Below the pieces are notes generated by a model, which ran no database searches, was not told where the DNA came from, and saw only the letters and a list, made by a program, of their open reading frames with translations. From NCBI GenBank assembly GCA_963707655.1, contig OY970172.1, positions 64,001-128,000 on the forward strand: a stretch of DNA of 64,000 nucleotides, written 5' to 3'. Source of the stretch: an uncultured bacterium. GTDB taxonomy: Bacteria; Babelota; Babeliae; Babelales; Vermiphilaceae. This document shows, piece after piece, positions 1-64,000 of the stretch (positions within the stretch are counted from its first letter, which is position 1; every line of letters begins with the position of its first letter). Both the position numbers and the translations under genes were made by a program.

Positions 1-456
1 ATTCTCTCGTCTTCCCGTTACAAAAAAAATTGTTATCCCCTTGCTTTGTATGAAGTGATACAGCTCAAGCATAGCGGGAATTGCTTTTTTGGGTGTTTTT
101 TCCCATTTATGAAAGGTTTTTGGGTTATAGCCAAAATTATTGTCCTGGCTGTAATCAAATGAACAGATGACCGTATCATCAACATCAAATACCACCGCAG
201 CATTACAGGGCAATTGAATGCTATTCAGGTAGCGTCTTATGCTATCGGCCACACAGGCGACATCTTGCGCATATTTGCCTGATTGGTAATAATCTTTTAT
301 CTGTGCTTTGGCAACGTCAAGATTTTCAGGCGCGCGTATGGCACATTTATAAGCAGCATCGGTAGTGCATGTTTGATTATAAAGAGCACACGTATTGCCG
401 GTGATGCTGAGCAGCGTGAGTGCACCGAGTATACATTTTTTACTCATAGCTATCAT
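1..456 (-). CDS. HAD-superfamily secreted acid phosphatase, N-terminal part (runs off window start)
   Basis: Manual translation, not in the ORF track: M(IAM)SKKCILGALTLLSITG...AVVFDVDDTVICS...IFFVTGRREN. Has the HAD DxDxT motif, the TGR motif and a signal peptide. Start is 456 or 447. Confidence 0.8.
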   Translation of the reverse strand, partial: MIAMSKKCILGALTLLSITGNTCALYNQTCTTDAAYKCAIRAPENLDVAKAQIKDYYQSGKYAQDVACVADSIRRYLNSIQLPCNAAVVFDVDDTVICSFDYSQDNNFGYNPKTFHKWEKTPKKAIPAMLELYHFIQSKGITIFFVTGRREN

Positions 457-474
457 GCCCTTCTCCGCATTTTT

Positions 475-1344
475 TTATGCTTTGTGATCGTATGCTTTTG
501 GCAATGTGCCGTTTGCTTTTTCATACAATATGGTCTTGAATACAGCGATCATGGTCCATGGAAAGGTTGACCCTATCGCGACCAATGGTGTTGCGGCCGC
601 TTTTAATGCGGGCGGGAAATTCAGGGGGTAATGTATTGTCAGAACATATGTCAGAGCGAGAGCGGCGCTTGTTAGTGCACCGAGCAACAGAAGGCCTATG
701 AGCGCAAAAATTGTTTTTTTAACTGTTTTCCAGCTTTGTTTCAATGCTGGCACGAAGTGCATATTGTCAATAGTGATGGCAGGGAAAAAATAAAATGTTA
801 TGGCTTCATATACTAGATAACCCAGTGCAGGGACTATTACAGACACGACTAATCTTATAGTGGGATACGCTGCTGGATTGCGGGTAAGAGGGATAAGAGA
901 GGGCACTAGAGTAAAACCTATAACTCCGATCAGGGCAAAAAATATTATTTTCAAGAGTGAATAACAAATCAAATTGCCTATTTTTGAAAATCCTTTACCC
1001 AAGCTGCTCAACATCGATGTGCGGCGCTTATGAATGAGGTGAGAGCTGTAATCAGTAATTGCTATGATAAGCATATAAAAAATAAAAAATGAGATGACGT
1101 TAACAATAAGCTGCAGTAAAACAAAAGATGAAAAAGAATGAGTTATGCCCGCGCTGTAATTGCCCTCTATAGTAATTTGCTCATTTATTGTTTGTGCGTT
1201 TATGTTGAGTGAAGGAAACAAAAATCGGTTCATAAGAGAATGTGCAATGCTGTAAAGCGCGATATACAAAAATAATTGTGCGTGCCTGAAACTAAATACA
1301 ATACTTTGTATAAATGTTCTTATTCCCATTATCAATTGATTCAT
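475..1344 (-). CDS. Multi-pass membrane protein (6-7 TM)
   Basis: Hydrophobic ORF; ATG at 1344 is preceded by ACAGGAG. Confidence 0.7.
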   Translation of the reverse strand: MNQLIMGIRTFIQSIVFSFRHAQLFLYIALYSIAHSLMNRFLFPSLNINAQTINEQITIEGNYSAGITHSFSSFVLLQLIVNVISFFIFYMLIIAITDYSSHLIHKRRTSMLSSLGKGFSKIGNLICYSLLKIIFFALIGVIGFTLVPSLIPLTRNPAAYPTIRLVVSVIVPALGYLVYEAITFYFFPAITIDNMHFVPALKQSWKTVKKTIFALIGLLLLGALTSAALALTYVLTIHYPLNFPPALKAAATPLVAIGSTFPWTMIAVFKTILYEKANGTLPKAYDHKA

Positions 1345-1497
1345 TTTTTCTCCTGTATTAAAACATGTTATTTTCTTTATACCATGTGCAAATTGGCAAA
1401 AGCAATGATGCATCAAAATGAACAAAAAAAAAGAGGCAGGAAAAAGATCATCCCGTATCTTTTTTCCTGCCTTTGAATACTATGAATGAGCATTTAT

Positions 1498-2154
1498 TTA
1501 TGATTGTTGCTCAAAACTTGCGCGGAGCATCCAGGCGATTTTTTCATGTTTGTTGATCATTTCTGTTAAGAAATTATTGGTGCCGATATCTTCGAACTCA
1601 AGACATTTTTCAGCATCAATGCGCATTGATCTTATAATCGCTTCATGATCCAAAAGGAGATTTTTGAGCATCTCTTTGGTGGTGGGGACTATGCCCGGCT
1701 CTTCTTTGAGCTGGCTGTGTTTAATAAATTCGTGCGCGGTGCCCAAGGCAATGGCGCCAAGAGTTCGTGCACGCTCAGCTACATCATCAGAGAAATCAAG
1801 TTGTTTTTCATACAATTCTTTGAAGAACTTGTGCATGGCATCAAAGTATAAGTCGCGGACATTCCAATGATAATTTAACGTTTTGATGTATAACACAAAT
1901 TCATCGGCGAGTAGTTGGTTAAGCAAAGCGCCTACACCTTCACGGTTTTGCTGCGAGATGCCGATATTTGGCTGTATGGCCGGTTGATTTGCATGCATGT
2001 TCATTTCCTCATTTGTTTCGGGGATATTACTTATATTTTGCCCCAATTGTACCGCATTATTATTGTCTTGATCAACTATTTTTTCTTGACAATACAATGC
2101 ACTATTAATTGTTAACCCTGCGATACTCAAAAATAATAAAGAACAAATTTTCAT
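1498..2154 (-). CDS. dps: Dps family ferritin-like protein with N-terminal signal peptide/extension
   Basis: PNIGI, NYHWNV, DDVAERARTLG and HEKIAWMLR motifs; AAGGAG RBS before 2154. Confidence 0.92.
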   Translation of the reverse strand: MKICSLLFLSIAGLTINSALYCQEKIVDQDNNNAVQLGQNISNIPETNEEMNMHANQPAIQPNIGISQQNREGVGALLNQLLADEFVLYIKTLNYHWNVRDLYFDAMHKFFKELYEKQLDFSDDVAERARTLGAIALGTAHEFIKHSQLKEEPGIVPTTKEMLKNLLLDHEAIIRSMRIDAEKCLEFEDIGTNNFLTEMINKHEKIAWMLRASFEQQS

Positions 2155-2258
2155 GAATATAAACTCCTTTTAATTATGTTGCATTGTTACCAATTCTAAC
2201 AACAATTGATTTTCAATCGCAATATGTTTGGGTTGTTGCATATATAAGTATTATTTTT

Positions 2259-3602
2259 TCATGATTTATAAAAGAGATGCTCAAACGCTTGATGCACGCT
2301 GGGATGTACGATGGAAATCTCTTCCATTATGGCTTGATCAGAAGCGCGTAGAATTTTTATTGGATTTCTGTTTTTGCTGAGTTGATACCGTTTATGCATA
2401 CATTTTTTTAAGGAATAAAACAAATTTGCCTGATCAAGTGTTGCGCATTCAGCAAAATAATGAAAAGATCTTTCTGGTATTGCGTTAACAAGTGCCCAAA
2501 GCCTTAATGGATGAGAAAATGAAGCTGCCGCGAGTATTTGTTGAGTAGGGTGAAATGCAAGAGAGGTAGTGGTTTTACCATCGCCTTGTATAGTATGCAA
2601 TAGATTTCCGGTGTGAGGATCAAAAAGGTTTATTGTGCCGTCATCGCAAGCAGCCGTAAGTACCGTGCCGGTAGCATTGAACTGTATCGATGTTACGGCA
2701 GCAGGACATATAAGCCGTCGAAATGCTTTGCTTGCGCTTATATTGTTATTGTCTATTTCCCATATTTTAACAGTTTTGTTTGTTGAGCCGGATGCAAGCA
2801 AGGTGTCGTCGGGGCTAAATGCCAATGAGGTTACGCACTGAAAAGAAAAGAGGGACGGATGACTTAATTGACAGCTCTCTTTCCCTGCCAGAAGCGACCA
2901 AAGTTTGAGAAATGCTCCCGCGCAAGCGAGTGTATTGCCATCATTGCTAAAGACAAGTCTATCAAGAGTCGGGTCACCGATATTTCCATCATGATTGAGG
3001 GTGAATAATTCCTGCATATTCAAATAATTACATATTTTTATTTTGTCTCCATAAGGCGAAGCATAAGCCAATGTTGTGTTGATTGGATTTATGGCTACGT
3101 GCTTAATAAAATGAAGTCCTGATTGCTGTAGCGCAGTGTTCGGAGGTGCATCGAAGCACAATGACCTATCAATAACTGCCATTAATCGAGCATCTTTTTC
3201 GCTGCGGCTGTATGTCAGACATGAGGTCTTGCGGGCACGGGAGTATGTGCGAACTCGTGTATAGTGTTCGAGATCAAGAACGGACATTGTTTCATGGCCA
3301 TCATAAAAGGCTATCTCGTTACCATTGGGATTAAAGGCTACGCGCGGGATGCGCGAAAAAACAGGTGTTTCCGTATCAAACGTATATTGAAATATTTGCT
3401 CAGGACGCAGGCTATTTTTTCCAACGGGATTTCCAACGAGATAAGAAACTATTTTTGCCTGCGTTGCAGTCGGCAATAGCTTTGCGAACTTGAGTGCTTC
3501 TTGGCAAGACATTGTGTTACATGATACAAATGGCGCAGGCGTATCTTCAGCGGAGTACGAGCGAGCGACAATTATCAGAGTAAGGAGAGTGAAGTGCTTC
3601 AT
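2259..3602 (-). CDS. WD40-repeat protein with signal peptide (candidate effector)
   Basis: Repeats such as VTSLAFSPDDTLLASGSTNKTVKIWE and TSLAFHPTQQILAAAS; hydrophobic N-terminus. Confidence 0.88.
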   Translation of the reverse strand: MKHFTLLTLIIVARSYSAEDTPAPFVSCNTMSCQEALKFAKLLPTATQAKIVSYLVGNPVGKNSLRPEQIFQYTFDTETPVFSRIPRVAFNPNGNEIAFYDGHETMSVLDLEHYTRVRTYSRARKTSCLTYSRSEKDARLMAVIDRSLCFDAPPNTALQQSGLHFIKHVAINPINTTLAYASPYGDKIKICNYLNMQELFTLNHDGNIGDPTLDRLVFSNDGNTLACAGAFLKLWSLLAGKESCQLSHPSLFSFQCVTSLAFSPDDTLLASGSTNKTVKIWEIDNNNISASKAFRRLICPAAVTSIQFNATGTVLTAACDDGTINLFDPHTGNLLHTIQGDGKTTTSLAFHPTQQILAAASFSHPLRLWALVNAIPERSFHYFAECATLDQANLFYSLKKCMHKRYQLSKNRNPIKILRASDQAIMEEISIVHPSVHQAFEHLFYKS

Positions 3603-3665
3603 CCAAAAATTCCTTCTTCAGGGGAACCTGTCTTCATTTCCATCATAGTTTTTTTATGAACAACA

Positions 3666-3717
3666 ACAGCCTACGACTCTTGCCGCTAATGTCAATTCTC
3701 TTCCTCAGAAGAAATGG
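3666..3717. repeat. ~50 bp imperfect direct repeat, second copy at 4399-4449
   Basis: ACAGCCTACGA...TAATGTCAATT(C/G)TCTTCCTCAGAAGAAATGG occurs twice. Confidence 0.85.
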
Positions 3718-3902
3718 TTTTGCCATTGGATTCGTCGAAACTTGGCAGAAAGGTCAGGGCAGTGGATATATCTGGACAGATTTTATGAGAAGAAATGGCC
3801 CGCAGATAGATTCTTGGGGAAATGGTAAGAGTAGAGTTGCTGGGAAGTATTTATCGCCCTACTACGCACGAGGCTTGGAAGGGCATACTTCGCTTAGTGC
3901 TA

Positions 3903-3969
3903 TCAATTTCAATTTATTGCGAAGTGTTTCCTTGAAAGACGCTGGCCTGCCATACGAAGCTTTTAGCGA
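3903..3969. repeat. ~65 bp imperfect direct repeat, second copy at 4281-4346
   Basis: TCAATTTCAATTTATTGC...TGGCCTGCCATACGAAGCTTT(T)AGCGA occurs twice. Confidence 0.85.
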
Positions 3970-3976
3970 AGTATGG
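3943..3976 (-). repeat. CCA-anchored palindromic element after tRNA-Ser(TGA)
   Basis: Minus strand reads CCATAC-TTC-GC-TAAAA-GC-TTC-GTATGG-C-AG-GCCA. Confidence 0.8.
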
Positions 3977-4065
3977 AGGAGAGAGAGGGATTCGAACCCT
4001 CGATGCCGTTCTCACGGCATAACGGTTTTCAAGACCGCCGCAATCGACCACTCTGCCATCTCTCC
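3974..4065 (-). tRNA. tRNA-Ser(TGA)
   Basis: GGAGAGA acceptor, anticodon arm GCGGT-CT-TGA-AA-ACCGT, long variable arm, TTCGAA, encoded CCA. Confidence 0.96.
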
Positions 4066-4131
4066 GTTTTTCAAGATTATAATTTCAATGTATGCGCAGT
4101 GAAGGGCCAGTAATTTATGTATTTCATTTAC

Positions 4132-4194
4132 TGGCGTCAGCCACTCGTAGTTTGCCAAGCAGGGCGAAGCGCCGCATGGATAAACGAAGAGTGG
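4132..4194 (-). repeat. CCA-anchored palindromic element after tRNA-Arg
   Basis: Minus strand reads CCACTC-TTC-GTTT...AAAC-TAC-GAGTGG-C-TGAC-GCCA. Confidence 0.8.
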
Positions 4195-4268
4195 TGCGCC
4201 TATTAGGAGTCGAACCTAAAACCTTCAGATCCGTAGTCTGACGCTCTATCCAATTGAGCTATAGGCGC
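4192..4268 (-). tRNA. tRNA-Arg(ACG)
   Basis: Cloverleaf with TCAGA-CT-ACG-GA-TCTGA and encoded CCA. Confidence 0.96.
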
Positions 4269-4446
4269 ATATTTCAATATTCAATTTCAATTTATTGCTA
4301 AGAGCTTCCCTTAAAGGGATTGGCCTGCCATACGAAGCTTTAGCGATACAGTCCAGTCTTCGCTTATCCGGGCCTTCAGGCTCGGCAAGCTATGACGGAC
4401 AGCCTACGATCTTGCTATTAATGTCAATTGTCTTCCTCAGAAGAAA

Positions 4447-4480
4447 TGGCGCTGCCAGCCGGAGCCTTGGCGTAGGCTGG
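4447..4480 (-). repeat. CCA-anchored palindromic element after tRNA-Ser(GCT)
   Basis: Minus strand reads CCAGCC-TAC-GCC-AA-GGC-TCC-GGCTGG-C-AGC-GCCA. Confidence 0.8.
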
Positions 4481-4570
4481 TGGAGAGAGAGGGATTCGAA
4501 CCCTCGCGCCCGGAATTACCCAGACTCTTGCTTAGCAGGCAAGCGCTTTAAGCCACTCAGCCATCTCTCC
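4478..4570 (-). tRNA. tRNA-Ser(GCT)
   Basis: CTTGC-CT-GCT-AA-GCAAG anticodon arm, long variable arm, CCA. Confidence 0.96.
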
Positions 4571-4804
4571 TCTGGCATTTCAAATAAATTTTATTGCAAC
4601 TCATAAAAGGATAAAGTATACCATATTTAATGCAATAATATTTTAAAAACTTAAGATATTGTAGCTGATTTTTTAGTGTTTGTATACTGGATACAATGAT
4701 TTTTGCTGCTTTATTCTACTTCGCCATAAAATTCTAGGGCTTTAGGCTGGAGATAAAAATGCGAGTAGAACTCTTAGAAGCCTTGGCGTAGTAGGGTCAG
4801 AGCC

Positions 4805-5116
4805 ATGAAACATTCAAGGATGCATTTGATTATCGAAATTAAAGTGGTGCCGAGCTCGGGAAAAATGCAATGGAAGCTGAATAAGGCGGAGCAATTGGTT
4901 TGTTATTTAAAGAGCCCGCCAGAGCGGGGCTTGGCAAATCATGAGCTCATTAAAGAGCTTTCAAAGGCATTAAAGATAGCCAGGGTAAATATTAGCATCG
5001 CTACCGGCCAAACATCACGGCTGAAAAGAATTGAAATTAAAGATGCTTCTATAACCTATGCTGATGTATTGCGATCCTTGGGAATCGAGCCGCAGTTGTC
5101 ACTTTTCAAGACATAA
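4805..5116 (+). CDS. DUF167/YggU family protein
   Basis: IKVVPSS...SPPERGLANHELIKELSK...IATGQTSRLK pattern; start may be 4820. Confidence 0.88.
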   Translation: MKHSRMHLIIEIKVVPSSGKMQWKLNKAEQLVCYLKSPPERGLANHELIKELSKALKIARVNISIATGQTSRLKRIEIKDASITYADVLRSLGIEPQLSLFKT

Positions 5117-5134
5117 GAAAGAAGGAAAACAACA

Positions 5135-6337
5135 ATGCCTTATTATGCATGGCAAGGAGTTACGCTTGCGGGTACCGTGCGTAGGGGGAAGATGTTTGCG
5201 CAATCACGCGAACATTTGGATAAACTTTTGTTTGAGCAGGAAATCGCGCTTCTTAAAGCAAAGCATGTTTCTGTCTGGTCCATTTCTGGCGTGCCTATTG
5301 CCACGCGATTACTCTTTTTTGATTCGTTAAAACACTTGTTGAAGGCCGGCCTGCGCTTGCCCGATTCTTTGCGCGTATTGAGTGAGCAGCAGAGTTCATC
5401 GGTGCAATTTCAAGCGGCAATTTATGCTATTGCCCATGACATTGATCATGGAAAAAGTCTCAGAGTTGCATTTCAGGCATATCCGGCATGGATCGATGAA
5501 ATTACGGTGGCGATGTTACAGATTGGTCAAGAATCGGGCTCTTTGCCACGCGCGCTTGAATTGATTACCCATCGCCTGCACTGTTCTATCCAATGGCGTA
5601 AAAAAATAAAAGCGGCAGCGCTGATGCCGATTATTACTTTGGCGTTTTTCTGTGCGGTTGTAGCACTTGTCTTTGTGATCATTATTCCCTCATTCTCATC
5701 ATTGCTTGCATCTCGGAAAGAAGCATTGCCGCTCTTCACCCATATTTTATTGCGAATGAGCAAGGCGATGACCAATGGTCGCTTCATGTTCTGGTCAATA
5801 AGCGCGGCGGCGCTGCTTGCCGTTGCGGCCCGTTGCGCAATAAAGACGAGTAGAGGGAGAAAGGCTTTAGATTTTTTATTGCTACACATTCCTTTTGTTT
5901 CATTGCTTATCAGGATGAAAGAGTATGCACTTTTCTTCCAGGCGCTTTCGCTTGTTATGCAACAGGGCGGGCATATTGCCATAGCCTTTCCCCTGGCAAG
6001 AGGTACGGTGCGCAATTGGTACGTGAGACAGGAGCTCTATCTTCTTGAGCAGGATGTAATGAGTGGAACTTCGCTGCACAAGGCAATGAGAACGCATAAC
6101 TTTTTCTCTCCTGAAAGTTGCGCCTTGGTGGGCATAGGAGAAGAAACCGGATCGTTAAGCATTATGCTTGAGCAGGTTTCTCGCGCTTATCAGGAGCGGG
6201 TAGACAAGCAGCTGGCAACCATGACAACGCTCTTTCAGCCACTGCTCTTGCTTGCGTTGGGATTATTGGTTGCGGCGCTTATTTTTGCTATTTATATTCC
6301 TCTTTTCCAGATGCCGGATAGCTATACATTTATGTAG
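5135..6337 (+). CDS. Type II secretion system F / PilC inner-membrane platform protein
   Basis: MPYYAWQG start, two T2SSF repeats (IGQESGSL, IGEETGSL) and C-terminal IYIPLF. Confidence 0.9.
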   Translation: MPYYAWQGVTLAGTVRRGKMFAQSREHLDKLLFEQEIALLKAKHVSVWSISGVPIATRLLFFDSLKHLLKAGLRLPDSLRVLSEQQSSSVQFQAAIYAIAHDIDHGKSLRVAFQAYPAWIDEITVAMLQIGQESGSLPRALELITHRLHCSIQWRKKIKAAALMPIITLAFFCAVVALVFVIIIPSFSSLLASRKEALPLFTHILLRMSKAMTNGRFMFWSISAAALLAVAARCAIKTSRGRKALDFLLLHIPFVSLLIRMKEYALFFQALSLVMQQGGHIAIAFPLARGTVRNWYVRQELYLLEQDVMSGTSLHKAMRTHNFFSPESCALVGIGEETGSLSIMLEQVSRAYQERVDKQLATMTTLFQPLLLLALGLLVAALIFAIYIPLFQMPDSYTFM

Positions 6338-6391
6338 GTTGTTTTATACTGTTTGTATAATAAATTTTTATTTTTATCTGGAGCTTATCAG

Positions 6392-8551
6392 ATGGTTACT
6401 GCATCGCATTTCAAAAAAAGCATCTTCTTTTTCGGTTTCTTTATCTTTGGTCACTCTACACAAGCAAGTATGTTTGTTCCTAATTTTGCGAAAAGCAGTG
6501 CAAATAATGCTACTCAGATTTGGCACAAAGAAGCAGAGATAGAAAAGCTTTTAGCGCTTGTGGCACCAGTATCAGGAGCTACCATTATACAAGAAAATGA
6601 ATGGAAAGAGCTTTTGTGCAATGCGATGATAGCAAAAATTAATCGCACGAATACCAGCTTTGGTGCGTGGGGATTAAAGCGAAGCTTTCACCCGGTTTCA
6701 GATGCTGTTGAGCTACGAGCCAGAAGGCAAAGAGTGCGTGATCTTGTTGAGCATGAAGAACTGTACACAAAATTACGGGATGCGTTAATCACTATCAAAG
6801 ACAATGAAGATGCGCTGTTATCATATTATAACGATACGAATGTGCTTCATAATGAAGCAAACAAAAGTTATTACTCGATTTTATTCCCCTCATATTTAAA
6901 TAAGAACAAGCTTGCCCTCGATGTATCTTTTGCTGTCGATTTAGCCAAGTATGGCTCTATGGCAGCTGCTTTTTTGGGAGTCTCCGGTATACTCAGCAAG
7001 CTCCACGCACCTGATCCTGCTGCCATGAGAAAAATACAGAACTTTAAAAATGAAGTTGCTCCTTTGGCCAATGGTGAAGACGTCATGGGCTGTAAGTACA
7101 TATGGGAACAATTATTTAAGCAGCCGGCGCAGGGTGAATCTTTGTGGGGCTCTTTTAAAAAAGGGTTAATGGCGCCGTTCGTAGCTCATGTTCCTTGGCC
7201 AGTTCGTTTTGCAGATGCCAATGAGCGCGATCTGATGCTTCAGCATCCGGCTCATTACGCGAATGCTATAGAAAATTCATTGGGTGATACTGTTGCGCTA
7301 TATACTGAAGGTTTTCAGTATCATAAGTCATTGGTGAAGATTGTTGCTTTGACTGGTCTAGCGATAAGTGATGCGCATGCGGCAACGGTGATGAAGGGGT
7401 TGGTGAGTATTGTTGCGTTTGGTGGTCTCGTGGCTAGTGATGCGCATGTGGCATTGATGCTGAAAATGAGTTTTGATCAATTGAAATCTGCTTGGGAAAT
7501 TTCTGATAAATTAAAAATTGAATTGGTAAAAGTTGCGCAGTTATTTAATGCTTTGGAAGCAATATGTTCAGCGGCAGAGCTATGTGAGAATCTTGAAGAG
7601 TCTGCTGCAATTGAGCATTTAAAGCAGCTATTTGATGCAAATAATGAATCATTGCATCCATTAATGACTCACATGCGTGAGATAGTCGATGGCTCTCAAT
7701 CGATATTTTATTCACGCGGTCGCATTTTGCTGCTGCACAAGTTGTTGCAAGATACAAAAGATGATTTGATTCCTTTCATGAATGATATTGCGCAGATTGA
7801 TGCGCTCGTTTCAATGGCTACCCTCTACAAAGAAGCTTCAGCTGAGCAGCCATGGTGCTTTGTTGATTTTGTTGATCATAAGAGGCCAATGATTAGAGCA
7901 GAAGATTTTTGGTTGCCACTCATACACACTGACAGTGTGGTGTTAAATTCAATTTCTTTGGGAGATAACGTTCCCGGAAAAGTGGTATTGACGGGGCCAA
8001 ATGGCGGGGGCAAATCAACAATTATGAAGGCTATTGCTCATCAAATTATTTTTGCACAGTCATGGGGTATAGCTCCTGCACGCGGTTCGCAGATGTCTTT
8101 GTTTACCGGGTTACGCACGGCATTGAATCCACAGGAAGATATTAAGCGTGGTCTTTCTACCTTCATGGCGCAAAAATTGCGCATGCAAGAAATAACAGAT
8201 TTTATTAGGTCATCGAAAGCGGACGATGTTTTGTTTGTACTGGTTGATGAGCCGTTTCGCGGTACGGTTGAAGCAGAATCACAAAAAAGAGTGTGCAGCT
8301 TTTCTCATGAAGTGGCATTGTATGACCAAACTCTGTTGATGATGGCTACACATTTTGAAAAGCCAACGCAGCTTGCTCTTTCTTTGCCCGCATATTATGC
8401 AAATTATCAATGTGAATTTACAAAAACTGATGATGGGCGCCTACAAAGAACCTATAAATTGCTTCCCGGAGCTGCTTTGTGGTGGTTTCATGACGATGCT
8501 ATGCGTAGCTTGTATATTGATTCTTTGGATTATACGAGCCTGGCAGCTTAA
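6392..8551 (+). CDS. MutS domain V-type ATPase protein with signal peptide and hydrophobic segments
   Basis: TGPNGGGKST, STFMAQ, VDEPFRGT and MATHF motifs; no mismatch-binding domain I; GGAG upstream of ATG 6392. Confidence 0.85.
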   Translation: MVTASHFKKSIFFFGFFIFGHSTQASMFVPNFAKSSANNATQIWHKEAEIEKLLALVAPVSGATIIQENEWKELLCNAMIAKINRTNTSFGAWGLKRSFHPVSDAVELRARRQRVRDLVEHEELYTKLRDALITIKDNEDALLSYYNDTNVLHNEANKSYYSILFPSYLNKNKLALDVSFAVDLAKYGSMAAAFLGVSGILSKLHAPDPAAMRKIQNFKNEVAPLANGEDVMGCKYIWEQLFKQPAQGESLWGSFKKGLMAPFVAHVPWPVRFADANERDLMLQHPAHYANAIENSLGDTVALYTEGFQYHKSLVKIVALTGLAISDAHAATVMKGLVSIVAFGGLVASDAHVALMLKMSFDQLKSAWEISDKLKIELVKVAQLFNALEAICSAAELCENLEESAAIEHLKQLFDANNESLHPLMTHMREIVDGSQSIFYSRGRILLLHKLLQDTKDDLIPFMNDIAQIDALVSMATLYKEASAEQPWCFVDFVDHKRPMIRAEDFWLPLIHTDSVVLNSISLGDNVPGKVVLTGPNGGGKSTIMKAIAHQIIFAQSWGIAPARGSQMSLFTGLRTALNPQEDIKRGLSTFMAQKLRMQEITDFIRSSKADDVLFVLVDEPFRGTVEAESQKRVCSFSHEVALYDQTLLMMATHFEKPTQLALSLPAYYANYQCEFTKTDDGRLQRTYKLLPGAALWWFHDDAMRSLYIDSLDYTSLAA

Positions 8552-8579
8552 GTTCTGTGGCTTTTTATTTTTCAAACAT

Positions 8580-8608
8580 TTGACGGAATCAGCTGTTTCT
8601 TATACAAT
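8580..8608 (+). promoter_or_regulatory. sigma70-type promoter for tRNA-Leu(CAA)
   Basis: TTGACG-17 nt-TACAAT. Confidence 0.75.
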
Positions 8609-8632
8609 TAATCGCAGTTAGAGTTGAAATAT

Positions 8633-8719
8633 GCCGGGATGGCGAAACTGGTAGACGCACGGGACTCAAAATCCCGCGGTGGCAACACCATGTCGGTTCG
8701 AGTCCGACTCCCGGCACCA
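8633..8719 (+). tRNA. tRNA-Leu(CAA)
   Basis: CGGGA-CT-CAA-AA-TCCCG, long variable arm, CCA. Confidence 0.96.
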
Positions 8720-8778
8720 GTCTTCGCCTACGTGGGAATGGCTTTGAAATGTAAGCTAGGATTCGTCTGGCGCTGCCA
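8717..8778 (+). repeat. CCA-anchored palindromic element after tRNA-Leu(CAA)
   Basis: CCAGTC-TTC-GCCTAC...GTAAGC...TTC-GTCTGG-C-GCT-GCCA. Confidence 0.72.
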
Positions 8779-8944
8779 GCCTATTTAAAGGATTGACAGA
8801 AGACTGGGTTTGCATCCTGCGTAGCTTAATAACACTCCAAAGTATTGCCATAAAGCGAAGCGGGACAAGCCAGTAAATGAAGTACATTAGATATAAAAAA
8901 GCTTGGTTCTCATCAGCGTTAGACCAGAAAAAATCAGAGAGTAA

Positions 8945-9298
8945 ATGGCAGATCTTAATTTTGATAAAAACTGTATCTTCTGCAAAATTATTGCGCGCGA
9001 AGTGCCCTCCGCTATTATTGCTGAAACTAATAACATTATAGTAATCAAAGATCTTTTTCCCAAAGCCCCCATTCATTATTTGATTATTCCCAAAAAGCAC
9101 GTGCAGGATATTCAATCATTACATGAAAATGATACTGCATTGGCGGGCGAGCTGATTTTGATGGCAAAGCAATTATCAACGCAGCTTAATGGTTCCAAGG
9201 CGTTTCGCTTACTGGTAAATTCAGGAGCAGATGTAGGGCAAAAAGTATTCCACCTTCATTTACATTTTCTTGCGGGTAAACAATTAACTGATTTTTAA
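8945..9298 (+). CDS. hinT: HIT family nucleotide-binding protein (HinT-like)
   Basis: CIFCKI and the HLHLH histidine triad. Confidence 0.93.
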   Translation: MADLNFDKNCIFCKIIAREVPSAIIAETNNIIVIKDLFPKAPIHYLIIPKKHVQDIQSLHENDTALAGELILMAKQLSTQLNGSKAFRLLVNSGADVGQKVFHLHLHFLAGKQLTDF

Positions 9299-9308
9299 GT
9301 ATCTATAT

Positions 9309-9395
9309 GCCGGGATGGCGAAATTGGCAGACGCACAGGCTTCAGGTGTCTGCGGTGGCAACACCATGTCGGTTCGAGTCCGACTCCCGGCACCA
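9309..9395 (+). tRNA. tRNA-Leu(CAG)
   Basis: CAGGC-TT-CAG-GT-GTCTG, long variable arm, CCA. Confidence 0.95.
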
Positions 9396-9423
9396 GCCTA
9401 TGCTCCAAGGGAGCTACGGCTGG
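9393..9423 (+). repeat. CCA-anchored palindromic element after tRNA-Leu(CAG)
   Basis: CCAGCC-TAT-GCTCC-AAG-GGAGC-TAC-GGCTGG. Confidence 0.8.
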
Positions 9424-9657
9424 AAGTAAGAGCATAGCCTGGACTGGGCGCCAACAGAATAAGTTTCTTCCCCCTACGTGGGAATAACATTGAAGGAAAT
9501 GTGTGGCGGGCCATGTCTTCACTTATCTAGATCTTTTGCTGTCGACGAATGGGTTTACCCACTATTAGTCAGATTTTTGACTTTTTTATGGCCATTTGTT
9601 ACTTTTTTATTATATTTACCGACTAATTGTAATTATTTTTTTAAATTGAGGTATTTT

Positions 9658-10023
9658 ATGAATATTAAAGTTATAGCTTTAACCATTGCCAGCATGCCGT
9701 GTTTAACATTTTGCTTCGAGCCTATTTCAATAGTAACCGGTACTGTTGCCGCCACAAAAGCCGGCTATGAATTGTATCAAGCAACGGGTGAGGATGCTGA
9801 GCTGAAAAGAAAAGCTTCAGCAGAAAATTCAAAGCACGAACTTGCTTTGTTGGAGGCGCGAAAAATGTTTTTTGCCTGCCTCTCGCTCAATAAGAGTGCA
9901 AACAAAGACTCGTTAGGCTTTCCCATTACCTGCGCAAAGGAAGTTAATGAATATGAACAAACAGCAGGATTTGAAGAAGTGAATAAGCAGCGTATAGCAT
10001 ATAGAGCAATGTACTCGCGCTAA
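9658..10023 (+). CDS. Hypothetical exported protein
   Basis: GAGG RBS before ATG 9658; signal-like N-terminus MNIKVIALTIASMPCLTFC. Confidence 0.7.
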   Translation: MNIKVIALTIASMPCLTFCFEPISIVTGTVAATKAGYELYQATGEDAELKRKASAENSKHELALLEARKMFFACLSLNKSANKDSLGFPITCAKEVNEYEQTAGFEEVNKQRIAYRAMYSR

Positions 10024-10052
10024 AATAAAGCTCTTTGCTGAAAATTAAAAAT

Positions 10053-10088
10053 AAAAAGCCCATGATCTTAATGACCGTGGGCTTTTTT
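10053..10088. terminator. Bidirectional intrinsic terminator
   Basis: AAAAAGCCCATG...CGTGGGCTTTTTT between convergent genes. Confidence 0.75.
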
Positions 10089-10109
10089 ATTAGGGCTTAA
10101 TTAAATTGC

Positions 10110-10529
10110 TCAAGTTTTTAACAAATCAATATTATTTTTAGCCAAATTAATCAAAGTTAAAAAAAGAGGTGAAGGCAGTGCATCCCATGCAAACCATTGC
10201 CATTGCGTACATTTATCAGGCTCAAGAAGTTGCGGCTCTCCATCAATATAATCAGCCATCATAATAATAGTGATATAATGTTTGTTCTCGTTTGGAAATA
10301 GATCCTCACTAATCGGGCCCTGGCGTATGTTGCCAATAACTAATCCCGTCTCTTCTTTTACTTCTCGTTCGGCGCATTCTTGTAATGATTCGCCAAATTC
10401 TAGATGCCCACCGGGAAAAGCCCAGTGTCCATCGCCAAGGCTATTGCGCCGTTTGCCCAATAAGACACGATTATCTCTTGTTATGCACACTCCAACGCCG
10501 ATGCGGGGGATAGCGGTTGATATATTCAT
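10110..10529 (-). CDS. NUDIX hydrolase (NUDT15/MutT-like)
   Basis: GGHLEFGESLQECAEREVKEETG Nudix box; EPDKC..W.W motif. Confidence 0.92.
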   Translation of the reverse strand: MNISTAIPRIGVGVCITRDNRVLLGKRRNSLGDGHWAFPGGHLEFGESLQECAEREVKEETGLVIGNIRQGPISEDLFPNENKHYITIIMMADYIDGEPQLLEPDKCTQWQWFAWDALPSPLFLTLINLAKNNIDLLKT

Positions 10530-10631
10530 TTTCAATGATCCTGCGTTATAAATAAAAAAAATCTTGCATCTGTTTTGATAGGGCAATTATCTTGAGCATA
10601 CTATACAATTTTTTAAAAAAAGAGGTCTGTT

Positions 10632-11432
10632 ATGCCAGAATTGCCTGAGGTAGAGAGTTTTAAGAAGATTTTTGAGCGCGCGCTTAATAAAAAAATAAGT
10701 GATGTTACGTGCAAAACTCCTTCATTATTAAAAAAAATAACAGCAAAAAAGTTTTCTACCTTATTGATAGGCAAATCATTTTCATCAGTGACAAGAAAAG
10801 GAAAATTTCTTATCACAAAGCTCACCGGCACAGAGTATATGGTAATATTTCATTTTGGTATGACTGGCTGGCTCGAGTATAAAAAGAATGCTGACTTTTC
10901 AGATGAAGATAAAAAATATGGTCAGATTATTTTCTTTTTGCCATCTGGTTACGCGCTTCTGTTCCTTGATAAGAGAAAATTCGCAAAAGTGTATGTGGTG
11001 CATACTATAGATGAGATAAAAACATTGAAAGATATGGGACCCGATGCATTAAGCATCTCTGAAAAAGACTTTTTATCATTATTAGACGCAAAACGGAAAA
11101 GTAATATAAAAGCAGTATTGCTTGATCAAAGCAGTATTGCCGGCATTGGCAATGAATATTCCAATGAAATACTCTTTCAAGCAAAAATTGATCCGAATAG
11201 AAAAATTGGTTCGCTGAGCGCAGCGGAAAAGAAAACAATATATACAAAAATGCGGACCGTCTTGAAAAAAGCAATTACGCTCGGTGGTGTCAAAAAGCTC
11301 CCCAAGTCATGGTTGCTGTATCATTTAAAGATAGTGCGAGATATGCGATGTCCCAAAAATAGCGCGCACAAACTCATACGCAAGACGATTGGTGGTCGCT
11401 CTGCAATCTATTGCCCCGTTGATCAAAAGTGA
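10632..11432 (+). CDS. Fpg/Nei family DNA glycosylase with atypical C-terminal finger
   Basis: MPELPEV, RKGKFL, HFGMTG, H2TH LLDQSSIAGIGNEY and GGRSAIYCP. Confidence 0.92.
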   Translation: MPELPEVESFKKIFERALNKKISDVTCKTPSLLKKITAKKFSTLLIGKSFSSVTRKGKFLITKLTGTEYMVIFHFGMTGWLEYKKNADFSDEDKKYGQIIFFLPSGYALLFLDKRKFAKVYVVHTIDEIKTLKDMGPDALSISEKDFLSLLDAKRKSNIKAVLLDQSSIAGIGNEYSNEILFQAKIDPNRKIGSLSAAEKKTIYTKMRTVLKKAITLGGVKKLPKSWLLYHLKIVRDMRCPKNSAHKLIRKTIGGRSAIYCPVDQK

Positions 11433-11503
11433 TGGAAGATATAATAGATGGCTGAATAAGCCATCTATTACTCATCAAACGAAAATGATAAACTATGAAG
11501 CAA

Positions 11504-11797
11504 TTACTCTAAGAAGCTTTTATTCTCATTTTTTGTTTCGCAACTGTTTTTGTTGCAGCCTGATTTATTCAAATCTGAATAGTCCTCTTCATGATGCCAT
11601 TCTGCTTCTTCGTGAGCCATGGCAGCTTTTCGCTCTAAGCAATGTATTTTCTTTTCAAGCTCGTGTAAGCCGAATTTGAAACAAAGCTTTTCTTCGATTT
11701 GTTTTTCAAGGTTGCAAAGCATGAACTTTGTTTTAAGTTTATCAAGATGTTTATGCAGACATAACAGTTCGAACTCTAATCGTTTTTCTTTACACAT
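11504..11797 (-). CDS. Small Cys/His/Glu-rich coiled-coil hypothetical protein
   Basis: 97 aa ORF with a strong AGGAGG RBS. Confidence 0.65.
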   Translation of the reverse strand: MCKEKRLEFELLCLHKHLDKLKTKFMLCNLEKQIEEKLCFKFGLHELEKKIHCLERKAAMAHEEAEWHHEEDYSDLNKSGCNKNSCETKNENKSFLE

Positions 11798-12000
11798 AAA
11801 ACCTCCTTTTAAGATTTGTATTAATTTCGGGGATCAAGTTTTCCCCTTCTTGATATATTAAGAATATCAAAAAAAGCCTTATAAATTCAATGTTTTTTCA
11901 ACTTTTTAATGGGGAGAAAAGGCGAATTTTATTTTTTTGGATATCAGGAAAAAGGGAACTAATTTTTATCCTGATTCCCCCTCGCTTTGATTTAAAATCA

Positions 12001-12027
12001 AAAAGCCCAGAACGGGTCTGGGCTTTT
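12001..12027 (-). terminator. prfB terminator
   Basis: AAAAGCCCAGA...TCTGGGCTTTT hairpin. Confidence 0.75.
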
Positions 12028-12060
12028 GTGTGTGTATTGTTTTACTTATTGAATAATGAA

Positions 12061-13149
12061 TTACTCTTTTTCATGTAAATCGATAAGATACGCTTCTATG
12101 AATTCCATTAAATCCCCATCGAGCACCAATTCGGGTTGCGGAGATTCCATATCGGTGCGGTGATCTTTTACCATTTTATACGGATGCAATACATATGAGC
12201 GGATTTGTGATCCCCATTCAATTTTCTTTCTTTCAATGGCAGCGTTTTTGGCATCCTGCTCGTCTTTTTGTTTTTGGTACAATTTCGCTTTGAGCATTTT
12301 CATGGCGATTTCTTTGTTCTGCCCTTGAGAACGCTCATTTTGACACTGCACTACAATATTTGTTGGTAAATGGGTAATGCGCACGGCTGAATCTGTTTTG
12401 TTAACATGTTGCCCTCCCGCTCCGCCTGCGCGATAGGTGTCTATGCGTAAATCATTTGGATCTATCACAATTTCAACTTCGGCCACTTCAGGGGCAATGG
12501 TTACCCCGGCAAATGAGGTATGGCGCCTTTTGTTAGCATCATACGGTGATATGCGCACCAAGCGATGGACCCCTTGTTCGCCTTTGAGAAGACCGTATGG
12601 GTTTTTCCCTTTAATAAATAGGGCGGCTGATTTTATGCCCGCTTCTTCGCCCCCTTGATAATCAACCACCTCAACAGAGAGTTTTTCACGCTCGCAAAAG
12701 CGGACATACATGCGCAGGAGCCCTTCGGCCCAATCTTGGGACTCGGTTCCGCCCGCTCCGGAATTGATGCTTAAGAAGCAGTTGGCCGTATCTTGTGGGT
12801 CATTCATAAGAAGAGCTATCTTAAAGGCCGTGATCGCCTTGCGCAAAAGATGGGTCTCGGCGGCCAGTTTTTGCAGCTCCTGCTCGTCGTCCTTAAAAAG
12901 AGAGAGTAGGTCAAGGGTGTCTTGGTATGTTTGGGTAACATATATATAGTGCTCGCGTTGCGTACGCACGCGCTGTAATTCTTTAAGGATAGTGGTCTGG
13001 TCGGGGCTTTGCCAGAAATCCTCCCGCTCGCTAGTGGCATGGAGTTTTTGGTATTGTTCCTCCAGCTTGGCATTTTGCCAATAGCTTTTTATGGTGGCAA
13101 TGTCTGGCTCTATGGCCTTAAGTTGTTCGGAAATATCATCAAATAACAT
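12061..13149 (-). CDS. prfB: Peptide chain release factor 2 (continuous ORF)
   Basis: GAGGTESQDW, RISPYD, GGAGGQHVN and WGSQIRSY motifs. Confidence 0.96.
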   Translation of the reverse strand: MLFDDISEQLKAIEPDIATIKSYWQNAKLEEQYQKLHATSEREDFWQSPDQTTILKELQRVRTQREHYIYVTQTYQDTLDLLSLFKDDEQELQKLAAETHLLRKAITAFKIALLMNDPQDTANCFLSINSGAGGTESQDWAEGLLRMYVRFCEREKLSVEVVDYQGGEEAGIKSAALFIKGKNPYGLLKGEQGVHRLVRISPYDANKRRHTSFAGVTIAPEVAEVEIVIDPNDLRIDTYRAGGAGGQHVNKTDSAVRITHLPTNIVVQCQNERSQGQNKEIAMKMLKAKLYQKQKDEQDAKNAAIERKKIEWGSQIRSYVLHPYKMVKDHRTDMESPQPELVLDGDLMEFIEAYLIDLHEKE

Positions 13150-13399
13150 ATATAGGGTTCCTTTAAAGAGATCATTTTATATAGTCAGTATATCATTTCT
13201 TAACTTATTTTTTGATTATTTATAAGGATATTACTTGCTATGCGCCCTGTGTATCACTATAATAACTGGAGTCTGTTTTTTTATCGGAATATCGATTGAG
13301 TCGACATTTTGAAATATATTTATATCCTCATTGTTCATAAAGGGCAAAGAGCCTTTTTGTTTCCGCATATTATTTTTTTAAAAAAGTTTTTAAAAAGTG

Positions 13400-13427
13400 T
13401 TGACTTGTATGATGGTGCATGTATAAT
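13400..13427 (+). promoter_or_regulatory. rrn promoter
   Basis: TTGACT-16 nt-TATAAT with an AT-rich upstream region; boxA-like TTCTTTGAAA near 13630 and 15724. Confidence 0.8.
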
Positions 13428-13710
13428 TCTAGAGTCTTGTTGATTGAAATAACAAAAAACAGCCGCCAAAGCAGCAACGAAAAGTAGCTGTGGCAGCTCC
13501 CAAAGCCAACTCGGCAAGGGGTCTGTCGCTAGCAAGATTTATTGCAAATTGGTAGCTAAATTAATCAGCTAAAAAAATGTTAAAGTTTTAGTAGCAATTT
13601 TAAAAAAATGCGCTACAATTAAAACATCTTCTTTGAAATTCACGGGAAAACATTAAAAATTTGCCTACCGATAATTTAGAACCTTTGATTTTTCTACATC
13701 AACAATTTTT

Positions 13711-15250
<1,540 letters not shown>

Positions 15251-15370
15251 CGAGGGAGATTTAGTAAGACTCAGTATGCTTTCAGCTATTGCATGTCTAT
15301 ATTATCTTATAGGTGTGAAATATTAGGTTATTTTTATCGGTAGGCGCTAAATTATTTTTCTAAGATTTCT

Positions 15371-15447
15371 GGGCCTATAGCTCAGGTGGTTAGAGCACCC
15401 CGCTGATAACGGGGAGGTCAGTCGTTCAAGTCGACTTAGGCCCACCA
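15371..15447 (+). tRNA. tRNA-Ile(GAT)
   Basis: CCCCG-CT-GAT-AA-CGGGG arm, in the rRNA spacer. Confidence 0.96.
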
Positions 15448-15511
15448 CTAAATATAGTTGCTAGTTCGCAGGAGCGTTCTGAATCCTTAGCTATTGCTCC
15501 AAATAGCGAAA

Positions 15512-15587
15512 GGGGATGTAGCTCAGTTGGTAGAGCGTCCGTTTTGCACGCGGAAGGTCAGCGGTTCGAATCCGCTCATCTCCACCA
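15512..15587 (+). tRNA. tRNA-Ala(TGC)
   Basis: GGGGATG acceptor with G3:U70; anticodon TGC. Confidence 0.96.
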
Positions 15588-15777
15588 ATTTATTATTAGC
15601 CTTGCGTAAGGTTGCGAAATAGTGGCAATTGGCCTGGATTATTAAAAAATATGTACAATTCGTTTTCTCGTTGAAAGAAGTTATTGAAAAAAGTATGAGT
15701 AGTAGTAATAAAAAATTCTTGTGTTCTTTGAAATATTTGTAGATTAAGTATCCAATCAGGTATAGCACTATAAATTT

Positions 15778-18803
<3,026 letters not shown>

Positions 18804-18970
18804 ACTAAACAATTTTCAGGCGTTCGCTGATTGCGATACTTAATCTACGATTATCAATTACACAAGATAAAATTATGCTTTAAGCTAGCATTTTTGGTAA
18901 TATTTGATATGCTTTATGTATACTTTAATACTGACAATAAAAATGTTAGCTTAATTTGAATCAAAAGATT

Positions 18971-19084
18971 TCTGGTGGATATAGCTGTAGGGAAACACCC
19001 GTTCCCATTCCGAATACGGAAGTTAAGTCTACAGCGCCGATGATACTTGCCTGGTAACGGGCTGGAAAAGTAGGTACTGCCAGT
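18971..19084 (+). rRNA. rrf: 5S rRNA
   Basis: CTGGTG...CACCCGTTCCCATTCCGAATACGGAAGTTAAG...GCCAG. Confidence 0.97.
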
Positions 19085-19086
19085 TT

Positions 19087-19122
19087 AAAATAGCCTCGAG
19101 AAATCGAGGCTATTTCTTTTTT
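19087..19122 (+). terminator. rrn terminator
   Basis: AAATAGCCTCGAGAAATCGAGGCTATTT followed by a T-run. Confidence 0.85.
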
Positions 19123-19307
19123 ATAAGAGTTTTTTTATCAAAAATCACTAAATTTTTCCTTCGTATTCCCCCAATTCTTCTTTTTAAGAATTCAGCAGAC
19201 TACTCCTCCCTCGGATATTGGAGAGCGAGCAAGGTATTCTGATCCTCTCTATTCTTCATAAACAATTGTTGCGTAATGATTTTTGCTTGATGTTTTTTGG
19301 AGGGAAC

Positions 19308-19555
19308 ATGACATCAGCAAAACAATATTGTTTGTAATTCTACTTTTCATCACTGCCCACCCGCTGCCATTGCCTGTTGAAAGATCAAGTGCCGCTTTCT
19401 GTTCGTATTACCGAAATCACGCGTTACAGCTTGATCATGAAGCGCGCATTTCAAGAATTGAAAATATGTTGGCCCATGTGGACGAATCATTGGGGACTCT
19501 CAAAGCTGATGTTGATATTTTTGTGCGCGATATGAAGCAAAAAAAAGGAAATTGA
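19308..19555 (+). pseudogene. Small exported coiled-coil protein with apparent 1-nt deletion just after the start codon
   Basis: GGAGGG RBS + ATG 19308 is out of frame with the signal-like ISKTILFVILLF reading. Confidence 0.5.
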
Positions 19556-19713
19556 AAAAGAGAGGGGAGAGAATCTCGCATCTAATCAATCAAAATAGTA
19601 CGCTATTCAAAAGCTATCACAAAAGAGCATCTATCAGAAATATGCGCAGGATAATGATTCTCGGCAATAGCTCTTTGTTCATTTCTCACTTTGTTAGGTG
19701 GCGTTTAAAATTT

Positions 19714-20225
19714 CTAGAGCGTTTTCTTTATTTTTTTTCTTGTTTCATACGGTATGGTGCAGATTTTATACATTGATTTGACCAATTCAAGGCTAGTGTC
19801 TGCTATTATACGGATAGAACCAGCATAGAACAGAGGATGAAGATGAACATTATTTTGCAAAGATACAGGATAGCAGGTGGTCCCAGTGGGAGTGGTTTCA
19901 CAAACGGTAGTTGTTGTTTCTGCGCTGAGCCATTTTTCTAAAGCGACACAGCCGATTAATGTGGTGCATGCTAATCCGGTGCGAACTATATCTCTTGCTC
20001 CAAGACGTATTAAATTCGCTGCATCAGCATAGCTTTTTCGTGCTTCTTCGATAAGTTTTGCATTGCCTATGTATACTCCTTGTGATTCTTCCATGCATTG
20101 ATTAAAGTGATTCAAAGAATGATTTTTAATAGCAACGGATAGCATTTTCTTATGGTATTTGTCTCATTGTTCATAGCAGACAATGAGGAAATGGATAGTA
20201 CGAGAGTAAGGTATATGTATTTCAT
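19714..20225 (-). pseudogene. Exported hypothetical protein, frameshifted near 20165
   Basis: ATG 20225 gives the signal peptide MKYIYLTLVLSISSLSAM, out of frame with the body ORF 19714-20145. Confidence 0.65.
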
Positions 20226-20245
20226 TATTTTTCCTTGTCCAAAAT

Positions 20246-20857
20246 TTATACGAGTTCATCATTATCGGCATTATCGCTGGGTTGCTCCTCTTCAATAATA
20301 GCTAAAATTTGTTGAGCATTGTGCAAGCTGTTCCAATTATTTTTTGCGTATTTTAATGAATAGGCCATCAATACTGCGCCGGCGCCGATATTCCCCAATC
20401 CTATAGAGGCAGCGGACCTATTTAAAACCGGTTGTGAAACTATTTCGCAACGGCCGCAAAAATTTTTAGAAAACCCGATGTGTGTACATTTTTCTTTGCA
20501 TGTTTTATAAATTTTTTCCGCTATATAATCATCAAGTATGTTGAGCGCACCCGATGCAGTAATAAGCGAGCCGGTGGTGAATAATGTGACAGATCGTAAA
20601 ATGCATGCACTATTACTGGGAGCCGAGTCTATTGCACTTTGGGCGTATGGGTGCAAAGCATGCCGTTGTTGATCGCTCAAATGTGGTGCCAGTTCGGTGA
20701 AAGTTTGTACATCTCCCCTATGTATCGCTGCTTGTGCATTCTTAAATTGATCAGAATTGCCCGCATTGAGCATGAAATAATTTTCGTGTGGGGAATCGTG
20801 CATGGCTATTGTTTGAAGAGCTGTTATTAATACAGTAAAAAAAATCAGATATTTCAT
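20246..20857 (-). CDS. Exported hypothetical protein with two hydrophobic segments
   Basis: Start MKYLIFFTVLITALQTIAMHD with AGGA upstream. Confidence 0.75.
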   Translation of the reverse strand: MKYLIFFTVLITALQTIAMHDSPHENYFMLNAGNSDQFKNAQAAIHRGDVQTFTELAPHLSDQQRHALHPYAQSAIDSAPSNSACILRSVTLFTTGSLITASGALNILDDYIAEKIYKTCKEKCTHIGFSKNFCGRCEIVSQPVLNRSAASIGLGNIGAGAVLMAYSLKYAKNNWNSLHNAQQILAIIEEEQPSDNADNDELV

Positions 20858-20995
20858 AAAATTTTTCCTTAAAAGACCGGATGCAATGTAACGCAGGTAT
20901 TTTATTACGTCCGCACAGTAAAGGCAATTTTTTAAGCATAAAGGGCCTAAAGAGTCGTTGCATCGGCAAAAAAAGAATAATTTAAAAGGCACATG

Positions 20996-21032
20996 ACGGG
21001 TGAGTACGGAACATTAATTCGTACTCACCCGT
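20996..21032. terminator. Strong hairpin, probable terminator
   Basis: ACGGGTGAGTACG...CGTACTCACCCGT, a 13 bp stem. Confidence 0.6.
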
Positions 21033-21057
21033 TTTCTATTTTACGTGAAATGACGTG

Positions 21058-21600
21058 TCATTGATTTTTATTTGTCGCTTCGCACAAATCAATACGTTGG
21101 TCTTGGCCAAATAGATAAGCATCTCTTTTTTTAGTTACCATATCCAAAATTGTTTGCGCTGTTTTTTGTTTCTCAGCTCTCTCTTCAGCCGTGGTGTTGT
21201 GGTATAAAGACCACGAGTCAATGACTGCGAGCGGTAAAGAGGTGAAAGTCCCGAACAGTGCGGTAATACTGGCAGCTAAGCCGCCTGCGAGTATTAAAGG
21301 ATTAAATTCTCTCGATTCTTCACCATTATAACATAGGGCCGCTGCTCCAAGTCCGCTTAATCCTAACCCAATTTGAATCACTGGCGTTTTAAAATCGTTC
21401 AATAAGGTTGTTTGATCGTATGCTTCTTTGGCTGCACGGATGTTGAAATTCATCTCGTTTAAAGTACGCTGTCTAGGCAAGAGTTCTTTCACGTCATTAA
21501 TATTTTGCAGACGAATTGCAGCGGATAAGGCATATTCCCCTTCTTCCATAGCGCATAATGGCATAGTTGATAATAAAAAAATGAGAATAGCGCATTTCAT
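21058..21600 (-). CDS. Exported hypothetical protein with hydrophobic hairpin
   Basis: MKCAILIFLLSTMPLCAMEE signal peptide; two TM-like segments. Confidence 0.75.
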   Translation of the reverse strand: MKCAILIFLLSTMPLCAMEEGEYALSAAIRLQNINDVKELLPRQRTLNEMNFNIRAAKEAYDQTTLLNDFKTPVIQIGLGLSGLGAAALCYNGEESREFNPLILAGGLAASITALFGTFTSLPLAVIDSWSLYHNTTAEERAEKQKTAQTILDMVTKKRDAYLFGQDQRIDLCEATNKNQ

Positions 21601-21621
21601 TATTGTCCTTTTATTTTTTCA

Positions 21622-22680
21622 CTATTCTTGGTCAGCATGTGATATCTTCCACATTTCAATATGGTTTTCTTCTTCGGGTCTGAGTGTTGCTAATGCCAAC
21701 ATCGTCCCATCATTGCTGAAATCAAATGGCATAACTCTTCTAATGCCAATGCTCCCCTGAATATCGAGCTCAGTGATATCTAGTGTATTGGAGTCGGTTA
21801 TATGGAGCAAAAATGTTTTTTCTTTTCCAGTAAATTGCGCAATGCATTTGTTAATAGTATGTGGCGGTTGGTTATCTCGCTCCGTCACCACTGATCCATC
21901 TTCAACTATAGCGAACGTCTGCAGCCATTCCCCAGTTTTCGTATCATGCAGTTTGATTAGATTATTAAAGCCAGACATAAGCATGCGGCTATCAGGCGTG
22001 AATGTTAATGAACGGAGCAATCCTGCTTGTGGATAAGGATTTTGAATAGTAACGGATGTGCCATCGCAGATATTGAAAAGGGAAATATTCATCGGGTCCT
22101 TTTCAGGGCTAGAAATTTGATTCCAAGCAGCAATGAGTGTGCACGCAGGATTTATTTTAATACGTGACTCTTGTGCTTTGTTATACGGGAATCTACGAAG
22201 TGTTGTGCAATTCTGAGTATCGATCAAAGAAAGCTCTGATTCGGAAACACAGCATGCTAACAATCTATTGTTAGGATCATAAGCAAGATCCCGAATAACA
22301 GTGTGAGGAAGTTCAATTGTTTGAATAACTTCTCCCTCGGTTGGATTCCAAATTTTTATAACGCCATCCTCGCCGCTAACGGATGCGAGGCTTGGGCGCG
22401 TTATGTCTTTATCAAAAACTAATGATGCGGGAATGTGGCCAGCATCCCACAGTTGTGTCTGCGCTCCACTGGACGTATCCCAGACGCCTGTCATGCTATT
22501 GCCACAAGCCGCATATAATTGGTTATTATTACTAAACGTGCCATTGTAATAGAAGGTGCTTTTTGCCGTGGAAATAATGGGCAGTTTGGTAGCGATTGTT
22601 TTGGTAAGCGCAAGCAGACTAGTCGACTCGCTCGCATACAGAACTGAAAATAGACATAGAGGCAATATGCTCATCTTCAT
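21622..22680 (-). CDS. WD40-repeat protein with signal peptide
   Basis: SGEDGVIKIWN, SLTFTPDSRMLMSG and FSNDGTMLA repeats; AGGAG RBS before 22680. Confidence 0.85.
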   Translation of the reverse strand: MKMSILPLCLFSVLYASESTSLLALTKTIATKLPIISTAKSTFYYNGTFSNNNQLYAACGNSMTGVWDTSSGAQTQLWDAGHIPASLVFDKDITRPSLASVSGEDGVIKIWNPTEGEVIQTIELPHTVIRDLAYDPNNRLLACCVSESELSLIDTQNCTTLRRFPYNKAQESRIKINPACTLIAAWNQISSPEKDPMNISLFNICDGTSVTIQNPYPQAGLLRSLTFTPDSRMLMSGFNNLIKLHDTKTGEWLQTFAIVEDGSVVTERDNQPPHTINKCIAQFTGKEKTFLLHITDSNTLDITELDIQGSIGIRRVMPFDFSNDGTMLALATLRPEEENHIEMWKISHADQE

Positions 22681-22796
22681 ATTCACGAAAGACTCCTTTT
22701 TAGGCAGACGAAAATTAATTATCGAAAAAATCATAGTCCGGTTACTCTTGAAAGTCTATGTAAATATTCGCACAAAGAATAAAGCAGCGATGAGCA

Positions 22797-25700
22797 TTAT
22801 CTCCGATTGTTCACTGCTTTAAACCAATACCAGCTTGCAATCAAAACCAAGACAATGCCTGCCAGAGCACTGATCGGCGCAAGAGGATAAGCATTAAAGA
22901 GTGCCTGTTGGAATAATGCTGCGCATGAGCACGCTGCAAGTGCCACACCCAATAATGCATAATCAAAGTGTAAAAACCATTCATAGATGATCCAAAACAC
23001 TATGGCTACGCAACCATTTTGAAGCAAGAACCACAAAATATTTGTAGTAGCATCAAGAGAGCGTGTGGCGCTGAAGAGTATCATGCTCCCAATAAAAGCA
23101 GCGCCCAGGATCAGGCGAGAATAATTAAAATGTTTGAAAAGATATTCAAGAGCAAGAATAAGCATGGTGACAGCACAGCTCATAATGAGCCAACTAAATA
23201 ATGTTTGCAGCGGAAGACCAAGAGGTATATGTGCTCCCAATGCGCTGTAGTCTGCCCAGAGCGGTTTTGAGTGATAGGTCAGCAGAGAAGCGCCGAAATC
23301 AACACCAGCAATTACTACGCCGCTACACATGCCAACGAGCCATGCTGCAACGGTTTTTCCACTGGTATGTGGTCTGGATGATTTTAATACCAGGGTGGCT
23401 ATCAACGTGATAACACCTGTTAAGAAAATATAATATACGATTGACATGCCTATAGATTTAAAAAGCTGATGGCTGAAGGGTGCAGCAGTATTGAAGTTAC
23501 CTTGCGTAGTCGGCCAATTATTAACCATGGAGAAGAGATAGAAAGCAAAGACAAGTGCTGCAAAACTAAGCATCCCTGAAAATGAAAGACGATGCGTATA
23601 TAGACCGAGCAGAAGCAAGAAGCAGCAGAGGAAAATAAGTGCGCATAATAAAAAGGAAACTTGCTTTATAATAGAGACAAACGTTTCTTTGTTCTGTTGT
23701 TCACGTTCCCATTCCTCTGGCACATTAATAAATCTTTTTTGATCAGTTATCTGGTCACCGGCGACATTCACAGAAATGCGCGCTTCGTCTTGAGTCAATG
23801 CCGGATATGAAATGTCAGCAAAAGTGAAGAGCCAATCTTTGCGTGCAGGGTGCACCGTTTCTTGTGCAGAGATCTCTTTTATCGCCGTGCCGTAAAGATT
23901 GTAACTCGTTTTAAGTGCCTGCGTAGCAAGGGCTCTTGCTTCTTCTTTAGAAATTGTTTTTCCGGGTGCATCTTCAGGCAAAATATGCATCGTGCGAATG
24001 AGCGTTCCTGCATCGGCCAGGACCACCCAATATTCTTCAGCACGTTCCGATGGCGTGCCGGCAAAGCGAACAAAGCGTACGACCCAAAGGGGTGGGCGCA
24101 AATAAGAGTTCAAGAATGGGGTATATAGATCGCGCGCTTTTTGCCATATATAATTTTGCTCGGCCGGGGACGTGTTAAGGGGGATATGCATGGTGGTCAG
24201 CGCTTGCCAAGGAGACTCAAGATGTATGTTTTGCTGTTCAAGAATTTCGCGCGCTTTGGCTATTGCTCCTGTGCGTGAAATCATGAGTGATGGCGCTTGG
24301 TTTTTTTCAATAAAAAAAGTTGCGCCAATGGCAAATGCGCCAATGCATGAGAGAGCAATCAGCGGAAGAGATATTTTTTTATGTATGATCGTTTGTATTT
24401 CTTCGGCAATGGTATGCGCTTTTTTTGCCACCGGCTTATGCGCTTTGTTGTAGAAACTTTCCGCTAATGCATGCCATGAACCGGTGCGCAGACGAGCATA
24501 GATTATTACCAAAAGCGGAATGATGCTGAGCATAATGACGAGCAGTTGGTTGACCCACGCTCCTGATGCATGTGAAATAAACAGAGGCAGAGCAAACCAA
24601 AACACGTCAAAAATAACGTGAGAAATAATTGCCGGCAATAAACCAAAGGCTAGGTAAAGACCGCCGAAAACCGTGGAAGGAACAATAAGTTCTATCAGAC
24701 GCGCATAGGCGGGTAGTGTTGGGTAGTTGGCATGCGCAGCGCCAAAAATAATAATTTGAATCACAAAGGCGGCTACGATGAATAATTTCTTTTTACCAAA
24801 GCGCTCTCCCCATAAAGCAGCGCTTGCTAAAGGAATGGCGCGGAAGAGACATTCTTCCAAAAATCCGGCGGTCAAGGAGCTAGAAAACGCTGAAAGCCAG
24901 GGAGCGTATTCAGCTAATATGTTAGGATCGGTCAATGTGCCGGCCGGTATCCACCAGCCAAAATATTTTTGAGCAATAATATAGACGCTCATTGCAAAAA
25001 TAAGATCAAGGGGCACAATCAGATAGCCACCAATAGTACGTCCCCATACCTGCCATGATGAAGCGGCAGAGCGGTCCCACAGTTTCCATAATTGAATCTG
25101 AGAACCAAATGCCTTACGGGTTAATGCTTCTGCGACAGAAAATACAAAAGCATACATGCCAATACGTATCACGAAAGAGAAAAGAATAGAAATAAGCGAG
25201 CTAATTAAAAAACTGGTTGGAGCAACAGCGGTATTATAATAATTCCATATGACCGGCAATTTACTGAGTTGGCTCAATAGTTCCAGAAAAGCAATAATAA
25301 AGGCAGCAATGAATCCGTATGACAATACATTATTTATTTTTACGAAAAGCAAAAATGTTATGAGGCCGCCTAAAATGTAGAGCAATATCATAGCCATTGT
25401 GGCAGCGGTTGCAATGCTATTGTTGGAAGAGCGGAGTTCTTTGTAATGTAAAAGAAATGATTCGGGAATTTTTATAAAATGCATAATTTCAGTCAGTTTA
25501 TCGCCACTAACTTCAAGCCTCAGGCGATAAAACCCGTCACCAATTTTCTCATTGGTGCGTTGATATACAAAGGTGTGATCGGATCGCTTGCTCGGTGAAA
25601 CTTCTTTAGATTGTTCAATGAGGGTATATGGAGAAAGGTCAATATTCCACTCTTTGCATCCATCCTGCGCAATGGCAAGTGCCTGCTCTTGGGAAAGATC

Positions 25701-26126
25701 GGCGCCAGGATCATTCTCAGCCATTATTTGTTGAAAGCCGTATGGCGTACCGGAGGGGGTAAAACGTACTATTGTTTCATGCTTGTCATGTTCATAGTAG
25801 TGACGCACTTCCCAATAGTAAGGCATATATAAATTATTATTCATCATAGCGGTGAATGCCTGAACACCACCGGCGGCAAGCTCAACAAATGTCTGTGCGG
25901 TGCAGTCTGTTTGAAAGGTTGCTACTTGATGATGAGTTGCGGGAAGCCAACCATATTTTTGCGCCAGTTCATCCGCTTGTGCAAGTGCCTGGCTACGGTT
26001 CATTTTTAAATCAATATTTACTAGGGGAAATGCAAGAGGAAAGAATTTTTTAACTGCCACGGCACTTATTATGCTCGCGGCAAGAAATAAAATCCAAAAA
26101 TAACGATTTTTAAAAACAGATTTCAT
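22797..26126 (-). CDS. Large CPBP (CAAX type II/Abi) intramembrane metalloprotease with duplicated extracytoplasmic domains
   Basis: GFLEECLFR, FGAAH and AIISHVIFD motifs; many TM helices; internal duplication. Confidence 0.88.
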   Translation of the reverse strand: MKSVFKNRYFWILFLAASIISAVAVKKFFPLAFPLVNIDLKMNRSQALAQADELAQKYGWLPATHHQVATFQTDCTAQTFVELAAGGVQAFTAMMNNNLYMPYYWEVRHYYEHDKHETIVRFTPSGTPYGFQQIMAENDPGADLSQEQALAIAQDGCKEWNIDLSPYTLIEQSKEVSPSKRSDHTFVYQRTNEKIGDGFYRLRLEVSGDKLTEIMHFIKIPESFLLHYKELRSSNNSIATAATMAMILLYILGGLITFLLFVKINNVLSYGFIAAFIIAFLELLSQLSKLPVIWNYYNTAVAPTSFLISSLISILFSFVIRIGMYAFVFSVAEALTRKAFGSQIQLWKLWDRSAASSWQVWGRTIGGYLIVPLDLIFAMSVYIIAQKYFGWWIPAGTLTDPNILAEYAPWLSAFSSSLTAGFLEECLFRAIPLASAALWGERFGKKKLFIVAAFVIQIIIFGAAHANYPTLPAYARLIELIVPSTVFGGLYLAFGLLPAIISHVIFDVFWFALPLFISHASGAWVNQLLVIMLSIIPLLVIIYARLRTGSWHALAESFYNKAHKPVAKKAHTIAEEIQTIIHKKISLPLIALSCIGAFAIGATFFIEKNQAPSLMISRTGAIAKAREILEQQNIHLESPWQALTTMHIPLNTSPAEQNYIWQKARDLYTPFLNSYLRPPLWVVRFVRFAGTPSERAEEYWVVLADAGTLIRTMHILPEDAPGKTISKEEARALATQALKTSYNLYGTAIKEISAQETVHPARKDWLFTFADISYPALTQDEARISVNVAGDQITDQKRFINVPEEWEREQQNKETFVSIIKQVSFLLCALIFLCCFLLLLGLYTHRLSFSGMLSFAALVFAFYLFSMVNNWPTTQGNFNTAAPFSHQLFKSIGMSIVYYIFLTGVITLIATLVLKSSRPHTSGKTVAAWLVGMCSGVVIAGVDFGASLLTYHSKPLWADYSALGAHIPLGLPLQTLFSWLIMSCAVTMLILALEYLFKHFNYSRLILGAAFIGSMILFSATRSLDATTNILWFLLQNGCVAIVFWIIYEWFLHFDYALLGVALAACSCAALFQQALFNAYPLAPISALAGIVLVLIASWYWFKAVNNRR

Positions 26127-26224
26127 GTAAAGCTCCCTATGTTTTTTATTGATTTCTCACGTGGATACAATAAACGTAATAAATTTTAAAGAAAAGGAAC
26201 AGGATTATTCTGGTGACATTATTC

Positions 26225-28417
26225 TTATTCGTACGACAATGCAAGCTCACGGTGTTCCAGCGCTTGTTCAATGAATGATGCTGGCCAATCTGCCTGTATA
26301 TCTAGTATCTTCCCCTGTTCATCGCGCATTGGTGTAAGGCGTGGATAAATATAGGCTGCTGCTTTTAAATCTCCCACTACCGCTTTCATATTATTTTGCA
26401 GGATTGCAGGGTAAGCAAGATTACGCACGAATCGCCCATAGGTATCAAGAAGTTTTTTGAACTGAATACCATCAGCAGTTGATTTTATTGTCTGCACAAT
26501 AATTGCCAACTCTTTGATGGTATCACACGCTTTTTCTAAATCTGTAATCTTGAAACCAAGCACGGTATGCTCAGTGCCACCAATTAATTGTTTTTCTTCA
26601 ATTAATGCAAGTGATCCTGAATCGAGCAAATAATTCATAATAATAGTGTTGGCCTGTGCATGTGATCCTGAAATTTCAGGGTTGCCGATGGGTTGAGATT
26701 GCAAACGACGCAATCCAGTGCCGGCCATATCGTAAATGAGCCACTCAATAAATTTTTCTTTGCCTATTTTTTCCGGCCAATCTTTATATAAACCGGCTTG
26801 TGCCAATTCATCAAACATAAAAATACTGGTATATAAAGCAATAATTTCAGCGCGCAATTCTTCCAGTGATTGACCAACACCGGCAAAAAATGGGTTGCTA
26901 TTGGCAGGGGTGAGCGCAAGAGTGTCATTCACTGTATAGCTCGTGCCATCAATAGCCAGTGGGTCACCTTCTGCAAAGGTATGCACGTCCAGGCGTCCGC
27001 TGCCGTGACCGAGCGTTTCATGCAAGATACAATGGATATTCCAAATGTCGCTTCCAAGTTTCCCCTCTGCATCATGCTGTGCCAAAAATGAGGCATGTTC
27101 TTTGAGATAGAAAAGTTGTTTGTAGAGAGCGGGATTGAGCAAAGCCCCCAAACCTTTTTCAGCTTGATAAATTATTTGCTTTGAGCCGTACGTTGAGCGA
27201 ATATCTTCATAATTAGGCAAGCAATAGGCGGCAGTAACTTGCAATGGTCCTGCTTGACCAGCGCCAAAGATTATTGAATTGATAGAAGCATTTGGCATGC
27301 CGGCACCGGTATCAAGACCTTCGCGTTTGAATTTTTCAGGAAAAGGAAGTTGGCGCTCCAGCTGTGGCAATAGTTCATTCAAGGTTTGCATATCAATTGC
27401 TTTAACCGTTATTTCTGCTTCAAATGAGCCGCGATATTCTTTGGGATCTTGATAGTTTTCGATAAAACCAAAGAGATAATCAAGGCGATTATTACTTTTG
27501 AGCCATTCAATGGAATGTTTTCTAAAATCCTGCTCATCACCGCTTCGCAAAAAGGCTATCAGATGGGCAAGACTGTTGACCAAGGGTTTATCAAAGCTCT
27601 TTTGATGCGCTTGTGCATGGTGCAAAGCTTTTTCAAGCCAATGGGCAGAAACGGCAAGCTCGGGAGAATATTTGCCGCCAATGCGATAACGCTCAACCGT
27701 CGGAGTGCGTTCCCCATTTTCATCTTTTATATAATAATAAGCGTTCAGATGAGTGCGCTCGTGCGCGGGGAGTGCTTGGTAATCTTCTTCGGTAAAATCG
27801 GGTGCATAAAAATTGCCGGCACTTTCTTTGATGTTGTCAGCAACACAACAACTTTTTTCATGTGTGCAATCAAAAAGAGAGGGTGCCACTTCTGCAAGAA
27901 GTGCCACCAAATCATCTCTGCCGAGTACATTCAGCGCATGATTAAATTTTTCTTCGGTCAATAAGGTAAGATTCATGCGTGATGGTGTTCTTTTTTCATC
28001 AACATGCTCTTTGGCAAAATATTGGCTATGATTCGCCCAGAAATAAACAAGATATGTTTTGAGTTCTTGCATGAAGCGGGTATGCACGTCAAGCGGTACC
28101 CAGTTTAGTTCCCGCAATTGAGTTTCATTAAGAAAGAGTGTCTCGCATAATTGAATAATGGCAAGTGAATGACGATGGTATTGGTCGGCTGCGATGCGGT
28201 TACCCGGAAGCGACGCACGAAAAATGTAGTAGGCAAAAACACGCTCTTGTGCCGTTAATTCATTATACAAAGGTGCGATGGCGCTATTATACTGAGTGGC
28301 AATTTCATGAAATTTTTCTATGGTGGTCGGGGCGGTCTTGAGTGGTTGGTATGCCATGAGATGACTTTCATAACAAAATAATAAAAAACTTATATATACA
28401 CCGTGAATACGCTTCAT
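26225..28417 (-). CDS. Dipeptidyl-peptidase III (peptidase M49)
   Basis: HETLGH (HExxGH) and EELRAE zinc motifs; GFIENYQDP; signal-like N-terminus. Confidence 0.9.
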   Translation of the reverse strand: MKRIHGVYISFLLFCYESHLMAYQPLKTAPTTIEKFHEIATQYNSAIAPLYNELTAQERVFAYYIFRASLPGNRIAADQYHRHSLAIIQLCETLFLNETQLRELNWVPLDVHTRFMQELKTYLVYFWANHSQYFAKEHVDEKRTPSRMNLTLLTEEKFNHALNVLGRDDLVALLAEVAPSLFDCTHEKSCCVADNIKESAGNFYAPDFTEEDYQALPAHERTHLNAYYYIKDENGERTPTVERYRIGGKYSPELAVSAHWLEKALHHAQAHQKSFDKPLVNSLAHLIAFLRSGDEQDFRKHSIEWLKSNNRLDYLFGFIENYQDPKEYRGSFEAEITVKAIDMQTLNELLPQLERQLPFPEKFKREGLDTGAGMPNASINSIIFGAGQAGPLQVTAAYCLPNYEDIRSTYGSKQIIYQAEKGLGALLNPALYKQLFYLKEHASFLAQHDAEGKLGSDIWNIHCILHETLGHGSGRLDVHTFAEGDPLAIDGTSYTVNDTLALTPANSNPFFAGVGQSLEELRAEIIALYTSIFMFDELAQAGLYKDWPEKIGKEKFIEWLIYDMAGTGLRRLQSQPIGNPEISGSHAQANTIIMNYLLDSGSLALIEEKQLIGGTEHTVLGFKITDLEKACDTIKELAIIVQTIKSTADGIQFKKLLDTYGRFVRNLAYPAILQNNMKAVVGDLKAAAYIYPRLTPMRDEQGKILDIQADWPASFIEQALEHRELALSYE

Positions 28418-28480
28418 GAAGTTTTTCCAAATAATTTTTATATAAAGCTATTATCAGGAAAAAGTCTATCGCGTGCTGTT

Positions 28481-29213
28481 TTATTTTTTCAATAGAAGAA
28501 TTTCACGTGTGGTTAAAAAGCGCCAGCGGCCCAGTGGCAGACCTCTTTTACTTAACGAGTCATAAAACACCCGGTCCAAGCCGCGCACATGATAATCGAG
28601 ATGGCCAAATAAGCCGGCGGATAACCCGATATTTGCCGCTGTGAATAGCAATTTTTACTTTTTCATGGTTGCGAGGATGAATATATTCAAGAGCATCAAC
28701 GGGAACGAGCCCATCCTTAAGTTTAATGCCTTCCTGAATCATTGCCTTATGTTCATATTGTAATGGCTTATCTAGGGTAACCACGTAAATTTTTTTTATT
28801 TCTTTGGAAGGGTGAGCAAGGTTTTGGGCCAAATCACCGTCATTGGTTAAGACCAACAAGCCACTGGTATCCCTATCAAGGCGCCCAACGGGGTATAAAC
28901 GTACCTTTGGAGCATCGGTAAGCAGTTCCATTACGGTGTTTCTGCCATGCTCATCAGAAACAGTGGTAATATAGCCTTTGGGCTTGTTGAGTAAAATATA
29001 TACTTTGTGTTCTGTCTTTACCGTTTTATTTTGCACTTTTATTATATCGGTATTTGCTACACGATGCGCCGGATTGGTAATTTTTTTGCCATTGACCGTT
29101 ACTTTTCCACCCTCAATCAGCTCTACGGCATTACGACGGGAACACAATCCTGCTTGGGCAATAAATTTGCTCAGAGAAGGAGAATTGTCATTTTTTTGAG
29201 ATTTATCAGTCAT
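28481..29213 (-). pseudogene. RluB/RsuA-family pseudouridine synthase with a frameshift near 28612
   Basis: S4 domain, NKPKG and GRLDRDTSG motifs. The canonical tail FGHLDYHVRGLDRV...LPLGRWRFLT lies in another frame ending at 28481. Confidence 0.85.
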
Positions 29214-29493
29214 AAAAATCCAGTATATGGTGTATTTAACTATAATATATTAGTTTATTGTAAAAATTACTGAAAACATAGTATTAAGTACAATATTCCA
29301 CTACTCCTATTGAATGCTGTTTGAAATTAATGATATTTTTAATTAAAAAAGTTATGAGGGAATTACCCCAATGAAGAAACGGATGAAGAATGAGGTTGAC
29401 CTAGAATAAAGTGTTATTTTAAAGCACTTTTTTGTATAATATTGATTCTTATTCTGAAGAATTTTGCACTTCAATATTCTTTTTAAGGTAACA

Positions 29494-30939
29494 ATGCATA
29501 AAACAATATTAATTATACTGTGCGTTCTACATTCTTTCTTTCTTGTGGGGATGTCGTCATCACCAAGAGGGCAGCAGCATGCCATAGTCACAACGACCGC
29601 CTCGTTTCTCAACAAGCTGACTGACCAATTGCGTATTACTATCAATAATGATCAAGCAGAAACTTTGATATCATTCGGGGCAAAGGAACGTGTGCTTTTG
29701 AGCAGTGATGTTCCTGATTTCATACATACCATTGTTTTTAATGACAAACGATATGGTAAAAATAACGGAGTCATTGCCGACTGGAATTGGAAAATAGCCC
29801 AAGCGGCAGGCTGCGGGCCCGAGAGCGGATATCGTTATTCTCAAAATCCGACATTTACCATAGACGATATTATGTTGGATATTCTTGATTTTGCGAATGG
29901 CATAGAAGCAAAAGGAATTGAAGCGGCTCAGGAAGACGGAACGGTTCAAATAAGCGTTAACGATGAAGTTCGCTTTACCACCCAGAGGGGGTATGCAGGA
30001 AAATTCAAAATTTATAGGCCAACCGACAAAAAAATTATTCGTTTTTTTAACAGATCAAGTGATGAACTCACTATAAAAATTAATAAGAAATCTAAGACGA
30101 CAATAGCAGTAAGTAGTGAGACTGACCATTACCCGCTAGAGATAAAAAGCGATTTTAAGATTAAAAAATTAGGTATCAATGGCCATTTTTTTGATGAATA
30201 TGACCTCATCACAGTTCGGCTCAATGCTATTATAGAAAAAATATTTCCAGGGCATTGTTGTGATATTGATTTTATTACCGATGAATTTTTAAAAGAGCTC
30301 GTGCAGGAAACAAGAGTGAATTTTTTAAATTGTACCGATAGGTCATTAGTGCTCATAATCAACGATTTGCCAGCATGTGCTCTAGCGCCAAAGACATTGC
30401 CCGCTGACCAGCGGCCGGATTCAGAAGCACAACAGGGAAGTCCCCGCCTTGCTACAATGAGAAAAAGAGCATTAAGCAATGCATCTTCATCGCAGGTTAT
30501 GACAACATTGAAGAAGGATTTGCAAGGGCTGTATATAAGCACTCTCATTATTGATGGAAAGCGTTACACAAGCGGCAACAAGACAATTGAAGGTTTGAAT
30601 GCACATATTACCAATGCATCGTGTCTTGAGGAAGAGCATCCTGCTGTTGAACTATGTGATCGCTTATTGAGGGGGCTGGAATCCAATCAAGAGAGCCTTG
30701 ATCTACAGGAGATTTCATCAAGCGATCAACCCGTTGTTACCTCTTCAGGTTATAGTAGAATACCCCTTGTTTCACGCGGAGTGAAACGGCCAAGTGCCCC
30801 GCCTCTCGTTAAGCCGCTTGATTTGTTGAGAATACAGCATAGCCACAGTCGTATGCCCAGTAGCAGCAGTGAAGACCCCATAGAAAGGTCACCACGACAC
30901 GATGATATTGGGGATGCATCAAGTAGCAGTTCTGATTAA
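29494..30939 (+). CDS. Exported hypothetical protein with Ser/Pro-rich disordered tail
   Basis: Signal peptide MHKTILIILCVLHSFFLVGM; long ORF. Confidence 0.78.
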   Translation: MHKTILIILCVLHSFFLVGMSSSPRGQQHAIVTTTASFLNKLTDQLRITINNDQAETLISFGAKERVLLSSDVPDFIHTIVFNDKRYGKNNGVIADWNWKIAQAAGCGPESGYRYSQNPTFTIDDIMLDILDFANGIEAKGIEAAQEDGTVQISVNDEVRFTTQRGYAGKFKIYRPTDKKIIRFFNRSSDELTIKINKKSKTTIAVSSETDHYPLEIKSDFKIKKLGINGHFFDEYDLITVRLNAIIEKIFPGHCCDIDFITDEFLKELVQETRVNFLNCTDRSLVLIINDLPACALAPKTLPADQRPDSEAQQGSPRLATMRKRALSNASSSQVMTTLKKDLQGLYISTLIIDGKRYTSGNKTIEGLNAHITNASCLEEEHPAVELCDRLLRGLESNQESLDLQEISSSDQPVVTSSGYSRIPLVSRGVKRPSAPPLVKPLDLLRIQHSHSRMPSSSSEDPIERSPRHDDIGDASSSSSD

Positions 30940-30972
30940 ATATTAAAAACAAATACATACTATAAAGAGACA

Positions 30973-32322
30973 ATGGTTAAAACAAAAACAAGTTATTCAT
31001 GCACGAGTTGCACCTATAAAGCGGTAAAATGGATGGGGTGTTGTCCTGAATGCAACGAATGGAATACCTTTGTTGAGACAACCATTACTTCCGCGCCTTT
31101 GAGCAAAGCAGCTTCTTCATCTGGCCAGGTCGCGCTTATGACTCCCCTGCGCGAAACGCCAGGTAAACCAAAAGAGCGCATGTTTTCCGGGATTGAAGAA
31201 TGGGATCGTGTCTTGGGCGGTGGCATTATGCCTCACTCCCTCATTATTCTGACGGGCGACCCGGGTATTGGTAAATCAACGTTATTGCTTCAGATTTCAA
31301 ATCGCTTAGCCGAAAAATACACGGTATTTTATTTTTCTACTGAAGAATCATTGCAGCAAGTGCATCAGCGCGCCCAGCGCCTTGGCACCATACATGGCAA
31401 ATTACTCTTTTCAGATCAGGCAGATTTGCAGACGATTGTTGCAACGGCACAGGCAGAAAAACCTGATGTGGTTATTATTGATTCGATTCAAAATTGCTAT
31501 ACCAATAATGCCCAATCTTTTCCCGGTAGTGTGGGGCAATTGCGTGAATCGGCATTTCATCTTATGCGTTTGGCAAAAGATGCAGGAATCACGGTTATCG
31601 TCAGCGGCCATATTACCAAAGAAGGCAACATTGCGGGACCAAAAACGTTAGAGCACATGGTTGACGCGGTTTTTTATTTGCAGGGTGAAGAACGCTGGCA
31701 AACGCGCGTATTGCGTTCGGTCAAAAATCGCTTTGGTACTATTAATGAGCTGGGCTTTTTTCAGATGGGTGAACAGGGACTTGAGCAGGTACCTAATATA
31801 AATGAGCATTTGATTAGTGAACTTTCTTATGCTCCCGGATCAGCGCTTACCAGCGTTTTAGAAGGATCGCGTCCACTGTTGCTTGAATTGCAAGCGCTGA
31901 CGATAGAATCAAAAATTGGTATTCCTCAGCGGGTCGTTTCCGGTGTTGATCACAAGCAGGTTGTTTTAATTGCCGCTATTTTGGAAAAATATTTACAAGT
32001 GCGGCTCAGTGCGCATGATATTTTTTTTAAGATAAGCGGTGGCTTTAAAGTTAAAGAAAGTGCGGCAGATTTAGGCATAGCACTCGCATTGCTTTCAAGC
32101 TACTTTCAACAAGCGTTGCCCGAGAAAACAATTGTATTGGGAGAAATTAGTTTGACGGGGCAAATTAAACCGATTAATCAAATTAACAGTTTTATTCGAG
32201 AAGCTGAAAAATTTGGCATAAAACAATTGCTTGTTGCGCGAAATCAGAAACTAGAGAAGACAACGTGCAAGATACGCAGCTTCACCAATGTCTACGAACT
32301 GCTCACTCTATTCAGCGCATAA
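30973..32322 (+). CDS. radA: DNA repair protein RadA/Sms
   Basis: C4 zinc finger, GDPGIGKST, KNRFG and a Lon-like C-terminus. Confidence 0.97.
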   Translation: MVKTKTSYSCTSCTYKAVKWMGCCPECNEWNTFVETTITSAPLSKAASSSGQVALMTPLRETPGKPKERMFSGIEEWDRVLGGGIMPHSLIILTGDPGIGKSTLLLQISNRLAEKYTVFYFSTEESLQQVHQRAQRLGTIHGKLLFSDQADLQTIVATAQAEKPDVVIIDSIQNCYTNNAQSFPGSVGQLRESAFHLMRLAKDAGITVIVSGHITKEGNIAGPKTLEHMVDAVFYLQGEERWQTRVLRSVKNRFGTINELGFFQMGEQGLEQVPNINEHLISELSYAPGSALTSVLEGSRPLLLELQALTIESKIGIPQRVVSGVDHKQVVLIAAILEKYLQVRLSAHDIFFKISGGFKVKESAADLGIALALLSSYFQQALPEKTIVLGEISLTGQIKPINQINSFIREAEKFGIKQLLVARNQKLEKTTCKIRSFTNVYELLTLFSA

Positions 32323-32419
32323 GAATTTTGCTTTCATTTTATTCCTTTTTTATCTCTTTTATTATTATAATGCAGAAGATTATACTCGTAGAATAGGATA
32401 ATTCAAAAGGGGAAACGGA

Positions 32420-33592
32420 ATGAAAATATTGTCATCGTTGAGAAGCATAGTCATTATTTTACTTTTCATGGGAACAATGATTCTCTCAGCAGATCATGCC
32501 GAAGATGCGCATACGTGGGCCATCATTGGCTTTGGTCCCGCCGGTATAGTGACGGCTGGGTTGCTACTTGATCTGGGTGTTCCGGCAAAAAATATTATTT
32601 GTGTCGATCCTGAATTTAATGTTGGCAGATTGGGTCAATATTACAGCAATGTACCGAGCAATACCAAAACAAAGTTATTCGTAAATTTCATTAAAGCGTG
32701 CAAAACATTTCAGGAATGTAAATCGGCAGCCATAGATATGCTGTATACCTATGATCAGGATTTTGAGTATCCGTTGCGTATTATTATTGATCCACTCAAA
32801 GACATTAGCGATTATTTGCGAACAAAGGTTGTTTCAATAGAAGGTTCCATCCAGTCGCTCTATTTTGAAAATGGGCAGTGGCACATTGCAACCCAATCAA
32901 ACCAACGTTTTACCGCAGACAATGTGGTTCTTGCTACCGGATCGCGCCCGCGCAGCCTTGATTATCAGTGCACCAATGAAATTGGCCTCGATACTGCGCT
33001 GAGTAAAGAATGTTTGGCACAATCAGTGAACCGGGAAGATTCATTGGCTGTTGTTGGGAGCTCTCATTCTGCGGTGCTCGTGCTCAAATTTTTATCTGAG
33101 CTTCAGGTAAAAAGAATAGTTAATTTTTATAAATCTCCTCTGCAATATTCGGTTGATATGGGTGCGTGGACGCTGCACAATGCAAGCGGACTCAAAGGAA
33201 TTGCTGCGCAATGGGCCAAAGAGGTGCTTGAAAAAAATCCTCCGGCAAACCTTATGCGCGTATACAACAGTAAAGAAGCGCGCGATGCATGGTTGGGCGT
33301 ATGCAATAAAATAATTTATGCCGTTGGCTTTGAGCGCAACGATCTGCCGATTATTAACGGCGACGCGAGTGAAGTTTCTTATGATGACTGCTCAGGAACA
33401 ATAGCGCCGCGCCTTTTTGGTATCGGTATAGCTTTTCCTGAAAAATATACTGACCCTTTGGGGAATGTTGAGCATCGTGTTGGGTTGAATAGCTTTATGG
33501 AATATGCCCAGCGCATAGTGCCTGAATGGCTGGCAAAAGAGCGCAATCGTTTTGATTCGTTTGAGCAGCTTTTTACTATTGATGTAATGTAG
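32420..33592 (+). CDS. FAD/NAD(P)-dependent oxidoreductase with signal-like N-terminus
   Basis: IIGFGPAG, VLATGS and VVGSSHSA Rossmann motifs. Confidence 0.85.
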   Translation: MKILSSLRSIVIILLFMGTMILSADHAEDAHTWAIIGFGPAGIVTAGLLLDLGVPAKNIICVDPEFNVGRLGQYYSNVPSNTKTKLFVNFIKACKTFQECKSAAIDMLYTYDQDFEYPLRIIIDPLKDISDYLRTKVVSIEGSIQSLYFENGQWHIATQSNQRFTADNVVLATGSRPRSLDYQCTNEIGLDTALSKECLAQSVNREDSLAVVGSSHSAVLVLKFLSELQVKRIVNFYKSPLQYSVDMGAWTLHNASGLKGIAAQWAKEVLEKNPPANLMRVYNSKEARDAWLGVCNKIIYAVGFERNDLPIINGDASEVSYDDCSGTIAPRLFGIGIAFPEKYTDPLGNVEHRVGLNSFMEYAQRIVPEWLAKERNRFDSFEQLFTIDVM

Positions 33593-33624
33593 CAAGCATA
33601 GTAGAGAAAAAATGAGGAACAGAT

Positions 33625-34014
33625 ATGAAGCAGAGAATATATTGGAAAAAAATAAGTGCGGCGAGTGGCATAGCCGTTTTGATGCCTTTTGCATTGGTGC
33701 GTTTGTGGAATATTCTTGATTTGTTTCATGGGCAAAATAGAGTTCTTGCTTACCTGAAAAGCAGCTTTTTATTTAACAATTTGGCCATTGTAAAGTTTGG
33801 TGTTATTGCAACGGTGCTCTATTCGGCCATGATTTTTGGTTCAAAAGCGTATGATGATGAGTTGGGTGCGGGCTTTATTTTAGGGTCAGCATTATCTGTT
33901 TGCTGGTTCTGCTATGCCGGCTCTGGGGATGCATTACAACAAGACATTTTATTATTTGGGGCATTGATTGCGCTTGTTGGGATTACCATGGGGTTAGGCA
34001 AAGAACAGTCATAA
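33625..34014 (+). CDS. Small membrane protein (4 TM)
   Basis: Hydrophobic ORF with GAGG RBS. Confidence 0.7.
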   Translation: MKQRIYWKKISAASGIAVLMPFALVRLWNILDLFHGQNRVLAYLKSSFLFNNLAIVKFGVIATVLYSAMIFGSKAYDDELGAGFILGSALSVCWFCYAGSGDALQQDILLFGALIALVGITMGLGKEQS

Positions 34015-34027
34015 AAAAAGGAGTGTT

Positions 34028-34702
34028 ATGGAATTTAAAAAAATAATTGATCAGATTTTAGCACCGGTCGTGGCGGTTGCTGTTCCTGCTCTGTGTCATT
34101 ATATAGCGGTCTTTTCTGCAACTTTACCGTTTTCTTTGTATGCATATGGACAAAATTTAAGTTATCCATTGATTCATGCAGTGAGCGGTGTGCTGTTTAT
34201 TATCATCGGCGCATTGCTTCATTTTCAGGGCATTGGTGCGGGCATGATTCTCGGCGGGGCTGTTGCAGCGCTGTTAAGTTCTTTTGATTTTTTTCTGTTT
34301 ATACATGATTATTCGGAAGTAACTCTTTTAGTACCGGCTCTGCCGCGCATGATTTTTTTTGGCGCCGGCCTTGCGGCATTGATTTTTGCCGCTTATTATG
34401 CTCAACGCGAAACGCTTAAAATATGGGCGGTGCGCTTGGGCATTATGGTATTATTACCTTTTGCTCTGTATGCAGCAATTACCGTTTTTCTGGCGCTGCC
34501 GCCGATCGCTAAACCATTAAAGCGACTATTGTACTATTACTATCGTGAGACCTTTAATTTGTTAATGGTCTTTTGTGGTGTTCTGTTAATTATTATCGGT
34601 TCTCATATTAAAAATAGGGCCGTGCATATGGGCATAGTTTTAGGCGCACTGTTTTGTTTAATGTTTCCTTTGATAGAAATTATAGTGGGGCGCTTTCATT
34701 AG
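34028..34702 (+). CDS. Membrane protein (~7 TM)
   Basis: Hydrophobic ORF with AGGAG RBS. Confidence 0.72.
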   Translation: MEFKKIIDQILAPVVAVAVPALCHYIAVFSATLPFSLYAYGQNLSYPLIHAVSGVLFIIIGALLHFQGIGAGMILGGAVAALLSSFDFFLFIHDYSEVTLLVPALPRMIFFGAGLAALIFAAYYAQRETLKIWAVRLGIMVLLPFALYAAITVFLALPPIAKPLKRLLYYYYRETFNLLMVFCGVLLIIIGSHIKNRAVHMGIVLGALFCLMFPLIEIIVGRFH

Positions 34703-34847
34703 ATTATTGAAAGAATTTTGCTTTTAAATACTTATTTTTTCTAATTCCAAAAAAATAGCTACTGTTGTTAAAAATTGCAGCAGTTCCTACCGGCTGTTAT
34801 ACTAAAGCGCCAAAATATAAGTATTTTTAAAAAAGAAAACAGTTGAT

Positions 34848-35084
34848 ATGAAGCAAATACTTTTACTCACCGTTATATGCATAAACATTATTAATGGTAT
34901 GGATTCTGCCTCATCTTCTTCATGCACAGCGAATCTAGTTGCTGATTCATTTTGCCTGCAAGCCGAAGCTAATGGCTATGTAGAATTTAAAAACAATGAT
35001 TTCGATAAAAATTTTTATCATGAAGCAGTTTCTTTTTTAATCCCGAGGATCAATTATCCAATGCCTTCAGTTATTAAAAAATAG
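34848..35084 (+). CDS. Short exported hypothetical protein, possibly truncated
   Basis: Signal peptide MKQILLLTVICINIINGMD; only 78 aa. Confidence 0.5.
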   Translation: MKQILLLTVICINIINGMDSASSSSCTANLVADSFCLQAEANGYVEFKNNDFDKNFYHEAVSFLIPRINYPMPSVIKK

Positions 35085-35095
35085 GTTGAGCATGT

Positions 35096-36484
35096 TCATC
35101 TGCCCACCCAATACTCGAGCCATTTCTGGAGCCATCGTTGCAAACGGCCATAGGGCGGATAGCGCAGCGGAAGAGTAAAAAGAGAAGAGCCTTTAACCAT
35201 AGTTTTCATGTTGGAAAACGTCTCAAAGCTTTTTTTCCCGTGATAGCGGCCAAAACCGCTAGCGCCGACACCACCAAAAGGCAGATAGGGGGATCCCGCT
35301 TGAATCATAAGTTCATTAATGCATAAAGCGCCGGAAGAGGTTTGCTGTTGTGCATTTTTTTGCCATTCTTTATTTTTGGTAAAGAGGTAGACCGCCAACG
35401 GCTTTGGATGTTGCCTGATAATATCAAGAGCATTATTAAAATTCGCGTAGCTAATAATCGGCAACAGGGGTCCAAATATCTCCTCTTGCATTATCGGATC
35501 TTGCAGATTTATTTGATCAATAATCGTGGGAGCTATAAATCGCTCCCGTGCGTCAACTATTCCGCCGTGCCTGATAGTGCCTTTGAGCATAAGAGTATTA
35601 AGCCGTTCGATATGTTTTTGATTAATAATTCTGCCATAATCGGCACTTTGCTGTGGATCATCGCCAAAGAACTTAATGATATATTCTTTAAGTAAAACAA
35701 TAAATTGTTCTTTAATAGTTGCATCAACAAGAAGATAATCGGGTGCAACGCAGCTTTGCCCCGCATTTAAAAATTTTGCCCAGACAACTTTTTTTGCGCT
35801 ACTTTCAAGACACGCATCCTGCGCGATAATGCAGGGGCTTTTGCCACCCAATTCAAGCGTTAGTGGCGTGATAGAGTGCGTTGCTGCTTGCATTACTTTT
35901 TTTCCAACGGCGGTGCTTCCGGTGAAAAAAATATAATCAAAATGATGCGCCAAGAGATCTTCTGCCGTATGCGCATCGCCGCAGAGTACGGTAACATAGG
36001 CAGAGGGAAAAGATGCTTTGATGATGGTGCCAAGAATAGCAGCGGTTGCCGGAGCGAATTCAGATGGTTTAATCACCGCGCAGTTACCGGCCGCCAGTGC
36101 ACCAACGAGCGGCTCTAATGATAAATAAAAGGGATAATTCCATGGTGAAATTATGAGGGCGAGGCCATAAGGCTCGTAGCTTATAGAGCTCTTTGCGGGC
36201 CAAAAAATAAGTGGCATTTCAACTTTGGTTGGCTTGCACCAGCTCTTAAGGCAATCAAGCACATGATTAATACTGCAGAGTATCGGATGAATTTCAGTCA
36301 TGTAGGCTTCAAATTCTGGCTTTTTGAGATCGATCGCTAATGCATTAATAATATCACTTTGATGATCAAGAATGGCTTCTTTAAGTCTGAGCAGCTGCAA
36401 AATGCGAAATTCTGCTGTTCTCGTGGCGCCATGAGAAAAAAAAGTTCGTTGCTGTTCAATAAGTGCGGTTATATATTCATTCAC
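35096..36484 (-). CDS. Aldehyde dehydrogenase (class 3-like)
   Basis: SPWNYP, FFTGS, LELGGKSP, NAGQSC and EEIFGP; probable GTG start at 36484. Confidence 0.95.
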   Translation of the reverse strand: MNEYITALIEQQRTFFSHGATRTAEFRILQLLRLKEAILDHQSDIINALAIDLKKPEFEAYMTEIHPILCSINHVLDCLKSWCKPTKVEMPLIFWPAKSSISYEPYGLALIISPWNYPFYLSLEPLVGALAAGNCAVIKPSEFAPATAAILGTIIKASFPSAYVTVLCGDAHTAEDLLAHHFDYIFFTGSTAVGKKVMQAATHSITPLTLELGGKSPCIIAQDACLESSAKKVVWAKFLNAGQSCVAPDYLLVDATIKEQFIVLLKEYIIKFFGDDPQQSADYGRIINQKHIERLNTLMLKGTIRHGGIVDARERFIAPTIIDQINLQDPIMQEEIFGPLLPIISYANFNNALDIIRQHPKPLAVYLFTKNKEWQKNAQQQTSSGALCINELMIQAGSPYLPFGGVGASGFGRYHGKKSFETFSNMKTMVKGSSLFTLPLRYPPYGRLQRWLQKWLEYWVGR

Positions 36485-36706
36485 AGTACTTCCTTTAAGG
36501 CTAATTTTTAATGACAGTAACAAAGCTGATTTGTTAAATCTAGAGTTTTAGCCTGTTCTGCGCTGAAAGCAGAGTCTGTATTGATTTGTAATGAATCATT
36601 CAAAAAAACATGTGCCTGCTTAATGGCTTGACAGAATGTTTATTTTGATAAATGATCAGCTCATTAATGAGAAATTGGTGATGAGTAAATCATAAGGAAG
36701 TATGTA

Positions 36707-38197
36707 ATGAAAAGCACTTTGTTTGTAAAATTTTTCTCTTTAATCTTTCTCTTGTTGAATATGTCTTTGTTGGCTTCTGTTGCGCAAAGACACGTTACGG
36801 TTATTGTTCCTTCGTTCAACAACAAAGATTATTATCAACACAATTTAGATTCAGTTTTTAGTCAAACGTATGATAATTTTCACGTCATTTATATCAACGA
36901 TTGTTCTACTGATGGCACCGGAGAGTTAGTCGAGCGCTACCTTGATGAAAACAATGTGCGCCACCGGGTTCATCTTATGCATAATAAATGCAATCGAGGA
37001 GCAATGGCAAATCTTTATCGAGCAATTCATATGTGCCATGATACTGATCTTGTGGTGATTCTTGATGGGGATGACGCCTTTTTACATGAAAATGTATTGG
37101 CATCTATTGAGCGTATTCATCGTGAGCATAACTGTTGGGTTTCTTACGCCCAATTTCTCAACCTTCCTGAAAATAAAGCAGTTGAAGCGGGTTTGAGTGT
37201 AATGGGCTATGCAGCGCCAACTCCTATCGAGGTTATTAAGAACAAAAGTTATCGCCAGCATCCCTGGTCATGGTCCGGGTTACGCAGTTTTGATGCATGG
37301 TTGTTTAAGCAGATTCGCTTAGAAGATTTGCTTGATCGTCGCCCAGGACACGAAGGGGAATTCTTTTCTGTCTGTTATGATAATGCCTGTTTTTTCCCCA
37401 TGCTTGAAATGGCCGGTGAAAAAATGGTCTTTATTACCGATCCGCTGTTATATCGCAATGTTGATACGCCGCTCAATGATTTTAAAGTGAAATCCAGAGC
37501 CGCTGATCGGGCAGAAATACAAAGAGATATTAGAGCCAAACATCCTTATCCCACCATTACGCAACCTGTTTTGACTGATAAACGCGCTCTTAATTACTCA
37601 TGGGCCGATATAGTATTGTTTGCTGATTCTGTTGAGTTGTTGCCGCGTGCCCTTGATTCGTGGGGCAAGGCGACGGGTGTGGGGGATATTCATGTCTGCT
37701 ATAACGCTGAAGACGAAGCTGCTCTAAAAAAAATACAGATGCGGTATCCGGTGATCATAATGCATAATTTAAGTCGCGAGCCATTGCCTGCAATCATACA
37801 ATCACTATTGTGCGAATACGTTGTTTTAACTTCAACCGCCAACTCTAAGCAACAGCTTGATATGACCTCATGCATTAAGCTGCTTAAACAAGCGCAAGCA
37901 CTCTGTTTTTATCTTTCTTATGATGAAAAAAGTTTTTTTGGCGAGAAAAAAATAAATCGTTTTCCTGTTGCGTCAATTACACAGGAGGTAATAGCGTGCC
38001 ATTGTTCCGTATTGCAAGAACATAATGCCTCTTGTAGTCCGTGTAATCGTGTAGCAACTCTTTACCGTAAAAATGATGTAGCGGGCGCATTGCACAATAA
38101 AAATGTTCAGTCGATAGCAGGCTGTGATCAGCTGTTTGCAACAATTCATGCTGCCCCAAATTCCGTAGCGTTGTTATATAAAGTGAGCCCATTTTAA
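36707..38197 (+). CDS. Glycosyltransferase family 2 with signal peptide and extra C-terminal domain
   Basis: VIVPSFNN, INDCSTDGT and LDGDD motifs. Confidence 0.9.
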   Translation: MKSTLFVKFFSLIFLLLNMSLLASVAQRHVTVIVPSFNNKDYYQHNLDSVFSQTYDNFHVIYINDCSTDGTGELVERYLDENNVRHRVHLMHNKCNRGAMANLYRAIHMCHDTDLVVILDGDDAFLHENVLASIERIHREHNCWVSYAQFLNLPENKAVEAGLSVMGYAAPTPIEVIKNKSYRQHPWSWSGLRSFDAWLFKQIRLEDLLDRRPGHEGEFFSVCYDNACFFPMLEMAGEKMVFITDPLLYRNVDTPLNDFKVKSRAADRAEIQRDIRAKHPYPTITQPVLTDKRALNYSWADIVLFADSVELLPRALDSWGKATGVGDIHVCYNAEDEAALKKIQMRYPVIIMHNLSREPLPAIIQSLLCEYVVLTSTANSKQQLDMTSCIKLLKQAQALCFYLSYDEKSFFGEKKINRFPVASITQEVIACHCSVLQEHNASCSPCNRVATLYRKNDVAGALHNKNVQSIAGCDQLFATIHAAPNSVALLYKVSPF

Positions 38198-38215
38198 TTA
38201 ATTCGGAGAAATAGT

Positions 38216-39772
38216 ATGTACATGTCTTCTTATATCAAACGTATAGTATTGATGCATTGCGCGTCAATCGTGCTCCTGGCCTGTGGCGATCAGCAGCCCA
38301 TTTGGCAGCAAAGAGTTGACACGAGTGGCGCAGAGCAGCCTTTGGTTATTGTGATCCCGTCATACAATAATGCAGCGTGGATTGAAAGAACGTTGAATTC
38401 AGTTTTTTCGCAAGAATATAGTAACTATCGAGTAGTGTATCTTGACGATTGTTCTACCGATGAAAGTGTTGAGATTATTGAGCGTTACATTCGTGATAAC
38501 CATCTTGAAGGTAAAATTATTCTTGTTAAAAATGATCGCCGGTGGCGCAAATTAAGAAATCTTTATTTAGCTATTCATCGTTATTGTGCCGATGAAGAAG
38601 TGGTAGTAACGCTTGATTGCGATGATTTTCTTGCACATCCTGGTGTATTTAAATTAATTAATGAATTTTATAGTGATCCTGACGTATGGTTTATGTACGG
38701 CGGTGACGAACCGTATCCAAAAGTGGAAGCAGCGCGTTGGGGAATTACCAAGGCAAACTTATCAGCTCCTACACCAGATGCGGTTATTCGCGCCAATAGT
38801 TTTCGTCAATTCAACTGGGTGTATATGCATATTCGCACCTTCCGCGCATGGCTCTTTAAACTGGCAACTATTGATGAAATGGTGTCAGTAAACGTTCCCG
38901 GTTATCAGGGTAAATTTTATCCTGCTTGTATAGATTACATCTTTGTCTATCCAATGCTTGAAATGGCGCAGCGCCACATGCGATACAATGATGAATTTGT
39001 CTATTACTGGAATGCGGCAAACCCGATAAACAGCTTCAAAGTTGATCGTCAGTTGCAAGCTTTGTCTGCCATGGAGACGCGCAAAAAAGCCCCATATGAA
39101 CCATTGATCAAACCAATGCCATATCGCCTTGATCCTTTTAAAGATGCAACGGCCGATCTTGTTATTTTCTCTGATTCTACTCCAGCAGCATTAGATCTGT
39201 TCATACAATCAGCCAAGCAACGGGTCAGTGCCATCGAAAAAATAATAGTGGTATACCAAGCGGATAGCCAAGAGATAGAAAATGCATACCAACAGCTTGC
39301 ACAACAGCACGCTGCTATACAGTGGCATAAGATTACCGATTCTGTTGAATCGTTGCGCACTATGCTGGCGCAAAGTCCTGCGCAGCATTGCGTAGTCACG
39401 CGTGACGCTGTTTCAATAGTAAAGCCAATTAATGTAAATAGCGGCATTCTCGCGTTACAAGAGACGGGAGCTTATGCATTCTTTTACCATTTGGGTGCAG
39501 CACATGGCTGCGTTTGCAGTGCCAGTGGCACTGTGTCGGAAGTGCCTTGCCAAGAAGTTATGGATGATTGGCACGTATGGAAGTTTGCATGCGACACGCA
39601 CAAAGTAATTAAGCAACATGCACCGGCAATGACTTTGTATAGAAAAGCTGATATCACTTCTTTGTTTGATGTGACTGCGGAGAGCATTGATTCGCGTATA
39701 GAGAAATGGGCGGCTGTTCTTCCCGATCAAAACAAGGCCGGAATTTTATTCTCTGAGCCTTGTGTGAAATAG
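38216..39772 (+). CDS. Glycosyltransferase family 2, tandem paralog with signal peptide
   Basis: VIPSYNN, LDDCSTD and LDCDD motifs; shares PMLEMA and AWLFK with the upstream gene. Confidence 0.9.
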   Translation: MYMSSYIKRIVLMHCASIVLLACGDQQPIWQQRVDTSGAEQPLVIVIPSYNNAAWIERTLNSVFSQEYSNYRVVYLDDCSTDESVEIIERYIRDNHLEGKIILVKNDRRWRKLRNLYLAIHRYCADEEVVVTLDCDDFLAHPGVFKLINEFYSDPDVWFMYGGDEPYPKVEAARWGITKANLSAPTPDAVIRANSFRQFNWVYMHIRTFRAWLFKLATIDEMVSVNVPGYQGKFYPACIDYIFVYPMLEMAQRHMRYNDEFVYYWNAANPINSFKVDRQLQALSAMETRKKAPYEPLIKPMPYRLDPFKDATADLVIFSDSTPAALDLFIQSAKQRVSAIEKIIVVYQADSQEIENAYQQLAQQHAAIQWHKITDSVESLRTMLAQSPAQHCVVTRDAVSIVKPINVNSGILALQETGAYAFFYHLGAAHGCVCSASGTVSEVPCQEVMDDWHVWKFACDTHKVIKQHAPAMTLYRKADITSLFDVTAESIDSRIEKWAAVLPDQNKAGILFSEPCVK

Positions 39773-39795
39773 ATAGTTAGAACAAGGTAGATTTA

Positions 39796-39830
39796 GCGCA
39801 CACTGGCTTGAAGAATCCAGTGTGCGTTTT
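39796..39830 (+). terminator. Intrinsic terminator after the GT2 pair
   Basis: GCGCACACTGG...CCAGTGTGCGTTTT. Confidence 0.8.
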
Positions 39831-39928
39831 GCCTTGAAAAGCACTTTTTACTTACAAAAAAAATGAAGCTGCAGTACATTTATGCAAGGTTAATTATTCA
39901 GATAACAATAGTGGGATTTTAATTTATC

Positions 39929-41197
39929 ATGCAAGAATATATCGTTGTTGAACAGTCATTGGAGTTGCACGGAGAACAAGAGCTGGTTGGGGCAAAAAAT
40001 GCGGTGCTGGTGATTATGGCATCTTTGGTGTTAACTGCTGGCAAATCAGTGTTAACGAATGTTCCTGCTTCAAATGATGTTTTTCAAATGATCTCATTGC
40101 TTGAATCTTTGGGTGCCCAGATAGTTTTTGATAAAGATACGCATACATTGCACGTTGACACGAGTAACGTGAACCGGTGGCAGGTCAACCCGGAAGTTAT
40201 GAAAAAAATGCGTGCATCAGTTTTGGTTATGGGTCCATTGCTCGCTCGCTTTGGGCGCGCTTCATTGGCTATGCCGGGTGGCTGTTTACTTGGCGCACGG
40301 CCGATTGATTATCACCTCAAAAATTTCCAGATGATGGGCGTGGCGATTAATATGATTGGTGATGAGCTGCATGCTTCATGCAATCGTTTGCAAGCTCGGC
40401 GACTTGTTCTTGAGTACCCAAGCGTTGGCGCCACAGAAAATTTAATGATGGCTGCCACATTAACGCCGGGCACTACTTCTATTATTAACGCCGCTCTTGA
40501 GCCTGAAGTATATGATCTTATTGAAGTGTTACAAAAAATGGGCGCAAAAATTAACGTTGTATCCTCCGCAACTATTGTGATTGAAGGGGTAAGTGCTCTT
40601 AATCCAATCAATCATGCAATCATACCTGATCGGCTTGAAGCGGGCACACTGCTTATAGCCACGGCAATTACCGGCGGGAGCATTGCATTGCCACAGGCAC
40701 GTGCGGACCATCTTGATTTGGTTTTATACAAATTAGATGAAATGGGGCACAGCATAACTGTTGGTGAGCATGGCAGCGGTGTGTGGTTTAAAGCAACCAA
40801 AAGCCCCCGTGCTGTTTCATTTAAAACAACTCCCTATCCAGGATTCCCCACCGATTTGCAAGCACCCATGATGGCAGCACAATGCCTTGCGCAGGGAACA
40901 AGCATTATTGAAGAGACGGTGTTTGAAAATAGATTATTGCATGTGGCGCAATTGCAAAAAATGGGCGCGAACATTACCGTAAAAGATAATAAAGCGATAG
41001 TTACCGGCGTTGATTCACTCAAAGGGGTTTCTGTTGAGGCAACAGATATTCGTGCTTCTTGTGCGTTGGTACTGGCCGGCATGGTGGCCCATGGCACAAC
41101 GGTGATGAGTAATACGCACCATTTCAAGCGGGGCTATGAAGCTCTTGAAAAGAAATTGAACGCATTGGGTGCGCGTATTAATTTTGTGGAAGAATAA
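39929..41197 (+). CDS. murA: UDP-N-acetylglucosamine 1-carboxyvinyltransferase
   Basis: GAKNA, MRAS, PGGCLLGARP, SVGAT and YPGFPTD motifs. Confidence 0.97.
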   Translation: MQEYIVVEQSLELHGEQELVGAKNAVLVIMASLVLTAGKSVLTNVPASNDVFQMISLLESLGAQIVFDKDTHTLHVDTSNVNRWQVNPEVMKKMRASVLVMGPLLARFGRASLAMPGGCLLGARPIDYHLKNFQMMGVAINMIGDELHASCNRLQARRLVLEYPSVGATENLMMAATLTPGTTSIINAALEPEVYDLIEVLQKMGAKINVVSSATIVIEGVSALNPINHAIIPDRLEAGTLLIATAITGGSIALPQARADHLDLVLYKLDEMGHSITVGEHGSGVWFKATKSPRAVSFKTTPYPGFPTDLQAPMMAAQCLAQGTSIIEETVFENRLLHVAQLQKMGANITVKDNKAIVTGVDSLKGVSVEATDIRASCALVLAGMVAHGTTVMSNTHHFKRGYEALEKKLNALGARINFVEE

Positions 41198-41229
41198 AAA
41201 AAGGACGGTTTTTGAAGACCGTCCTTTTT
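41197..41229. terminator. Bidirectional terminator
   Basis: AAAAAGGACGGT...ACCGTCCTTTTT. Confidence 0.8.
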
Positions 41230-41242
41230 AATCGTTGGTAAG

Positions 41243-42092
41243 TTATTTCTTATAGTTCCTGAGCAAGGCTTCACGTTCTGCATCGATTTCATCGAGAATT
41301 CGCTCGGTTTCATCAACTTGTCTCAGATTGAAATCCTTGCTCCACATAGCCTTTTGATGTTCTATTTTGGTGTTTACCCACCGATCAATTAACGACTCAA
41401 GCTTAGCTATCGCATCGGGAGTGGCGGCATCTTTGAGGAGCTGTGTTTGCGCTTCGCGAAGATACTGAGCTGCAGCTTGGTCCAGCGCAGCATGCCGCTT
41501 AAAGAGGATAGCACCGTTATCATTCTCCTTGGAATCGCGCCACATCAAGAGGTGATCAGCTGCGCTTATTTCACTATTTTCTTGCGCTCTGACGAGAAAA
41601 GCCAACTGATGCTGCACGGCTGGGGGCTGATTTGCAGCAGAAGATAATAAAGATTTTTTTGCTGCGGTAGCGGCTTTGATAACTGCTTTAGCGTAGTCGT
41701 TTCTCTGGCTTTCTGGCAGAGTTTTGTACGGGTGGGCTAACCGATTGGCTAATGGATTGGTTATGTGTTGATCCAATTTGGCGAGTTGTTGTTTCGTTTC
41801 ATCAGTAAGAGTTTGTTGGTTATTGCCGGTCCAGTAGCGGCGAATCGCTGCAAAAAAGGGATAAAAAATCCGCTGTTTTCAGGGGCAGATTGAATAGCAG
41901 TTGCAGGTTCGGCATTCGTTGTCATTTGTCGTATAGTTTCTTTTGCGCTGTTATTAAAAGCATTTTGTGCCTTATTGGCAGCCTGAGGTGCAACACGTTG
42001 CTGAATATTCTTGCTCCATTGCGGCAACATCGCAAAACTCTTCGCGCTTATCAATAATAAGGCGAAGAGTGATAATGATATTTTTTATTCAT
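41243..42092 (-). pseudogene. Exported alpha-helical hypothetical protein broken at homopolymer runs
   Basis: ATG 42092 plus one extra A gives MNKKISLSLFALLLISAKSFAM. A second shift at the T6 runs near 41852-41868 joins the two track ORFs. Confidence 0.7.
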
Positions 42093-42268
42093 ATTTGTAA
42101 TCCTTAAAATGTGCTCGGTAAGAGTGGGTAAAAGGATTATGTTTTTTAGCTAATTATTATCTTGTTCTACTACAAGAATAGCACAATACCCCCTCCCCCC
42201 CCTGTAAACATTTCAAATAGAAAATTAACCATTGGATGTATGGGGCAGTAAAAAAAGACTGAAAAGCT

Positions 42269-43243
42269 TTAATCTAACGCTATGTTCCTGAATGTCTTCG
42301 CGTTCGAGTATGCCTCATGTTTGATAATAATGTCTTTGACAAATTTAAAGTGTTTTCGCCCATGATAAGTAAGCCTTATATCGTTTAATTCATCATCAAT
42401 GTAATCAATGGGTGTTTTATTAAAACAATCATGCAAGTGAACATTGCAATTCAATTCAAGTAATATTTTGACTTTTTCCAGAGCTATAGCATTTCCCCAT
42501 AATGCCTTATCAACCGCCTTATGCAATGGAGTCTCTTTACGGTACTTGGATTGAGCATTTACACTTAAGCCCAATCGACTATAAAAACGTAATAATTCTG
42601 GTTCATAATAACTTTTTTCTGCAATCATGTTTAAAAGTGGTTCTTCGCTACCACGAATAGGCAATTTTATCTTAGTCCCGTAATCAACCAGCACTCGGGC
42701 CAATTCAACGGTGTGAGCGGACTTTATGGGTGATGCTTCTCCGAAGCGATTTGGATACGCACCTCGTGATAAGAGGGCTTGCGCATAGCCAGCGTCTTGA
42801 GCATAGACTATTTGGCTTATTGGGTAGATCCAACGATCAGGGCTGTCCATCACGCAAATGTTGGGGCTAGCCCCGGCTTTAATAAGCGCTATGATTAAAT
42901 AGCGTTCTTGCACGCTAGCATCAGATTCTTTTCTAAGAATGTTGGCAAGGATAGCATTCTTGAAAACTTCGTCTTCATCTTTAAATGCGACGGGAACAGT
43001 ATCCGTCAAAAAATTGTCTTCATAAGAATCACCTTCAACAGGATGCAGCTCTGCGGGGATGTTGGCAAGAATATTGAGCGGATTATTTTTTACTGCATTC
43101 AGATGCAATACAACAAGAGCCTTTTTTTTAAACTGCTCTGGTTGAATCATGCCAAGTTCTCGTGATCTCACGAGTTTAAGTAAAGAATGATCACTCATAG
43201 CAGTGGTCAGAAAGGGTATCAAAAATAGAGCAATAAAAAACAT
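42269..43243 (-). CDS. Ankyrin-repeat protein with signal peptide
   Basis: ETPLHKAV, LIKAGASPN, LLSRGAYPN and KTPID motifs. Confidence 0.85.
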   Translation of the reverse strand: MFFIALFLIPFLTTAMSDHSLLKLVRSRELGMIQPEQFKKKALVVLHLNAVKNNPLNILANIPAELHPVEGDSYEDNFLTDTVPVAFKDEDEVFKNAILANILRKESDASVQERYLIIALIKAGASPNICVMDSPDRWIYPISQIVYAQDAGYAQALLSRGAYPNRFGEASPIKSAHTVELARVLVDYGTKIKLPIRGSEEPLLNMIAEKSYYEPELLRFYSRLGLSVNAQSKYRKETPLHKAVDKALWGNAIALEKVKILLELNCNVHLHDCFNKTPIDYIDDELNDIRLTYHGRKHFKFVKDIIIKHEAYSNAKTFRNIALD

Positions 43244-43292
43244 GGCATTATTTCTTTCTGTGTATAACTAATGTGTATTCGATGCTAATTCG

Positions 43293-44150
43293 TTAGAAAC
43301 TGCCGGTTAATTCAGCTAATTCTTTAGTGATGGTTGCTTGTCGGAGTTTGTTGTATTGTAATTTTGTTTGTTCGAGCAATCTATCAGCATTGCGAGTAGA
43401 ATTGTCCATAGATATGAAGCGTGCTGCTTGCTCGGCAATAAGCGATTGAAAAAGAAGATATTCAAATGTTCCTTTTACTATTTGCTTGGCGAGAAAATCA
43501 ACCACTTCTTGTCCGTTTTGCTCCCAATAAAAATCAGCGCTGTGCGCGTCTGTTTTTTCAGTAGCTGCCGATGGGTCTTGAAAAGGAATTAAAATAGTTT
43601 TTTCAGGTTTTTGTAAAAAAAATGTTTTCAGAATATTGCTGAATATCGTTACTGATTGATAAGGTTCTGGTTTGAGCGTTATGTGGTCCACCAGGGCACG
43701 AGCGATGGAGGGTAATGTATGTATGGTGAATTGTTTGTATACCAAGCGGGGAATAATCTTTTTTTTCTGTTCAAGGTAGTCAATCGCTTTTTTGCCAATA
43801 GCGATGTAGGTGGTATTTTCGGGATTGTAAGTTGATAAATATTCTTCAAAAAAATAGAAGAGCGTTGTGTTGAAATTGCCGCATAATCCTTTGTCTGATC
43901 CAATCAAAATTACGAGCGCGTTTGGTTGATCGGCAGGAGAGGGTTGCAAAATAGGATTATGCCAATTGTCGACCTGACCTTTTGCTTTTTGAAAAGTTGC
44001 GGCGAGTGTTTTTATATACGTAGTAAATGATTGCTCTTTTGATTTAAGGCGGGTATGGCCCGACATAGCAACAAGGCGCATGGCATGAGTTATTTTTTTG
44101 ATTGTTGCAATAGCGCCTATTCTTTGGCGAATTTGCATAAGTTCTGCCAT
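43293..44150 (-). CDS. atpG: F1F0 ATP synthase gamma subunit
   Basis: KKITHAMRLVA, DKGLCGNFN and YNKLRQATITKEL; start MAELMQIRQR. Confidence 0.96.
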   Translation of the reverse strand: MAELMQIRQRIGAIATIKKITHAMRLVAMSGHTRLKSKEQSFTTYIKTLAATFQKAKGQVDNWHNPILQPSPADQPNALVILIGSDKGLCGNFNTTLFYFFEEYLSTYNPENTTYIAIGKKAIDYLEQKKKIIPRLVYKQFTIHTLPSIARALVDHITLKPEPYQSVTIFSNILKTFFLQKPEKTILIPFQDPSAATEKTDAHSADFYWEQNGQEVVDFLAKQIVKGTFEYLLFQSLIAEQAARFISMDNSTRNADRLLEQTKLQYNKLRQATITKELAELTGSF

Positions 44151-44267
44151 GAAATATTCCCTTTGGTATTTTTTGTATTCTCGCGTGCTCTTATATACAA
44201 TGGTAATAATGTTTGTGTTTCTTTGCAATCTCATTGTGCCAAAATTTATCAATAAGAGGGAAATGGA

Positions 44268-44846
44268 ATGATCATTGTAGTAGATGCCTACAATGTGCTT
44301 AAGCGAGAAACCGGTACGCCCGATATCTCACATCAGCAGCGAATAGCTTTTCTTTCACAGATTGCTCATTATAACAAGCAAAAAGGTCATGAGATGATTA
44401 TTGTGTTTGATGGGGGTGAATCTTCATGGCCCTCAGTCACCAAACAGCGCCATCTTACCGTTGTTTATTCCGGCAACCAAAGAACCGCGGATGATTATAT
44501 TCGCTCATATTTGACGCATCATGCACACAAAGATATTATACTTGTTTCTTCAGACAATGAGTTGAATTTTTGGGCCGACAGACACGATATTCCTTCAATA
44601 GATTCTGATGTTTTTTACACAAAGCTGAGGCAGACCGTTCAGGTGAATGGTCCGTCAAAAAAAGAAAATCGGGGGGCATTAATAAAAACGTCTTCATCAG
44701 CGGACGCTTTTCTTGATGAAGTTATGAGAGAGAGCGCTGTACAGATTCAGCACAAAGTAGAAGATTTTGGCGGAGAAAAAGAGCTTGAAAAATCAGCAGG
44801 CTCAAAAAAAGATAAAAAATTACTGCGGATCATGAATAAATTATAA
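44268..44846 (+). CDS. NYN/YacP (Rae1-like) ribonuclease
   Basis: IIVVDAYN, IVFDG, TADDYI and VSSD motifs. Confidence 0.88.
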   Translation: MIIVVDAYNVLKRETGTPDISHQQRIAFLSQIAHYNKQKGHEMIIVFDGGESSWPSVTKQRHLTVVYSGNQRTADDYIRSYLTHHAHKDIILVSSDNELNFWADRHDIPSIDSDVFYTKLRQTVQVNGPSKKENRGALIKTSSSADAFLDEVMRESAVQIQHKVEDFGGEKELEKSAGSKKDKKLLRIMNKL

Positions 44847-44857
44847 AAGGCCATGCC

Positions 44858-45298
44858 ATGAGAGAAAAAGAGATTGTCTATAGTTTGGATACTATTGATT
44901 TGGTGGTTAATTATCTGCGCGACCAGATGAAAGAATGTGCCGTATTTACTTTTACTGGTGAATTGGGTGCAGGCAAAACTACGCTGATCAAAGCTTTTTT
45001 AAGATCATGTGGCATACAACAACCGGTCACCAGTCCCACATTTACGTATGTGAATATATATGAAAATAAAGAAGGACAGACTTTTTATCACTTTGACCTG
45101 TACAGAATAAAAACGGTGGATGATTTTATATCCGCCGGCTTCAATGAATATTTGTATCAGCCCCAAAGTTGGAGTTTGATAGAATGGCCCCAGGCTATAG
45201 CGCCGTTGTTGGATGAGAAGGTTTGCCACAGCATCCTTGATTATGAAGCGGATCAGCGAAAAATATATAGCACCTCTGATATAAACATTTCTATTTGA
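44858..45298 (+). CDS. tsaE: tRNA threonylcarbamoyladenosine biosynthesis ATPase
   Basis: GELGAGKTT, SPTF, HFDLYR and IEW motifs. Confidence 0.96.
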   Translation: MREKEIVYSLDTIDLVVNYLRDQMKECAVFTFTGELGAGKTTLIKAFLRSCGIQQPVTSPTFTYVNIYENKEGQTFYHFDLYRIKTVDDFISAGFNEYLYQPQSWSLIEWPQAIAPLLDEKVCHSILDYEADQRKIYSTSDINISI

Positions 45299-45384
45299 AA
45301 CTGTTTTCTATAAAATAGACTTTTTTGCTCATTTCGCTATATTATAATGAATAACAGAAAATTTTTATTAACCCGTGGAGAAAA

Positions 45385-46558
45385 TGTGAAAAAACAGATA
45401 ATGCGTGTATTCGCGCTTGCATTGGGATTGAATTCCTTTTCAATGGTTGCATTAAGTCAAAATGAAAAAATTGGTTTAACTGCCTTAGGCGGTGTTATTG
45501 TCGGTGGGCTTGGTCACTGGACAATCGATAGAATTCGCCGTAATAACAGAGAAAATGATAAAGCATGCCAAGAAATTAAAAAAATGTTTGCCAGCATTAA
45601 AGCCAAGCATGAAAGCAACGAAAGTGATGAATCATTACCCGAATTACAGCGCCATTTAAATATAATGGCCGGTTGGGATGACAGCTGTTTTGACGGGGAA
45701 GAAAAAACAGCCAAAGAGACATTGGCTTCCGCTTTGAAACAAAAATATGAAGCAAAATGTTCTGAAAACCGCAAAGAATGTGCTAATAAGGCCGTTGAGA
45801 GTTGCTTGGAGCGATACGCACATGAATTTGAGATGAATAAAAAGGGCAAATTGTCAAAGACGCTCTTGGAGCGTTATGCCCTTGAAAGTCATGGCGGGTC
45901 AAATCTGGCTCCTGTGAGTAGCTATTATGAGACAATTGCGGAAGATTATAATGCCTTGGCAAAGATCTCTATTGAAGATTTATCAGCCGATAATGCGGCA
46001 GTATACAGATCTTTAAAACAAGAATTATCTGCTATAGTAAAGTTTGCGCGTGCTGAGTTGCACGAAGCAATACAACGTGAGCAGGAAAACAACAAAAAAT
46101 CGACTCATGCGGAAGAAATGCGCAGAAAAGAGCTTGAGGTGCGTGAAAAAGAGATAGCATTAATAGCTTTGCAGAAACAGGAGTTTTGCAAAACTAATCG
46201 AGAAGTTTTAGCTATGGTGCAATCTGCTGATTCAAGCATAAAACAGGTAGAGCAGCGTTCAGCAAGGTTTGAAGCAAGCACAGAAAGAAATGAGGCTGCT
46301 GCAAGAAGAGTTGAGAGTGAGTTGCGCATTCCTGTTGATTTATTGCGTGGAGTAATCAACGGATTAGAGAGCATTGCACAACAAAGTGCTGCTCAGTCAC
46401 GTACGTTAGAAAAAATTGAAAATCAAGGCGCCGCTCAAGCAAGGCAAGAAATGCACATTAAGAGTGCTATCGCTGATCTTCGTTCATTAATCGATACTCA
46501 TAGCAGTCATTCAAATAATCCCTATGCCAATGCTTCTGCGCCGTCATTTGACGCGTAA
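45385..46558 (+). CDS. Exported, membrane-anchored coiled-coil protein
   Basis: GGAG + GTG at 45385, signal peptide, Gly-rich TM and long heptad region. Confidence 0.78.
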
Positions 46559-46581
46559 TACTCAACCGAGAAAGGTTTTTC

Positions 46582-46797
46582 ATGAGCGAATATAAAGGTC
46601 CTCTACTTGCGCGTCGTCCCGACTATTTGGTGTGCACCTGCATGGGTGTTATGTATTCAGAGATTTGTGATGCTATTGCCAATGGATTTGACACTTTTGA
46701 TAAATTATCGATGCTATTAGGGGTTGGCACCGGCTGCAACAGCTGTGTGAGTGAGGTGGAATTGATTCTGAAAGAAGAAATTTCAAAAAATAAGTAA
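46582..46797 (+). CDS. BFD-like [2Fe-2S] protein
   Basis: CxC...GTGCxxC pattern. Confidence 0.88.
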   Translation: MSEYKGPLLARRPDYLVCTCMGVMYSEICDAIANGFDTFDKLSMLLGVGTGCNSCVSEVELILKEEISKNK

Positions 46798-46862
46798 GAA
46801 GAAGTTGAAATCTTGCGAAAAAACTTTATCCTATTTCCTGAACTGTAATTAATTTTGATAGC

Positions 46863-46948
46863 GGCGAGGTTCCCGAGCGGTCAAAGGGGACGGACTGTAA
46901 ATCCGTTGGCTATGGCCTTCATAGGTTCGAATCCTATTCTCGCCACCA
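46863..46948 (+). tRNA. tRNA-Tyr(GTA)
   Basis: ACGGA-CT-GTA-AA-TCCGT, variable arm, CCA. Confidence 0.96.
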
Positions 46949-47180
46949 GTCTTTGCTTATTCCGCCGCCGCCAAGGCTGTGGAGGACGCGGCCGGGCAAA
47001 AGAGAGCTCGGCGAAAGCCTGAAGAAGCTCGTAAGAGCGGAGGCAGGCAAGCTTCGTCTGGCTTTGCCAGCAAATGAAATATTTGATGAGAAAAATCGGA
47101 GACTGTCCGACGAAGCTTAACTCTTCCTGTCTGCCCGCCATAGCCTTGGCGACAGCTTGAAGTAAGAGCGCAGCCTGGAC
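46946..47180 (+). repeat. CCA-anchored element with nested palindromes after tRNA-Tyr
   Basis: CCAGTC-TTT-GCTT...AAGC-TTC-GTCTGG-C-TTT-GCCA (ends 47069). GAAGTAAGAGC..AGCCTGGAC is shared with 9423-9444. Confidence 0.78.
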
Positions 47181-47251
47181 AGCAATGCCATTTTTCTCAA
47201 TAATTACAGTATCGCCAGAACTCTTTTGGGGTAAAGGCGTATGAAATATAG

Positions 47252-47327
47252 GCGGGAATAGCTCAATTGGTAGAGCGGCAGCCTTCCAAGCTGTAGGTTG
47301 CGGGTTCGAGTCCCGTTTCCCGCTCCA
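47252..47327 (+). tRNA. tRNA-Gly(TCC)
   Basis: GCGGGAA acceptor, anticodon TCC, CCA. Confidence 0.96.
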
Positions 47328-47341
47328 TAAGTAACCAAAGC

Positions 47342-47417
47342 GCTGGCGTAGCTCAGTTGGTAGAGCAACTGATTTGTAATCAGTAGGTCGCTGGTTCAAA
47401 TCCAGTCGCCAGCTCCA
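47342..47417 (+). tRNA. tRNA-Thr(TGT)
   Basis: ACTGA-TT-TGT-AA-TCAGT anticodon arm. Confidence 0.96.
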
Positions 47418-47502
47418 TGAAAAAAGATAGGTTTTTAAAGCAAAATTAATTTGTCTTTTTTCATTTTTTGCTTTAATCTGTGTAAGATAAAGAGCGGGTA
47501 GC

Positions 47503-47578
47503 GCCCACGTAGCTCAGTTGGTAGAGCACTTCCTTGGTAAGGGAGAGGTCACCGGTTCAAACCCGGTCGCGGGCTCCA
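47503..47578 (+). tRNA. tRNA-Thr(GGT)
   Basis: Anticodon GGT; one A-C mismatch in the acceptor stem. Confidence 0.94.
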
Positions 47579-47633
47579 GGTCTTTATAATAAGAAAAAAA
47601 ATTTGGTCGATAATTTGGAATGGTCTTTTCATC

Positions 47634-47792
47634 ATGGCAAAAAATAGAGTAACAACACATTTAGCGTGTGAACAGTGCAAAGAACGTAATTATACTCAGG
47701 TTGTATCTAAGGGCCGTACGGTAGGTTCTTTACATGTCTCTAAATTTTGTTCTCGTTGCCATAAGCACACCATGCACAAAGAGACCAAATAG
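47634..47792 (+). CDS. rpmG: 50S ribosomal protein L33 (zinc-binding form)
   Basis: Manual translation: MAKNRVTTHLACEQCKERNY...KFCSRCHKHTMHKETK. Confidence 0.95.
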   Translation: MAKNRVTTHLACEQCKERNYTQVVSKGRTVGSLHVSKFCSRCHKHTMHKETK

Positions 47793-47809
47793 GGGCGAGA
47801 AGTTCTTGG

Positions 47810-47886
47810 AGGCCAGTAGCTCGAATTGGTAGAGCGGCAGACTCCAAATCTGCGGGTTGGGGGTTCGAATCCCTCCTGGCCTGCCA
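47810..47886 (+). tRNA. tRNA-Trp(CCA)
   Basis: GCAGA-CT-CCA-AA-TCTGC; usual position before secE. Confidence 0.96.
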
Positions 47887-47933
47887 CTTGGTGAGCAGTA
47901 AATGATAAAACTTATAATTAGTGTGGATGCGCA

Positions 47934-48128
47934 ATGAAAGAAATTGTACAGTTTTTACATGAAGTTAAACTGGAATTTTCTAAGGTAGTTTGGCCTAAAA
48001 CCAGTGAATTTATAGGATCCATTATTGTGGTCCTATTTTTAGTGCTGGTCTTTGCTATTTACTTAGGTGTAGTAGATTGGGCTTGCACAATCATTATGAA
48101 ATATATATTCAAAGCCTATGGTTTATAG
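47934..48128 (+). CDS. secE: Preprotein translocase SecE
   Basis: EVKLEFSKVVWP followed by a TM helix. Confidence 0.95.
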   Translation: MKEIVQFLHEVKLEFSKVVWPKTSEFIGSIIVVLFLVLVFAIYLGVVDWACTIIMKYIFKAYGL

Positions 48129-48154
48129 GGTCGGGTTAGTTAGGGTATAATCAG

Positions 48155-48676
48155 ATGAAACGTTGGTATGTTCTCCAGGTGTATGCTGGATATGAAGAGG
48201 CGATTAAAAAAGATTTACAGCGCCGCATACATGAAGAGGGTCTTGAAGACAATTTTGGTGAGATTTTAATTCCCTCGGCAAAATTGCGTCAGATGTTTAG
48301 CCTGGAAGGTTCTCAAGACGAGCAACTTTTTCCTGGTTATATTCTTGTAGAGATGGCCGTTTCAAACGAAACTATGCGTTTGGCGTTGTCAAACCCCCGC
48401 GTTATTAGGTTCTTGGGGGGTACGCAGCCGGCTCCTTTGAGCAAAAAAGAAATTGACCGCATTATCTCTCAAATTAAGGGTGAGGTTCAGGTCGCGGTCA
48501 CTGAGAAAGTTGATTTTGTCGTTGGTTCCGAAGTGGAAATTCAAGATGGGCCATTTGCAGGATTCATCGGCATTGTCGATAAGGTGGAGAAAGAAAGTGA
48601 AAAGCTAACCGTTATGGTGAGTATCTTTGGTAGAATGACTCCGGTAGAATTAGGTTTTAATCAAGTCAAGCGATAG
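48155..48676 (+). CDS. nusG: Transcription factor NusG
   Basis: WYVLQVYAGYE, FPGYILV, KOW GPFAGF and IFGRMTPVEL. Confidence 0.97.
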   Translation: MKRWYVLQVYAGYEEAIKKDLQRRIHEEGLEDNFGEILIPSAKLRQMFSLEGSQDEQLFPGYILVEMAVSNETMRLALSNPRVIRFLGGTQPAPLSKKEIDRIISQIKGEVQVAVTEKVDFVVGSEVEIQDGPFAGFIGIVDKVEKESEKLTVMVSIFGRMTPVELGFNQVKR

Positions 48677-48696
48677 GTTTGAGGTAGGTTTTATTT

Positions 48697-49122
48697 ATGT
48701 CAAAAACAGTAAAAGCACAAATTAAGCTCCAGCTCTCTGGTGCAGCTGCTACGCCAGCCCCTCCGGTCGGTTCAGCATTGGGTCAGCAGCAAGTAAACAT
48801 TATGGAATTTTGTAAGCAATTCAATGCGGCAACTGCGAGCAGAAGAGGTGAAACGGTTCCTGTTGTTATTACCGTTTACACAGATAAAACATTCACTTTT
48901 GTGCTTAAAACGCCTCCAACAAGTGAATTGATTAGAAAGAAAATTAATCTTGCCAAAGGATCGTCTCGTCCAAATACAGATAAGGTTGGCAAAATTAAAT
49001 GGAAAGATGTCGAAGATATTGCTCGTGTTAAACTCCCTGATTTAAATGCAGTTGATCTTGAACAGGCAAAAAAAATAGTTGCCGGCAGTGCAAGAAGTAT
49101 GGGCGTTGAGGTCATTGATTGA
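48697..49122 (+). CDS. rplK: 50S ribosomal protein L11
   Basis: [12 protein letters not shown] and FCKQFNA. Confidence 0.98.
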
Positions 49123-49139
49123 TAGGATAGGTTCATACT

Positions 49140-49838
49140 ATGTCAAAGCATGGAAAAAAATATCAAAAAGCAGCAGAAGGCCTTGTAAAAGGTCAGGTTA
49201 TTCCTGTTAATTCTGCTTTGCAAAAAGTCAAAGAATTGGCATATGCTAAATTTGATGAGTCAGTGGATGTTCATGTTAATTTGAGCATCGACGCTGGTAA
49301 AGGCGATCAAAATGTGCGCGGCTCACTTGTGTTGCCACATGCCCGTGCTGCAGCGCCACGCGTTATTGTTTTCGCTAAAGGCGATTACGGTATGGCTGCT
49401 GAAAAAGCAGGAGCAGATTTTGTAGGTGCCGATGATCTAATTGAAAAAATTAGCGCTGGTTGGATGGACTTTGACTACGCGGTTGCAACTCCCGATGTAA
49501 TGGGTTTGGTCGGTAAATTGGCTAAGCAGCTTGGGCCACGTGGGTTATTGCCAAATAAAAAATTGGGAACTGTTACTTTTGACGTTGCTTCAATTGTTAC
49601 TGATCTTAAAAAAGGCCGCGTGTTTTTCAAAAATGATAAAAATGGCATAGTTCATTTTTCATTTGGGAAAGTCTCATTTGACGCTAAAAAGTTGCAAGAA
49701 AACTTGGCAGCTTTTGTTAAAGCGCTTGTGGCTGCAAAACCGGCTGCGTCCAAAGGAAAATATTTAAAAAAGATGACCGTTGCGTCAACAATGGGTGTCG
49801 GCCTTCAAATTAACCCTGAAGAAGCTTTGCATTCTTGA
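49140..49838 (+). CDS. rplA: 50S ribosomal protein L1
   Basis: KFDESVD, LGPRGLLPN and STMG. Confidence 0.98.
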   Translation: MSKHGKKYQKAAEGLVKGQVIPVNSALQKVKELAYAKFDESVDVHVNLSIDAGKGDQNVRGSLVLPHARAAAPRVIVFAKGDYGMAAEKAGADFVGADDLIEKISAGWMDFDYAVATPDVMGLVGKLAKQLGPRGLLPNKKLGTVTFDVASIVTDLKKGRVFFKNDKNGIVHFSFGKVSFDAKKLQENLAAFVKALVAAKPAASKGKYLKKMTVASTMGVGLQINPEEALHS

Positions 49839-49855
49839 TTTGTAAAGGATAAACA

Positions 49856-50350
49856 ATGAATCGTGAACAGAAAGAATCAGTTGTCCGCGAATTACAAAGC
49901 GACTTTTCTCAGAGTCAAGGGACTTTTGTTGTAGGCGTTAAGGGCATGACCGTTGCGCAGCTTCAAAATCTTAGAAAAGATTTGCGTTCTCAGGGTGGTA
50001 AACTCAAAATTACCAAAGCTCGTCTTATGAGAATTGCAACTGATGACAATAAAGCCGTTGAAGAATTACAACCTTTCTTCAAAGAGCAAGTAGGCGTTGT
50101 ATTCGCTAAGAATGAGTCTTCTGCGGTTGCAAAAGTGTTATTTAATTTTGCAAAAAAGAATGAAGTTTTGCGTTTGGTCGCGGGAACAGTAGACGCACAA
50201 TTTCTTGATGCTAGCGCGATTGGGAAAATTGCACAATTGCCTTCTCGTGAAGTATTGTTTGGGCAAGTGTGTGGTGTCTTGAATATGGTTATCGTGAAAA
50301 TGATGCTCACTTTGAAAGCAATTGAAAATCAAAAAAAAGAGCAGCAATAA
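49856..50350 (+). CDS. rplJ: 50S ribosomal protein L10
   Basis: GMTVAQLQNLR and AQLPSRE; synteny. Confidence 0.95.
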   Translation: MNREQKESVVRELQSDFSQSQGTFVVGVKGMTVAQLQNLRKDLRSQGGKLKITKARLMRIATDDNKAVEELQPFFKEQVGVVFAKNESSAVAKVLFNFAKKNEVLRLVAGTVDAQFLDASAIGKIAQLPSREVLFGQVCGVLNMVIVKMMLTLKAIENQKKEQQ

Positions 50351-50416
50351 AAGCGATAGCTAGATAGATTATAGTTAATAGTTGGTATAGTTTTTTGGTC
50401 TCTATGGAGAATTCTC

Positions 50417-50812
50417 ATGGTATCAAAGTCATTTGATAAATTAATTGAAGAAATTGGCAGCTTATCAGTAATGGATCTTGCTGGGTTAGTAAAGGCAATG
50501 GAAGAAAAGTTTGGTGTTTCTGCCGTTATGCCAACAGCAGCAGCCGGAGCTCCAGCAGCATCTGAAGCAGCGCCAGCAGAAGAAAAAAATGAATTTAAAG
50601 TTCTTTTAGTTGAAGGCGGTGCTGAAAAACTTAAGACTATCAAAGCACTTCGTCAAGTGGTTACCACTCTTGGTTTAGCTGAAGCTAAAAAAGCGGTTGA
50701 GGATTCATCAAATGAAACTCCTTTTGTTATTGTAGAATCAGCATCTAAAGCTGACGCTCAAAAAATAAAAGAAACAATAGAAGCCGCTGGAGCTAAAGTA
50801 AAACTTGCGTAA
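50417..50812 (+). CDS. rplL: 50S ribosomal protein L7/L12
   Basis: EEKFGVSA, Ala-rich hinge and LGLAEAK. Confidence 0.97.
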   Translation: MVSKSFDKLIEEIGSLSVMDLAGLVKAMEEKFGVSAVMPTAAAGAPAASEAAPAEEKNEFKVLLVEGGAEKLKTIKALRQVVTTLGLAEAKKAVEDSSNETPFVIVESASKADAQKIKETIEAAGAKVKLA

Positions 50813-50953
50813 GTAAGTTTTTTTTAGTTGTTTGTGTCGTGTGATTTTTCGCGACATTTATTAGCGTTATGTTTTGTTAAAATCATTACCCTTTTTTGAG
50901 GGGTGGCAGATCATTTTTTAGAACCTTTTTGCAGTTATCGGAGGAGCGACTTA

Positions 50954-53900
50954 ATGTCTCAATTGCACATGGGCAAAAGCAATATTCGTAAATTGTTTGG
51001 CAGTATTAAAGATATTGCGCCAGTTCCTAATTTAATCGAAATACAATCTTCATCTTTTAATGATTTTGTGCAATTGGATTACTTGCCGGAAGAGCGTCAG
51101 CTTATAGGGCTTGAAAAGGTATTGCGTGACGTATTCCCTATAGAATACAACGATAAAATGTCTTTAGAGTATGTCAGCTATGAGTTGGGTAGCTGGGCGT
51201 GTACCTGCGGCAAGTTGACTGGTATAGAAAATCGATACCAGTGGAGTTGTTCTTCCTGCAAAAAATCAGGGTGTTCTCGCCTAAGCAGTGATTTAGCATG
51301 TCCTTCATGCAGTAAAAAAACAGCCCGTTATAAAACATGTTCCAATTGTTTGTCGCGCGTTGCCATTAAGCTAGCTATGAATCTTGATGAATGTCGTTCT
51401 AACGGACAGACATTTTCTATGCCGTTAAAGGTAAAGATTCAGTTGATGAGCTGGTCTCTTGATTCTGCGGGTAAAAAAATTATTCACGATATCAAAGAGC
51501 AAGATATCTTTTTTGCAGATGTTCCCGTAATGGCCGATTTGTATGAAGAAGCAGATCGTTTTAAAGTGGGTAATCTTGGCACATTCCTCATTAATGGTGT
51601 TGACCGTGTAATTGTGAGTCAGCTGCACCGTTCTCCGGGTGTTGTGTTTTCTCAAAGCAAAAAAGTCAAAGATTTTCGCGATCGGCCTTATTACATAGCT
51701 CGTATTATTCCAATGCGTGGCTCTTGGCTTGATTTTGAATTTGATAGCAACGATTACTTGTATGTGCGAGTTGATAAGAAGAAAAAGCTTCTTGTTACTA
51801 CATTGTTACAAGCACTTGGCTTTGCGCGCGATCAAATTATGTCACTATTTTATGATTTTGAAACTATTCATTGGGAAAATGGTTCATTTTCTAGAAAAGT
51901 TGATGCGAGCCTTATTGGGCGACGTGTTGAAAAGGGTATGCTTCCTGAGAAAGAAGAAAAAATGCTCTTGGGCAAGCGTATTACCAAAGACACTATTGCT
52001 CGTTTATTGAAAGACGATATTGAGTATCTTCCTCTCCGTTCAGCTAGTTTAGTTAATCGAGTTTTTGCAAAAGACGTGATTGATGAAAAGACCGGAGAAA
52101 TTTTAGTTGAGCAGGGTCGTGTCTTTACTGAAGAGCTGCAGCAATTCTTCAGTACTTTCAAAAAAATTAATTTTGAACTTATTCAATCATCTGGTTATGT
52201 ATTCCAGCCAACCATAGCTATGACTTTGACGCAAGATCGTTCACTTACACAAGACGAAGCGCTTAAAGATGTACATGCAAAAATTTGGCCTGGTGATAGC
52301 GCATCGCTGCAAGAAATTAAAGAGCGCTTAGAAGCTCTCTTTTTCAACAATAAATTGTATGATTTGACGAGAGTTGGTCGTATTCGCATGAATCGCAAAC
52401 TCGGTCTTTCTGTACAAGAAAATCTTACCGTGCTTACCAAAGAAGATATTATTGCCACTATTCGTTATTTAGTTAATTTACGTGAACGTGGTGAAGGTGA
52501 GCTCGATGATATCGATCATTTGGGTAATAGACGAGTGCGTCTCGTTGGAGAATTGCTTACCAATCAAGTTTATCTTGGATTTTTGCGTATCGAGCGTATT
52601 ATTCGTGAGCGTTTCAGAATGCAAGAACCGCATGGCGCCTTAATGCCACAAGATTTCTTAAACGTTAAGCCATTGAGCGCGGTCATGCGTGAATTCTTCG
52701 GCATGGGACAGCTTTCTCAGTTTATGGACCAAACAAATCCACTTTCAGAAATTGCTCATAAACGTCGTCTCTCAGCCCTCGGGCCCGGCGGTGTTCTTAA
52801 AGATAGAGCTACCTATGAAATTCGTGACGTCCACACTTCTCACTATGGTCGAATTTGTCCTATTGAAACCCCTGAAGGTCAAACTATTGGTTTGATTTCT
52901 TCACTTGCTACCTACGCAATGGTAAACGATCTTGGTTTTATTGAAACCGGCTACCGTCCTGTTAAAAACGGAACCATCAAAGATGAGGTTGTTTTCTTAG
53001 ACGCGTTTGAAGAGTCAGATCAATTCATTGCGCAAGCCGACAATGTGATGAAGGGTGACGCAAACAAATTAAATCAAAATAAAGTTTTTGCCCGCCATCA
53101 AGGCAACTTTATGTACGTTGACGAGGATAAGATTAGTTATATTGACTTATCTCCAAAGCAACTTGTTTCCGTTTCTTCTGCTCTGATTCCTTTCTTAGAG
53201 CATGACGACGCGAGTCGTGCATTAATGGGCGCCAACATGCAACGCCAAGCAGTTCCTTTGATCCAAAGCAATGCTCCTCTTGTGGGCACGGGTATGGAAA
53301 AAGAAATTGTGAAAGCGTCAGGCGCTGTTATTTTAGCTAAACGTACCGGTATAGTTACCTATGTTTCCTCTGAAAAAATTATCATTCAAGCGAATGAAGA
53401 AGAATTTGTAAATACAGAGGATTGGATTTCGCGTGCTATTGATACGTATTATCTGAGAAAATTTGAACGCTCAAGCTATAGAACATGGATTCATCACACA
53501 CCTATTGTGCGTTGTGGTGATAAAGTGAATGCTGGCGATGTTATAACCAACGGTCAAGCAATTGATTCTGGTGAATTAGCATTGGGAGCAAATCTTTTAG
53601 TTGCCTTCATGCCATGGCACGGTTACAACTTTGAGGATGCGATTGTTTTAAATAAACGATTGGTTTCTGGCGATGTACTTACTTCAGTACATATTGAAGA
53701 ATACATTGTTGATGCCCGTGATACCAAACTTGGGCCCGAAGAAATTACCCGTGATATTCCAAATGTCAGTGAAACTGCTTTAGAGGGTCTTGATGAAGAC
53801 GGTATCGTTCGTATCGGAACGCGAGTCAAGCCTGGTGATATTTTAGTTGGTAAAGTGACGCTGAAGGGTGATATTCAATATTCTCCAGAAGAAAAATTAT

Positions 53901-55282
53901 TACGTGCTATTTTTGGAGAAAAATCACGAGAAGTTCGCGATACCTCTTTGCGCGTGCAGCCAGGTGTTGAAGGTACTATTGTTGATGTTAAAATCTTCTC
54001 TCGTAGTGGTATCAGAAAAGATAAGCGCTATAAAGAAGAAGTAGCAAAGCAGGTTGCCAAGGCAGAAAAAGATCATAATGATCATGTATTCTTCCTCGAA
54101 AAAATGATTGCTACTAAAATTGGTACTTTGCTTCATGATAATAAGCCTGCTGCGGGAGTATCAAAAAAACTTATCGTTAACGGTGTGTTTGACAAAGAGA
54201 CAGTGCAGGCATTGCCATTGGCAGAAGTGTTTGGACTCAAGAGTGCGAACAAGAGCGTCAATGACGAGCTGAAGCAGTTCCAAGAGTTACATGAGACACA
54301 GCTGCGTGTTTTAGGTGGCTTGTTGGTAGAGCGTATTAATAATCTCAAGAAGGGGGATGTTCTTTCTTCTGGTGTTATTAAGATGGTGAAGGTCTATGTC
54401 GCCATGAAGCGCCCTATTTCTATCGGTGATAAACTTGCTGGTCGCCACGGTAATAAGGGTGTTGTATCAACTATCGTTCCTCGTGAAGATATGCCGTGTA
54501 TGGCTGACGGGACTCCTGTTGATATCGTGCTCAATCCGTTGGGTGTTCCTTCTCGTATGAACGTTGGTCAAATTTTAGAAACAACCTTGGGTCTTGCCGG
54601 TAAAAAATTGGGTGACCAATTACAAGAAATCATGGCAACACAAGGTTATGAACAGATTAAAGATCATTTAATTGATTGTTACGGTAAAGATATTATTAGT
54701 TCCTATGAAAAAGAATACGGCAAAGATAGCCTCATGGAACTCGCTCAGGCAACAGCACGCGAAGGGGTGAAATTTAAAACACCGGTCTTCGATGGTGCTA
54801 GCTTGAATGCGGATATTAAGCCATTGCTTAAAAAGCTTGATCTTCCTGAGTCAGGAGCGTTTAAATTGCGCGACGGAAGAACAGGAGAATTTATGGAGCA
54901 ACCTGTTGGCGTTGGTTCTATCTACATGATGAAACTGTACCACATGGTTGATGATAAATTGCATGCTCGTTCCGTTGGGCCATACTCTCTTGTTACGCAG
55001 CAGCCATTGGGTGGTAAAGCTCAATTGGGTGGTCAGCGACTTGGTGAAATGGAAGTCTGGGCTCTTGAGGCATATGGAGCTGCATATACATTGCAAGAAA
55101 TGTTGACCTATAAATCCGATGATGTTAGCGGTCGTCATAAGGTGTATGAAGCAATTGTCCGAGGCGAAGATGTTCCTGAGCCTGGTGTTCCAGAGTCTTT
55201 CAACGTCTTGATTAAGGAATTACAAAGTTTGGGGTTACAGGTGGATTTATTCAAGAGTGGCAAGGAGAAAGTCAATGAATAG
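50954..55282 (+). CDS. rpoB: RNA polymerase beta subunit
   Basis: QFMDQTNPL, GDKLAGRHGNKG and GQRLGEMEVWA; GAGGAG RBS before ATG 50954. Confidence 0.99.
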   Translation: MSQLHMGKSNIRKLFGSIKDIAPVPNLIEIQSSSFNDFVQLDYLPEERQLIGLEKVLRDVFPIEYNDKMSLEYVSYELGSWACTCGKLTGIENRYQWSCSSCKKSGCSRLSSDLACPSCSKKTARYKTCSNCLSRVAIKLAMNLDECRSNGQTFSMPLKVKIQLMSWSLDSAGKKIIHDIKEQDIFFADVPVMADLYEEADRFKVGNLGTFLINGVDRVIVSQLHRSPGVVFSQSKKVKDFRDRPYYIARIIPMRGSWLDFEFDSNDYLYVRVDKKKKLLVTTLLQALGFARDQIMSLFYDFETIHWENGSFSRKVDASLIGRRVEKGMLPEKEEKMLLGKRITKDTIARLLKDDIEYLPLRSASLVNRVFAKDVIDEKTGEILVEQGRVFTEELQQFFSTFKKINFELIQSSGYVFQPTIAMTLTQDRSLTQDEALKDVHAKIWPGDSASLQEIKERLEALFFNNKLYDLTRVGRIRMNRKLGLSVQENLTVLTKEDIIATIRYLVNLRERGEGELDDIDHLGNRRVRLVGELLTNQVYLGFLRIERIIRERFRMQEPHGALMPQDFLNVKPLSAVMREFFGMGQLSQFMDQTNPLSEIAHKRRLSALGPGGVLKDRATYEIRDVHTSHYGRICPIETPEGQTIGLISSLATYAMVNDLGFIETGYRPVKNGTIKDEVVFLDAFEESDQFIAQADNVMKGDANKLNQNKVFARHQGNFMYVDEDKISYIDLSPKQLVSVSSALIPFLEHDDASRALMGANMQRQAVPLIQSNAPLVGTGMEKEIVKASGAVILAKRTGIVTYVSSEKIIIQANEEEFVNTEDWISRAIDTYYLRKFERSSYRTWIHHTPIVRCGDKVNAGDVITNGQAIDSGELALGANLLVAFMPWHGYNFEDAIVLNKRLVSGDVLTSVHIEEYIVDARDTKLGPEEITRDIPNVSETALEGLDEDGIVRIGTRVKPGDILVGKVTLKGDIQYSPEEKLLRAIFGEKSREVRDTSLRVQPGVEGTIVDVKIFSRSGIRKDKRYKEEVAKQVAKAEKDHNDHVFFLEKMIATKIGTLLHDNKPAAGVSKKLIVNGVFDKETVQALPLAEVFGLKSANKSVNDELKQFQELHETQLRVLGGLLVERINNLKKGDVLSSGVIKMVKVYVAMKRPISIGDKLAGRHGNKGVVSTIVPREDMPCMADGTPVDIVLNPLGVPSRMNVGQILETTLGLAGKKLGDQLQEIMATQGYEQIKDHLIDCYGKDIISSYEKEYGKDSLMELAQATAREGVKFKTPVFDGASLNADIKPLLKKLDLPESGAFKLRDGRTGEFMEQPVGVGSIYMMKLYHMVDDKLHARSVGPYSLVTQQPLGGKAQLGGQRLGEMEVWALEAYGAAYTLQEMLTYKSDDVSGRHKVYEAIVRGEDVPEPGVPESFNVLIKELQSLGLQVDLFKSGKEKVNE

Positions 55283-58200
55283 TCGCATATTAGATCGCTT
55301 TAGAGAATATGTAAGCGTTACTCAATTTAATGCGGTAAAAATTGGGCTTGCTTCTCCGGAAAAGATTAGATCTCTCTCCTACGGGGAAGTGAAGAAGATA
55401 GAAACAATTAACTATCGTACGCTTAAACCTGAGCGTGATGGTCTTTTCTGTGCTCGCATTTTTGGTCCCGTTAAGGATTGGGAATGTAACTGTGGTAAAT
55501 ACAAGCGCATGAAGCATCGCGGTGTTACCTGTGAAAAATGTGGTGTTGAAGTGATTCAATCCCGTGTTCGCAGAGAACGCATGGGTCATATAGAACTGGT
55601 CTCTCCTGTGTGCCACATTTGGTATCTTAAGGGAATCCCAAGTTACTTAGGGCTTATTCTTGATATGCCGGTTAAAGATCTTGAACGAGTTATCTATTTT
55701 GATGCTTATATTGTAATCAATCAAGGTAAATCTCCTTATCCAAGAAAAACATTATTGAATAATCTTGAGTATGAAAATTATAAAGATGCTCATCCTGAAG
55801 ATTTTGATTTTACGGTTGAAATAGGGGCTGAAGCAATCAATCAAATGTTGAAGATGATTGATCTTAAGCTTGAAATCAGTATTTTGAATGATGAATACGC
55901 AAAAACATCATCAGTCGCTATTCGCCATAAGATTATGCGTCGCATAAAAATGATGACAAGTTTGGATGAAGCTAAGCTAAGTCCAAGCTGGATGATTATG
56001 ACAATATTGCCGGTTTTACCGCCAGATTTGCGCCCGTTGGTACCTCTTGAAGGTGGACGCTTTGCGAGCTCCGACCTTAATGAGTTGTATCGTCGCGTGT
56101 TAAATCGCAATATTCGTCTGCAGCGCTTGATCGAAATCGAAGCTCCTTCGGTGATTATAAAAAATGAAAAGCGCATGTTGCAAGAAGCAGTTGATGCTCT
56201 TATTGATAATGGTAGACGCGGTCAGCCGGTTCGTGGTTCAAATCGTCGTACCCTGAAATCATTGAGCGAAATGCTTCGTGGTAAACAAGGTCGTTTCCGT
56301 CAGAACTTGCTCGGTCGACGTGTTGATTACTCAGGTCGTTCCGTTATTGTGGTTGATCCAGAATTGCGTATGAATCAGTGCGGATTACCAAAAGCGATGG
56401 CACTTGAACTTTTCAAATCATATGTCTTGGCCGGTTTGTTAGAGCGTGAATTGGCGCCTAATTTGCGTGTTGCCAAACGCATGGTAGAAGAGTTGTCACC
56501 AGAAGTGTGGGATGTGCTTGAAGAAGTGGTTAAAAATAGACCGGTTCTTCTTAATCGCGCACCAACATTGCATCGTCTTGGTATTCAAGCGTTTTATCCA
56601 ATTTTAGTGGATGGTAAAGCTATTAAAATCCATCCATTGGTTTGTTCCGCTTTTAACGCTGACTTTGATGGTGACCAGATGGCTGTTCACTTACCACTTA
56701 GTAAGAAAGCGCAAGAAGAAAGTCACGAGTTAATACTTTCAACCCAAAATATTTTAGCACCGTCTAACGGGCGCCCGGTTACCGTTCCTTCTCAGGACAT
56801 GGTTCTTGGATTGCACTATATGACCAAAGTTCGTCTTGGTGGTTTGGGAGAAGGTATTACTTTTTCTAACGTGAAAGAAGTCATTACTGCATATCAGTGC
56901 GAACAGGCTTCCTTGCACACGAAAATCAATCTTCGTCTCTATAATGAAATTATTGAGACCACAGTGGGACGCGTATTGCTCTTTGAAGCATTGCCAGAGG
57001 GATCTGAGTTCCATTGGATCAATAAAATTATGAAGCGCAGTGACGTAGTCAAATTGATTGAGAAAATTTACTACCGCTTTGGAAGCGCTTCAACGGTTGC
57101 GTGTTTAGATAAAGTGAAAAAACTTGGTTTCTATCACTCTACAATCGGCGGTATTTCTATCTCTATTAATGATTTGGTAATACCAAAACATAAGGATGAT
57201 ATTGTACATCGCGCTGAAAAAGAAGTTGAAAAAGTTGAACAACTTTATATGGACGGTGTGATCACTAACGGTGAGCGCCACAATAAAGTAGTGAGCATTT
57301 GGTATCAAGCTACTGCCGACGTAGCAAGCGATATGGCCAAAGAACTCGAAAGCCAGGACAGAGCTTCATTTATGAATGAAGATCATGCATTTAATCCATT
57401 TAATCCAATCTTTATGATGTTGGATTCTGGTGCTCGTGGTTCTAAGGATCAGATTAAGCAGTTGGTTGGTATGCGTGGTATGATGGCAAAGCCAAGTGGT
57501 GAAGTTATGGAAACACCGGTTAAATCGAACTTCAAGTCTGGTTTGAGCGTGTTTGAATACTTTATTTCTACCCACGGTGCTCGTAAAGGTCAAGCGGATA
57601 CCGCGTTGAAAACAGCAAACTCCGGTTATTTAACCCGTCGTTTAGTTGATGTTGCTCAAGATGTCGTCATTACTATTGATGATTGCAAAGCTCTTGGTTA
57701 CGTTGAAATTGAATCGTTAAAAGAGTCGGGCGATGTTATCTATCCATTGGCAGGAAGAACATTCGGACGCGTACTTGCATCAGATGTTAAAGATCCGGTG
57801 TCAGGCGAGCTGCTCTTTAGACAAGGACATATTATAAGTCGCGAAGATATTATTAAAATTGCTGATTCTGCAGTTACTAAAATAGGCTTGCGCTCTGTAT
57901 TAACATGTCAAGCTAAACACGGAGTTTGTGCTCAGTGTTATGGTTATGATTTGTCTAAAGGTGCCGTTGTTGATGTTGGAACTACCGTTGGTATTATTGC
58001 TGCGCAATCGATCGGTGAACCGGGAACACAGCTTACTATGAGAACTTTCCACATCGGGGGTACCGCAAGTGGTTTGGCTGAACAGCCATTCTTTGTGGCT
58101 AAACAAGATGGTATTGTTGAGTGGCGTGGTATTCGTGTCGTAAAAAATGCTCAGGGACAAATGTTAGTGGTGAGTCGTAAGGCAAAGCTGCTTATTGTTT

Positions 58201-59381
58201 CAAAAGATGGTCGCGAATTACAGCGTCATGATCTTGAGTATGGTTCATTGATTCATGTTGAAGATAAACAAGAAATTAAAATGGGTACCCGTCTTGCAGA
58301 GTGGGATCCAAACAGTAAGATATTGGTAACTGAAAAGAGCGGTTCTGTTAAATTTGTTGATTTGATCGAAAATGTCACGGTTCGTGAACGTTTTGATGAA
58401 GCAACCAATAAATCGAACTATATCATTCTTGAAAATCGTAACGAGCAACACCAGCCGGCTATTGCTATTGTTGGTGATGATGGTGAGGAAGCTATTTACT
58501 ACCTACCAGCGGGCTCTTATTTGACCGTGAATGAAAAGCAAAAAGTTCATGTGGGAGATATTCTTGTTAAGACACCACGTGAAGTATCGAAAACCAAAGA
58601 TATTACCGGTGGTTTACCACGTATTGCAGAACTCTTTGAAGCGCGTGCGCCAAAAGATCCGGCAATTATTGTAGATATCGATGGTGAGATTGTCTTCGGC
58701 GGTTTACACCGTGGCTTGAGAAAAGTGAGTGTTGTTGCGGGAACGGAAACATTTGATTACTTTATTCCACGTGGTAAGCAGTTGAACGTCGCTAACGGTG
58801 ACCGTGTAAATGCGGGAGATCGTTTGACATCAGGGGTTCCTGTATTGCATGATATGCTACGCATCCTTGGTGCAGATACCGTACAAAAATATCTTGTTGA
58901 TCAAATTCAAGAAATTTATCGCTTGCAGGGCATTGACATTAACGATCGACATATCGAAGTAATTGTTCGTCAAATGATGCGCAAGGTGCGTATTGTTGAA
59001 CAAGGCGATACTGATTTCTTGATTGGAGATCGTGTTGATCGTATTCACTTCCAGACGGTGAATTCGTTGTTGAGAGCAGAAGGTAAAAAAGTTGCGGTGG
59101 CAAAACCTATTCTTATGGGTATTACACAAGCATCGTTGGGAACCGAAAGCTTTATCTCGGCAGCGTCTTTCCAGGAAACCACCCGTATTTTAGCGGAAGC
59201 TGCAATTTCAGGTGGGGTAGATTATCTCTATGGGTTGAAAGAAAATGTAATTGTCGGTAAATTGATCCCGGCAGGTACCGGTATAGCTTCTTTCAAACAA
59301 AAATACTTGGGAGATGGTCTTTCCGATCTTGAAAGACAAGCGCAAGAAGAAGAAATGAAAGAGCGACGAGTTGCCGCATAA
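55275..59381 (+). CDS. rpoC: RNA polymerase beta' subunit
   Basis: NADFDGD, zinc-binding domain and GEPGTQLTMRTFH; AGGAG RBS before 55275. Confidence 0.99.
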   Translation: MNSRILDRFREYVSVTQFNAVKIGLASPEKIRSLSYGEVKKIETINYRTLKPERDGLFCARIFGPVKDWECNCGKYKRMKHRGVTCEKCGVEVIQSRVRRERMGHIELVSPVCHIWYLKGIPSYLGLILDMPVKDLERVIYFDAYIVINQGKSPYPRKTLLNNLEYENYKDAHPEDFDFTVEIGAEAINQMLKMIDLKLEISILNDEYAKTSSVAIRHKIMRRIKMMTSLDEAKLSPSWMIMTILPVLPPDLRPLVPLEGGRFASSDLNELYRRVLNRNIRLQRLIEIEAPSVIIKNEKRMLQEAVDALIDNGRRGQPVRGSNRRTLKSLSEMLRGKQGRFRQNLLGRRVDYSGRSVIVVDPELRMNQCGLPKAMALELFKSYVLAGLLERELAPNLRVAKRMVEELSPEVWDVLEEVVKNRPVLLNRAPTLHRLGIQAFYPILVDGKAIKIHPLVCSAFNADFDGDQMAVHLPLSKKAQEESHELILSTQNILAPSNGRPVTVPSQDMVLGLHYMTKVRLGGLGEGITFSNVKEVITAYQCEQASLHTKINLRLYNEIIETTVGRVLLFEALPEGSEFHWINKIMKRSDVVKLIEKIYYRFGSASTVACLDKVKKLGFYHSTIGGISISINDLVIPKHKDDIVHRAEKEVEKVEQLYMDGVITNGERHNKVVSIWYQATADVASDMAKELESQDRASFMNEDHAFNPFNPIFMMLDSGARGSKDQIKQLVGMRGMMAKPSGEVMETPVKSNFKSGLSVFEYFISTHGARKGQADTALKTANSGYLTRRLVDVAQDVVITIDDCKALGYVEIESLKESGDVIYPLAGRTFGRVLASDVKDPVSGELLFRQGHIISREDIIKIADSAVTKIGLRSVLTCQAKHGVCAQCYGYDLSKGAVVDVGTTVGIIAAQSIGEPGTQLTMRTFHIGGTASGLAEQPFFVAKQDGIVEWRGIRVVKNAQGQMLVVSRKAKLLIVSKDGRELQRHDLEYGSLIHVEDKQEIKMGTRLAEWDPNSKILVTEKSGSVKFVDLIENVTVRERFDEATNKSNYIILENRNEQHQPAIAIVGDDGEEAIYYLPAGSYLTVNEKQKVHVGDILVKTPREVSKTKDITGGLPRIAELFEARAPKDPAIIVDIDGEIVFGGLHRGLRKVSVVAGTETFDYFIPRGKQLNVANGDRVNAGDRLTSGVPVLHDMLRILGADTVQKYLVDQIQEIYRLQGIDINDRHIEVIVRQMMRKVRIVEQGDTDFLIGDRVDRIHFQTVNSLLRAEGKKVAVAKPILMGITQASLGTESFISAASFQETTRILAEAAISGGVDYLYGLKENVIVGKLIPAGTGIASFKQKYLGDGLSDLERQAQEEEMKERRVAA

Positions 59382-59404
59382 AAAGCTAAACAACATTGGA
59401 TAGC

Positions 59405-59480
59405 AGGCGCGTAGCTCAGCTGGTAGAGCACTGCTTTGACGTAGCAGGGGTCAGCGGTTCAAGTCCGCTCGCGCCTACCA
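59405..59480 (+). tRNA. tRNA-Val(GAC)
   Basis: CTGCT-TT-GAC-GT-AGCAG anticodon arm, CCA. Confidence 0.95.
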
Positions 59481-59527
59481 AGATATGGTGTAGTTGTAGT
59501 TATTAAATAAAAAGTTAGGTTATAAAA

Positions 59528-59803
59528 ATGGCAATAACAAAAGAAAAAAAACAGAATATTATGAAAAATTTCGGTATCAATGCTGAAGATACCGGCTCAG
59601 CACAAGTGCAAGTTGCTTTATTGACTGAGCGTATCAGCGATCTTACGGGACATTTGAAGAAAAATATTCATGATTTCTCTTCAAAACGCGGTTTGCTTAA
59701 AATGGTTGCGAGAAGACGTAAACTTTTGCAATATTTAGAATCAACCGATCAAGCACTTTATAATACAATTATTAAGCGTCTTGAACTTAAAAAAATAAAT
59801 TAA
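59528..59803 (+). CDS. rpsO: 30S ribosomal protein S15
   Basis: DTGSAQVQVALLT and RGLLKMV. Confidence 0.98.
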   Translation: MAITKEKKQNIMKNFGINAEDTGSAQVQVALLTERISDLTGHLKKNIHDFSSKRGLLKMVARRRKLLQYLESTDQALYNTIIKRLELKKIN

Positions 59804-59832
59804 AGAATATTACTTCGAGAGTTATATAGGTT

Positions 59833-61914
59833 ATGGTAAAAACATTTCATTTGCCGGAATTCGGCTATAAAGTAGAACTTGGTAAGTTTGCGCACCAAGC
59901 TGATGGTGCAGTTTGGATTCAGCAAGGGGGAACTGTTGTTCTTGCAACGGTAGTCTCTGCCGAGTCAAAAGATTTTCCTGGGTTTTTACCATTGACCGTA
60001 GAATATCGTGAGTGGTTTTCTGCAGCAGGTAAAATTCCCGGTGGTTATTACAAACGAGAAGGTAAACCAACAGACAAGGAAGTGCTAACCGGCCGTTTAA
60101 TAGACCGCGCCATGCGTCCCTTGTTCCCTGCTGATTATTTTAATCAAGTACAAGTAGTGACCAGTGTCTATTCTGTTGACAAAGAAAATGCACCGGCAAC
60201 ACTTGGTTTCATTGCTTCATCTCTTGCTTTGTCTATATCAAAAATCCCGTTCATGGGGCCACTTGGTTTAGTAGAAGTAGCTCGTTTGGATGGGCAATGG
60301 ATTTTGTGCCCAACATATCCACAAAGCATGGCATCAGACATTCGTTTGACTATTGCGGGTACACAAGAAGGCATTTGTATGGTTGAAGGATCAGCCAATG
60401 AAATGTCCGAAGAAGAATTTATTGATGTTATGTTTAAAGCGCATGAAAAAATTAAAGCGCAAATAGCATGGCAAAATCAAATTCAAAAAGAAGTTGGCGT
60501 TGCTAAGAAACAAGCAGAATTTAGCTTTGACTGGTCGGCATGGAATGAAAAGATTGAAGCTTTTCTTACTCATGATCGCGTTAAATCAATATATCTTGCT
60601 GATAAAATAGAGCGCAATGAAGCACTTTCTGCTTTGCAAGAAGAATTTGTCAAAGAAAATGAAGAAGCTGTTGCCGCAGATGAACTGCCAACGAAAGTAG
60701 TTGATTATATTTTTGATCAAAAACTACAGAAAAAAATTACCGAACTTATCTTTGAATTGAATAAGCGTGTTGATGGTCGTGCATCTGACCAAATTCGCGC
60801 TATCAGTACCGAAGTAGGGCTTTTGCCATGCACTCATGGTTCTGCGCTCTTCAATAGAGGTCGCACCCAAGCATTGGTGAGCGTTACTCTTGGCGGTGGC
60901 CAGGATGAGCAGAAGATTGAAGGCATCATGTCAGATGATGCTACTGATGGTAACTTTATGTTGCATTACAATTTCCCGCCCTTCTCTGTTGGTGAAGCGC
61001 GTCCTATGCGTGGCCCGGGAAGACGAGAAATTGGTCATGGGTATTTAGCTGCTTCTGCGCTTCGCTCAATGTTGCCAAGCAAAGAACAATTTCCTTATAC
61101 CATTCGTGTTGTTGCTGACATGTTAGAATCAGATGGTTCAACTTCTATGGCAACTACATGCGGTGCGACGATGGCATTAATGCAGGCCGGCGTTCCTATC
61201 AAAAAAATGGTCAGCGGTGTTGCTATGGGCTTGCTCAAAAGCGCTAACGGCAAATTTATGGTGCTATCCGACATTTCCGGCTTTGAAGATGCATTTGGTT
61301 TAATGGATTTCAAGGTTACCGGAACTGAAGATGGTATTACCGCAATTCAGATGGATATTAAATACAAAGGCGGATTCTCTCGCGAAGTCTTTGAAGCTGC
61401 TCTTGCACAAGCTAAAAAAGGTCGTATCCATATTTTAGGCGAAATGCGTAAAGTAATGACCGAGCCTAATAAAGAGCTGTCAGACTTGGTGCCTAAACTT
61501 GTCACCGTGAAAGTGCATACCGATAAAATCGGCGCTATTATCGGTACAGGTGGTAAGGTTATCCGTGAAATTACTGAAAAAACCAAAACAAGCATCGATA
61601 TTGAACCAGATGGTTTGGTTAAGATTTTTGGTGGCCCCGATGCAGATCTTCCAACAGCAATTAATTGGGTGAAAACATTGGGCGGTCAAATTGAGGCGGG
61701 CGCACAATATGAAGGGCCTATCAGAAAAGTGGCGGAATTTGGCCTCTTTGTTGAATTGGTTCCCGGTGTTGATGGCTTGGTGCACGTATCAAATATTCCA
61801 AAACATAAACAACGTAGCTTTGCCCAAGAATATAAAGTTGGGGATGTCGTTAAGGTTGAAGTGTTGGAATATGATGAAAGCACTGGCCGCGTACGTCTAC
61901 GCTTGATTGAGTAA
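59833..61914 (+). CDS. pnp: Polyribonucleotide nucleotidyltransferase
   Basis: Two RNase PH domains (RREIGHG, MDFKVTG), KH and S1 domains. Confidence 0.98.
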   Translation: MVKTFHLPEFGYKVELGKFAHQADGAVWIQQGGTVVLATVVSAESKDFPGFLPLTVEYREWFSAAGKIPGGYYKREGKPTDKEVLTGRLIDRAMRPLFPADYFNQVQVVTSVYSVDKENAPATLGFIASSLALSISKIPFMGPLGLVEVARLDGQWILCPTYPQSMASDIRLTIAGTQEGICMVEGSANEMSEEEFIDVMFKAHEKIKAQIAWQNQIQKEVGVAKKQAEFSFDWSAWNEKIEAFLTHDRVKSIYLADKIERNEALSALQEEFVKENEEAVAADELPTKVVDYIFDQKLQKKITELIFELNKRVDGRASDQIRAISTEVGLLPCTHGSALFNRGRTQALVSVTLGGGQDEQKIEGIMSDDATDGNFMLHYNFPPFSVGEARPMRGPGRREIGHGYLAASALRSMLPSKEQFPYTIRVVADMLESDGSTSMATTCGATMALMQAGVPIKKMVSGVAMGLLKSANGKFMVLSDISGFEDAFGLMDFKVTGTEDGITAIQMDIKYKGGFSREVFEAALAQAKKGRIHILGEMRKVMTEPNKELSDLVPKLVTVKVHTDKIGAIIGTGGKVIREITEKTKTSIDIEPDGLVKIFGGPDADLPTAINWVKTLGGQIEAGAQYEGPIRKVAEFGLFVELVPGVDGLVHVSNIPKHKQRSFAQEYKVGDVVKVEVLEYDESTGRVRLRLIE

Positions 61915-61925
61915 CTTCTTTTTAT

Positions 61926-62741
61926 ATGAATAAAACTATGAAACGAGCTGATGGGCGATTTGCCCATCAGCTCAGATCTTTTTCTATCGGTTATGAGTGT
62001 TTTGGCTATGCCGATGGGGCAGTAATACTGTCTCTTGGCAATACCAAGGTGCTTTGTGCCGTCACCTTACAAGCTGGCGTTCCGGCTTTTCTTAAAGGTA
62101 AAAGGACTGGTTGGCTTACGGCAGAATATGCCATGATGCCGACATCTACTCACATGCGCTCGCAGCGTGAATCAGCACAAAAGTATAATGGCAGATCAAT
62201 AGAAATTGCACGGCTCATTGGCCGGTCGTTGCGTACGGTAGTCGATCTGAGCAAGATCGGCGAGCGCACCATTACTATTGATTGTGATGTGTTGCAGGCG
62301 GATGGAGGTACAAGGACAGCGTGCATTACCGGAGCTTTTATCGCATTACGGCGCGCCGTTGCAAAGTGGATCGGTGATGGCATTATCAGCGAATCTATTA
62401 TTACTGATGAACTTGCCGCTATTTCTGCAGGAATAAAAAATGGGAGCGCACTGTTAGATATAGATTATGCAGAAGATAGCACAATTGATGCGGATTATAA
62501 TTTTGTATTAACTCGCTCAGGTGCTATTATTGAAATTCAGGGAACAACGGAATCAAAAGCGATTGCATGGCCCTTATTTAATGAAATGTGTAGTCTTGCA
62601 TCGCAAGGGGTACAACAATTGTTTGAGCAGATAGATGTCTATGAAAAAAAGGGACATGTTATACTAGAAAATATCCCTGTTTCATCAGTATCACAAGGAC
62701 TGACCAACGCATTAAAAAAGTATAGCCTTTCATCGGATTAA
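61926..62741 (+). CDS. rph: Ribonuclease PH
   Basis: GWLTAEYAM, EIARLIGRSLR and ADGGTRTA. Confidence 0.96.
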   Translation: MNKTMKRADGRFAHQLRSFSIGYECFGYADGAVILSLGNTKVLCAVTLQAGVPAFLKGKRTGWLTAEYAMMPTSTHMRSQRESAQKYNGRSIEIARLIGRSLRTVVDLSKIGERTITIDCDVLQADGGTRTACITGAFIALRRAVAKWIGDGIISESIITDELAAISAGIKNGSALLDIDYAEDSTIDADYNFVLTRSGAIIEIQGTTESKAIAWPLFNEMCSLASQGVQQLFEQIDVYEKKGHVILENIPVSSVSQGLTNALKKYSLSSD

Positions 62742-62743
62742 CC

Positions 62744-63700
62744 ATGAATTTTACAACGTTTCTCGAAACGTTTATTACGAGCAGAGCTTTACCTACTAAG
62801 CCTCTTTTTATATTTAAAGGGGGCGATTATCAAATTCTATTCTTTGCAAAGCTTATTGAGCAGATAAAAAAACAGCATTATTTTGAAACCATAGATGTTA
62901 TCGAGCAGGATTTTGCATCAAGCATGTCTCGCCTGGAAACAAGTTTTTTGGGCCAATCGGTGGTATATTGGCTAAAAAATAGTGCCGAGCTTGATGAAAA
63001 AAAAGCGAATAAGTTGCTTACCTATCTGCAAGAATATCAGGGGCCGCATATCGTTATCTGTTTTTTGCCTATTAAAAATAAGCAGATCGCTGTTGCCCAT
63101 GGGCTTGTTATCGATATGGATGAAGTAAAAGTTGATAAAGATATGCTTACCCTTATTATGCGCTTAACGCAGCCATCTTTGGATCTTAAAAAGCTTAATC
63201 CTATTATCAAATATATCTCTTCTCGCCGGTTATCTATCGCGTTGGATGATGCCTGTTTAATTTCACAGTATCTTTTGGTATGTACGACTATTGGCGATGA
63301 TTTTTTGGCGTGGCTCGATACCATACTTTTTCCTGATAAAGCATTGTTTACCTTGAGCCAAACTTTTTTTTCAAAAAATGTCTCTTCTTTTTACACTCAG
63401 TGGCAAAATCAAGAATCTTTATATGCAGAAGCTTTCTGGATCAGTTTTTGGTCAGAGCAATTATGGCGCGCGTGCGCGGTAATTGAATTATACGAGAACA
63501 AAGAATTTGCTCAGGCCAAAACAATGGCTTTTAGACTTCCTTTTTCTTTTATCCAAACTGATTGGAAAAAATATGCTCCCGCAGAATTACGAGCCGCACA
63601 TGATTTTGTTTATGGCATGGACCATCAATTAAAAAACGGTGGCGATGCTTTCTGCTTTGATCTTTTCTATTCCAAATTTTTTTCTGGACAGTTTAGGTAA
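62744..63700 (+). CDS. Probable divergent DNA polymerase III delta subunit (HolA-like)
   Basis: Size, LFIFKG near the N-terminus, ETSFLG motif and helical C-terminus; weak resemblance only. Confidence 0.5.
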   Translation: MNFTTFLETFITSRALPTKPLFIFKGGDYQILFFAKLIEQIKKQHYFETIDVIEQDFASSMSRLETSFLGQSVVYWLKNSAELDEKKANKLLTYLQEYQGPHIVICFLPIKNKQIAVAHGLVIDMDEVKVDKDMLTLIMRLTQPSLDLKKLNPIIKYISSRRLSIALDDACLISQYLLVCTTIGDDFLAWLDTILFPDKALFTLSQTFFSKNVSSFYTQWQNQESLYAEAFWISFWSEQLWRACAVIELYENKEFAQAKTMAFRLPFSFIQTDWKKYAPAELRAAHDFVYGMDHQLKNGGDAFCFDLFYSKFFSGQFR

Positions 63701-64000
63701 GATTTTTTTTAACAGTTTTGTTTATGAGACGGTCAGGTTGAATAATGCCGCCTGAAATAATCATGGCCATTGCTTCTTGACGACTAATGTGAATTACATG
63801 CACATCTTTTTTTTGTGCCATAATAAAAAATCCGGTTGTTGGATTGGGAGTGGTAGGAATAAAAATGTTTAAAAATTCTTTATCAGTGTCGGGAGAAAAT
63901 TCAGGAGATAATTCACTGGTTACAAAACCTAAGCTATAAATACCGGTACGAGGAAATTCTACCAATACCACTTCTTTAAAAGAGACAGTGTCTTGCGGAT
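63693..64000 (-). CDS. DUF502 domain protein, C-terminal part
   Basis: VLVEFPR..GFVT..FIPTTPNPTTGF..IISGG; runs off the window end. Confidence 0.9.
   Translation of the reverse strand, partial: PQDTVSFKEVVLVEFPRTGIYSLGFVTSELSPEFSPDTDKEFLNIFIPTTPNPTTGFFIMAQKKDVHVIHISRQEAMAMIISGGIIQPDRLINKTVKKNLT

Follow-up and report, generated by a model that had tools for sequence, protein, structure and literature searches.

Free-standing GIY-YIG homing endonuclease genes are known, an example being that of SegB in a tRNA gene cluster of phage T4. The closest published system to the repeats described here is that of the Ssn nucleases with their hairpin repeats. As described in the main text of the report on it (Chenal et al., Nat Commun 2025, PMC11893778), Ssn is a 94-amino-acid, single-domain GIY-YIG protein that modulates transformation. 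It acts on single-stranded DNA (ssDNA) only, next to the NTS/SRM hairpin repeat and on one strand, and repeats are found on both sides of the gene in 42% of homologs. The words tRNA and tmRNA do not occur in that main text. Full-text searches outside subscription journals, judged from the abstracts of their matches, did not turn up any account of GIY-YIG elements or palindromes at the CCA ends of bacterial tRNA or tmRNA genes. Here we analyzed a window of 64,000 nucleotides from an uncultured bacterium of the Vermiphilaceae (Babelota), in which palindromes are fused to the CCA ends of tRNA genes. We consider it probable that they are the end-piece, on the tRNA side, of a small selfish element lying directly 3′ of tRNA and tmRNA CCA ends, and this element is apparently undescribed so far.

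As a first-pass annotation of this DNA had reported, the CCA of six tRNA genes in the window runs directly into a common architecture, for which the consensus read by eye in this genome is CCA-NNC-TNC-G[inner palindrome]C-TNC-GNN-TGG-C-N(2-5)-GCCA. On the minus strand, a short-form head unit of the TAC type (3943..3977; CCATAC-TTC-GCTAAAAGC-TTC-GTATGG-CAG-GCCA; matched by the search model R1 at G000 67943–67977 with 45 bits) is fused to the CCA of tRNA-Ser(TGA), a long-form head unit of the CTC type (4132..4195; 39.6 bits with R1) to that of tRNA-Arg(ACG), and a short-form head unit of the GCC type (4447..4481; 51.7 bits) to that of tRNA-Ser(GCT). On the plus strand, the element after tRNA-Leu(CAA) (8716..8807) begins with a GTC-type head unit (8716–8778) that contains a T.T mismatch and scores 35.3 bits with R1, although this copy was outside the R1 training set. 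tRNA-Leu(CAG) is followed by a GCC-type head unit (9392..9426; plus strand; 32.3 bits) in an element (9392..9453) with a rearranged tail and a GCGCCA end at 9453. The unit after tRNA-Tyr (46945..47070, plus strand) is a long composite whose 5′ arm reads GTC-TTT; nested palindromes, rich in GC, occupy about 100 nt behind this arm, and the 3′ part is C-TTC-GTC-TGG-CTTTGCCAG. The unit is 85–87% identical to units at 1006391, 1009337, and 1012190 of this genome (G000). C-N(2-4)-GCCA stands directly behind TGG in five of the six units, the exception being Leu(CAG), in which GCCA comes later. Mixed sequence follows, and in none of the six is the stem directly followed by a T run, as it would be in an intrinsic terminator. 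The inner stem-loop of the first-pass annotation is present, but the short inner "stems," such as GCCAAGGC, comprise only 2–3 bp. Searches with Rfam at gathering scores over the whole window returned tRNA and rRNA alone, and those over 3700–4700 at E ≤ 10 returned sub-threshold tRNA-derived matches only. The unit ends, CCANNC/GNNTGG, differ from the core sites of integron attC, RYYYAAC/GTTRRRY. Four tyrosine-recombinase matches, at three places, were observed in the genome in a search not specific to IntI.

Elements extend beyond their head units. The extension at tRNA-Ser(TGA) (3884..3942, minus strand) contains a small pyrimidine/purine hairpin, an AT-rich spacer that includes TTGATAGCA, and, at its end, the distal arm GCGAAGTATG (3884–3893), which is the perfect complement of CATACTTCGC at the tRNA end. 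In the minimum-energy fold (z = −2.4), these two sequences form a long-range helix. The TTGATAGCA spacer was also considered as a promoter or IHF site and was dropped because spacing and consensus, judged by eye only, did not fit. The extension at tRNA-Ser(GCT) (4400..4446, minus strand) comprises a TCTTC-TGAG-GAAGA hairpin, an TTGACATTAATAGCA spacer, and the distal arm CGTAGGCTG (4400–4408), and the Ser(GCT) trailer is 85–91% identical over about 130 nt to those of the unrelated tRNA-Ser(GGA), Phe, and Lys(CTT). At tRNA-Leu(CAA), the distal arm GAAGACTGG (8799–8807) pairs with CCAGTCTTC. In the elements, perfect inverted arms of 9–11 bp enclose about 85–100 nt and may correspond to the terminal inverted repeats of a MITE. 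The second CCA behind the head unit could be a 3-bp target duplication. Away from tRNA ends, an inverted long-form unit on the plus strand (CCAGTCTTCGCTTATCCGGGCC...GGCAAGCTATGACGGACA; 4353..4401) is part of a mosaic between tRNA-Ser(GCT) and tRNA-Arg(ACG). A partial TAC-type unit on the minus strand (4321..4346), which has lost its 5′ arm and is weakly matched by R1 (68321–68352, E = 0.35), looks like an older copy displaced from the tRNA.

The arrangement was found to be wider than the six tRNA genes first noted. By eye, the unit follows 20 of the 38 tRNA genes of the genome, and a collapsed copy lies at its tmRNA gene, which was missed by ARAGORN and detected by Rfam RF00023. R1 recovered 17 of the 20 tRNA units at E ≤ 0.0024 and gave 25 matches genome-wide at E ≤ 1, with the Tyr, Gly-GCC, and degenerate Arg-CCT copies absent from its list. 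Enrichment at tRNA 3′ ends, which the first-pass annotation had proposed as a check, was evident from perfect hairpins starting at CCA: all 13 in the genome lie either at tRNA CCA ends (11) or at remnants of tRNA-Arg ends (2). These were counted with a looser hairpin scan which, together with R1, replaced a strict scan requiring a 4-bp inner stem; the latter yielded only three true units because the short forms have inner stems of 2–3 bp. Units were also found in either orientation and away from tRNA genes, and cassette islands at two tRNA-Arg genes carry tRNA-end remnants followed by units. The 30-nt motif ahead of the non-tRNA units, considered as a tRNA-like fold, has no T-arm and was read as a remnant of the tRNA-Arg 3′ end. 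Nearly all copies in the genome, including all six in the window, are best read as gene-less derivatives.

Covariation of the outer stem, another claim of the first-pass annotation, was borne out in 18 units of this genome, in which 93.5% of the stem is paired and the covariation score was reached by none of 500 shuffles; the exceptions are Leu(CAA) and Tyr, where GTC faces GTC with a T.T mismatch. Positions 5–52 and 6–51 each showed four Watson–Crick pair types, and both sides had changed in 24 cells versus one side in none. Slid controls gave 18–48% pairing, compared with 94.7%. The TGGC/GCCA tail was 89.7% paired and showed no covariation. A set of 79 distinct units drawn from other genomes had pairing in 96.1% of cells and changes on both sides in 116 cells, and G-U occurred in 3 of 751 cells. 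Because covariation is nearly all Watson–Crick, it points to a structure maintained at the DNA rather than the RNA level. The unit is also asymmetric between strands, both arms having TNCG on one and the same strand.

A gene linked to the units encodes an 80-amino-acid, single-domain GIY-YIG protein (PF01541 only), one of the two enzyme types for which the first-pass annotation had suggested looking. In 26 of 30 loci with this gene, one per genome, it is located 100–450 nt downstream of a unit on the same strand. Of the 30 genes, 21 are preceded on their own strand by a tRNA or tmRNA gene with an abutting unit, 5 by a unit only, 2 by a tRNA only, and 2 by neither; a second unit behind the gene is only occasional (L146 and G025). 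The gene was detected in 38 of 47 unit-bearing genomes versus 0 of 14 unit-free genomes, and the nine unit-bearing genomes with no match to the query used include two that are less than 70% complete. In-frame stops were present in 15 of 87 gene matches, as is the pattern of decaying selfish genes. In 20 sequences from several phyla, Y5, Y17, G19, R27, H31, N32, and E63, which are residues of catalytic type, are invariant. The 80 residues are GIY-YIG domain throughout, with no separate DNA-binding domain. The nearest solved relatives are UPF0213 BH0048 (E = 6.5e-6) and SLX1. The protein shares 30% identity with small, UPF0213-like GIY-YIG proteins encoded in the same genomes, and no NCBIfam family scored above its cut-off. 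No match was obtained by tblastn at E ≤ 1e-10 in plasmid and phage collections. The window itself contains no mobilising enzyme, as had been noted; the sole small GIY-YIG gene of this genome lies outside it, at C1:315763–316083, and its product has a divergent and extended C-terminus.

R1 matched 47 of 61 related genomes and left 14 without a unit, these counts coming from related, hence non-independent, genomes in a sampled set labelled as the same family or the same order. The best R1 match adjoins a tRNA or tmRNA gene in 25 of 29 other genomes. In G017, G024, and G025, 56 of 104 matches begin exactly at the discriminator base of a tRNA, 56 of 111 tRNAs are occupied, and about half of the matches lie away from tRNAs. 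None of 40 trailers is occupied in G034 and G014, which belong to the same family. In G001, of the same genus, orthologous tRNAs carry subfamilies other than those of this genome, and the Met and Leu(TAG) tRNAs are occupied in G001 and empty here. At the orthologous tRNA-Ser(GGA) of six genomes of one genus, one site is empty, one copy is degenerate, one is rearranged (TAC type), and three are intact and of the GCT, GTC, and TAC types. The distribution is patchy even inside genera, and occupied and empty alleles of one site exist among relatives, as for homing endonucleases. In many relatives, a T-rich run follows GCCA. These sequence comparisons indicate that the unit is dispensable and turning over. 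The suggestion that the palindrome is a non-autonomous element targeting tRNA 3′ ends is supported by empty sister sites, by exchange of subfamilies at orthologous tRNAs, and by the identity of unrelated trailers, and further by the inverted and non-tRNA copies and the linked GIY-YIG gene.

Spread outside the group was assessed with a pattern scan, since the wider genome sample stayed within the same family or order. More than 121 genomes from many phyla contain the exact 27-nt head motif, and loci in Akkermansia and Geomesophilobacter are among its matches; 35 of the 60 loci examined abut a tRNA (24) or tmRNA (11) gene, and the GIY-YIG gene lies within 400 nt at 27 of 80 motif loci. That an exact 27-mer is kept across phyla could alternatively be caused by a host-level function.

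A complete copy of the proposed selfish element consists of the tRNA CCA, the head hairpin, and an AT-rich spacer whose terminal arm is the exact complement of the first arm; a further hairpin, in inverted orientation, often comes next, and the 80-residue GIY-YIG gene follows on the same strand. In this genome, one such gene is left, at C1:315763–316083. By analogy with the Ssn nuclease/hairpin pairs, the hairpin would work as ssDNA and be the cognate site of the nuclease, and cutting at or beside it would lead to copying or insertion at tRNA ends. Repeated insertion at one CCA would push older copies downstream and so create the mosaics. The element and its tRNA are probably transcribed together, and the element is probably tolerated because the hairpin leaves 3′ maturation unblocked. 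The units may have an added role at the RNA level, being very likely transcribed with the tRNAs. The selfish-element reading gives no reason for the choice of tRNA and tmRNA CCA ends over any other CCA. If it is correct, most bacterial phyla hold a minimal selfish element, composed of an 80-residue nuclease and a structured DNA arm, that homes to a sequence common to all tRNA and tmRNA genes. Conserved "structured tRNA trailers," which might be mistaken for processing signals or small RNAs, would be accounted for, and a second tiny hairpin-specific nuclease family, with a defined natural target, would stand beside Ssn. Single-nucleotide placement by a nuclease without a DNA-binding domain would become testable, and the annotation of tRNA genes, the integration of islands at tRNA genes, and horizontal transfer between phyla would be affected.

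A more speculative and rather doubtful possibility is that the element carries its own DNA guide and splint, in the form of the head hairpin, for DNA-guided, site-specific insertion at tRNA and tmRNA gene ends. The invariant TGG arm would read the CCA of the single-stranded gene end, and GNN would pair with the element's own first three bases, which would put the junction in the middle of a 6-bp helix; the hydrolytic 80-residue nuclease would then finish the insertion with the help of repair or ligation by the host. Such a mechanism would be an undescribed kind of transposition or homing, in principle retargetable by three base changes, and Ssn would likewise gain a companion family of tiny ssDNA nucleases specific for hairpins.

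It is unlikely that the units are trailers serving a host function, in which a hairpin of the pre-tRNA hides the CCA and steers 3′ processing, shields the end, or acts as a transcription terminator, with the TGGC/GCCA tail as an alternative fold releasing the CCA and the nuclease gene as a passenger exploiting tRNA promoters. Units at tRNA ends are always in tRNA orientation and start at CCA, units occur between co-oriented tRNAs (Ser-Arg-Ser and Lys-Glu), relatives have the U-rich run behind GCCA, and RNA folds of whole elements are stabler than shuffles (z = −1.5 to −3.6), all of which are in line with this explanation. A contig from an RNA library covering the tRNA-Ser 3′ end and head unit (3941–4004) agrees with it weakly, as DNA carry-over is possible. 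The other assembled contigs matching the window are mainly tRNA bodies of other organisms, some cover 4351–4408, and transcript ends are not readable from them; the contig matches are evidence for expression neither way. No public sequencing run contained more than 0.28 of the sequence words, and RNA runs contained at most 0.08. Against a host trailer, the unit is missing from all 40 trailers of two same-family genomes and from 14 of the 61 related genomes, its sequence type differs at orthologous tRNAs inside a genus, and inverted and non-tRNA copies exist. Wobble pairs in only 3 of 751 cells would be unusual for a selected RNA helix, and ordinary hairpin-plus-T-run terminators are available in this genome, for example after tRNA-Met at 838728. 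The trailer switch offered by the first-pass annotation as its second interpretation is weakened by the restriction of covariation to Watson–Crick pairs and by the absence of the unit from close relatives.

A domesticated Ssn-like system, in which the host keeps nuclease and hairpins to cut ssDNA at tRNA and tmRNA ends, and thereby limits recombination or island integration at favoured attachment sites rather than spreading an element, appears improbable. It has a precedent in the 94-residue single-domain GIY-YIG protein described as cutting ssDNA beside an oriented hairpin repeat (PMC11893778), and the cassette islands at the two tRNA-Arg genes, with tRNA-end remnants followed by units, are compatible with it. 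The patchy distribution inside genera, the decay of the gene (stops in 15 of 87 matches), the many units in genomes without the gene, and the replacement of subfamilies by one another at one site argue against it.

Mobilisation as REP/BIME-type repeats by a RAYT (Y1 HUH transposase), hinted at in the first-pass annotation, is very improbable and largely refuted by the missing link to Y1_Tnp (PF01797), which has no match in this genome and, in the 20 of 61 relatives that have it, shows no relation to unit counts (of five genomes with 24–40 units, G024, G002, G017, and G029 have none and G025 has a fragment only, and G034 has six copies and zero units), four Y1_Tnp loci having no flanking unit and a top score of 10.6 bits, and the genome total being only 25 matches. 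In its favour are the short, imperfect palindromes, arranged as mosaics that include both orientations, the opposite-strand CGAAG/CGTAG/CGGAG (CGNAG), which resembles REP tetranucleotides, and CCGGATAAG in the long-form inner stem, which may resemble E. coli REP.

The selfish element can be set against four described systems. In the mitochondria of Neurospora, GC-rich palindromes flank tRNA genes, and those of yeast contain mobile GC clusters; in these AT-richer genomes they have been debated as processing signals or mobile DNA. They are set apart by being organellar and probably of different sequence, and are not known to have a nuclease partner of this kind. With REP/BIME/REPIN sequences, the units share short GC-rich imperfect palindromes, mosaics of both orientations, a short motif conserved next to the stem, and a presumed action as ssDNA hairpins. 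They differ in numbering tens of copies rather than hundreds, in being fixed at tRNA and tmRNA CCA ends, and in having a GIY-YIG rather than an HUH enzyme, with no link to RAYT. GIY-YIG homing genes likewise lie beside tRNA genes, vary in presence among relatives, and leave decaying copies; the present protein, in contrast, has 80 residues and lacks a DNA-binding domain, tRNA and gene are separated by a structured non-coding arm, and the element has many gene-less copies, is chromosomal in many phyla, and has no match in the phage and plasmid collections. Ssn, as its report describes it, shares a tiny single-domain GIY-YIG protein (about 90 residues, here 80) linked to a many-copy, oriented, imperfect hairpin that adjoins the gene, which in 26 of the 30 loci here is preceded by a same-strand unit, and the cutting of ssDNA only by Ssn would fit the Watson–Crick-only covariation of our units. 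Orientation is given by non-palindromic flanks in the Ssn repeat and by TNCG on one strand in both arms here. The published SRM pattern, HGTCWYN(0-2)YYVSBRHN(0-5)WNVSBRGN(0-2)RNCYNB, overlaps only 1 of 22 units, with one match in this genome versus 2–6 in five shuffles. The 80-residue protein forms a separate subfamily (30% identity to UPF0213-like proteins). Ssn nucleases belong to CDD family cd10448, of which the 80-residue protein may also be a member. Relative to the Ssn repeats, anchoring at CCA ends is a new feature.

ARAGORN identified 13 tRNA genes in the window, and each of the six named in the first-pass annotation (Ser-TGA, Arg-ACG, Ser-GCT, Leu-CAA, Leu-CAG, and Tyr) passes from its encoded CCA into a common unit with the layout CCA-NNC, TNC (three bases), G, an inner palindrome that ranges from 9 to about 100 nt, C, TNC once more, and GNN-TGG. 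The C-N(2-4)-GCCA tail, claimed for five of the six, was indeed found after TGG in five. Both arms have the TNCG motif on one and the same strand, so that the unit has strand polarity and does not qualify as a true palindrome. The whole genome, G000, is a single 1,091,075-bp contig with 41% G+C, of which the window covers bases 64001-128000. All of its 38 tRNA genes encode CCA, and a unit was present at 20 of them as judged by eye. The tmRNA gene (C1:970723-971115; positions 1840-1900 of extracted locus L291), which was missed by ARAGORN and found only with Rfam RF00023 (142 bits), has a collapsed unit at its 3′ end, CCATAC-TTC-GTATGG-CGA-GCCA.

In an alignment of 18 units of G000, the outer and inner stems were 93.5% and 96.8% paired, respectively. 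Four Watson-Crick pair types occurred at each of the outer-stem pairs 5-52 and 6-51, and changes affected both sides in 24 cells and one side only in none. The covariation score was reached by 0 of 500 shuffles, and pairing was 94.7% in the true register versus 18-48% in slid registers. The TGGC/GCCA tail was paired in 89.7% of cells of this alignment and showed no covariation in it. Perfect CCA-start hairpins of the unit form numbered 13 genome-wide, 11 at tRNA CCA ends and two at tRNA-Arg end remnants; allowing one mismatch added about 20 chance matches, as in the shuffles of that scan. A covariance model of the unit (R1) gave 25 matches in G000 at E<=1: 17 at tRNA ends, three at tRNA-Arg remnants, one weak match at the tmRNA end, and four elsewhere. 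Leu-CAA, Leu-GAG, and four non-tRNA matches were absent from its training set. Among 79 distinct units from other genomes, in an alignment fitted to the model and thereby favouring pairing, 96.1% of cells paired, 116 were changed on both sides, and only 3 of 751 were G-U. Even with the alignment fitted in this way, such a scarcity of wobble pairs is to be expected of a DNA hairpin rather than of a selected RNA helix.

Beyond the unit, a sequence perfectly complementary to the first arm (CA-NNC-TNC-G) follows about 85-100 nt downstream (C-GNA-GNN-TG), and the long-range helix of the first and distal arms is the minimum-energy fold. The region between the arms contains a small pyrimidine/purine hairpin and an AT-rich stretch with TTGAYA...TAGCA. 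The distal arm is often followed by a second, inverted unit (window positions 4353-4401) and pieces of more units (4321-4346). Over about 130 nt, identity among the trailers of tRNA-Ser(GGA), Ser(GCT), Phe, and Lys(CTT) is 85-91%, a level that unrelated tRNA genes could not have retained by descent. A 14-nt string, CCTACGTGGGAATn, occurs in the whole genome only at window positions 8727-8740 and 9472-9485, in the tRNA-Leu(CAA) and tRNA-Leu(CAG) trailers. At a locus of a related genome (L045, G013 C36, around locus positions 1400-1650), head-unit sequences are repeated inside an apparent Ala/Gly/Pro-rich repetitive coding region.

R1 had matches in 47 of 61 related genomes (E<=0.01; up to 40 per genome) and in 105 of 151 genomes of a wider sample (E<=1e-4). 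In 25 of 29 other genomes the best match adjoined a tRNA or tmRNA gene; in a 26th it lay at a tRNA truncated by the end of its contig. In three complete or near-complete genomes used for occupancy counts (G017, G024, and G025), 56 of 104 matches began exactly at a tRNA discriminator base on the same strand, and 56 of 111 tRNAs were occupied. Among the 48 matches off discriminator bases, 20 were checked by eye: three were at tmRNA ends, one was at a tRNA-like end, two followed the tRNA-Arg-remnant motif known from G000, and the remainder lay elsewhere, in part as CCC...GGG variants within other repeats.

In two genomes of the same family, G034 and G014, no unit was found in 40 tRNA trailers, and R1 likewise found none in either genome. 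G001, which belongs to the same genus as G000, has units at thirteen tRNAs and the tmRNA. The subfamilies, named after the variable three bases following CCA and the length of the inner stem, differ between the two genomes at orthologous tRNAs; for example, Ser(TGA) carries TAC-short in G000 and ACC-long in G001. Met and Leu(TAG) are empty in G000 and occupied in G001, where Leu(TAG) bears two tandem units, the second beginning directly after the terminal CCA of the first. The trailer of tRNA-Met(CAT) in G000 (C1:184368-184435) reads CCA-A-CCA-TTCAAAGG, and the orthologous G001 site has a full unit; from the sequence, it looks as if a head unit had dropped out exactly between its two CCAs. The orthologous tRNA-Ser(GGA) site, with a conserved downstream block, was traced through six genomes of another genus. 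It was empty in G115; the elements in G010, G138, and G154 were of the GCT, GTC, and TAC types, respectively, the copy in G070 was a rearranged TAC form, and that in G064 was degenerate. The position is constant and the content is swapped, a pattern that points to recurrent insertion or replacement at a specific site and away from a processing signal maintained by vertical descent. Empty sites in sister genomes, which the earlier annotation had proposed to look for, therefore exist, both in the 40 trailers and at the Ser(GGA) site of G115.

A relation to REP repeats and their RAYT transposases, hinted at earlier, was not supported: Y1_Tnp (RAYT/IS200-type) was absent from G000, bore no relation to unit counts in the relatives, and had no flanking units at the four loci checked. 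The linked GIY-YIG gene that had also been suggested was found. Unit-free genomes mostly had only a UvrC-sized match to PF01541 (GIY-YIG), and unit-bearing genomes had several small ones. The small proteins fall into two types, a UPF0213-like type of 87-127 aa (BH0048, E 4e-17) and a second type, 30% identical to the first and exactly 80 aa in most copies, whose nearest solved relatives are BH0048 (6.5e-6) and SLX1. With the 80-aa protein as the query, its gene was found in 38 of 61 genomes, comprising 38 of 47 unit-positive and 0 of 14 unit-negative genomes. Of the 30 best loci, one per genome, 26 had a unit: at 21 the gene was preceded on its own strand, at a distance of 100-450 nt, by a tRNA or tmRNA with an abutting unit, and five had a unit without a detected tRNA. 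Of the other four, two had a tRNA without an R1 match and two, including one at a contig edge, lacked both. In-frame stops were present in 15 of 87 matches to the gene. The sole G000 copy (C1:315763-316083), 170 nt past the unit at 315558, has an intact core and a divergent, extended C-terminus. V4, Y5, Y17, G19, R27, H31, N32, E63, and a YLKSGSG motif were invariant or nearly so in 20 sequences from several phyla. The UPF0213-like type is multi-copy in many relatives (L134-L139). In G024 (C2:654156-654435; L115), such a gene lies 28 nt after a CCC...GGG unit variant amid other GC-rich repeats, and the two may form a pair of their own of the Ssn type, the published single-domain GIY-YIG nucleases with SRM hairpin repeats.

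An exact scan with CCAGCCTWCGCCAAGGCTNCGGCTGGC yielded at least 121 loci; by record titles, the matches listed included TM6/Babeliales, Verrucomicrobiota (including Akkermansia muciniphila), Bacteroidota, Nitrospirota, Planctomycetota, Acidobacteriota, several Proteobacteria, Chloroflexota, and candidate-phyla-radiation groups. Among the 60 loci inspected, 35 directly adjoin a tRNA (24) or tmRNA (11), with another within 8 nt; the 80-aa gene was present in the 400-nt flanks of 27 of 80 loci. At 90% identity, the protein falls into at least 587 clusters, most of them of 80 aa and 60-75% identical across phyla, named only "GIY-YIG nuclease family protein" or, mistakenly, "excinuclease ABC subunit C". 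It had no match in plasmid or phage collections. The unit's three frames (…AFAKASAG…, …SLRQGFGWQ…, …PSPRLRLAG…) remain open upstream of the nuclease gene in other phyla.

Outside the window, tandem cassettes lie downstream of tRNA-Arg(TCT) and tRNA-Arg(TCG) at C1:1004000-1018000 (L001) and C1:315500-318600 (L002). Each encodes a protein of about 630 aa, in one case with a C-terminal Colicin_D domain, and a partner ORF of 156-186 aa. Each boundary carries GTTGCTGAAATAGNCCGATAGGG and the last ~10 nt of that tRNA-Arg, followed in most cases by a CCA-anchored unit; this boundary motif also occurs in G024 and G025. A tyrosine recombinase gene stands at the start of the larger array. The arrangement looks like an integron-like toxin/immunity cassette array recombining at the tRNA-Arg 3′ end.

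A structured, strand-polar DNA element is thus fixed at the CCA end of tRNA and tmRNA genes, is mobile on evolutionary time scales, and is linked to a tiny GIY-YIG nuclease gene. In the Ssn system, a 94-aa single-domain GIY-YIG protein binds an oriented hairpin repeat, cuts single-stranded DNA upstream of it, and does not act on double-stranded DNA or RNA (PMC11893778). By analogy, the head hairpin would form in single-stranded DNA and serve as the cognate site of the nuclease, and cleavage beside it would initiate copying or insertion. Of the six outer-stem pairs, which span the junction, the three towards the tRNA (CCA:TGG) are invariant and the three towards the element (NNC:GNN) covary freely, so the TGG arm may read the CCA of the target. 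Repeated insertion at one CCA would push older copies outward, which fits the mosaics, the decayed state of distal fragments, and the tandem units that begin after the terminal CCA of a preceding unit. In a further putative step, the element probably rides on tRNA transcription.

Full-text literature searches yielded no description of a GIY-YIG element or palindrome at bacterial tRNA or tmRNA CCA ends. REP/RAYT systems are like the units in form and unlike them in enzyme. Free-standing GIY-YIG homing endonucleases have the fold and the pattern of presence and absence in common with the tRNA-end element, but, unlike it, carry DNA-binding domains. The nearest published system is the Ssn/SRM pairs, whose main text never mentions tRNA or tmRNA; the units described here do not fit the SRM pattern as presented there (PMC11893778), and the 80-aa protein forms a subfamily of its own.
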